A stretch of 63,997 bases of DNA, the filler included, from Olpidium bornovanus S191 (taxonomy: Eukaryota; Fungi; Olpidiomycota): assembly GCA_017911155.1 (NCBI GenBank). It is 33 parts of 33 records of this genome, joined end to end, with 100 filler letters (N's around TTAATTAATTAA, not from the genome) between each part and the next. Parts side by side here need not be neighbours in the genome. Positions count along the whole stretch, not along the records: positions 56,836 to 58,743 come from JAEFCI010003483.1; 32 more parts are not named here. The stretch is one strand, 5' to 3'. A program made the position numbers and the translations under genes. This document shows positions 1-63,997 of the stretch, piece after piece (position 1 is the stretch's first letter; each line of letters begins with the position of its first letter). A model generated the notes under the pieces. It saw only the letters and a list, made by a program, of their open reading frames with translations, did not search any database and had not been told where the DNA came from.

Positions 1-11324: not shown

Positions 11325-12168
11325 TCACGTCCGCTCGAGAAGCCGGCGCGGCGGCGACTGCGGGCGCGTCGAGTAGTGCGGCGGATAACCGTGCGGGCCG
11401 GCGGCCAGCGGCCCCCCGGGAACCTCGACGACGGCGGCGGCGGGCTCGGCGCGGTGTACCACCGCTCCTCCTCCTCCTCCTCCTCCCTCTCCAAAGGCGG
11501 CGGCCGAAGGGTGCGGCCGAGCCGGCTGCGGCAACAGCTGCTGCGGGGGTGCCGAGACATCGCGCTTGTCGGCCTCGTCTTCGACGTCCGTTTCGACGTC
11601 GGTCAGGCTGGGGGCGGGGCCGGGGTTCCAAAAAAAAAAAAAAAAAAAAATGGAAAGAAAGTAAGAAAGAAAGCATCGTTCGGTGGAAGGGAAAGGTTAA
11701 ATAAAAAATCTTTTCTTTTCTTTTCCTTTTCTTTTTTCTTTTTTTTTTTCATCTATTTACTCAGATTCGAGGTCGCCGCCCACGCTCAGCGGCGGGTTCA
11801 GCAGGAGGATGAGGTCCAGAAGGTGGCTTTTCGAGCGGGGGGGCGGGGGAGGGATTTTCCGCCGAGACCGCGCGGGGAAGCCAGAAGGAGTCGGGAGGGA
11901 GAAGAGAGAGAAACGGCGTCAGAAAACAAAAAAAATGCAAAAAAATGCAAAAATGAAAAAAAAGCAACCCCCCTGTCTTTTCGCCTCCCTCCCTCCCTCC
12001 CTCCCTCGCTCCCTCGCCTCGCCCGCCTCCCTTCTCTCACTTGTTTTCCTCCTTCAGCCGCTTGACCCTGTGGGACTCGGCCCTGAGCTTCGCCAGCGCG
12101 TCGTCCCTCTTGCTGGCGACCTGCATGAAGTGCTCGCGCAGCTCGTAGTACTGCTCCTTGCGGTTCAT
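11325..12168 (-). CDS. Coiled-coil protein resembling INO80 complex subunit Iec3/INO80E; three exons
   Basis: Spliced MNRKEQYYELREHFMQVASKRDDALAKLRAESHRVKRLKEENN|HLLDLILLLNPP resembles the Iec3 pattern KRL..EN..LLDLLL. Donor GTGAG at 12040. An acidic/Pro-rich C-terminus ends at 11325. Confidence 0.5.
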
Positions 12169-12323
12169 TTTTTTTTTCTTTCTTTTTTTCTCTATTTTCT
12201 CTTTCCGTTCTTCCCAAGAGGCGAAGGGCGGGGACGGCGGAGCGGGCGGGCGGGGGAGGGAGAAGAAGGCGGGGGTGTGTGTGTGTGTGTGTGTGTGTGC
12301 GGGTGTGCGTGAGCGGTGCGCGT

Positions 12324-12363
<40 letters not shown>

Positions 12364-12626
12364 CGTGGGGGGGGGGGGGGGGGGGGTGGGGGGGGGGGAA
12401 GGGGGGGGGGGGGCGGGGCCTCCCAATGCACCAAGCGCATAATTTCCCCAGGGCATTAATTGCCCGACAGCGGACCAACCAACACCAACACCCCATCTCC
12501 GGGCGAAATCGGTATAGCATGAAGCCNNNNNNNNNNNNNNNNNNNNNNNNNNNNNNNNNNNNNNNNNNNNTTAATTAATTAANNNNNNNNNNNNNNNNNN
12601 NNNNNNNNNNNNNNNNNNNNNNNNNN

Positions 12627-13711
12627 CCTGCTGAGGGAGCCGGGGTCCAGGGACCCGACAATACCTCCAGGATCCCGCCGACGGGGGCGGTGAGGTCCAT
12701 TTCCACCTCTTCCTCGTCGACGGAATCCCTGATACAAACGGGAACAAATCAAATTACAATGATTAGATTCCTCACGCCAAAATGGATAAAATCGTCCAAA
12801 TTCAAATAATTATCGGTTAGTATTTACTTACTGGTCGGATATTGTCGGATCCGCAGGGATGGCGGCGGCGGCGGTGCGGGCGGGCGTGCCGGCGGGGGTG
12901 CCGGCAGTGGTGCGGGCGGCGAGGCGGGCGGGCGTGCCGGCGGAGGTGCCGGCGGGGGTTCCGGCGGCGGCGAGGGGGGCGACGGAGGCTCTGGCGGCGG
13001 CGAGGCGGGCGGGCGTGCCGGCGGGGGTGCCGGCGTGGTGCGGGCGGCGAGGCGGGCCGGCGGGCGGGCCGGAGGGGGTGCCGGCGGGGGCGGCGGGCGT
13101 GCGCACGGGCGGGGTGGCGGTGGCGGCGCGGAACAGGCCGGCGGCGGCGGTGCGCACGGGCGGGCCGGCCGTGAGGGCGCGGACCGGCGCGGGGTGGGCG
13201 GCGGCGGTGACAGCGAGGGTGACGGCGACGGCGAGGCCCACCGCCAGGGCGGCGTCGGTGGCGGCGGAGGCGGGGTCGGGGACGGAGGGAGAGAGGGCGG
13301 GGGCGGAGTCGGGGACGGAGGGAGAGAGGGCGGGGGCGGCGGCGCGGGGTTCGCCCGGCGCCGCGTGCGGCGGCCGGGCTCATCAGCGCCGCCGGCGGCG
13401 TCGTCGCCTTCCCGCGACCGCTTGCGGGCGAGGCGGCGGCCGCGTGGGCGACGGGCGCCCCGCGCAGGGCTCCGGAGAGCGTAGCCAGCCGCCCGGAGAG
13501 ACGGGGCGGCCCGGCGGGCGGAGCCGGGCTCACGCGCCGCCGGGTACGCCGCGCGTCTCCGTCCCCGGCGCACGGATCGCGCGGGCGCTTCCTGGGGTTC
13601 TCGGGGGCGCCCCAGGTCGCGGTGGGGATGGTCCGGGCGGCCGGCACCCGCGCGGGGGCCTTCAGCGGCCGCGAGCCTCGCCGCGAGCCTTTCCGAGGGA
13701 CGAGGAGCCAT
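12627..13711 (-). CDS. Hypothetical Pro/Arg/Ala-rich low-complexity protein with GC-rich internal repeats
   Basis: ATG at 13711 follows a (CA)n tract. Open frame to about 12830 with a possible donor, and an acidic exon (DSVDEEEVEMD) near 12730. Repeats of GGCGGGCGTGCCGGCGG at 12870-13110. Confidence 0.3.
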
Positions 13712-13991
13712 GCTGGGTTGGTGGGGTGGCGGTGTGTGTGTGTGTGTGTGTGTGTGTAGGAAGGGGCGGGGTGTGCGGGGTGCGCGTGGGTCTCCCTGTT
13801 GCTGTTGTTGTTGTTGTTGTTGTTGTTGTTTTCTCTTCCTTTTTTTTGGTTTCTCTCCCCCGTCCCTGTCTCTTTGCTCTCTTTCTGCTGGGGAGAAAAA
13901 AAAAAAAAAAAAAAAAAAACAAAAAAAAGGGCCCCCCCGGGGCTGCGAGGACGGCGGCCCCTTTATACCCCGCGGCTTTCCTTCTTTCCCC

Positions 13992-14083
<92 letters not shown>

Positions 14084-14422
14084 CAACGAAGNNNNNNNNN
14101 NNNNNNNNNNNNNNNNNNNNNNNNNNNNNNNNNNNTTAATTAATTAANNNNNNNNNNNNNNNNNNNNNNNNNNNNNNNNNNNNNNNNNNNNAGAAGCACG
14201 CTGTTCCGGCGCGACCGCAGGTCCTCCTCGCCCGCGGGCTCCTCGGCATCGGAGGACGACGCGAGACGGTTGACGGCGGCGGCGGCGGCGGCGGGGGGGG
14301 CGGCGGGGGGGGGGGGCGGGGGGGGGGGGGGGGGGGGGGAGGTGAGGTTCAACCAGGTCAAACCCGGGCAGGCTTTTTTTTAAACGCGCCAGCGACGGCG
14401 AAACAAAGGCTTTTTTTTTTAC

Positions 14423-14545
14423 CGCGGCCCTCGCGATCCTGCCTTTTCTTGGCGATCTTCGCTTTCACGTCGTCGATCTCTCCCTTGCAGGCGTTGACGT
14501 TTTCGGCCAGGTCTCGCGCCACCAGCTTTTTCTCTTTGAGAGTGT
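14423..14545 (-). CDS. Internal coiled-coil exon resembling the kinesin-9 (KIF9/KIF6) tail
   Basis: CAG...GT-bounded 123-nt exon encoding DTLKEKKLVARDLAENVNACKGEIDDVKAKIAKKRQDREGR, similar in pattern to the KIF9 segment IN..K.EID..K..L...K..RE. Confidence 0.4.
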
Positions 14546-17323
14546 CTGCGGAGAGTGAGAGTCGAGAGTGGGGGGGGTTTAGGTGGGGTGGGGGGGAGGG
14601 GGGGGAGGGGGGCCCGGGGTCAGAGAGGATAAAAGCTTTCGCGTTCCGCCATAAATAAAAAAGAAACACGTCTGCGAAAAAAAAAAGAAAACAACGCGCA
14701 ACGGACCAAAAAAAAAAACCACCGGCGCAAACTGGTACCCCACGCCCCCCACTCTCCCCTCTCTTTCGGTTTCCCTCTCGGGGAGAACGGCCAACGTCCA
14801 GCGCGTCCCCCTCTAGCACCACCACCCCCCCCCCCCCCCCCCCCCCTTCCTTTACCCCCCCCCCCGCCATACCGGGGGTTTCACGCTGTCGTTGCACCCG
14901 TCGGAGACCGTTGAAGGCCGACAACTGCACTCATGCCGTTCGTTTACAGCCCGGGGGAGGGAGGCCGACCTTAGGAACGTCCCCGCGCTTGCAACCCCCG
15001 TTGCGGCGCGCGGAAAGTTGAAACGCCGGGGGAACGAGCGCCCCCACCTCCCAAATCCGCCTCCCCTCGAAGCGTCGCCGAGCAGATTGGTTTCCTGCGT
15101 GACCGCCCGCCCCGTCTTTTCTGTGATTTTATTTATTTAACCGTGCGCGTGTCGAGCGGAAAGTCGGCAAAGGGCCCGGCTCTCCAAAAAAAAAAAAAAA
15201 AAAAAAAAGGGGGGGCGAAGCCGCGGGCCCCCCGCAAAACGCGGAGCCCGTGCCCGCGCGAACGTCAAAGTTAAAGAAACGGCCTAAGAAGAGTCGGGCA
15301 AATCTGGAGGAGACGTCAAGAAAAGCGTAGGGCGAAAAAATAAATTGCCAGTGAATGACCCCGCGAAAAAAAAAAAAAAAAAAAAAAACTCCCCCACCCC
15401 CCTCCACCCCCCTTCCTTGGGCGGCGCCCGGGAAAAAGCACCCGAAACCCGCGAGTGAAACGACGAGACCGTTGCGCTCACACTGCCGGAATATCTTGAG
15501 CCACTCCAGAAAACTGGNNNNNNNNNNNNNNNNNNNNNNNNNNNNNNNNNNNNNNNNNNNNTTAATTAATTAANNNNNNNNNNNNNNNNNNNNNNNNNNN
15601 NNNNNNNNNNNNNNNNNCATGGCTGACACGGTGATTCCGCCGGAAAAGAGTCCGGGCGGCTGGGCGCCACGCGCGCATCTGTGGTTGACGTCTCCGGTTA
15701 AGAGCTGGTTACTGGCACGTGGAGTCACGTGGTTTTGTGAAAATATCCCGCGAGAAACCTTTTGTGAGAGAAAGGAACGCCGCGAGGACGGCAGGTTTGT
15801 CACCCCAGGCCAATTCGCAAACGCGTCAGAACCACAACGCCTGCTTGTTTCCTCCTTTCCCCCTCCGACTGCCATAAAGATGGGGCTGGGAGCGACTTTC
15901 CGCCATTCGCCCCGGCCTTTGACAATGGTGCCTGCATCGGTGGTAATCACCTCCGGTTGGAGGGGTGTTCACAAGGGTGGGGCCACATGCTCGCGAGCTC
16001 CACGCTGATGCTCGCGCCGCTCACTGCGAGAAAAATGCCAACCTTCAGATGCTTCTCGACAAGCTTGTTGAAGCTAGTTCCGACACATATAGTAGCGAAT
16101 GACGCGGTCCCAGACAGAAACGTGAAGATGACTGCCTGGTCAAGGCCACAGCGGCCTTCGCATGAACTCGGAACTCTCCGTCGCAGACACGGATGACGAC
16201 AACAAGGAAATGGTGCAAGAAGCACGCGTCCTGCCTGTCGGGCCCACCCGACTTCAACGTGGTTGAGGCGTCGAATCACGCGACTACCTGTTGAGGACAG
16301 CCTAGGCGGTGAGCCAGCCAGATACCTCGTGTGAATTTTCCTTTTTTTTTTTAGGGCACATGGCTCGGTAATAGAACATCCGGTCTGACGTCGGACTGGC
16401 CGTTGTCGCGGTCTATGTGAACCAACCTGGACACCGTCGGAGTCCCTGCGAACAGCGGGAAAACAGCTGGAATGGCGCCTGCCTCAAGGGGAGGTGCGCC
16501 CAGACGGCGCTCCGGAGCCGACCCAGCCTCCTGCGGCCATTTCGGAGTGTCTGCGGGCCCGCCGGTGTGTTACTGTTTGCCGATTGGGGCGCTCCGACGC
16601 CCGTCGCGTTTCGGTTCCCCCCCGACTGCCCCACCCGACACGCGCCCAACGGGAGCCTGCCCAAAACGTGAGCCAAAACGCGCGCCGTCGCCCCGCCCCC
16701 GCCGTGCCGGTCTCCCGATCCTGGTCCCATCCCACCCCCGTCCCATCCCGCGGAAAATTCCGCATTGGCATCCGCGCCTTTTCGTACCGCCGCGTGGCCT
16801 TTGTCCGCCGTGCGGAGCCCTGGCGAGAAGGGCACAGCTGGGAAAAAGGAGGGTTGGCGGCTGTGAGGAATGGGGTCCGTGTTGCCGGACAACTAGCCCC
16901 TCGTGCACGAAGCTGTCGTGATTGCAAGGGGACGGGAAGGGCGGCGGCGGGAGGCCGATGCTCCCGCCGCACTGGAAAGTCTCCGGCTCTTCGAGATTTT
17001 CGCCCGCAGGAGAACTGGGATCTTCTGTACAACCACCGATGCAGTCGGCTGCTGTCGCGCCACGGTCACGCTAGGAACGTCGGCGGCTCTCGGTTGGAGG
17101 ACTCGCGGTCTGCGGGAGCAACGCGGATTGCCCGATGGACGCGCAGTCGACACGGGTCATGCCATTGCTGCATCGGGGTCTTTGACGGCCGGACTCCGTC
17201 GCGCTCGATCACCTGCAGACGGGGGCACAACCAATTGATTCCTCAGCATGGCTGACGAAGCTGCCGTTCGCCAATGCTGTTGCGCTTTCGATCGGGCGTC
17301 TCAGCAGGGAAATTGTCCCCGAA

Positions 17324-17937
17324 ATGAACCGTTACTCTGCCACGGTTTCGAGATCTGAGAAGGGTACGCCGCGTTTCTGGCCGGTGGCGACAAAATCCTG
17401 CACCACTGCTGAAAGGCTTTTGAACAAGTTTTGCTCAACACGCGTTTTATCACGTTGTGCGCCGGCTTTTAACTGCAGCCGCGAAAGCTCGGGGCTCGCA
17501 CCTGCGCGTGCACTTTAAAAACACCCGCGAGGCTGCCGCCGCCATCAGCGGCATGAAGCTTTCAAAGGCTCTCTCTTATCTGGAGGATGTGAAGGGGCAC
17601 AAGCAGTGCGTGCCCTTCCGCCGATTTGCTGGCGGCGTAGGCCGCACTGCCCAGGCGAAAGCCTTCAAGACCACTCGCGGCCGCTGGCCCGCGAAGAGCG
17701 CTGAGTTCCTCATCGGCCTCCTGAAGAACGCCGAGAGCAACGCGGAGGTTCGAACTGCGCACCCGGGGCCGCCTTGGGAAAACCTGACGCCTCCTTTTGA
17801 TCGTCGCGCCGAAAATTCTAACAGGCCTCCGTTTGGCAAATCCAGGTCCAGGGCTTAACCAAGGACGATCTCGTCGTCAAACACATCCAGGTTAACCAAG
17901 CTGCGAAGCAGCGCCGGCGTACATACCGCGCACATGG
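17324..17937 (+). CDS. RPL17: 60S ribosomal protein L17 (uL22), 3' partial; join(17324..17363,17479..17747,17846..>17937)
   Basis: MNRYSA...[52 protein letters not shown] and [19 protein letters not shown]; GT-AG introns. Confidence 0.97.
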
Positions 17938-18669
17938 NNNNNNNNNNNNNNNNNNNNNNNNNNNNNNNNNNNNNNNNNNNNTTAATTAATTAANNNNNNN
18001 NNNNNNNNNNNNNNNNNNNNNNNNNNNNNNNNNNNNNATGCGATCCCAGAACATCGCTCGCCTTACGTTTAGACCTACATGCCTCTCGCTCCTCGTACGT
18101 GCAATGGCTTGCATCGTCAATTTTTGCGAGTGTGTTCAAGAGTCACGGACAGCCCATGTATTAGGCTCCTCGAAGAACTTGACTGAAAGTCGGAAGTGGG
18201 GATTTCCAGTATTGCGGGCGCGTTCGAAGACTTCCAAGCAATACGCCGAGGGGCCTTTGGGGACTCAAGCTGAAAAGACTTCCGTTGCCGCTTCGGTGAT
18301 TGGGTGCCGCCAAGCTCCCCCGCTTCCTTCTCGTCCACGGCGCTTGCTTCATCATAGCCAGGCCGCGAACCTTCAGGTGCTGGTGTGCTTGGAAACGGTT
18401 CCTCGTTCTCCTGATATTCCTCCTGAAGCTCATGCAATCTCTTGTTCCTGCCGCCGGCAAGGGCGACATCCACAACCTCAGCGTGGGCAAAGTTGTGCGT
18501 TGCGATGGTGTCGCTGATCTCTCTTTTCACAGCGAGAAATTCCGATCTGCTCTTCGGGTACGGTAAACGACGCAGAGCCAGAGCAAGCGTCAGCAGCGAT
18601 CGTTTTCCGAGCGTGCCCTCCCCATGCACCGCGTCGGTTACCTTCACTCCCTGGGCATAGGGAGAGCTG

Positions 18670-18912
18670 CCTGGACAGACCGTTCCGTGGGAACGCGCCC
18701 GACAGCCGGACAGGTGCTATGGTATGGGTCCCATCGATAACCCTGCCAGGTTGTCTCCCTGGCCAATGTGAAAGCTGACGAAGGAGACCCCCAAGGCTAA
18801 CCGACACACCGTGGAAAGCGCGCGATGGCAACCTAGGCAGACTGTCCCGTGGGGACACGCCCAGTCGCTGGAGAGGCGCAATGGTCTGGGTCCCAGCGAT
18901 CACCCTCCCAGG
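18670..18912. repeat. Two imperfect about 81-bp direct repeats, 162 bp apart
   Basis: cctggacagaccgttccgtgggaacgcgccc...gggtcccatcgataaccctgccagg (18670) versus cctaggcagactgtcccgtggggacacgccc...gggtcccagcgatcaccctcccagg (18832). Confidence 0.7.
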
Positions 18913-19204
18913 GACGCCGCTGGCCCTGCCCAAGCGGACAGAACAAACGACGCTCCCTCGAACCGAAAAGGTTCGACAATCACGCACACCCAGGATCGGC
19001 ACGCTCACTTCCTCACGCTTCCGTTCGGTCAGTATGTGAAGCGCGCCGTCTTGGCGTCCCTCTCGTCCTCGGAGCTGTTGCCCTGGGGCAGAGCGTTGAT
19101 CCCAGACAGCAGTTGGCGGCACGCGCTGCGGATGCCCCGCACGTACGCCCGCGGGTTTCGCCTTTTTTTTTTTTTTGTTTGGGGACCGGGGGGCGGGGAG
19201 GGGG

Positions 19205-19255
<51 letters not shown>

Positions 19256-19963
19256 TCTTTCCTCCGTTGGCGGCAATGCGCGCGCTCGCATCTTTTTTTT
19301 TTTTTTTTCGCGCAGCGCCGGGCGAGACTTTATTTTCTCTATCTCTATCTATAACGAAATGCCATCATCCTCCTGCCATCCTCTGTCTCCGTTCACCGAA
19401 ATGGACTTCTAAGTGTTCCTGACACCAATGCTAATCATTGTCTTGAGCCTCGTACCATTGAGGAGACCCCGCTCTGCTAAATGCACCTCTTTGCTAAACC
19501 TTACTCTTTTCTTTCTCCATTGCAGCGGTTCGGGTCCGCCGCGAAGTTGGCCTACTCCTCCATTTGAAAATACGCGAGCCATCTTGCGATGACGAACTTT
19601 GAGCACAAACTTCTTCCTCCAAGACAAGAACCTACAAACAGGTTAGATACGCAGAACCTGACGCAGAATCTGAATCCTCCGTAGAATCCGAGGCAGAATC
19701 AATTGCGGGATTTGCGGATCCACCATCCATAATCCCCGTCACAGTCACAAGTTTCTCTGCGTCGACCTCCTTGCCCGGAGTCCTTGTTGGCCCGGCGGAC
19801 TAGTTTTAGAGTTCATCTTAATTTACCGACCTCGCCGAACGGTACGGACAGCAACTGTTCATGNNNNNNNNNNNNNNNNNNNNNNNNNNNNNNNNNNNNN
19901 NNNNNNNTTAATTAATTAANNNNNNNNNNNNNNNNNNNNNNNNNNNNNNNNNNNNNNNNNNNN

Positions 19964-21435
19964 CATGAACCACGTGCAAGCTCGGGCGCGGCGCGCCGAG
20001 GAAGACTACGAAATGATGTGTCGCCGGAAGAGGGAGCGACTGCATCGAAAGTTTGTGGAGCGTTACCGCCGGCACGTTGAGGCGGAGCGCGCCCGGGATG
20101 AGATCACCCGGCGCGCCGTAGAGGAAGAGCGCAAGCGGCGCGAAGCGGAGGAGGCACGGCGCCGGGAGGAGGAGCGGCGAGCGGCCGAGGAGGCGGCGCG
20201 GGCAGAGGCCGAAGCTAAGCAGGCCGCCCGGCGGGCGAGGGAGCGCAGACTTCGAAGGCAGCGGAGGAGGGAAAGGGAGCAGCGGGAGGCCGAATTGGAG
20301 AGGAGAAGGAAAGCCGAGGAGCTCGAACGGCAGATGGAGCTCGAAAGGCAGATGGAGCTCGAGCGACAACGGGAGGCGGAAGCGCAGAAGGAAAAAGACC
20401 GCGCGGCGATGCAGAAGAAGAAGGGGAAAGGGAAAAGCAAAGACAAGGGGAAGGGGAAGGAGGACCACAAAAAGGTGGCCGAGAGTGTCCTCGATGAGGA
20501 GACTATCAAGCGGATGGTAGAGGACGCTATCCGCCTGAAGCGCGAGCAGGTGATGGAAAATCGCCGGGCAAGGATTTGGAGTACGATCTGCCAGAAACAT
20601 ATTCCCAGGGTGGGTCCGCGGGCATCGTTTTTTCGCGCTTTCACGTAGGACGACATCGGTTTGGCCTGTTCGCCTGTTTGCTTATGTGCACCGTCTCTTT
20701 CCATTTTTTGCTGGATGCAGATGGCGAAGGTCGTCAACCAGAGTGCCTCATCTCGAGTCACTAATTGCAAACGCATTGCTCAGTGTTGCCAGCGCGAACA
20801 GAGGAAGAACAACAACAAGGCGAACAGGGCTCAAAGGGACATCACCATCCGCGCCCGGCGTTCCGCGAAGGAGGTGCGTAAGTCGAGCGATATGCATCCG
20901 CTTTTCAAATCTAGTATGATATTGGCCGATGTTGGCAGCCATGGAGCTTACGGGTTTGCGGCGGCCAGATGCTCGTGTTCTGGAAGAAAAACGAAAAAGA
21001 GGAACGCGAACAGCGGAAAAAGGCCGAAAGGGAGGCCGTGGAAAAGGCAAAGGCGGAAGAGGAACTGCGCGAGGCACGGCGCCAAGCAAGGAAGCTTAAT
21101 TTCCTTATTACTCAAACGGAGCTTTACAGCCATTTTGTCGGGAAAAAAATTGGCAGTAAGTCGGTCTGTCCCTCCGCATTCTCTTTTGGAACATCGCTGG
21201 ACAAGCACCCCTGATGTGTAAAGCGAGGACTATGTGATTGCCGTGATTTTTATGATCTCCTTACCTTAAACCTAATTAGCCGAGGAGGCTATGAAGCCTT
21301 CGCCCGGCGAAAACTTCGAGATTCCTCCGCCGGCATTGTCGGCGGAGTCTGCCTACCCCTGGCCAGATCACCGCGATGACATGGACATCGTTGGGAACGT
21401 TGTTCCTTCCTTTAGCGAAATTGATTTCGATGATG
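19964..21435 (+). CDS. INO80: Chromatin-remodelling ATPase INO80, N-terminal DBINO region, partial; exons 19964-20609, 20721-20873, 20969-21155, 21280-21435
   Basis: [12 protein letters not shown]|[12 protein letters not shown]|[20 protein letters not shown] and [30 protein letters not shown] are diagnostic DBINO motifs; canonical splice sites. Confidence 0.93.
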
Positions 21436-21620
21436 GTGCGTGTACAATCGTTTTGTTGCGTGTAATCTCCGAAACATTTCGCCTGAAAGAATCTGTATCG
21501 NNNNNNNNNNNNNNNNNNNNNNNNNNNNNNNNNNNNNNNNNNNNTTAATTAATTAANNNNNNNNNNNNNNNNNNNNNNNNNNNNNNNNNNNNNNNNNNNN
21601 CCCCCCTTTTTTTTTTTTTT

Positions 21621-21659
<39 letters not shown>

Positions 21660-22548
21660 CCGCCGGGGTGTTTCTTTTTTTTTTTTTGTTCTTTTTTTCC
21701 CTTGTATCCCCCATCCCCTCTCCCCACCCATTTACCCCCGCCCCGGCCGCCGCCGCCGCCCCCGCGCCCTCCCCCGTCGCTCGTGCCCACGTCCAAACCT
21801 TCCGCCCCCGTTCCCGCGTGCTCGCGGCCCCGCCCGCTCGCGCTTTTGTTTTTTTCTCTCTCTCTCTTTTTCCCGGCGAAACCACCCCGCTCCCCCCCGC
21901 GCGCCTTCTCCACCCGCCCACGCAGGCTATAATTGTAACACGCACGCCAAAAGCAATCAAACAAAAATAATCTGCACGTCAAGAGACGCGCGCCCCACAC
22001 CGCGGATTCGCCGCGGGCCGCAACATTAGCGGCTAGGGGGAGGGAAGAGGGGAAGGGGGGGCGGCGAGGCGGTTTTCGCGAGTCGCGCGCGCCTGTCGCC
22101 TCGTGTCCCTTCACCTCCCAAAAAACCCCCCCGTTTTCCCCCTTTTTCCCCCCGTTACCCCCGGCTTTTCCAGGCGCCAGCAGCCTCCGTTTTCCGCCTC
22201 CGACAGGGAGACCTCCATCCGGCTCGTTCGATCGACGCGAAGTCGGAAAGAACGAGGAAAAATCGGGGCGCGTTTGGAGCGCACCGCTCTCCGAGTTCCC
22301 CCCCCCCCCCGGCGTTGTCCGCGAGGAGCGTAACGCTGCTGCCGCGCGGACTTTTCACCACCTGCGCAGACTGGCCCGTGCGGGGTGTCACGCGGCCCCG
22401 CCGCGTGGCCCACGAAGGCACGCTCGTCGTGTTCCCCCCCCCCCCCCCCCCCCCCCCCCCCGCCGGGGAAAAAAAAAAAAAAAAAAACCCCCCCCTCCCC
22501 CCCCCCCCCCCTCCCACGCCCACGCGTCGAGGATACACGAAACAAAAG

Positions 22549-23865
22549 CTACTTCCCCGACGCGGAGAGTTTGCTCCCAGCGCCGCCGTTGTTCCCCGCC
22601 GCCTTCGCGGCCCTCTCCAACGCCTGAGCCAGCCTTCTCACCCCCTCCTCGCCGCCGGACTGGAGGTGCACGACGAGCCGGAGCTCAAACTCGTCGCGGT
22701 CGCCGTACCCGACGATGTCGATCATCTCGGACTCGACCGCGGCGGCCAGGTCCGCGACGGGGACGCCGAACGGCCGGGAGGACGCCCACACCATGTTCGT
22801 CTCGGTCGGCTGCGTGATCAGGAACCCGCTTTCCGAGAGGAGGCGCGCCAGCGTGCGCGCCTCGGCGTGCGTCCGCCGGAGCTCGCCGGGGAAGTTGGTG
22901 TCCAGCGCGTGCGCGGCCGCCGCGGCCACCAGGCCGGCTTGGCGCCAGCTGCGGGAGCCGTGGGGTGGGGCGGCGGGGGGGCGGGGGTTTCCGGCGACGT
23001 TTCTCGCCGAGTGAGCGTCAGGACGCGAAGGGTTTTCTTCTCAGGCCCGGGAAAGGAGAAAAAGGCGAAAGCGGCGCCGTCTCACCCTCCGCCGAACAGC
23101 TTGCGCAAGTGCCTGGCCTTCCCGATGAAGCGCTTCTCTCCTGTTTCCGTGCGAAGAAGGGTGGTTTAGAAATGGGATGGGGCGGACGAATCGATCTGGA
23201 CGTCCCGTCCTGTTGATACCCGGGGCGCGGACACGAGCGGAGGGCCGCTGGCTTACCTACTAAAACCGACCCCACCGGAGCTCCTAGTCCTGTGAAAATC
23301 CGCAATGTTTTTCAGCGGCGTTCGGGGAGAACGGGCGGCCGCGGGATCAACCGACCTTTCGACATGCAGAGCGACGCCTTTCGGGGGATCCAAAGAAACG
23401 GACGTCAGGAGAGCGGGGGTTGGGGGAGAGGGGGGGAAGGCGAACCCAGTCGCGCCGGAACCGGAAGGCGGAACAGCAGGCGAAAGCAGGGCCGCAAACG
23501 CACCGAGTCGAAATGCTCGCAGTAGTCGTCGAGGGAAATTCCCGTCTCGGCGGACGCGTTCCACAGCCGCGCGCCGTCTGTCGCGGGGGGGTGCGGCGGC
23601 GGCGGCGCCGTTCGCGTCAGTCCCGCGCGGGGCGCGGTTCGGCGCGTTGCCAGCGACGCGGGAAAAACCCCGTACCGAGATGAAGCCGTATGCCCCGCTC
23701 CTGCGTCAGCCCCCGAATCCGGCTGAGGAAGGGGGGGGAAGGAGGGATTTCGGAGCGTTACGCCGGGTGAGGGTGATCTGCCGACCCAAACCGAAGACGG
23801 AACGCCCGGCGGTTCCGGCGAGTTTCCTGCCAGCAAACTCACCGAATCTCGTCGATCGGCATGAT
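22549..23865 (-). CDS. Low-specificity L-threonine aldolase (PLP-dependent, Gly1-like), 5' partial, multi-exon
   Basis: IMPIDEIR, DGARLWNASAETGISLDDYCEHFDS|ASLCMSKG|LGAPVGSVLVG, ARHLRKLFGGG|WRQAGLVAAAA and TETNMVW. Confidence 0.9.
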
Positions 23866-24080
23866 CTGCAAGGAGAGGCGGTGCGCGCAGGGAAGGGGGG
23901 GGGGGCGGGGAAGGCAAACGGCGGGTTGCGAATGCGGGCGCCGACAAAACACGCGCGCAATTTTAAAGAACGTGTAAAAANNNNNNNNNNNNNNNNNNNN
24001 NNNNNNNNNNNNNNNNNNNNNNNNTTAATTAATTAANNNNNNNNNNNNNNNNNNNNNNNNNNNNNNNNNNNNNNNNNNNN

Positions 24081-24960
24081 TCTCTTCTGCCGGAGCGGAA
24101 GTTTCGGTTTCCGGCTCTGCAGCCGGCGTCGTCTCGGTTTCGGGCTCTGCCGCCGGAGTCGTTTCGGTCGTCTCTTCTGCCGGAGCGGAAGTTTCGGTTT
24201 CTGGTTCTGCCTCCGTAATCGTTTCGATCGTCTCTTCAGCAGGCGAGGATGCTTCGGTTTCGGGCTCCGCTGCCGGAGTCGATTCAGTAGTCTCTTCGGC
24301 GGATGAAGACGTTTTGGTTCCGGGTTCTGCTGCCGGAGTCGATTCAGTAGTCTCTTCGGCGGAAGAAGACGTTTCTGCTTCGGACTCTGCTGCCGGAGTC
24401 GATTCAGCGGTCTCTTCAGCGGAAGAGGACGTTTCTGCTTCGGGCTCTGCTGCCGGAGTCGTTTCGGTAGTCTCTTCAGCGGAAGAGGATGTTTCTGCTT
24501 CGGGCTCTGCTGCCGGAGTCGTCTCGGTAGTCTCTTCGTTGGAAGAAGACGTTTCTGATTCGGACTCTGCTGCCTGAGTCGTTTCGGTAGTCTCTTCAGC
24601 GGAAGGGGTTTCGGTTTCGGGCTCCGCTGCCGGAGTCGTCTCGGCAGCCTCTTCGGCGGAAGAGGTTTCTGCTTCGGATTCTGCAGCCGGAGTCGTTTCG
24701 GTAGTCTCTTCAGCGGAAGAGGTTTCGGTTTCGGGCTCCGCCGCCGGAGTCGTCTCGGTAGTCTCTTCGGCGGAAGAGGACGTTTCTGCTTCGGGCTCTG
24801 CTGCCGGAGTCGTTTCGGTGGTCTCTTCAGCGGAAGAGGTTTCGGTTTCGGGCTCCGCCGCCGGAGTCGTCTCGGTAGTCTCGTCGGCGGAAGAGGACGC
24901 TTCGGTTTCAGGCTCCGCAGTCGTTTCGGTCGTCACTTCAACAGAAGAGATTTCGGTTTC
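24081..24960. repeat. Coding tandem repeat, 57/60-bp units (19-20 aa), about 14-15 copies
   Basis: GCCGGAGTCG...TCTCTTC(A/G)GCGGAAGA recurs with a 57-60 bp period. Confidence 0.9.
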
Positions 24961-26141
24961 GGGTTCAGCCGCCGGAGTCGTTCCCGGCTCTTCTTCGCTG
25001 GACACGGTGGATTCTTCAGAGGCCGCCGCCGTTTCAGAGATTTCCTCGCCCACGGGCGTTTCCGTTGTTGCCTCAGTGGGCTCAGCTGTCGCTTCAGCAG
25101 AAATTTCGGTTTCGGACTCTGCTGCCGACGATTCTGATATGGCCTCTTCGCCGGATGAAGTGGATTCTCCCGAGGCCGCCGTTTCAGAGGTCGCTTCGGC
25201 CGCGGACGTCTCCGTCGTCGTTTCAACTGAACTTGACGCCTCGGTTTCGGACTCCGCCGCCGCAGTCGTTTCCGGTGTGGCCTCCTCGCCGGACGAGATG
25301 GACTCTTCCGAGGCCGCCGTCTCAGAAGTCGCTTCGGCCGCGGACGTCTCCGTCGTCGTTTCAAGTGAACTCGACGATTCGGTTTCGGACTCCGCCTCCG
25401 CAGTCGTTTCCTGTGTGGTTTCCTCGCCGGACGAAATGGACTCTTCCGAGGCCGCCGTTTCAGAGGTCGCTTCGGCCGCGGACGTCTCCGTCGTCGTTTC
25501 AACTGAACCCGACGCTTCGGTTTCGGACTCCCCCGCCGCAGTCGCTTCCGGTGTGGCCTCCTCGCCGGACGAGATGGACTCTTCCGAGACCGCCGTTTCA
25601 GAGGTCGCCTCGCCTGCGGACGTCTCCGTCGTCGTCGTGCCGGCGGGGTCGGACGCCGCTTCGGACGGCGGGACCTCGGACGACGACTGTTCGGCAGGGG
25701 TCTCCGAAGCGGTCGACTCGACGGTCGTCTCCTCCGGCGTGGGCGCGGACTCCGAAGCGGCTTCTCCTCCGCTCGCACTCGACGTTTCGGGATTCGCGGT
25801 CGTCGACTCCTCTTCGGCGGCGGTGGTCTCGGACGCGGTTTCGGCGGCGGTCGACGTCTCTTCGGAAGCCGGCTCCTCCGTTGTCGCGGGCTGCTGCGAG
25901 ACGATCTCTCCGCTGGAGCTCTCGCCCGCCGTGGGCGTCGCCCCGCCCTCCGTTTCGGGGAACGTCGTCACGCAGCTCTCCGTGACGGTGACCTCCACGG
26001 GTTCGGGAACGCTGGTCACTGTGATTGTCAGCGGGCCCGGCGTTTCTTCGGACGAGCTCGAGCTCTCCGCGGTGAGCGTTTCCCCGTCGCTAATCGTCAC
26101 GGTGGAAGTGTACGTCTCGCTGATCGTCTCCGTCGGGGCGG
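24081..26141 (-). CDS. Mucin-like Ser/Thr/Glu/Ala-rich repetitive protein, one large internal exon, partial
   Basis: About 2 kb stop-free frame after a CAG acceptor (26144-26142), composed of repeats such as TTETTPAAEPETETSSAEE. Confidence 0.75.
25140..25640. repeat. Coding tandem repeat, 138-bp units (46 aa), about 4 copies
   Basis: GCGGACGTCTCCGTCGTCGT starts at 25202, 25340, 25478 and 25616, an exact 138-bp period. Confidence 0.9.
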
Positions 26142-26199
26142 CTGCCGTTTTGCGAAAAAATCGTACAAAAAAAACCAATATTTAGACATCAAAAGCTAA

Positions 26200-26234
<35 letters not shown>

Positions 26235-26350
26235 CCCGCGCCCGGCGGCANNNNNNNNNNNNNNNNNNNNNNNNNNNNNNNNNNNNNNNNNNNNTTAATT
26301 AATTAANNNNNNNNNNNNNNNNNNNNNNNNNNNNNNNNNNNNNNNNNNNN

Positions 26351-27949
26351 ATTCCTGGAAGAACGAAGAAGGGTCCGCCGGCTTGCGCCGACGCCAACGG
26401 TGCGGCCCCAGATGCTTTTTTTTGCCTTTGCTCTTTTTCCCCCTCCTTCCCCCCCCCCCCCCCCCCCCCGAAAAAAAACGTTTTCCGAGATCGGTCGACG
26501 GGTTCTAATTCAAACCCAACCCCCCAACCGCGATTTCTTTGTTCAACAGCGATTGGGAAGATCTTCTGGAAGAGGCGTTCTTTTTGCAGGACGCTATCGA
26601 CGGGTAAAACTTTCCCCGTTTACAACTGGGGTGGTGGGAAGAGGGAGGAGTGGGCCGGATGGAGGCCAACGAGAAATCCGGTATTTTTTTTTTCTTTAAG
26701 AAACTTCGAGGGCAGCGACCGGCCGACGTTCTGCGGCATAGCCGACCAGCAAGGTCCGTTTCTTTTCGTTTTTGTTTCACGCAGACGAGACGAAATAGCA
26801 TTTTTCCCGTTTCCTACCTTGGAGCGTGTAACCGAGGTAAAAGAAAACTGACCGAAAATTTTGCTCCACCGCACAAAAAATAAAAAAAAACGACGAAGCC
26901 GTCCGTTCGCTGCTATGGCCTTTGCTGGCGAGGGTTCTTTTTGCGGCGTGCGCGGCCGCGTCCGCGTCGATAATAATTGCGGAGATCTCGTCCGCCGTCA
27001 AATCCGCCAGGGGAGAGCCCGCGGAAAAGACCTACGCGGCAGCGGAGGTGAAAGAGATTTTTTTTTGAGGTTTGAAATTAAGCCGGGGGGCCGGGGCGGG
27101 GGTGGGGGGGGGCCGGAAGGAAGGAAAGGGAGGGGACGGGGAGGGAAGGTGTATTGTCCTGAATTTTTTTTTTGTTTCGCATCAAACGCGAAATTTCGAC
27201 AGCTCGTTCAGACGCTGACCGCGGCCGTCCTCGTATACGCGACCGTCTGCGTTTTTTCGAGCCTGGCGGAACTGAAGCCCGGACTTTTCAAGCTGGCGCC
27301 GTACCGCCGCTCGGAACCGGACAGCCTGCTGCGCGTGTCGGCCTACGCGTGCAGGCTGGTCGGTCCCGTGTGCAGCAACGTCTTGCTGGTGACTGGAGCC
27401 CAGTCCAGTTTCTCAAAGGTGGGGGGGAAGTTGGGCGAAAAAAAAAAAAAAAAAAGAAAAGGATAACGGGAAATTTAGCTTTTTTTGACCGCCTTTTTCT
27501 CTTTCCGCGCGCTGCCCGCGCCCACCTCCCCCTTCCCCATTCTCCCGCGCGCGCGCGGGAACCCCCCCCCCCAAAAAAAAAAAAAAAAAAAAACAAAACG
27601 AAAGGTGTACGCCGATCTCGGGCGGTACGCGGCGGCCGCCGTCGTGATACCTGCGGTCCTGACGCTTGCGGGGCTGGACGGCCGCGTGAGCGGCCGTCTC
27701 CTCCCTGCGCAGCAGGGCGACGTCGAATCGGCGGCCGAAGGTTTCGACATTATCCAGCACGCACTGAGGAAGAAGAGAGCGTGCGCCGCCGCCGACGCCG
27801 CCGCCGGGGAAGGAGGGAGCGGGAGGGAAAGGGACGGTCCGAGAGAGCCCGCGTCGCAGTCCAGCCCCCTCTATTTCCACCTTCCCCGCGGGAGGATCAA
27901 GTCCATGAGCCAAGCGGCTCTGATGGGAAACGACGGCGCGCCCGTTTGA
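26351..27949 (+). CDS. LMBR1-domain membrane protein (LMBRD2-like), C-terminal exons
   Basis: Exon DWEDLLEEAFFLQDAID, plus YATVCVFSSLAELK...SEPDSLLRVSAYACRLVGPVCSNVL, which resembles the LMBRD2 pattern TD..SLLF.A...CRL..PLC.NFL. Stop ends at 27949. Confidence 0.7.
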
Positions 27950-28311
27950 GACCACGCGCAAGGCCAAAAAAAAACAAAAAACAAAAAAAAAAACAAAAAA
28001 CAAAAAACAAAAAAAAAACAAAAAACAAAAAAAAAATCAAAAAAAATCAAAAAAAAAAAAAAAACAAAAAAACAAAAAAAAGGACAGAACAAAAAACAAA
28101 GAACGAAAAAAATCAAAAAACATTAAAAAATCAAAAAAACCAAAATAAAACCCCAGAAAAGAAAGCAGANNNNNNNNNNNNNNNNNNNNNNNNNNNNNNN
28201 NNNNNNNNNNNNNTTAATTAATTAANNNNNNNNNNNNNNNNNNNNNNNNNNNNNNNNNNNNNNNNNNNNCCCCCCCCCCCAACCCCCCCCCCCCCTTCCG
28301 TCCGAACGTAC

Positions 28312-29244
28312 ATGCAGCATCACCGCAAAGAACACGATGGCCTGCAAGTTTGACTCCTTCGCGCTGCTGGCGGCGCCGAGCGCGACGCCGTCCGCGGCCG
28401 CGTGGATGATCATGCCGATCGTCGCCGCGGCCCGGCCGCCGCTTTGCTGCGACGCCGGCCTCGCGGGCAGCAGCATGGCGCCGCCCTCGTCCGCGAAGTC
28501 GGCCATGGGAATGGCCGTGAAGTCGGCGAGGTCCACCTGGTGCCGCGCCGCCCCCGGCGGCGGCGACCGGCGGCCGTGCGCGTGCCCGAAGCGCTCCACG
28601 ACGAGCATGAACGCGAAGCCGGCGGTCAGCGCGCCGCCGACGAGCCAGTGCGGGGAGTCGTGGCGGTCGTGGTGGTGGACGCCGCCGCCGCCGCCTTCCC
28701 CGCCGCCCGCGACGGGACGCCGGTCTTGCTGCCGCCGCCGCCGGCCCTGCGGGTCAGGCGCCGGCGGCCGGGCGTCACTCCGGAAGTCGACCGGGGGCGG
28801 CGCGTCGACGTCGACGTCGCCCTCGTCCCCCCGCGCGTTGCCGCCGCCCGACGCCGGCGCGCTTCTAGGCGAGAAGCCCAACACGCCTCCTCCTCCTCCT
28901 CCTCCTCCTCCTCCCGGCTCTCCTCCTCCGCCCAACGCGGCCGCCGCTCTCTGCTCCGCTCTCCGCTCCGCCGCCGCAGACTCCGAGGCCGCCGGCCCCG
29001 CCGCCGCCTCCCCGGGTTCCTGGTACGCGGCGTACAGCGTCTCGACGCCCTCAGGGACGATGATCCCGAGGGCGGTGCCGACCAGCAAGCCGGCGCCGAA
29101 GGTCGTGGCGACGTGCAGGCGGGTCTCGGAAAGATGGAACCCCAGGGGGACGATCCCGGCCAGGAACGAGCCGATGAGCATGGAGAAGGAGAGGACGACG
29201 AGCCATATCGACGAGTCCGAGGCCATGCCATATGGATCTGCCAA
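28312..29244 (-). CDS. ZIP-family zinc transporter, ZIP9/Atx2-like, first exon, 3' partial
   Basis: LIGSFLAGIVPL, FGAGLLVGTALGIIVPEGVETLY, a His-rich loop, and TIGMIIHAAADGVALGAA...IVFFAVMLH followed by a GTACGT donor. Confidence 0.92.
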
Positions 29245-29456
29245 GTGCCGATAAGGTCAAGAGTCTTGCGGGGGCAGGGGCGGGGGGAGCGCGCCGTGCC
29301 CGTCGGACTTCCGTTTTCCGCGCTCCTGGCGCTGGGCTGTTTCGGCGGCCGCGGCGGCGAGCAAGTTTTGCCCAAACCCGCTTTGCCCGGGGGGCGGTTT
29401 GCCTGGTGTGCGGGCGGAGGGTGGGTGTGAGGGAAACGGACGGTGGCGCGTCTTCG

Positions 29457-29503
<47 letters not shown>

Positions 29504-30822
29504 GGCGGGGGGGGGGGNNNNNNNNNNNNNNNNNNNNNNNNNNNNNNNNNNNNNNNNNNNNTTAATTAATTAANNNNNNNNNNNNNNNNNNNNNNNNNNN
29601 NNNNNNNNNNNNNNNNNCATGAAGGAGTAACCAACTTCGCGGCAGACCCGAACCGCGGAATTGAGGAAGTGGGGGTTGGCAGGGGGACGTGGGGAAGAAG
29701 AGATTTTGACCAGGGAAAGAGCGTTAATGTTTCTTGGTTTTATTTTGTAAAACCCTAACCTAGCGGGTTGAGAATCATCGGGAAGCGGGTCATTTCGGCA
29801 GACAGATCACAGTAATCGGATTTCGCTCAGCGCGTCGCCCTCGTATATGCAGACGTCCTCCATATTATTGAAGCAGTCTCGAAAACCCGACGGGGATTGG
29901 CAACGGAAACCCCGGCGGGCCGGAAATCACGCTGCGCATACCAGCACATCACTCCTGCAGGGGGAAACGCCGGTCGCAACGCCCAACTTGCGCAGTATTC
30001 GGGCGTCCAGTTTGTTTCTCTTGCGCCTGCCGGTCGATTTTGATTGGTGGACGCGGCAGCCCCTCCCCCGCCAGAGAACATCCTGCGATTCCTGTTGCCT
30101 AATGGACGACCGGGTAGCGTCACACCCATCGAGCCATAACTTCCGTGGAGCCACAAAGATCCCATCTGCGCAGGCAGCTGACCGCTCGATCCAAAAGTTG
30201 TTTTTGTAGTTTTTTTTTGATTTTTTTTTGGCTTTTTTTTTTTTTTTTTTTTTTTCCCCTTTCCGCACACAAATAAAAGCTGTTCTCAAAATTTCGCGGC
30301 CGAATGATAAGCAGAGCAACTCCTTTGCCCGAACAGACGCGCCGCGGCTGACTTTGATTTCGAGCTGAAGCACACCCTCCGCAAAATCAAAGCCGAACAG
30401 CCTACCTTCTTCCGTGTTCGTTCGCGCCTCTTGAAAACGAGCTGGTCCTGCGGTCACAGGCCCGAGGACGCTCTCATTATTTCCGCCCCGCGTCGGACGC
30501 CGCCGCGCGGGGCGGCGCCGCAGAATGCGCCGGCAAGGAGGGCGAAGCAGGCGATCCGAGGGGGGGGGGGGGGGGGGGGGCCGCGGCCGTGCGGCACGGC
30601 CGCCATGAACTCCTCGGCCTCCAGGGTCAGCCTGTTCTGCTCGTCGACCGCCCAACGAATGCGAGCGCGGAGCTGCGCGCAACGTTGGCGGCGGTAAACT
30701 TCGGCGTCGCGCTCACGCAGCGNNNNNNNNNNNNNNNNNNNNNNNNNNNNNNNNNNNNNNNNNNNNTTAATTAATTAANNNNNNNNNNNNNNNNNNNNNN
30801 NNNNNNNNNNNNNNNNNNNNNN

Positions 30823-31583
30823 CGATATCAAGTCGAATGCTGAAAAACGTGTCACGCCGCGAAGGCGTTGGCGGATCTCGTCGATTCATCCTGGAGGGAT
30901 TGCGTCCTTGATCGTTGCCTTGTTGAGGTAACGGAAGTCCATGGACATGCGGAGCTTGCCATCAGCCTTGCGAACGAAGAGGACGGGTGTCCCCACGGAG
31001 ACTTGCTGTAACGTATGTGTCCGGCGTGCAGGAGTTCGGTCAGTTGTTGCTTCATCTCCCCGAGTTCCAGCTCGGAGAGATGATACAACGGGAAAGACTT
31101 AACCTTGGCGCCAGGTTCCAGGTTAATTTCATGCTCGGCAGTCGAGGACAGCTGCGCGACCGGCGGCAGCTTGTCCGGCATGACGGAGGCGAAGCGGAGA
31201 AGGAGTTCTCCGTAGCGCTTTCGGAGGGGCCCACGCAGCTTGCCGAGTTTGGTAATTATACACGCTGCCAGGTCGGTGGCGGCGCGTCCGGTATTGAAGT
31301 ATTCGAGAGGGTTCTGTGAGTCCCCCTCGTTCTTTGGCAACTCGGTCTCGACGGCCAAGAGCTTGATGGTTCGGGGGTTCACAATGAATTCCCACGAGTC
31401 AGGTTGTCGCAAGGCTCGGCGAGCTTGCTTGGCTGAGATCATATTAATCTCAGCCCCGGGTCTTGGCGACGGGAGGTTCGGCCTGTCAGGGGTGTCTGTT
31501 GTAACCGGCACGGCGGTCTGCCGCGAAGCCTGGTCTGGCATCAGCAGCGCGGGGGTCGGCCGTGCGCCGGTGTCGGCGCCCAA
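30823..31583 (-). mobile_element. Degenerate Ty3/Gypsy pol, reverse transcriptase N-terminal region
   Basis: HEINLEPGAKVKSFPLYHLSELELGEMKQQLTELLHAGHIRYSKSPWG, then a frameshift to PVLFVRKADGKLRMSMDFRYLNKATIKD and an in-frame stop. Confidence 0.9.
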
Positions 31584-32701
31584 AATGGCCCTTGGCGGGC
31601 ATCAACCCCAACTTTGATTACTCTAGCTTCAGGCCTCGTTTCCCTCGGTTTTGCTCGTTTTGCATTGTTTTGCTCGTTTGCACTCGCCTTTTGCTTTTGA
31701 CAATCGGGACCACGTGCGTCGACGCTGTGGGCAAGAACGGTTTTATTTGTCCCTAAGGCAGTCCTTTCCGGCGACTGCTGGGGTGCTAGGGCTGGGTCTT
31801 CTTCTTTCTTTCTCCTTTTTTTTTCTGTCTACTATGCCTCGGCGGTCGCTCCGAACTGGGCGCGAATTCACTTAACTACTCTCCAGAGACGCTTGCCTCG
31901 GCGGCGAGTGGGGTAGTTGCTCTATTCTCTATACTTTTTTTTCTTAAGACATGGGTTTCGCCTTAGCGGCGACGGGGCTCTCCTCGGCAGAGAATGGGTT
32001 CGGGGTGGGGTGTGTTTCGTGCACGTCGGGTACAGCGCCGGCATCGGCATTGGGAGGTAGCACACGGACGTAATTAGGGCTTCACGCGTGATCTATTTCT
32101 AATTACAGAACTCCCTTCCTTGCGACGCGTCGCCGAGTCCCTTCGCCGCGGACTCGTATTATTTACTCAGTACGCACCCTTTCTCCATCACATACCCCAC
32201 GGCTTTTTCCAATTATTAGTACCATTTGGAGGAGTTACTCGCATACTTGGAGAATGTACTTCCACTCCAGAGTCATGTGACGACTTCGTCCAAGCACCAG
32301 CTTGATGCCGCTTCCCGAAATAGGCACAGCCAGCTCTTTCTTCCACATTCGCCCTCCCGTTGGCAAGAGGGCGGTAAGAGTAACAACGCAAATACCCCTG
32401 CGTGCGCCAACGAAGTTAAAAATAACAACGTAGATATTCTTCTTCTGTGTTGGCGAAGTCAAAGTTGGCAAGCCTGTGACTTGAACGATGTCGACATATC
32501 GCTGCGAAGCCTAAATCAGTGGCTTGTAGTATAACCGGCGTCGGAAATGCCAGCTTGAAGCTTAAGCTGACAAGCTCGACGCGCGAACTACACCAAGAAA
32601 CAGCTTGAGAGGAAGATGTCATGTCACTCCGGCCTCGGGTATAAAAGGCGAGTCCGACCCCTTCTCTTTTTCCTCGTCGCTCTTCCTGGTTTTCAGGCGC
32701 G

Positions 32702-33461
32702 GAATGGAGGCCGAGGAGGGCGACCCTACTCCCGATCCCGCCGCGCTTCCCCTTGCATCCGTCCAACTCAACGCTGCATCATGCGTGATTTACGAGGCTT
32801 TTTGGAAGAATCGAACAAGGACATACGAATGCTTTCACGCAAAGCTGGAGCGCTACAGCCGCCCTGGCGCGCGTGTCACCCCGGGTCGCCTGGGGACCCA
32901 ACGTCGGAAGGCAATCGACTTCATGGGCCATTGCTGGCGGATTCGGAACCTGCGCGGTCGCGTCCGGTGCACTGCCCTGCTCGGGTAAGTTTCCGTGTTA
33001 CCGGTTTTCTCGTCGATTTTTCAAATGGTTAAGGCCGTGCTCGTAGCATGCGGTACCAGATCTTTCTGCTGTACTGCCAAATCATGCGCTGGCTTCGGTC
33101 GTTCTGGGCTCCAATGCCATCAATCAATAAAGAATTTCTCTCTCTCCCGTCCGACGAACAATATTGCGGTCCCCTTGGACCAACTGACAAATCATACGAC
33201 CCCCGCCCCGAACCCGCTGCTGATGACTCAATCATGGAATGCCGGACCTTCCTCCTTGACGTTCCTCAAACACGTACCGGCAAGCACGAACGCCTTGCTC
33301 CTGGTGCTCCAGCGGTGCAGATTGTAGACGATACTTGGTTCATGACACCCCATTGCACTCCCAACTTCTATAACCAGCTTGTCGAAGTCGCGCGCGCCGG
33401 CATCACCACAGAGTTCCAGGAGGCATCGCGAGTCGATTCGGGACTGCTAACTACTGGGAAC
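32702..33461 (+). CDS. Hypothetical protein fragment(s), unidentified
   Basis: Two non-repetitive protein-like frames (MEAEEGDP... and RYQIFLLYCQIMRW...) with a possible GTAAGT donor at about 32985; no recognised motif. Confidence 0.3.
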
Positions 33462-33561
33462 NNNNNNNNNNNNNNNNNNNNNNNNNNNNNNNNNNNNNNN
33501 NNNNNTTAATTAATTAANNNNNNNNNNNNNNNNNNNNNNNNNNNNNNNNNNNNNNNNNNNN

Positions 33562-34356
33562 AGCACGAAGGCCGCCGCTGCCAATTTTGTCATCCGGCGG
33601 AATCTCAAAGTGTTCGGTGTCCTGCGACGATCGCATCCACCTCGGATTCTCTTTCCACAAAACCCGCTTCAGCTCGTTCATGATCTTTTCGCATTCAGCC
33701 TGCGACGCCATCGCCATTGCCTGCGGGGCAACAAGGGTAAGTAATGAATGCCCCGCCCTCCCGCGAGCCTAGTACAAAATGATTATCAGGCCCCGACTGC
33801 TCACACGAGCGGTCTCAAGTTTGTGCAGAGCCTCCTCAGCGTCGGCTTCCGTTTCGCGTAGTCGGAGGTTAATACCCTCGACCTCTTTCCGCTTTCGCAC
33901 TCGCTCCCGCCGAACGATGATTTCTTCCTGTCGCCAAAATGGGACAGCAGGGCGAGGCCAAGGTCAACCAGGATGGGCCGATTCGCCGAAATTGCAGGCA
34001 GCCTAACCTTTGTCTTGAAGGTGGATAATATCCCACCGTCTTTGATATGCTTTGCGACAACTCCAATCCCAGTTTTCCCAGTGGTTTCGCTGTCTGAAAC
34101 GTAGCCAGGGAATAGCTCTTCCTGCGTTGGAACTGGATCAATCTGGGATTCCTCATAATCATTCAAGTACTCTCCCGTGCTCTCCTGCGGTGCGACATGA
34201 TCGATGAAAATCGATGGCACATTCTTGCCTGGCGCTGTGACAAGGTGGTGAATAACGCTTTGTAAGGCAGGACAAGGCATTCTCGGGGCACAGTTGGGTA
34301 CCTTCTTCGTCCAAAGTGCTCCCAACGGCGTCGAGGAAGTCCGTTGCCCCTTCCAT
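33562..34356 (-). CDS. Spliced hypothetical protein with coiled coil, possibly entering a protein-kinase Gly-rich loop at the contig end
   Basis: Four exons splice in frame: MEGATDFLDAVG..., ...STFKTK|EEIIVRRERVRKRKE...KLETAR|AMAMASQ...HFEIPPDDKIGSGG. The kinase call rests only on IGSGG. Confidence 0.4.
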
Positions 34357-35882
34357 ACTGGCCGCCTACACGAACGAAAACGGGAAAACAGAGACTCGCG
34401 CGTCGTGTTGCTCTGATCGGACGAAAAGAAAAGTTGCAACCTTTAATCCCGCCCGCCCGCAGGACGGCCGTCGGAAGAAGCAACCTTGCCTCAAACGCGA
34501 GGGTTCGTGAACTGAGCGTGGGTGGGTCGCCTACGTGGACCCGATCTGGGTGGCCCAGGCAGAGGCGGGGTCTGGCGCCCCCCCTCCGTCCGCAGGAGCA
34601 GGCCCGCACAACAGGGTGCGAACGCAACGTCGGACGCGTGTCGGGGAGAAAGCGGAGGTCGAAGGAACGCGCGCCACAGGAGGGCCCCGGAGAAGGAGGG
34701 GCCGCAGGGGGCAGCGGCGGGAAGCAGCGGGGCCGGGTGGCGGGAACTTCCCCTGTCGTCGAACAGCCGTGTTCCGCACGAAGCGCGACCTGCGTTCTGG
34801 CCGCTCCCCCGGGGTTGTGGCCCTCTACCCCTTGCCTGCCCCGCGAGCCGGCCAATTCCACCCACCCAGTCAGTCAGTCCACCAGCCGGCGGAGAATCGG
34901 GCGCGGTGGGGCGGGGAAGGGAGAGAGGGGGCGGTTGCGCGCCGCCCGCACACCCACACTTTCTCGCCAAAGGAAAAAAAAAAAAAAAAAAAAACAACGT
35001 TGTGGATAAATATCTCTCGCCCGCCTGTGCTGCCCAGCCCGGTCAGCCTCACCGCAGCCCGGCGGTGGCGACCTACGAAGGTTCCCTTTCCGCCGGGCAA
35101 GCAGCTGCGCAGGCCTGGGCCGCGAGGGAGAGTCCATCGCCCGTCGTGAGCGTCGGATGGTGCTGAGCGCGACCGCATCACCTGTGCACAAAGTGTTTTC
35201 GCGGGTCGCCGGAAAGGACATCCCATGTTGACAGAAGGACTGCAAAATCAAAGGCGATGTTTGGTTGAACTGCGATTGCTGGCGTTAAGCTGGTCATGTG
35301 ATTGGCAGCCAGCTGCAGAAATCCCCACAGGAGGATGGCCACACGGTTTTCGCCACACACCGGGTTGAGTACGTTTTGGGCTGGAGACTTGAGCACAAAT
35401 TTTGTTGAACTTGTGNNNNNNNNNNNNNNNNNNNNNNNNNNNNNNNNNNNNNNNNNNNNTTAATTAATTAANNNNNNNNNNNNNNNNNNNNNNNNNNNNN
35501 NNNNNNNNNNNNNNNAAAAAAAAAAAAAAAAAATGCGCCGCGAGGGAAAAACGTTGCTGCTGTTCAACAGACTGAGCCTATAGACCAGCGGTTGAAAATT
35601 GCGACAAAGAAACACCCTCTTCCCGAGGCGCTCACCTTCTTCCCCTACCCCCCCCCCGCCCTCTTCTCCCGCCCCCATCCGCGCCAAATTCCCCTACGTG
35701 GTGGTCTTCCAATCGTATACATCCAGCCGGCGATCATCCTCATCAATTCCATCAACGCTTCGTGTGCGCTGAGTAAGATCAGTGGCAGAAGCATATTGAA
35801 AATTTGCCCAGAGCGGCCGTCACCCCCGCAATCTTTTTCGCACGGACATTGTTAACGCCCCACACCCACGCAACTGCGAAAT

Positions 35883-36854
35883 ATGCCGGACTCGCCCACG
35901 ACGAGGATGGCTGACTCTCCCTCTACGAAGGCGATCGGCGCTCGCCTTATCATCCAGTACCCCGGCTCCCTACCAGAGCCGGTAAAGCAGTGTCTCATCG
36001 ACGCCGGCCGGTTGTCTTGGCTGGCTTACAGAGATCCCTCGTACGTCCACAGCCAATTCCAGCTCGCCCGGAACGAGTCCGCGAAGCTCGACGAGGGCGC
36101 TGGGCAGGTCCTGCGGAGGGCGTCCGAGCTGCCGGATTACGTGGAGGAGGAGAGCTGCGACGCACAGTGTTACCTTGTCAAGTACAAGGCGCCGCCGGAC
36201 GCCGAGGGACTCGGCAAGAAGCCGGTGCTTGCCATATGCGTGAGGGGCACCAATAGCGTCACCGACTTCGTCTGCGACGTAACCACCATCCAGGTCCCCT
36301 TCCAAGACTGCGAGGGAAAAATCGTGCCCGGCGCCTCGGTGCACTCGGGGTTCCGCCGCCAGTTCGACGGCCTCTTCCCTCACTTCGACGAGCGGGTCGT
36401 GAGGCACCTGCGGTCCGGGGGCAACCTGTTCTGCACCGGCCACTCCATGGGAGGCGCAGTTGCGGCCATGGCCGCCCTCAGCTACGGTGCCCAGTACCCG
36501 GGCCAGGTGTACTTCATCGGGCAGGGTACCCCCAGGTGCGGCAACCAGGCGTTTGCAAAAGCCTTCGACAACTGCGTCAAGCTGCGGTACCGCGTCAAGA
36601 ACGCGAGCGACCCCGTAGTGGAGATCCTCCCGCCGTTGGAATACTGTCACGTCGGCGTCGAGGTGCACCTGGGCCCGAAGGACAACTACCCCTCGATCCC
36701 AGTGCTGTTCGACCTGCCTGACCACCAGATCGCCCTTTACGTCAAGTACCTGCTGCTGCCCGACGCCGCCAAGGAGACCGCGCCGCCGCGCTGGAAGGCG
36801 TGGTTGCAGAAAACAATGAGCGCGTGGAGGTTTCGGGATGACGGGAAAGTTTGA
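35883..36854 (+). CDS. Class 3 lipase (alpha/beta hydrolase), intronless, apparently complete
   Basis: 323-aa ORF with AICVRGT (oxyanion region), VHSGF, the nucleophile motif CTGHSMGGAVA, GTPRCGNQAF, catalytic Asp in NASDPVV, YCHVG and catalytic His in PDHQIALY. Confidence 0.92.
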   Translation: MPDSPTTRMADSPSTKAIGARLIIQYPGSLPEPVKQCLIDAGRLSWLAYRDPSYVHSQFQLARNESAKLDEGAGQVLRRASELPDYVEEESCDAQCYLVKYKAPPDAEGLGKKPVLAICVRGTNSVTDFVCDVTTIQVPFQDCEGKIVPGASVHSGFRRQFDGLFPHFDERVVRHLRSGGNLFCTGHSMGGAVAAMAALSYGAQYPGQVYFIGQGTPRCGNQAFAKAFDNCVKLRYRVKNASDPVVEILPPLEYCHVGVEVHLGPKDNYPSIPVLFDLPDHQIALYVKYLLLPDAAKETAPPRWKAWLQKTMSAWRFRDDGKV

Positions 36855-37733
36855 GACGAAAACGCTGGATTTCTGTAAAATGAAACCGAACAAAAAAGAT
36901 ATTGACATCTTAAAATCTATCGCATTTTGGCGTGCCCGGCCTCCTCCTCCCCTCGTGGCCCGACCCCTCCCCTTCCCCACTTCCCTTCCGCTTCCGCACC
37001 GCCTCGCAAAAGGAGAAGGGGCCTGGTGCCTTCAGGTGCACGGGGGACCACGGTTATATATTTGCGGGGACATTTTAATGCTGCTGGTTTTCTTCCGGGG
37101 CGTTTACGGATTTGCGTCCCTTTCACATGCCACGATGTTACGATTTCTTTCTTTTGTGCTGTACTGATGGGGCCGCGAGGGAAGCGTATGGCACAAGTAG
37201 GGGAGGAAGGGAGAAAGGGGGGGAGGGAGACAACCAACAACTGCTTTCCCTTTTACCCGCGGACAACAAGAGTTTTCCCCCGAGGTAAGTCGCACTTGTC
37301 TTTTTGTGCGCTTTATGAACATGGAAGCCGACCTGCCGATGCCGCCGTCGTGCGCTGCGTGTCCCTCGTCGCCGTCGTGCTGCCGGTGCCGGAACCAGAG
37401 CCGGAGCAGGAGCCCGTGAAGTCTTTGTAAGCTGGCATCGTCATGGAGCCAGGGCCGGAGCGGGAGCGGGAGCCGGGGCCAGCGTATTTCGCGTACATTG
37501 TTGCGTTGAGTACGTTGAATCCGCCATTGCTTACGCGGCGTGCACGGATCGTACATTGCGTACGCTGCGCACATCGTTGCGTACGTTACGCGCGTCGTTG
37601 ATTTTGCGCACGTCGCGAGCGTCGTTGCGCATGNNNNNNNNNNNNNNNNNNNNNNNNNNNNNNNNNNNNNNNNNNNNTTAATTAATTAANNNNNNNNNNN
37701 NNNNNNNNNNNNNNNNNNNNNNNNNNNNNNNNN

Positions 37734-39640
37734 CCGCACAGGCCACGCAGAATGCGACGAGCAGGCCGCTCTTGTGTAAGACGGCGACGACAGAATCTAG
37801 AAGCGCCGAGGTCGCGATCGAGATAATCGTCTCTTCAATTTCGCCCAGCTCAACTCTCTGGCCGCGAATCTTGACTTGGCCGTCGAACCGGCCGAGAAGT
37901 TTCCATTCACCATACGTGCTCCTGACAATATCGCCAGTCCGAAAGCATCGACCATGGGAGGAATGATTGACAAATCTAGCCCTGGTGAGCTCGGTACGGT
38001 TGAGATACCCGAGGCCGACTTGCACCCCGGCGATCCAAAGTTCGCCGGACTCACCGCTGCTCGCATCGATCTCCTTCATATCCGCCGCGTTCCCCGTGAG
38101 GAGGTCCTCGTCGTTACTTCCCTTCATCACACAGATCGATGTGCCTCGAAAAGGAGCGCCGAGCATTTTCCGTCGATCATCGCCCTTCGCCACAACAGTC
38201 GCCATTTGGTACACGCAGCACTCGGTGACGCCGTAGGTATTGATCAAGGTTACCGCGTCGGCCCAGGCATTCACAGTAGCTTGGGACATGGTCTCGCCTC
38301 CAAGTGCAATCACTTTTAAATGAGGCAGATCTGCCGGGCCAAATGTCCCGTCAAGCGTACTCAAGAGCGAAGGCGTTGTGAGCAAGTGCGTCGCCCTAGA
38401 GTAGCTGAGACAGCGCCCGAGAAACACAAACATCGCATGACGCGGAGCAAGCGCGACGGTCCCGCCGGCGCACCACGTTGCCATAAAATCACCGAACGAA
38501 GGATCAAACGTGGCGGGCGAGGCGACAAGACACACGCTCTTCTCCGTCACTCCGTGCACTTCGTTTTTCGCGGCACAATATGCGGTCAGAGCAGAGTGCG
38601 TGCAGAGACATCCTATTATTCACAACAACGAAGCAAATGAGATTGTGCTGACCGTCGGCGCTATGCTGTACCAGCTCCAATCTCACCTTTTGGCCTTCCA
38701 GTGGTGCCACTGGTGAAAAAAATATGTGAGACGTTATCGCTATTTTGAGGGATTTGGTCGTCCGTTAAGACTTCTGTCGCCTCCTTTAAAGCCTTTCTAT
38801 GTAATTCCTCCACCGTTATGCACGAATATGCTGGGTCTGGAGGACGGAAATAAAAACAGCATAAGCGGGGTAGATTTAGCAAAAATTTGGGAAACGTATT
38901 TCTATTTTCGGTCCTCTTTTTCCCCGGTGGGGTAAACGGCCTTCCTTACACGAGCTCCTTCCCAAGCATTCTTCTGCATCGCCAACCTTGTTAACGTCAA
39001 GGGTAGATTTCGTAATCACGAGGGACGGCGCCGCCTCCTCCAAAATGTACATTATTCGTGGATCATTTGGATCCACAGGTATCAAGGCTAGAGGGAAATC
39101 AGACAGCGGTCAGCACCAGGATGTGACGACAGCAAGACTTTCTGCCCAAGACCTGTTGAGCACCTGCCGGCGGAGTCATAAGAAGAACCGCAAGCTCGAT
39201 GATCGGCAGTAACGGTCCCTCGTCGACCAAAACAACAACTAAATGGAGGATTGGAACACGTTTACCGACAGCGTGAAACGTAGCGTCCACGTCGCGCTAG
39301 GACAAACCAGAACAACCCTTGCCCAACCCACCCCAGTCCGGGCGTTTCGCCCCCAAGGTGCGCGGAAGGCAGCAGCGCGTCCCTGCCTACCTCTGAGCAC
39401 GTCTCCCTTGGTGAGCTCGCGGGGAGGAGCGGCCAAGAAGCTTAGCAAGCGGGCCATGGCAGAGGCAATGTCCCAGAGGGTCTTGTAGGTCCAGGTCTGC
39501 ACCGCCGGTTCCGCGTTGCTGCTGCCAGCGTCAGCCGTCACCTCTACCCAAAGCAAGGCGGTTGCGTGCGGGGATTTGCGTGCAGCCCGTGCTATCTGGT
39601 CCGTGACGCGGAACATCCCGGCCACGCTGTCGTCGTCCAT
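37734..39640 (-). CDS. NRPS-like adenylation-domain protein (possibly AASDH/ACSF4-like), multi-exon, 3' partial
   Basis: A-domain motifs WTYKTL (A1), IFFTSGTTGRPKG (A3), TFDPS (A4), NTYGVTE (A5), GELWIAGVQVGLGYLN (A6), FRTGD (A7) and GRFDGQVKIRGQRVELGEIE (A8). Confidence 0.9.
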
Positions 39641-40821
39641 GTGAGCGTGTGTTCGCACCATGCCGGCCAGAGGTGGGCGGAGGGGACAAACGGAGGGGTG
39701 GCGCGTGTGGCGCCGGGTCCTAGCGTTCCCAAACGATCGGAGAGCAAAGGACGCCCCGCTGTGATGACACGGGTTGGATAAGCCCTCAGTCCCAACGGTC
39801 CAAGCATCCAGCAGTACCAATCGCAGAGATCCTGCAGAGAGCAGAGGAGCACCACCAGCACCTCCCACCTCCCCAGCACAGGATCTTCCACACTCAACTT
39901 GCTTTACGTTTGCATGAGGTATAACTTTTGTATTAGGGAGATGCGGTTGCCCACACGTGTGGGCGCCCCGCTGCAGGTAGATGAGAGCGCATAAACAGAG
40001 ACCCGTCTGCCTTCGAGCATGTGTAGACCGCCATTAAAAGCACGGCAGTCAGTAAAAAAAAAACAACGACAGATTATATGACTGAAGTTCTCGGAGATGT
40101 GTTGGTTGGGAGCGGTGGCTGGGGCGGAGGAGGGTGCGGTTGGCATTACTGCGGCAGCCGCGTCGAGAAAAACATATCCGTATAGTTTCACCTTGGATTG
40201 TCCAATTCTGTTTCATCGGCACGCGAAGAATTCCATGGCCGTCGCCGTCATCGTCGTCGGTGCGGCGGTGAGATTGTCCCTGGCGTCTCCGTAGACAAAC
40301 GTAAAAAAGAACTAGTGCGCCAAATGCCGAACGCACACTTGAATGTTTACACATAACCCCCCCCCCCACCCCCCCAAAGCCTAGCCTGCGACGAGAGGAC
40401 GGTCACTGTATTTGCCGCGCTTTCGGCTGTCCTGCAACCGTTGAACAACGCACGGCTCGCGGCTGTCGCGGCCCCAAAACACATACGTTCCCATCATAAT
40501 TTCGTTCAAAACTTCATGATTGCGAAAACCGGATGGGGAGACCTCACTGCGGAATTCTGTTGTCGAATCCCTTTGTCTCAAGGCAACTCCAGAAGCCCGT
40601 CAAGGAATGTCGAACATTATAGATATTTACACGNNNNNNNNNNNNNNNNNNNNNNNNNNNNNNNNNNNNNNNNNNNNTTAATTAATTAANNNNNNNNNNN
40701 NNNNNNNNNNNNNNNNNNNNNNNNNNNNNNNNNCATGCTTCTAATTAAGCACCAAAGTTCGCTCTATCTGCTCGTTCCTCGCTCTCAGGGAGTTGTGAGA
40801 TAACCGCGAAGGGATCGATTA

Positions 40822-41012
40822 AAGGCATCCACTTCCGCGCCTGCCCCCTCCGTCACATAGCTTATCTGCACTTTGATTTGGGGGGCCGAAATATGGACTG
40901 GAATGAATAACCTCCCAGGTGTCGGCCGAAGGCATCCACTTCCGCCCCTGCCCCTCCATCACATATGTATCTGCCCTTTCATTTTGCGGGCCAGGAAATG
41001 GCCTGGAATGAT
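40822..41012. repeat. Imperfect tandem duplication, 107-bp period
   Basis: AAGGCATCCACTTCCGC starts at 40822 and 40929; similarity continues to CTGGAATGA in both copies. Confidence 0.75.
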
Positions 41013-41487
41013 TTCCGTTTTTCTGAGTATTGGGAAATGGCTCGAGCATTATCCAGCTTGCGTTGCTTACAGTCGCGCTCGCGAAGTCTTAGCCCCTTAA
41101 GCCTTCACAGATCCCAAACATCTCCTGTACACGCGCCCTTGACTCGCGCTGGCCCCGGCGCCAGCGCGCAGCTACCGGACCACATGGGTGGAGTTGGATA
41201 CACGTCCTCCCGTAATGCGGACCGGCGTGAACTTCGGCTCAGAATATCTGACAGCGCGACCCTGTACCAAGGGATGAAACATCGAACGGGATTGTGCTTT
41301 TGTTGCTGCTAAGCTCTTAACTGACGTGCGCGCTCTTTCTGGAGCCTGGGATTTTCACGGCGGCGGCGCAGTGGGCCAACCGCGAAGGGACACCGTTGCT
41401 CCTCAGCACTAACTAAAAACGATTTAAAACGATTCTTTAGCAGCCAGTGTAGTATGGATTTTACGTTGGGCAAGTTATGGCACTGAA

Positions 41488-41559
41488 TCTTCGATCGTAT
41501 AGTGGTTATTATGCTCGCCTGTCACGCGAGCGACCCGGGTTCGATTCCCGGTCGGAGAG
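41488..41559 (+). tRNA. tRNA-Asp(GTC), intronless
   Basis: 72-nt cloverleaf: acceptor stem TCTTCGA/TCGGAGA, D arm with TAGTGG, anticodon stem CTCGC/GCGAG with loop CT-GTC-AC, and T loop GGTTCGATTCC. Confidence 0.97.
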
Positions 41560-41565
41560 CTACGC

Positions 41566-41573
41566 TTTTTTTT
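41566..41573 (+). terminator. RNA polymerase III terminator (T8)
   Basis: Run of 8 T beginning 7 nt downstream of the tRNA 3' end. Confidence 0.75.
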
Positions 41574-43189
41574 AGCAATAAGCGCTTACCAAAAAGAAAG
41601 ATTTGGCCACTTTTCCGATGGGGTTCAATTTCCAGGCCGAGATCAGTCAAGGGCTTTTTTTTTCATTGCTGCACCAACGTCATTGCTAAGTCAATTTAAG
41701 GAAGGTGGGGTGGAGGGGAGGCGAAATCGCTCATCCTTGTGGCCGTTAGGCTGAAACGTCCAGTAGAGTATCAAAAGAGGGAGCCTTGCGAGGGTCTTCT
41801 GGATATGCGGAGGAGAAGGCTTCAAGAAACGACCACTGGAACCAGACGGAAGAAGGCGCCCAGGGCAAAGTTTGCTGTCCCTTTCCCCCCCCCTTCCCCC
41901 CCCCCCCAAAAAAAAAAAAAAAAAAAAAAAAACCAAAAAAAAATATTCCTGCGCGGACGCCCGTCCGCCAGGCCGTTTGCCTGCGCGGCTCAAATTGGAC
42001 CTTGGTAAAACTCAACTTCTCAGATCAGTCGTTCTCCAAGTACTACGGGAAGAGGCTGCTGGCCCGTGAAATGTGGAAGGGTAGAAAGAGGAGTTCCTTT
42101 GACATATCGTCGACCGCAGCCGAAGCAAAAAAAGAACTACGTATCATACCCGTAGCGGTTAGTACTAATGAGAAGTGTATTCATTCGCTGAACCTAGCGC
42201 CGGTTATCCGACGTACAAGCGGCTATGGAAGAAAAAGGGACATGTCCGTCGCTTGAGACATTGTTGGCGCAGCCTCACGCTCGTGCCATACTCCTTTGCT
42301 TAATCTCTCCGATGGTCGCAAGAGCCCCGGCAGCGAGCGAAATTGGGCTGCTGTTCACAGANNNNNNNNNNNNNNNNNNNNNNNNNNNNNNNNNNNNNNN
42401 NNNNNTTAATTAATTAANNNNNNNNNNNNNNNNNNNNNNNNNNNNNNNNNNNNNNNNNNNNCATGGGAACGCTGGTTTTTTTTTTTTTTTCGATTCTCTG
42501 TTTGGCAGCAGCCGCTCCGTCGCGGAGCTCGTGCTCGCCGAGATGATTTCCCTTGCACGGCACATCTCGGCGACCGGAACAACCTGGAAGGAAGTGCAAT
42601 ATTGCCCGTTCGCCCGGCTTCACTTGCCAACGCGGTCTACATGTGGTGCATCAGGGCCGACCGACTCGCTCAATTTCCCCTCGACTGACGTTGTCCAAAA
42701 AAAACCAGAGGCGTTTTCTACGGGTTTACTCTATGTGAAGTCGGCGCGGGATAAGATAATATCGACCGCTTGAGCGGGAACGCGAGCGTTGTCCCCGGCT
42801 CTGACGGGCGGGAACAGCTGGGGATGGGGGGTATCAAGCCTTACAAAAAGCACAATTCCCGGGGCAGGACGCCCTTCTTTATCGGGCGGCCGCTTCCGCG
42901 TAATTCGCAAACGCGCGGCCGGCGGAAGAAGCCGACTGTGCGGCGGAGGTGGGCGAGACGGCGCCGAACGCCCACATAGCGAGCGCGCCGACCGCCACGG
43001 ATACAGTAATAACCGGCCAAGACAGCTGCCCGCCGCCAAAAATCTGCGAATAACACGGGCGCAGGGACGATGGATTAACATAAATGCGACGCGTGTGGAG
43101 CTATTTTCGGCATGATTGGGATTCGAAGGTAACGCATGGCTCGAATGACCGGGAAGCCGAAATCCCCAAAACCAGCTTGAGCTGAAAAG

Positions 43190-45003
43190 CCTCACCTTTG
43201 CGGACGACTCGCTGTCTCGCCGGGCGGCGCCAGGCTTTTCTCTCGTTTTGCGCGGGGAATTCGGCTTTCCGCCACCGCTCGCAGAATACCTGCCGGCAGA
43301 TGCAGCCTCCTCCAGAAGGGCGTTCTCCTGCTGGAGGGCGACGATTTGCTTTTCGAGGGCGTCGTTACGCACGCCGAGCTCGACGTTGGTCTTCTCCAAT
43401 CCAGCCAGGCGGTCTTTAAACGCGGCCAGCCGGTCCATCCATTCCCCCTCTTTCTGCTGGATATCCCGCGCCGCGTTCGGCGCATTCTCCGCAAGACCGT
43501 TTTCCCTTGCGTGGCCGAGAGCCCGCTCCAGCCGCGCAGACAGTTCCGCCACCTGCGCCTCGAGCGCCTGTTTCGCCCCTCCCTTCCGCTCACCCGGCTC
43601 TTCGGCGCCAGCGGTGTCCCGGATCTTCCTCAGCTCGGTGGCGTGCCTCTCCGAGATCTCTCGCACCTGGAGCCTGAGCGCCGAGGCCTCGCTGGCAGCG
43701 CGGTCTCGTTCCGCGCGGAACCCGTTCTTTTCCTCTATCAGCTTCTCCCTCTCCGCCGCGGCAATCTGCTTGAATTCGGCCAATGCTCGCTGCACCTGGT
43801 TGTACTCCTCCGAGAGGCGCGACACCCTCTCCGTCGCCTCCCCGAGCTTCCTTTCGAGGTCCTTCAATTCGGCCTTTGAGTTTTAGGCGCGTGCTGTGTG
43901 AGGAGCCTTTCTCACCACCAAAAGCGGGACCGGGCGCTTGAGGCTTACCGGTTGGATCGGGAGTTTATTTAGTGCGGCTTTGGCTTGTTCAAGGTTGACC
44001 GCCGCTTCTCTGGATTTCCTCAGGTCGGTTTGTAATTGGCCGTAAAGCGCATCAAGGTTTAAAGACCTCATCGTTTGCTGGAGACAGCCAGACATCGTGG
44101 TCAGTGACAGAGAAATGGTAAGCCGCAGACTAAACGCGATTGACGGCCGCGCACGGCATTACCTCGTTAGGCCGTTCTGGTACCGGAGGGGGACTGAGAC
44201 CGTCACGGGAAGTTTAATGTCAAATCATCACGTCCGGCTTTGGACCCGGTGAATGCGGCCTTTCAGACTCGCACCAGAGGCAGGAGCGTTTCGCGTGATC
44301 CCGATTCTTTTAAGATACAAAAAACGGCGAACGTACGCGCTCGCAGGCTCCCTTCCCGTCTGAACGCCCAGCAGCAAATTCGACGTCGTGGAATTCGACG
44401 GCAGCTCCGCCTCCGTTATGAGCACCCGGCACGACACCTTTTTGTAGAGGATGCTACCGTCGTCGTTCAAAATGTCGATGCCGAGGTCGACAACGTCTCC
44501 GGAACAGAGCTCGTGCGGCAGAGACTCCTCGCCCTCGCGGCTGAGGCGCTGGGAGTTGACGAACGTCCCGTTGGAAGACTTCACATCCTTCACAAAAACC
44601 TGAGCTACGACGTCAGCGCGGTGTCCCAGAGGCAGCAAGTGTACTCCCCCCCCCCCACCCGCGTAATCCCAACTGTCGAAGAACGGGCCGCCCCAGTGGC
44701 CGGCCGCTCAGACAGCGGAAATGTCCGGCGGTCCGACCGGAGCGGCAGCACCTATGATCACAAACAAACCTTGCCGCCTTCTGCCCATATCTCCGCGTGG
44801 GTTCGCGATAGCACCTTCGAATCAAAGTACCCGTTTGTTTCGGAGGGCGCAGATTTGGGGCCGACTTGTCGGCCGATCTTGATGGAATCAATCAGGTCGA
44901 ACCTCTTCGGAGAAAAGGAGCTGTTGAGCGGCTGTAGGATAAGCGAAGGTGGCGGTTGCGTCTTTTGATCGAAGGCCACCATCTTCCTAGCCGCTTCGGT
45001 CAT
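43190..45003 (-). CDS. FHA-domain coiled-coil protein, SLMAP/Far10/Vps64-like, multi-exon
   Basis: IKIGRQV, NGYFDSKVLSRTHAEIW|VFVKDVKSSNGTFVNSQRLS and DVVDLGIDI form the SLMAP-type FHA signature, followed by a long coiled-coil exon at about 43865-43195. The 3' end is uncertain. Confidence 0.88.
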
Positions 45004-46552
45004 AGGAAAATGACGGTCAACGTTGAGCAGAAACGAGCAAATACCAACCGGACTGTGTGAGACTACGCCNNNNNNNNNNNNNNNNNNNNNNNNNNNNNNN
45101 NNNNNNNNNNNNNTTAATTAATTAANNNNNNNNNNNNNNNNNNNNNNNNNNNNNNNNNNNNNNNNNNNNCATGCAGCAAATAGTTTTTTGCCAGTTTTTT
45201 CGTTGCCCACTAACCTGACGCACCCTGGTCGAGCATCGGTGGCCCCGCACCTGCGACCGCGGATGATCTCGAGCATCACTCTTAATACAATATTAAGTAA
45301 TATATAATATATTTACACTAAATAATCTAGTAGTATACGCCGGTTTATTCCAGGATCATTTTAATTTTATAGTAGTTTAAATCGCAGATGACATACGTAC
45401 GCTCCACAGAGGGAGATCGTAAGGCTTGAAGCTGCCCCGTCTCTTTTCTCCTTTTCCCCCGCCCCCCCTTCTTCCCCACGACTGCTGTCCAACACCATTT
45501 ATTACCAGAAACGGTTTCACTCTCGCGAACGCGCGTCATTCAGGATCTGCTCAGCAACAAAGCCTTTATCAGGGGAGGAAGTGGAAGGGTGGCGGGAGGA
45601 GGGAAGAGAGATGCGCACGTATTTGCCGATCCGTTTGCCGCGCCGCCCGGAGGCGCGCAATGCGCAGCGTGGGGCCAGGCTTGCATCCCCGAAGCCCGCA
45701 CTTGCGTGAAAACAATGCGCGACCGTGGTTCCTTCAAAAAAACCTTTGGCCGACCGCGAATAACCCGGTCCCCGAAGCAGCGAGTTGCCAAGCACTGTCC
45801 CGTTGGCGGAAACCGCTCATAAAGGGCGGATCGCGGCGGCGGACCCTCGGTCGAGGGACGAACAGCGATTTTAACGGTTGAGACTGGTGTGAACCGCATG
45901 AGTGCGCACCGCGGGGTCACGTTTGATTATCAAACCTGCTATCGTGTACTGCGCGGGGGCTGTTGTGTACGCAGCTCCCGTCGGCAGAACCGCAAACAAA
46001 AAGCGAAACCCGACAGAAACATGATCCATTACATTTAACGCATAGTCTAAAAAACAATGTGATGTTTCTGTGAAAATCAGATGCAAATGCAAGGGAATAA
46101 TCCTTTGTTTGCTTTGCTGGCCGGAGGTGAGGATATTGAAAGAGGGCGCGCGGCTGCGAGTCAACCCGCCCGCGCCGCGCGCACGTGACTTTCGGCGCTC
46201 TTTCCCGTTGGTGCGGGCTAACCCTCCCCCGGCTCCCGCACGGGCGCCCCCACACGCCGCCCGCACGCACGTAACGTAGCGACAGAGAGCCGGAAAACCC
46301 GTCGGAACGCGGCCTGGCGTATAGCAGCTTGCATGCAAACCGTCCGCTGCCAAACGCCCTCTTTGCCTCCATCGCCGCGGCTCACGAGTGACGTCGCGAT
46401 CCCCACAGGTCGCCGCCGCACCCATCAGCAGATTCCACAAAACCGCGCGTTCNNNNNNNNNNNNNNNNNNNNNNNNNNNNNNNNNNNNNNNNNNNNTTAA
46501 TTAATTAANNNNNNNNNNNNNNNNNNNNNNNNNNNNNNNNNNNNNNNNNNNN

Positions 46553-46963
46553 TGCAAAACCGAAGGAGCGACCACCGCAACCGACTGCTGCTGGCGTCAT
46601 TCGTTGATTGGGCAGCCGGACTTCAAAGAGCAGAAAACAGCCTTAAAATCGGAAGTCGAGAAGGCTGGACATGTGACCGAGTTTTATCCAAAGTTCCATT
46701 GCAAATGCAACTTCATTGAACGATTTTGGGGAGCTGCCAAGCGTCAAGCACGTGAGGAATGCGATTACAACTTTACCTCGCTCTGGAATCGGCTCCCTGC
46801 AATTCTCGACGGCATTAAACTTAAAGAGATACGGAAGCATGCTCGGACATCCTGGCGTTACATTCAAATGTACTCGGCGGGCAAGGATGGAGTTACTGCA
46901 ACAAAAGCTGAACGCGATCGACTTAAATTCAAGTCCCACAGACGTCTCCATGATGAATATTAG
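46553..46963 (+). mobile_element. Tc1/mariner-IS630-like DDE transposase, C-terminal fragment
   Basis: CCWRHSLIGQPDFKEQK, GHVTEFYPKFHCKCNFIERFWGAAKRQARE and CDYNF...WRYIQMY match the fungal pattern FyPKFHCElN.IE..Wg.aK. Confidence 0.82.
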
Positions 46964-46968
46964 CACCA

Positions 46969-47034
46969 GCATGCTGTAGTTACTGTTTAGTAGTAGGGTA
47001 TGCATGCTGTAGTTACTGTTTAGTAGTAGGGTAT
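46969..47034. repeat. Perfect 33-bp tandem duplication
   Basis: GCATGCTGTAGTTACTGTTTAGTAGTAGGGTAT twice. Confidence 0.95.
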
Positions 47035-47479
47035 AACAGTATAAAAAAATCAATATAAATAATTCGTAGTCCACGCGGTGTTCAAAATCAAGTCGCATCA
47101 GCCAAATGCGGTGAGGTTCGACGGGTAAGTGCTCGGTGAGTTTGAAAGATTTTCCAAATCCGCTGCAGGGAATTGAAGAGCATGTCCAAAAGCATTTTCT
47201 AGCAAAGAAAATCAGGGTGGAGTTCACTGGTGCATGTGTGTTAGTTGCCAAAGTTTGATGAAAAAAATGTGGTTTAAAGACGTCGGCACCATATCACAGT
47301 GAGACACAAAGGTTGGGGTGGGTGGCCTCAAAAACACCGAAAAAATGTTTGCGGGCGGCAATCCAAAAAAAAGCACATTTGCGGACTGTCAAAAAAAGAC
47401 GGTATCGGCTGTCAAAAGAATAACGCACACGCACGCGGCATCAAAATTACCTTATACAGGTGGCCGTCAAAATAAAAAG

Positions 47480-47910
47480 AAGAAAACACTCGAATTCAGG
47501 GAATTTAGTAATACCAAGAATCCAGCAAATCCAGGAATCCGGCGAATCCGGCGAATCCGGCAGATCCCGCGAATTCCGCGAATCGTAAATCTCCTGAATC
47601 AGGCAAAATCTGATCCCGCTAATCAGGAAATTTTCACGAATACCACGAATCCGGGGAATCCGGCAAATCCGGTAAATCCACAAATCCTGCAAATCCGCAC
47701 ACTACGGCAGAACCGGGAAATCCAGCAAATCAGAGTCCTGGGGATCCCGCAAATTCGGCGAATCCGGCGAATCGTGGCGAATCCTGCGGCCGCCGGAAAA
47801 AAAAACCAGAAAGGCCCGACAAGCGCGAATCCCACAAAATCCCGCAGAAAGCGATTTCCGTAAAAAGAAAAGAAACGAAAAATCCCGCCAATCCGGCGAT
47901 CCCGCACAAA

Positions 47911-47942
<32 letters not shown>

Positions 47943-47964
47943 GCCCCCCCCCCCGGGGCCCCCC

Positions 47965-48000
<36 letters not shown>

Positions 48001-48198
48001 GAGGGTTCGCCGACCGCGAATCCCACAAGTCCACAAAAAGCAAATCCCGCTAAAAGAAAAGAAATTTTTTTTTTGCGAATCCCGCGAATTCTGCCAAAAA
48101 AAGCCGGCGAACTCCGCGAATCCCGCAAATCCCGCAAAACACGCCAAAGCGAATCCCGCTCAAAGAAAGAAAAAAGATAATTCCTCAAATCCAGCGAA
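47480..48198. repeat. Degenerate about 9-bp satellite (GCGAATCCG/GCAAATCCC) interrupted by homopolymers
   Basis: ccggcgaatccggcgaatccggcagatcccgcgaattccgcgaatc and dozens of variants. Confidence 0.8.
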
Positions 48199-48298
48199 NN
48201 NNNNNNNNNNNNNNNNNNNNNNNNNNNNNNNNNNNNNNNNNNTTAATTAATTAANNNNNNNNNNNNNNNNNNNNNNNNNNNNNNNNNNNNNNNNNNNN

Positions 48299-49315
48299 CA
48301 TGGACTGATCACAAACAAAACAAAGATGCACGCGTTTTATAATGCAGCGACAACGGAGTCACCAAGGGTCATTCGCCAGCTCGCTGCGGTGACAGCTTGC
48401 CTGCAGGTCGAACTGAATGATAGCTCGCGGCGGACGACATCACTCTGGAGAAAAGATTTCTCGTGTGCCGGTAAACAGTTCCAGGCGTGAGAGATCACGG
48501 AGGACATCGCCGATGCATGGCCGACACAGGTCGGCGAAATGGGGGAGATGTGGAAAACGTTTTTCCACCGGCGCTCCGCTTCTCTCAAATTCTACCTGGA
48601 AAATGGCGCATCTGGGGACACGTTCGAGGCAATGCTCGCAGAGAAAGCATATATAAACATACCGTGTTAGCTCGGACTCACCATGAACGTTACATGGGGA
48701 GCAGAGAGCCTTGGGTCGCACTGCCGTGGTGTGTCGTACAACATCGCCAAGCACGTTCTCTTGCTTGCCTGTTGCATTAAAGGAGTGAATAAGCGACACG
48801 TGGAACTCAACCTCGCAAAGTTCTACCTTTTTGCATCGGTCTTGGATTACGCATCAGAACGCCTCAGAGACGCACATGTCCTACAAGGGCTCGTCGATCG
48901 AGACCCGGCAAATAATTGGCAGCAGCAGTTGAAGAAATCGCGCGGAGAGCTCTTGGGGGCTGTACGTCATATGCTTTGTCTCGCCCACGCGTTATCCACA
49001 AGGAACTATATTAACAAACACCGGCGAAAAGGCGCGAATTTCTTTCGTACTACTTACCTGGGAAGCGCTGGGTTTGCTCGGGCTTCCGGTGGAAGGCTAT
49101 CTGCTTCCACGTCACTTAACACGCCGAAGAAAGCGTCCCAAGTGGACAAGAGCGAGCTCCTCCGACTGATCGCCAAGTTCGAAAGTGACTGGACGTTGAT
49201 GAGAATGAAACATTCTGTCAACGCATATTGCCGTAACAAAAACCTGACCTCCCAAAGGGTAAGTCCAGAACCAAAGCCTTCAGCCGGATTCGCGCGCACA
49301 AACCTACAATATTAA
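48299..49315 (+). pseudogene. Unidentified intronless reading frame of about 338 codons broken by two in-frame stops
   Basis: One frame runs from the contig start to TAA at 49313-49315 with only TGA (48488) and TAG (48668) interruptions; composition is protein-like and non-repetitive. Confidence 0.5.
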
Positions 49316-51775
49316 TTCATTACTTCAGATTTTCAACAATATTTTGGCAAGAATGGGATTTCAGCTCAAGACAAAGGCGAGGCAAACCGGTTTCGACAAA
49401 GGTGCGCAAGTTCGGCATATACGCGCAGACAAATCAAATTTCTTCGTTGCTCAATAACGTGCGGATTACTTTTCTAGATGACATTTTCAAAGCGCTCGCC
49501 GGTGTTCGTGTGTTGAGGCAGGAGGAGGATTTCGCCATGTACCTGAGGTTGTTCCCCGACGCCCCTTAAACACCAGTTTGATGCACGTTGGATGTCATGG
49601 ATCGAACGAATTACGGCGCAAGAGTACGTGTAAAACCTCTTCATCTCCCCCAAGATCGTCCATGCCGTTAGAGGGTTAACTCAAGTTCTGTTCCTCCGTG
49701 TAGTCAACAACAGAAAGAATCCCTTGCCTTATTGACAAGCAACAGCAGCGAACAACCAATGTACGTCGGTCCGCTAACGTTGCTTGCAGGCATGTTGCTT
49801 GCAATTATTGTCACTGAAGTTCCCCGCTGTAGCCAACAACAGAACGAATCGCTCGCCTTGTTGAAAAGGGAAAGAACAGAGGCATCTGAAAACCCAATGT
49901 ACGTCCATCAATGGATGTTCGCCAACAACCGCGGCCCGCGTTTTCATTTCGCCTCTTTTCCTCCTCGCCCCGAATTGATGCTGTTGTTTTTTTTTTCGAC
50001 GAGGGTTGGGGCCGTGCCCCCCCCCCCCCCCTCTTAGCGCGGCCCTCGGGTTTTTGAGAAAGCAGATTGATTTGTTCGAACCCCGTCAGAGCCCGGCCGG
50101 GGAAACGGCTGCGGAGCGTCCCGGGGTTGCGTTCGTTTTTTTTATGTTTCTTTTTTGCCTTCGGATGACGCCGGCCAGCCCTCTCGCGGGGCACTCCCGC
50201 CCGGCGGGCGTTCGTAATTTTCCCTCGTCTGGCGGAGGCTGGGAGGGCCAGGGTTTTTTTGCCTTCCGAGAAAAAAGGACGCTAGGAAAATAAAAAGTGG
50301 GCGGGGCGAAAAAATCAAACAGTAAGAAAAATAGAAAAAAAGAGGGGGGAAAAAAAACAAAAAAGTAAAAAAAAAAAAACAAAAAAGTAAAAACAAAATC
50401 AATCAAGATAAAGAACAAAAAAGGAAGAAAAAAAAGACGGAAAAGAAAAGAATGAAAACGAAGAATAAAAACCGAGAAATAAATTTACAAAAAAAAGCAA
50501 AGAAAGAAAACACGGGTGAAAAACCAAACCACGGAAATGGAATGGAACGGATGCAGCCTGGGCCGTTTGTCACTGGCCGCACCCGATCGCGAAATATTTT
50601 TTTGGTCGGGCTCCGCTTCCGAAAGTTGGGCGGGTGAGGGACCCAGCTGAGTCGGTTGCCTCTCCGCGGGAGGCGGAGAAGAGGGCGGCGGGGAGCGAGG
50701 GGAAGAGCGGGGTTTTGTTGTGGTGTGTTCGGGTGAGGGTGAATCAAGCGCAAATTCACTTGTGGACTCACCCCTTAGCGGAGGGGTTTTTTTCCCTTCC
50801 CCTTACACCGGGGAGCCGCCAAGCCCACCGGTAAGTGCGCTTGGAGAGCGCAATTGGCATCTGCATCTTCATCGGCAGCCGACCTACACCGGGAGCGCGT
50901 TGGAGCGCTCCCCTGGAGGTGGCACTGGCTTCGGCGAGAACGCCGGTAATTGGGTGCGTTTTGTAGAACACTTTAAAGAGCTCTCCGAAGAAAGCGCCTA
51001 AGGTGACGTGCGTCGAGCCAGCAGGCGTCGAGGCTGCCGATCCACAGATCCGGTCTACGTCAAAGCGTCAACCACTACAATTCCGGTGGTATAAAGAAAG
51101 GCTGGACGCCAAGCAAGTTACTTTTCGAGCATAACAAACGGTAAACTGGTGGATGGATAGGAAGATGTGCGCGGCATACACATCTTACATACGCGAGGTT
51201 TGCAACTTACTCAAGGTTTTTTAGCAAAACGGTTAATGGGTGTATTCTCACAGGGAGTTTTCCTAAGGAGATGTTATTTGCAAACTACGTAGAGGCAATT
51301 TAGAACTGTTTTTGCTTTCGTTTATTTAGCGGTTAGCAACAGGGGAAAATCAGGGGATATTCAAAAACATTAGCTGTGCCGGCATGCCGCTGCCACTTCA
51401 CCGTCCTCGTTCGTTGGCTTCCGACCTCGCCAATTCCTCTGTTTGTTCGAGTTCGTTTTTTAGGGCTTCCGCAGGAGTGCGAGACGCGTCGCGTAACTTC
51501 CATTGCTACGAGAAAACTACATTACTGTACATTGAGGGGTTCCGACCACACGCACATGCACACTAATTCTAACACTTGGTTATTGGTTTTGAGACGAGAC
51601 GGTTGAGAATTTTACTTTGGAGCTGACTGGGAGCTTTCTACCGAGCGTCATAAATAAATTCAGTGTGAACTATAANNNNNNNNNNNNNNNNNNNNNNNNN
51701 NNNNNNNNNNNNNNNNNNNTTAATTAATTAANNNNNNNNNNNNNNNNNNNNNNNNNNNNNNNNNNNNNNNNNNNN

Positions 51776-52881
51776 CAACGAGACGATCCTCCGGCTGCGG
51801 TCGGAAAGCGCACTGGCGCTCTCTCCGCCCCAGCAGCCCGGGGAGAGCTGCGCAAATCGCGCCTCCACGCGGAGGCGGCTGCGGAACGTGTCCATGTCCG
51901 AGGTCCAGTCGCCGCTCGTGGGCAACGCGCGCCTGCTCTCCGGAGGCTCGATGGCGACGCGCGCCCCCGCCGACCAGAGAAACGCTTCGGCGGACGCCGA
52001 GGCGCGGGCCGCCACCCCCCCGGGCGACCTCGGCGCCGCCGCGGATCAGCCCGCCGCGGACGCGGACATCGCCGCGGCGGCGGTGGAGGCGGCGGGCCTG
52101 ACCTCTTCTCGACCGCATCTTTTGACGCCGGGCCGCACGGTAACAACTTGGCGGCGGCGGATGCGCACGATGTCCATGTCTGGCGTCGACTGTTTGATGT
52201 TCTCGCAAAAAGGAAGCGGCCAGCTCTTCGTCGCGAAGCAAGGCCCCGGGCCGCGGACCGGGACGCCGGGGAAGAGGGTCAAAGACATCTTGATCGCCGA
52301 CGACAATCCCATCGCGTGCAAGGTGCGTCGAGTTGCGCGTCTCCTGTTGCTTCACCGCGACGTCTTGCTTTTGCCCTTTTTTTTTGTTTACCCTGCCTGC
52401 CGACTACGCGGATGACCGCTTTTGGCAGATCCTGGAGCTCAACTTGAAAAGACTCAAGTGTCGCTCGGTGACCGTACGAAACGGCGCGGAGGCGATAAGA
52501 TGCGCGGTGGGCGAGGTCAAATTCGACGTCATATTCATGGATTGCCACATGCCTATCAGTATGTCACGTTTTCCCGGCGTTCGAACACCGTACGGGGGGG
52601 GAGAGGGGCCACGGACTTTTCGGGAAGCGTGTGCGGGTTTCTTCCAGGAGCTGAACAACGGATCCTCCCCCCCCCCCTTTTTTTTTTTCCGCGGACGCGA
52701 AAAAGTCGACGGAGAGTCGGCGGCTCGCATGATCAAGTCCACCGCGAACGTGAACCGTAACACACCAATCGTCGCAGTCACAGCGTACGAGCACGCGCAG
52801 ATGTCACCCGCATTCGACGACGTCATCCACAAACCAATCACCATGCAAGCCATCATCCGCGTACTCCAGCATTTGGGGTGA
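51776..52881 (+). CDS. Rim15/Cek1-like kinase, C-terminal receiver (REC) domain, 5' partial
   Basis: DILIADDNPIACK|ILELNLKRLKCRSVTVRNGAEAIRCAVGEVKFDVIFMDCHMPI|...DGESAARMIKSTANVNRNTPIVAVTAYE...FDDVIHKP matches the Rim15-type REC pattern (RMIkST.N.N..TPIvAvTAY). Confidence 0.8.
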
Positions 52882-53627
52882 ACCTTGGGATTTTTTTTTT
52901 TGTTTTTCTCTCGCCTTTTGTCCGCCTCATCGGCGCACTTCCATGTTAAACCGCTGGCTTTATCTGCTGGCCTTTACACCACTCCCCCACTTTTTTGGTG
53001 TTTTGAATTAATATTTCCCTCTTTTTTTGGCATTGTCCTCGCCTTCTTTCCTGTGTTCATTTGCGTCGTCCCGGNNNNNNNNNNNNNNNNNNNNNNNNNN
53101 NNNNNNNNNNNNNNNNNNTTAATTAATTAANNNNNNNNNNNNNNNNNNNNNNNNNNNNNNNNNNNNNNNNNNNNCATGCCCAGGCAGCTTTTTCTGAGCA
53201 ATTTTTTTTTTTTTGTTTTCGTGGGAGTTTTCGGCGGTTTTTGGAAAGAAAAAAAAAGAATTGAAATGGAGAGAGGATGGTAGTTTGGGAGGTTGGCGTA
53301 GGGTGGCGTTTGCGTTTTGCCCGACGGGCGCAGTGCAACGTTGGGCTTGAATGTTTGGCACCGGAGATCAGTTGATGATTGAGATATTACACAGTGCCCC
53401 CTGCACCAAGTACGCACGTGTATGAAGAAGGCCCGGGAGCCGGCAGGGAACGTTGCGCAAAAATGCCAGGGCGTGAACGTTCCCCACCCGCTTCCCAAAC
53501 CGTTTCACATTGGGGAGAACGCATGTGCGCCGTGCCGGGCGGCATATCGAGTACCCACTCTCGCTCCCACCAAGACCAACTGGCGACAGGCCCTGACCCG
53601 CGAACCTTTCCGGGCAAAGGAAAAAGA

Positions 53628-55291
53628 CTATTCTACCCTTCCGTCCGACTTAAATTTTTCCGAGAGGCTCGCGGCTGCGGCCTTGTATTTTTTCCGTTCT
53701 GATACCAGGCGGGTCAAGAGCCCGGGGACGATCCCGATCCTTTCTCTGCTTAACTCCCCGTTCCTCCACGTCGTGTAGCATATGTTTTTGTTGATCACGA
53801 TGGAGGGGTAGAGGGACGAGAAGTCCAGCACGGCGCACCACTCGTCCACCCCGACTTCGGGTTTCATGACCGAAGCGCCCTTCAGGGGTTCGGTCCTCCC
53901 GCAGTAGTCGTCCATGACAACTCTGTTGCTGCGACACTCCCTGTAAAGTAGGATTTTCCTGCTCTCGCCTCTCGTGTAGAGCTCTTCTATCCTCACGTCC
54001 GTGAGCCTGCTGAGCGCGACGCAGCCGTACCACACTCTGAACTTCTCGAACAGGTCGAGGGTCAGGGTCGCGTCGGTCATGCAGTACTCCGCCACCGTTT
54101 TTACGGAACAGGCGTCGTTGCTCTCCACCAACCCGAGCAGCCTGTTCGGCGTCAGGTCCACTTTGCTAGAACCCGGGACTTCCCTCGCGGCCTGGTCCAG
54201 CGAGTACTTTTGGAACTTCAGCTCCCGCTTCACGTACTGCATCACGTCGATGAACAACCTCCCGAAACACGTCGGGATAAAGAACTCGTTGTTCCCGTAC
54301 GCGGAACTGCTCCACTCAGGTTCCTTGAAAATTCCCCTGTACCCTTTCACGCGCGATATGTTCACGTAGGTGTCGATCATGAAGCACATCCTCTTCCACA
54401 GGTATGACAGGTCGAACGACAGGATGTTGTATCCCGTCACGACGTCCGGGTCCAGCTCCAGTATCAGGTCGAAGAACGCCCTGATCATGTCAAGCTCGTT
54501 CGAGTACGGCGTGAACGTGGCGCCGCCCACGGTCACGTCCGGCGACGTCACGCACATGCAGAAGTTCTTCGCGACGCCCTTTTCTTTGTACACGACGCAG
54601 ATCATGTACACTTCCGCCGAGGACCTCTAAGGGTCGGGGGAACGCGGACTTCTTGTGGCCCTTACACCCGATATCGAAACACATCACGGAGGGTTCCGGG
54701 ATCGTGTCGTCTTCCAGCGTCGTCGCGGAATTGACGACAAACTCCTTCCCTTTTCTCGAGATCTTAAACACAGGTTCCGACAGTTCGAACTCCGTCCACG
54801 TTCCGAGTTTCAATCCGGAGCGCTCCAGATACTTGTCCCTGGAGGAGATGCTGGATTCGTAAACGACGAACCTGTTCTTCACCTTCGCGCACATCTCCAG
54901 CAGCCTCTCCTCGCTGCGGTGCCGGTCCTCGAAACACTGCTTCTCCGCGAGACTTCTCATGGTTTTCATGTAGACGGGCCCGGAGACGCTGGCCCCGCCG
55001 AAAGCCTCCTTCACGGCAGAGGCGCGCGCGACCCGGTCCGCCGGATATCCGCCGACGGGAGAAATGATCACGAAAGGAACAAGCCTCGGGTCCCTGAGGA
55101 CGACCCTCTCCCCCTCTTCCGAAACGCACATCAGGAGCACCCCCCGGGATTCCGACCGCGTCCACCTGTCCGTTGTGGCATTCCTCGTCTTTGCACCCGT
55201 TTTCGCTCCTCGTCAGAAGCGTGAGCTTCGAGCACTCGTCGCAACAGTTGTACACCCTCTCGTACGCCGCGTCCAGTATAAAAAGCTTCAT
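53628..55291 (-). pseudogene. Family B DNA polymerase of large-DNA-virus (NCLDV-like) type: intronless, frameshifted, truncated before motifs B and C
   Basis: Three consecutive frames: MKLFILDAAY..., ExoI VMCFDIG, ExoII VTGYNILSFDLSYL, EWSSSAYG...GRLFIDV...KYSLD, ExoIII EYCMTD, LYTRGE, motif A VLDFSSLYPSIVINKNICYTT, and GIVPGLLTRLVSERKKYK. Confidence 0.9.
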
Positions 55292-55339
55292 CTTTGCCGC
55301 GTGATCCTTAGCCCGTACGGCGCGTTACAGCGTATCGTT

Positions 55340-55601
55340 TTAAAACTCGGAATCCCGGACGGGTATGCCGGTGACGAAACCGCTGATCCCGTCTCCGCTC
55401 ACGTGGAGTTCCTCTCGCCTCAGGATCTGGCAGAACTTTCTCACGTTACAGGTCCTCGAGTTCGGGTAGCTGTCCTGGAACCAGGACCTGTACAGAGCCA
55501 GAGGTGAGACGTGTGTATCATTCCCGGCTGGACTTCTGGTGCAGACGGAGGAACTGGACCACGGGTTCGTTGTCCGCAAATAAATCCTGGGTCGCCTTGA
55601 C
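55340..55601 (-). pseudogene. Probable 3' end of a D5-like primase-helicase, frameshifted
   Basis: VKATQDLFADNEPVVQFL, then after a frameshift ...LALYRSWFQDSYPNSRTCNVRKFCQIL...SEF*. This resembles the C-terminal V..AT..Y...ND.V.QF and LY..F..W....YP elements of D5/SF3 helicases. The stop lies 48 bp before the polB ATG. Confidence 0.5.
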
Positions 55602-58059
55602 NNNNNNNNNNNNNNNNNNNNNNNNNNNNNNNNNNNNNNNNNNNNTTAATTAATTAANNNNNNNNNNNNNNNNNNNNNNNNNNNNNNNNNNNNNNNNNNN
55701 NCATGCCTGCAGTTCTCGAGCAGCTCCCTGTTCTTCGCGAGATCTACGCGTCCCTTCAAAGCAAAATCACGCGTCCCTGTCTCCTCAAGTCGCTATCTGC
55801 GGAAATCACAAACCAGGCCGAACTTAAATATATCGGTATCGAGACCACGTGGATTTAGTGGCTAAACAACCCACCAGCAACCGGGGGAGGAGGAAGGGGG
55901 GAGTTATCGGGCGTTTGAGCGTCATCCGATGTCAGTCTCGTCCCACGGCGCGCACGCCTGGCCGTCGTTCTCCTCGCCGAGTTCTTCCATCTGCCTCGCC
56001 CGCCTGTTGTCCACCTTTCGCATCGGACAACCAGTTCGGCGGCTCGTCGTGCCCGAATCCGCGCTCGACCGACGGCAGCGCGTCTATTGCCGGGGACTGT
56101 TGCCTGATCGAAAGAGCGTCCGCGGAGAGCTGGTACACGCACGGCGCGACGTGCTGGAGATGCCGCGCCTCGAAGCGGATCATCATGTTGTAATAGAGGA
56201 CCTCGAAGTTCATGATGAATGCCGGCCCGAGGAGAGTGCGGGGCGGATCAGGGAGGGTTACGAATATCGAGCGATATTGATGAGCGGACGTAGCGGGTGT
56301 GACACCGAGTGCGCCGCGGCGGTCTTAAAATCCCCTCGCGCTCACCCCGCGATCCAGCCAGCAGCGCCATCATCCTGAAGGACATCTTAATGTCGAGGTA
56401 GCCCGAGACTCGCAACTCGCAAGCGATGCGCGCGAGAGTCTCGAGTTCTGCGAGGTCGAACCGGCGCCTTTCCTTCGTGCGGAGCGCGGGAAGCTCGAGC
56501 ATCCTTTTTGTAATGGGAGATATTTTGCTTTTTTTCTCGTTTAACGCCGCAAACGAAGGCAGGAAACGGGGAACTACCGCGCCGCTCTCCGTTTCACAGG
56601 CAGGCGCGAAAGTACGCGGAAATTTCGCACAGCGCCCGTGAGGAGGCGGATTCTGTCGAAATGATTTTGCGGCAGGGGGGGCGACGGGAAGCCGACCGGT
56701 AACGGACGGGAATTTTTCGTCGGAACGGGCAGAAGNNNNNNNNNNNNNNNNNNNNNNNNNNNNNNNNNNNNNNNNNNNNTTAATTAATTAANNNNNNNNN
56801 NNNNNNNNNNNNNNNNNNNNNNNNNNNNNNNNNNNCATGAATGATGAGTCGATTCCGCTGTCTGTTGTTCAGTCTACCATTTCGTTTACAAGCACGCCGC
56901 GCACGCATTTCCACTTCCGCGTAAAATAAAGCGGCTAATCGCGGTGTCTCAAATCCGGCCCAAAACTGCGAGACGTCTTCCGCGTTCCCCCCAACTTTAA
57001 CCTCGTTTCCCCACACGCCATCGAGCGATTGTGAGGGGATACGACGCCCAAAAGTCAGCTTCCGCAGATCCCGCCTGACCTCTGGCGCGGATACAGGCTT
57101 TTAAACAAACTACGTGACTCTCTGACGTACGGGAAGGATGACACCCACTGGCAAAGCGACGGCTGATATCTATCACCCTTCCTTCCCCTCTTCCCCCCCC
57201 CCCTGTGCGGTTCCGGAGATCCGCCACCGAGGTCGACCATAACAACTGCTCCTCGCCGGTAGAAACGTTTATTTGGCGAAAAACACTTTACCCCGTGACC
57301 GTAAGGTTTTCTCGATGATATTTTTGGGCGACGCACCAGACGGGGAGCGGATGTGCGTACGTGTGTGTGCGTGCATATACGCGCGCGTGCGTCTGTGTTC
57401 GGGGTGTGCGTAGTGCAAAGAGTCGGCCGGAAGGGGTGTTCGGAAGGGGTGTTGGCCGGCCTCGGAATTCAGAAAGTTCAAACTATGCCAAGGGAGAAGC
57501 AAATTCCGCGGAGCTTATTTTTTAATTTTTCGCCAATTATAATCTGTGGCGGTCGTCGCATTTTGCGCAAATTTATGGTGTAATTCGCTGCAGGGGGACC
57601 GGCCGGGAATTTGCGGGGTGCGCGGTGGAAGGGAGGAGGGGGTGAGGGTGTGGGGGAACAGCCATACGGAAATTTTTTTCCCGGTCTTTTTTTTTTTTTT
57701 TTTTTTTTTTTTTCCGGTTGCGCACGTGCGTGGAAACCAAATCCGATTGCGACCGCTCTCGACTGACGGGAAAGTTGCGGTATGGAACATTCCGGCTCTT
57801 CAAAAAGAGGCGCTCGCAACGCGCATCCAACGCGAGCATTTCCCTAACGGCAGCGCTCGGACATACCGGCCTATTCGGCGTGGGAGCAAACACCCCCCCG
57901 CCCAACTCTGACAATCCCGCCCTATTTTCGGTGTGAAAGAGCAGCATCCGCTCTCTCCGCCATCGCAAGTTCTTTCTCAAACAGGAGCGTCGTCATTGCA
58001 GCTCTGGAGCACAAAAGATTTTAGACGAACGCACTAGAAGTTTACAGATAGACCGTAAA

Positions 58060-58743
58060 ATGAGCATTCGACGGATCCGCCAGGCGGAGATGCTCTCCCG
58101 TTCTGCAAGCAACGCAGACCTTTTGTCAGAGTCTTTGGTCGCCCGCTCGGTGATGCGCAAAAGCCTGTCGTGGCCCAGCATCGCAAACCCCAAGTTCGAC
58201 GGCTCCGTGCATCCCGCCCCGGCGCGCGGCACCAAAAGCCGGGATGCCCGGCGCAAGTCCGTGGCCGACAAACCGCGGCCCGCCTTCCGCAACGAGGAGA
58301 GCGTTTTCCTCGGCCTGCCGGTGGAGATCGGCTTGGAGATCCTTGAGTACTTCAGCCACGGGGACCTCCTCAGGTTCCGCGGGACCAGCAGGGACTGCAA
58401 GCGCATCGCGGACTGCCGGCTGAAGCGCACGACTGCGGCTCGGCTGGCGGCCTGCCGCGAAAATTTCGACGCGACCAGGGAAATGGTAGAATCAATGGAG
58501 GAAGCAGTCCTGCCGGGCATGGTGCTGAACCACCGCTACCTTGGGGTGGTCAGTAACTGGAACATCGACGAGCTCCGATGGATGCGCAACCCGAGCGAGG
58601 AGGTGCGGGTCGTTTGCCAGTGCATGCTGGCCCTGCAGAAGGGCCACTTCGCGCCGAACTACCTCGCGGAACGTTCCGAGAACGACGCCGCAAGGTTTGA
58701 GTCGTGGGCGTCTATTCGCGCCGAGATGGGGACCCTCGAGTTC
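58060..58743 (+). CDS. F-box protein with a downstream dynein microtubule-binding-domain-like segment, 3' partial
   Basis: F-box-like FLGLPVEIGLEILEYFSHGDLLRFRGTSRDCKRIA (from 58306), a helical linker, then VSNWNIDELRWMRNPSEEVRVVCQCMLAL...SWASIRAEMGTLEF. Confidence 0.65.
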
Positions 58744-59399
58744 NNNNNNNNNNNNNNNNNNNNNNNNNNNNNNNNNNNNNNNNNNNNTTAATTAATTAAN
58801 NNNNNNNNNNNNNNNNNNNNNNNNNNNNNNNNNNNNNNNNNNNACACTTCGAGCAAGTGGCCGGCGTCGCTGCACGTGACCCCGGTAAGCAAAGGCAAAA
58901 GGCGGGCGCAAGCGAGCGAAATAATGCAAGAGAGCAAAGGTGCAAAAAGGGCAAATGATGCAAAGAGAGCGAGACAATGCAACGGAGTCGAAATCGGAGG
59001 GGAAATCGAGGGGAAGTGGGGTTCGAAGCTAAGATAATCGAAGGCGAGGGTCGATGTCCGCCGAAGCCATTTTGGGCGCCGACACCGGACGAGAAGGTGC
59101 CGTTCGAAACAGCAGTGGCGGGACGACGCCTGAAACTCTACTATGCGCGCGCGACCACGACATCACTGCCCGTCGACGACGAGACCTGCTAGTTTTGTTC
59201 TTCCCTTTTCTCTTTTTCGTCCTGTTTTCGTTTGTCTCGCTTTCGTTCTCCTTTTTCTTTTGTTTTCCTTCCTCATCGACATGGCCGACGCCTGCGCAAC
59301 GTACGCAGGCCTCGGGGAGGGGGATGTCGGGGGTCGATTTCGAGTCTCGGGGGTTGACAGGGGGTTGACGTTTAGCTGCCCCACCTTCACGTTGTAGCC

Positions 59400-59869
59400 C
59401 TCTTTTTCTCTCTGACGCAAAAACGTTGTTAAGAAATAAACTCGGAACCCGCAACGCGGTCGACGTCTCCGTGGTCGCATGTGTCACACCGGCGAGCCTC
59501 CTCTGGTGTTGTTCCAACTGCTGCTGGAACAGGAGGCGAGTTGCCTCCAACTTCTTTTGCGCCTCTCGCGCAACCTCGTCGTCCATCCTAATCGGTGGAA
59601 CGTTGGAAACGTCGAAGTCAAGGTTAGACTCCTTACCCTGAGCACCCATTGTCACGTCAGGGTAGTTTCCTGTCCCATCGCTGATGGAACAGCGCTCACT
59701 AGCGCTTTTGTCTTCCGTCAAATGCGGCATCTGCATCGCCGCCATTTGCATGGTCAGTGCCATCTCAGCACTCTGTGCCTCCATTTCGGCGCTCCAACTC
59801 CTTCTGGCGTTGTTCTGTGCCGCCGCCGCGGCACTCTCTGCCGCCGTCGCGGTGTGCGGCACCATCTCG
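59400..59869 (-). CDS. Hypothetical protein exon (Ala/Gln-rich, short coiled coil)
   Basis: Open frame with DDEVAREAQKKLEATRLLFQQQLEQHQRRL; no family recognised. Confidence 0.3.
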
Positions 59870-59971
59870 NNNNNNNNNNNNNNNNNNNNNNNNNNNNNNN
59901 NNNNNNNNNNNNNTTAATTAATTAANNNNNNNNNNNNNNNNNNNNNNNNNNNNNNNNNNNNNNNNNNNNCC

Positions 59972-62223
59972 ATGGAAGGCGAGCGAGACGCGGTCAACGC
60001 CTCCGCGGCGGAGCTGCAGTCGCAGCGAGCGGCGTTGGAGGAGAGGATTGCCGACTTTGAAGAAGAGCGAAAACGCTCGGAGGCGACGCGCAGAGAGCTC
60101 GAGGAGAACTTGCGGGCGACGGAGGAGAAGTTCAAAGTCGCGCAGGAGCGGTGCGGCGAGCTGCAAAAGGAGGTCGAATCTGCGCGGGTTGCCTCTCCTC
60201 GGACCGGCTCGGAAGATGTCGCGGGCCGGCTGCGCGCCGCAGAGCGGGAGAGGGACGGTATTCGGGAGGTGCTGGCGAAGCTCGACGGCCGTAACCGGGA
60301 CCTGCAGCGGGAGCTGGAGCGAGCGGAACGTCGGCTGCAGTCCCGCGGGCTGGACATCACGCCGTCACCGAGCGAGGACGGCGACGACGACCGGCGGCGG
60401 CAAATCCAGGCCATAGACGTGCTGGAGCGGAAGCTCGATCTCACGACCCGCGAGCGAGACGGGTACCGCGACCGGTGCTTCGTCCTTGAGGAGGAGAAGC
60501 TGGTGCTGGAAGGCGCGTTGGCGACGCTCGAGTCGGCGCGCGCGGACGGCGCCCGGGGGGCGGCCGCGGCGCGGCCCGAACGCGGCGCTTCGTCGCTCGG
60601 CGGGAGCGCGGCGGAAGAATTGCGGACCGCGCTCCGCGAGGCGGAGGCGGAGAGGGAAATGTGGCGCCGCAAGACGGAGGCGGCCCTGGCGGATCTCGAG
60701 GCCGCGCGCGAGAAAACGCAAGAGGCGGCGGCGCGGCGCGGCGCGCTGGAATCCGAGCTCGCCGAGGTCCGGGCGAAGTCCCCGGCAGGCCCGCAAGAAG
60801 CGCAGGAGCGGTCCGGACCTGGCGCGCGTCGTGCGGAGGAGGCGTTGGAGTCCGAAGTGGCGAAACTGCGGGCCCTGCTGGAGGAAAAGCAGGCGGCGGC
60901 GACGTCGGCGCAAGATCTGCTGGAATCGAAGTCGGCGGAGTTGCGCGGGCTGCAGCGGAAGTTTGACGAGCATCAGCTCGATCACTCGGCGTTCGCGTCG
61001 CAGGAGGCCGAAGTCGCGCGGCTCACGTCCGACCTCGGCGCTGCGAAGAGGGAAATGGAAGTGCTCAGGACCAACTTGTACGGCGCGGAGGTGTCGGTTA
61101 AGAAGGCCGCGGCCAGACACGAGGTAAGACTCGAAAGGGCGGGGCCGCCAACTTGAGGCGCAGACGCGCGGTGCGTTTTCTTTTTTTTTTTTTTTGTTTT
61201 TTTTTTTTGGCTCACGCCGTCGGTCGCCTGAAGGAGGCCGAGCAGCAGCTCGAGGAGTCGGAACGCGCGGCGGGCGCGCTCAAGGAGGAGGTCGACAGGC
61301 TCAGCGCGGCACTTGCGGCGGCCGAGTCTCGCGCCGCGCGCGCGGAGGAGATCGAGCGGCAATTCGGCAAGGCGAACGAGGCGCGGGACGCCGCGGGGTT
61401 GGAAGTGTCGCGGCTGGAGCGCGAACTGCGCGAGGCGGAGCGGGCGGCCACGTCGTCCGACACGGAGGACGGCTCCGACGCCGGCGCGTCGAGAGCGGCC
61501 GAGCTGGAGTCCCAGGTGACGAAGCTGAAGGCGCTGCTGGAGGAGGAGAGGGCGACGGCGGCGTCGGCGCGCGATGCTCTGATATCGCACTCGTCGGACC
61601 TCCTGAGCCTGAAGCAGACGCTGGAAGAGGAGGACCGCAAGCACTCGGAGGCCGCGGCGGCGCAGCAGGCGGAGATCGAACGGCTCGAGGCGGGCGTCGC
61701 GGCCGCGGCGCGGGAGGCCGAGGAACTCCGGGCCGACCGGTCCAAGGCGGAGGCCTTCCTCAAGAAGGCCTCGGACGGGCGGGAGGCCGAGTTCGAGGAG
61801 CGGCTCGCCGAGGTGGAGCGCAGCTACGCGGCGCAGATCTCGCAAATGGACGACCGCCTGGCGGAGGCCGAGCGGCGGCTGGAGGCCGCGGGCGCGGGCG
61901 CGGGCGCGGCGGCCGAGATGGCGGCGGAAGCCGAGAAGCTCCGGGAGGAGCTCGCGGTCGCCAAGACCCGGGCGGCCCAAGCCGAGGCGTCCGTCGAGCT
62001 CACCGCCAACGCCAAGGCGTCCGCCGAGGAGCGCGAGCGCAAGCTGGCGGCGCGGCTGCGCGAGGTCGAGGAGGAGTGCGAGGCCAAAATGAGCCGGGCC
62101 GCGGAGGAGTGCGAGGAGAGGGCGAAGCAGGCGGAGGAGAAGTGCCGCATCGCCGAGGAGGAGGCCGACAGGGTCCTGGCGAAGAACATGGACATGATGA
62201 TCCGGCTGGCGATGTACGAATGA
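59972..62223 (+). CDS. Long coiled-coil protein, C-terminal part; join(<59972..61123,61234..62223)
   Basis: Two long Glu/Ala/Arg-rich heptad frames joined in frame by a GTAAGA...AAG intron; ends KNMDMMIRLAMYE*. The acceptor position is tentative. Confidence 0.75.
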
Positions 62224-62312
62224 CCGGGGGGAAGGGGGAGAAGGTGGGGGGAGCCGGGGGCGCCCCGGAAAAATCGGTGAAAAGGTTAGGGCGAAAAAAA
62301 AAAAAGGAATTG

Positions 62313-62345
<33 letters not shown>

Positions 62346-62428
62346 AAGGGAGGAGGAAGGGGGAGAAAAGGACAAGAAGAGCGGATAAAGGAGAGAAAAA
62401 AAAAAAGGGATCCGCGGGGTGTTCCGGG

Positions 62429-62460
<32 letters not shown>

Positions 62461-62845
62461 CCCCCCCCTTTTCCCCCCCCCCCCCCCTTACCCCCCTGTT
62501 TTGTTTTCACTTCGGTTTTTTTTTTTTTACTTCACGCGCGCGCGCACGCACGCTCGCACCGTTGCGCGTATCCCCCCCCCCCGTCTTCCACCACCCCCGC
62601 TCTAACCCCGTCCATCTCGCACTCTAATATATCTTGCGCCCGCCACTCTGGCGGCACTACGTAAACCACCCTCGCACCTCCCCGCAGGCTCGTCCACCCC
62701 TCCCGCCTCCTCCGCGATCGCGCCACCCCACACCGCAAGCTTGCGGGCATCCTTTTCGTCTTGTTCTTTGTTTTTTTTCACCCTTACACGATCCTATTTG
62801 TACAGTAGAAATAATCCACCCACCCCGTCCGACGAAACATCCAAC

Positions 62846-62878
<33 letters not shown>

Positions 62879-62995
62879 GGCGCGCCCCCCGGGCCNNNNN
62901 NNNNNNNNNNNNNNNNNNNNNNNNNNNNNNNNNNNNNNNTTAATTAATTAANNNNNNNNNNNNNNNNNNNNNNNNNNNNNNNNNNNNNNNNNNNN

Positions 62996-63170
62996 GAAGA
63001 TATGTGTGGAACGGGCATCACTGACGCTGGTTGCGCCAGTCTGGCCACAGCCATGATTCCCGTCATCTGCCGTGGGGCGACACGATTTTCCTACCGCTTT
63101 AGAATATTTGCGGCACCTCCGTGATCACGGCGTGTAGTTCGATTGCATCCGAAGAAGCAAACGTGACCTG
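62996..63170 (+). pseudogene. Possible decayed leucine-rich-repeat fragment
   Basis: DMCGTGITDAGCASLA and, in another frame after a stop, NICGTSVITACSSIA resemble two RNI-like LRR units. Confidence 0.25.
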
Positions 63171-63474
63171 TCTGCTTAACTGGGCAAATCTGCCGAGCAT
63201 GGACATCATCGGCTTGGCAATATCACACTTACCAAGACGCTCATGAAGGCACGCTGCGAGACGACCGCCGACACGGGCCGGAAGCCACGTTACCGGAGTT
63301 TTTGGCCATTTTGTGTTGTGCGAGGCTTCATCGTTTCGACGCTTCTGCCGCTTGATTAATGGGGCGCTGTGCTTATAACCAAGGTTCTCGCGTGCCTTAC
63401 TTTCAAGTCAAGCGATAAGCGGTCTGACCGCCACCTCTATGCCGTGCCGACTTCGTTAATTGAACCCCCCCCCC

Positions 63475-63997
<523 letters not shown>

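Follow-up and report, generated by a model that had tools for sequence, protein, structure and literature searches.

An F-box protein gene of Olpidium bornovanus, with relatives in chytrid fungi, that is predicted to carry a homologue of the dynein microtubule-binding domain

The window analysed here is a stretch of 63,997 nucleotides (filler included) from Olpidium bornovanus S191 (assembly GCA_017911155.1), composed of 33 parts joined end to end. Within the piece at 56836-58743 (JAEFCI010003483.1) one convincing gene was found. Its open reading frame runs on the plus strand from the ATG at 58060 to the edge of the piece at 58743, 228 codons with no stop codon inside the piece, which represents the 5' two-thirds of the gene. 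The piece covers the N-terminal disordered region, the F-box, the outgoing coiled-coil helix CC1 and, of the dynein-like microtubule-binding domain (MTBD), helices H1-H3 and the start of H4; the remainder of H4, H5, H6 (with R285 and R287) and the returning helix CC2 lie beyond the edge and were seen only in the closest relative, protein P0001 encoded by contig L001. The features of the piece are the following:

56836..57962, no strand assigned: upstream non-coding DNA, not part of the gene product (no Pfam and no credible Rfam matches)
56837-57016, minus strand: 60-codon ORF running off the left edge of the piece, no Pfam match
57340-57400: GT/GC-rich low-complexity stretch, upstream
57428-57453: exact 13-bp tandem duplication (CGGAAGGGGTGTT, twice), a simple repeat upstream
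57687-57713: T27 homopolymer, a simple repeat upstream
57963..58059, plus strand: probable 5' UTR, at the start of which mRNA-sized contigs of separate runs begin
58060..58743, plus strand: coding sequence (ATG-initiated ORF) for residues 1-228 of the 339-residue F-box/MTBD protein, cut by the edge of the piece
58060..58305, plus strand: N-terminal region, residues 1-82, basic, Ser-rich and probably disordered (pLDDT mostly below 50)
58306..58422, plus strand: F-box, residues 83-121, with LPVEIGLEIL (PF00646 and model)
58423..58542, plus strand: CC1, residues 122-161, helix leading out along a short antiparallel coiled coil that resembles a stalk (model)
58555..58578, plus strand: MTBD helix H1, residues 166-173, with the invariant Glu171 (both models)
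58597..58638, plus strand: MTBD helix H2, residues 180-193, P-[PS]-x-E-[VL]-x-x-V-C-x-C (DNAH10 alignment)
58639..58704, plus strand: residues 194-215, a variable stretch inserted between H2 and H3 where the 'flap' of axonemal dyneins is located (low pLDDT at 198-206)
58705..58743, plus strand: MTBD helix H3 (residues 216-223, with W216 and R220), followed by the beginning of H4 (alignment)

Contig L001 (1285 nt) contains the complete gene and places the stop codon after residue 339. P0001, its 339-residue product, is 98% identical to the window protein across all 228 residues. Comparison of the contig with the genomic piece showed that both are colinear and the gene is therefore intron-less. 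The GC content was 64% in the coding part versus 54% upstream, and third-position GC of the ORF reached 84%. Nei-Gojobori estimates of dN/dS were 0.15 for the window against L001 and 0.30 for the window against L004; between L001 and L004 the overall value was 0.29, with 0.19 for the MTBD part and 0.36 for the F-box. Values of 0.15-0.30 indicate that the gene is under purifying selection.

The N-terminal residues 1-82 gave no Pfam match and may constitute a regulatory region. The start motif MSIRRIR..AEMLSR is common to P0001, P0002, P0003 and P0005; it is conserved in the clade of the window protein and absent from the chytrid members of the family. As a separate observation, the motifs RKSLS and RRKS in the Ser-rich N-terminus resemble basophilic-kinase sites.

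Contigs from several sources pass through the gene: L001, an X6 record of 1315 nt that starts at 57963, and X1 records that start at 57877. Because mRNA-sized contigs from separate runs begin near 57963 and traverse the gene, the transcript probably starts there, resembling an mRNA 5' end, although contigs cannot prove the end of an RNA. The gene appears to be expressed. In a sample of about 6% of the raw RNA-seq runs X23 and X24 the gene received no reads, a sample that constitutes no test of expression. A kinetoplastid origin, to which the poly-T and GT-rich upstream DNA had pointed, was rejected, since the transcript-like contigs lacked a spliced leader and were colinear with the genome, and all named relatives are chytrids. 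Relative to the piece, contigs from other public runs labelled with the same organism contain an inserted GTGG after 58056, four bases upstream of the ATG, which L001 shares, and a 2-bp deletion at 57906; both differences are polymorphisms of the presumed 5' UTR. In the 1.2 kb upstream of the gene, neither Pfam matches for the longer ORFs nor credible Rfam matches were obtained. The sole Rfam match there, mir-297, scored 23.5 bits against a gathering score of 90 and was discarded as a chance match. The T27 run, the 13-bp duplication and the GT/GC-rich stretch are located approximately 350-700 bp 5' of the start codon and thus probably in the promoter region, and the 60-codon minus-strand ORF could be a chance occurrence or the start of a divergently transcribed neighbour.

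The F-box was identified both by profile search and by structure prediction. Residues 83-118 (58306-58413) matched the Pfam F-box profile PF00646 with 24.4 bits (E 2.6e-5), above the curated cut-off of 20.5 bits, and the F-box-like profile PF12937 with 22.2 bits, slightly below its own cut-off. Relatives scored up to 37 bits, with modest matches in P0003 (E 1e-3) and P0006 (E 0.2). The predicted structure of residues 79-124 superposed on the F-box of Fbw7 bound to Skp1 (5ibk_B) over 46/46 residues in two models (Z 9.1 and 1.9 Å in one, Z 8.5 and 1.2 Å in the second) and also matched the Cdc4 F-box (3v7d_D). Within the family, the LP.E[IL] core and R107 are near-invariant. The F-box motif that the initial annotation had read from the DNA was thus borne out by a profile match above cut-off and by superposition on Skp1-bound F-boxes.

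The same annotation had recognised a resemblance of the C-terminal part to the dynein stalk tip in a motif, NIDELRW..NPSEEVRVVCQCMLAL, that corresponds to residues 168-192 (58561-58635) and is followed by W216 and IRAEMG..F. It had named the F-box and PF12777 for a Pfam search, of which the first passes and the second is not reached by the window protein alone. As a single query, this protein gave no sequence match in the PDB and only the F-box in Pfam, and the link to dynein requires a family profile or the fold. Among family members, one relative scored E 0.093 against PF12777, and one environmental member has a precomputed match. When a profile of 10 family members was compared with all PDB sequences, dynein heavy chains were the only strong matches: human DNAH10 (8j07_k8) at E 9.1e-15, bovine DNAH10 and the Chlamydomonas I1 alpha chain (8glv_Cn) at 1.7e-14, outer-arm gamma at 5e-7 and isolated cytoplasmic MTBDs at about 5e-5, with F-box proteins as weak matches. 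The alignments to dynein take in the entire MTBD, with the end of CC1 before it and the start of CC2 after it. A profile built from chytrid members only returned the same ranking, with DNAH10 at 2.5e-13, and the profile of the window clade alone had I1 alpha as its top match, in the correct region and weakly (E 0.25). By sequence comparison, the MTBD homologue has its nearest counterpart in the I1/f alpha heavy chain of the inner arm (DNAH10). The identity to DNAH10 is only about 15%, which indicates an old, separately evolving gene.

Structure prediction with AlphaFold yielded a mean pLDDT of 67 from 10 sequences and of 75 (pTM 0.65) from 52 sequences; in the latter model the F-box, CC1 and CC2 reached pLDDT 89-98 and the ordered MTBD helices 77-94. 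Both models consist of a long helix (111-161), six short helices (166-173, 180-193, 216-223, 226-240, 265-279 and 283-289) and a second long helix (291-338), the six short helices forming the MTBD between CC1 and CC2. The first long helix is continuous (pLDDT 90-98) and aligns with CC1 of DNAH10 and of Chlamydomonas I1 alpha. H2 aligns column for column with the DNAH10 stretch PPKQVQTVCECILIMK, and H3 aligns with the stretch W-K-T-A-K-G-V-M-S of the same protein. The insert between H2 and H3 is absent from DNAH10 and variable in length within the family, with up to approximately 40 extra residues in P0006. In many axonemal dyneins, a 'flap' between H2 and H3 touches the neighbouring protofilament (PMC6629372).

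All of the best 50 PDB matches returned by Foldseek were dynein heavy-chain or stalk/MTBD entries. In the VIA alignment the microtubule-bound MTBD of mouse dynein-1 (6rzb_C) took first place, with Z 12.6 and 2.9 Å over 146/149 residues, and Z 11.6 and 2.5 Å over 148/149 residues when the 52-sequence model was used; by themselves, VIA Z values of 11-13 are reachable by helical proteins through their arrangement only. Yeast dynein, DNAH7, dynein-c and whole-stalk structures followed, and unrelated helical proteins did not exceed Z 7. An MTBD-like fold, as the initial annotation had expected, was therefore recovered at 2.5-2.9 Å from solved MTBDs. Taken together, the profile E-values and the fold superposition settle that the predicted globule with its coiled coil is a true homologue of the dynein heavy-chain stalk tip/MTBD, and the resemblance first noticed in the motif is not due to chance.

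A separate structural match concerned the Chlamydomonas radial spoke structure 7jtk_C (radial spoke 1, residues 434-610), which aligned with residues 126-334 of the P0001 model at Z 10.0-10.3 over 168-170 residues, a fit comparable to that of some true MTBDs. This region could be a mere helical hairpin or an unnoticed MTBD-like module in a radial-spoke protein.

The contacts of the dynein MTBD with tubulin provide a basis for comparing individual residues. The conserved Glu of H1 adjoining CC1 pairs with R403 of alpha-tubulin, and the conserved Arg of H6 pairs with E416 of alpha-tubulin (Uchimura et al., PMC4298687). Family residues were matched to these contacts by helix position and alignment. 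In an alignment of 52 family sequences only nine columns are invariant; they include Glu171 in H1 and Arg285/Arg287 in H6, which align with the tubulin-contact positions of dynein. Position 220 in H3 is K or R in all 52 members. Moreover, E181, C188 and L192 in H2 as well as W216 and F228 are invariant, and W174, C186/C188 and W231 are invariants specific to the family that are not general features of dyneins. As judged from this alignment, the putative tubulin contacts by the H1 Glu and the H6 Arg are retained in the family. In dynein, CC1 and CC2 are each expected to have a proline where the stalk meets the MTBD. Here the CC1 proline (Pro152, at the end of CC1) is present in 96% of the 52 members, and the proline at the CC2 start of DNAH10 has no counterpart in the family consensus. 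Nothing was found that would set the coiled-coil registry which tunes affinity in dynein.

A word-indexed search retrieved relatives from Logan or ENA assemblies at 98%, 85%, 72-76% and 53-60% identity to the window protein. In an exhaustive phmmer search against 1.84 billion representatives, no more than eight proteins reached an E-value of 1e-3 or better. Distant relatives (P0006-P0011, 26-31% identity) all contain the F-box followed by the same C-terminal domain. Alignment of the profiles of the window clade and the chytrid clade with hhalign gave a probability of 99.7% and an E-value of 8e-27 over 277 columns, which extend from the F-box through CC2, and the spacing between the F-box and H1 is 88 residues in both. 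The profile-profile match together with the equal spacing shows that these proteins constitute one family with one architecture. Searching with the chytrid profile, the family was found to comprise at least 53 proteins, a lower bound because the search was word-limited. Every named member comes from Chytridiomycota, namely from Batrachochytrium (two species, the amphibian pathogens B. dendrobatidis and B. salamandrivorans), Spizellomyces, Rhizophlyctis, Chytriomyces, Cladochytrium, Caulochytrium, Lobulomyces and Homolaphlyctis. This distribution agrees with the link to flagellated fungi that the initial annotation had proposed to check by phylogenetic profiling.

In a maximum-likelihood tree of 58 members, the window clade (P0001-P0004) stands on a very long branch outside the named chytrid members and represents the most divergent branch of the family. 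In this clade P-S replaces P-P in H2, several residues near-invariant in chytrids are missing (e.g., K221A and R225T), and a 21-residue insert of its own, predicted with low confidence, precedes H5. The organism of the window clade may lie outside the sampled chytrid orders.

The names given to family members in databases are 'hypothetical', 'F-box domain-containing', 'expressed protein' and an automatic 'Dynein heavy chain 10, axonemal', and a feature search of the ESM Atlas returned only nameless or F-box clusters. In NCBI, the chytrid proteins P0010, P0013, P0020, P0024 and P0027, of 256-333 residues, have the last of these names, which was assigned automatically, is incorrect and conceals the F-box/MTBD architecture. 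In the literature no description was found of an F-box combined with a dynein MTBD, nor of an MTBD-like domain outside dynein. The view that this architecture has not been characterised, already expressed when the sequence was first read, accords with the generic or automatic database names and with the lack of a paper: the family is present in databases and apparently unstudied, and it appears to combine an F-box receptor with a domain that had so far been seen in dynein only.

On these grounds we think it reasonably likely that the protein is an SCF receptor whose dynein-derived MTBD docks on microtubules and which acts on tubulin or on lattice-bound proteins. The initial annotation had likewise put forward the targeting of an SCF ligase to microtubules or axonemes as an inference. 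The predicted F-box would bind Skp1 and so recruit the Cul1-Rbx1 core. The MTBD would be held about 7 nm away on a half-length stalk (CC1 and CC2 of approximately 50 residues each) and would dock the ligase on the tubulin lattice via the H1 glutamate and the basic residues of H3 and H6, and tubulin or lattice-bound proteins would then be ubiquitinated. The preferred target may be the axonemal doublet, for example in the retracted flagellum that is dismantled after encystment, because the MTBD derives from an axonemal dynein and the named members belong to fungi with flagellated zoospores.

Alternatively, the protein might be a microtubule-associated protein or a dynein decoy without a ligase role, which may compete with I1 dynein for the B-tubule site and in which the F-box is a Skp1-binding or dimerisation handle or vestigial. 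Such a role would fit the closeness of the MTBD to I1 alpha, the better conservation of the MTBD (dN/dS 0.19 compared with 0.36 for the F-box) and the modest F-box scores of P0006 and P0003, and F-box complexes other than SCF do exist. However, the F-box occupies the same position in nearly all members across a very long divergence and its LP.E[IL] core and R107 are near-invariant, which argues for a working Skp1 interface, and most Skp1/F-box pairs act in SCF ligases. We therefore consider a function without ligase activity unlikely.

Quite unlikely, too, is an SCF receptor whose MTBD-derived domain lost microtubule binding and instead reads another substrate, soluble or axonemal, or free tubulin dimers. 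The strong divergence of the window clade, with its own inserts, means that its MTBD could have changed partner, and the variable insert at the flap site as well as the family-specific W174, C186/C188 and W231 would be in line with such a change. Nevertheless, the Glu of H1 and the Arg of H6, which have the best documentation as tubulin contacts, and the basic position in H3 are invariant across the family, and the model superposes best on the microtubule-bound conformation of the MTBD. Finally, the NCBI name 'Dynein heavy chain 10, axonemal' of some members might suggest that the sequence is merely a remnant or a mis-assembled piece of a gene for a dynein heavy chain. This reading is extremely improbable and was rejected, since complete ORFs of 226-471 residues with start and stop codons occur in dozens of species, some of them on contigs of up to 4.5 Mb, the members carry an F-box, which dynein lacks, the gene is under purifying selection and covered by mRNA-sized contigs in several runs, and L001 has a stop codon after residue 339.

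For the SCF receptor, a more specific role can be considered in chytrid development. Chytrids retract their flagellum and degrade the axoneme, at least partly via the proteasome (PMC8887899, PMC12659703, PMC13358043), and two of these papers, PMC8887899 and PMC12659703, name no ligase for this degradation. It is conceivable, but at present doubtful, that the family provides the missing E3 receptor for the axonemal doublets of the internalised flagellum, so that SCF and the proteasome would remove the axoneme while cytoplasmic microtubules and the proximal centriole are spared. As part of this proposal, an MTBD copied from I1 alpha would read the same B-tubule surface. The family offers a testable candidate for the factor that targets the internalised chytrid axoneme to proteasome-dependent degradation. 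In the Batrachochytrium amphibian pathogens, it is with the transition from zoospore to cyst that growth on the host becomes established.

To our knowledge, the dynein MTBD has been described only at the tip of a motor of 4000 residues. If the axonemal role is true, the family would provide the first example from nature of a dynein MTBD that serves on its own as a targeting module. If the SCF receptor reading holds, the family would illustrate a way of directing an E3 ligase to the microtubule lattice as such and would supply a small, naturally occurring probe for lattice or doublet. Evolution would have done as laboratories do, namely cut out the MTBD and remounted it, here on a ubiquitin-ligase adaptor, and the closeness to DNAH10/I1 alpha would record a partial duplication of a dynein gene.

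The comparison with known systems summarises what is shared and what is peculiar to the family. In common with the SCF F-box receptors Fbw7/Cdc4 and Skp2, the protein has a predicted three-helix F-box with the LP.E[IL] core and a second domain after the F-box; in contrast to these receptors, a coiled-coil hairpin here carries a dynein MTBD as the second domain and not a WD40, LRR or other known substrate-binding module. With the dynein stalk tip (DNAH10; 8glv_Cn) it shares the order of CC1 end, H1-H6 and CC2 start, and with DNAH10/I1 alpha the signatures H1 Glu, P-P-x-x-V-x-x-V-C-E-C in H2, W-x-x-x-K in H3 and R-x-[VI]-S-x-A-G before CC2. A dynein heavy chain consists of a six-module AAA+ ring, a linker and a tail and has about 4000 residues or more. 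The F-box/MTBD protein, at 339 residues in total, lacks ring, linker and tail, and no AAA domain was found in the Pfam search of the full-length relative, which ends in a stop codon. It is therefore a motor-less MTBD, as the initial annotation had supposed, and it is not a dynein. Its stalk is about half the length of that of dynein, with the F-box joined at the N-terminal end of CC1, and inserts of its own occupy the flap site and, in members of the window clade, the position ahead of H5. Further counterparts are the chimeras of seryl-tRNA synthetase and MTBD (3err, 6rzb and 6rza), in which an MTBD is likewise mounted on a short stalk with a non-dynein base. These engineered chimeras bind and decorate microtubules without a motor (PMC6629372), and a motor-less MTBD is therefore enough for binding. 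Whereas the chimeras are laboratory constructs with a fixed registry, the family described here represents a natural fusion with an F-box as its base.
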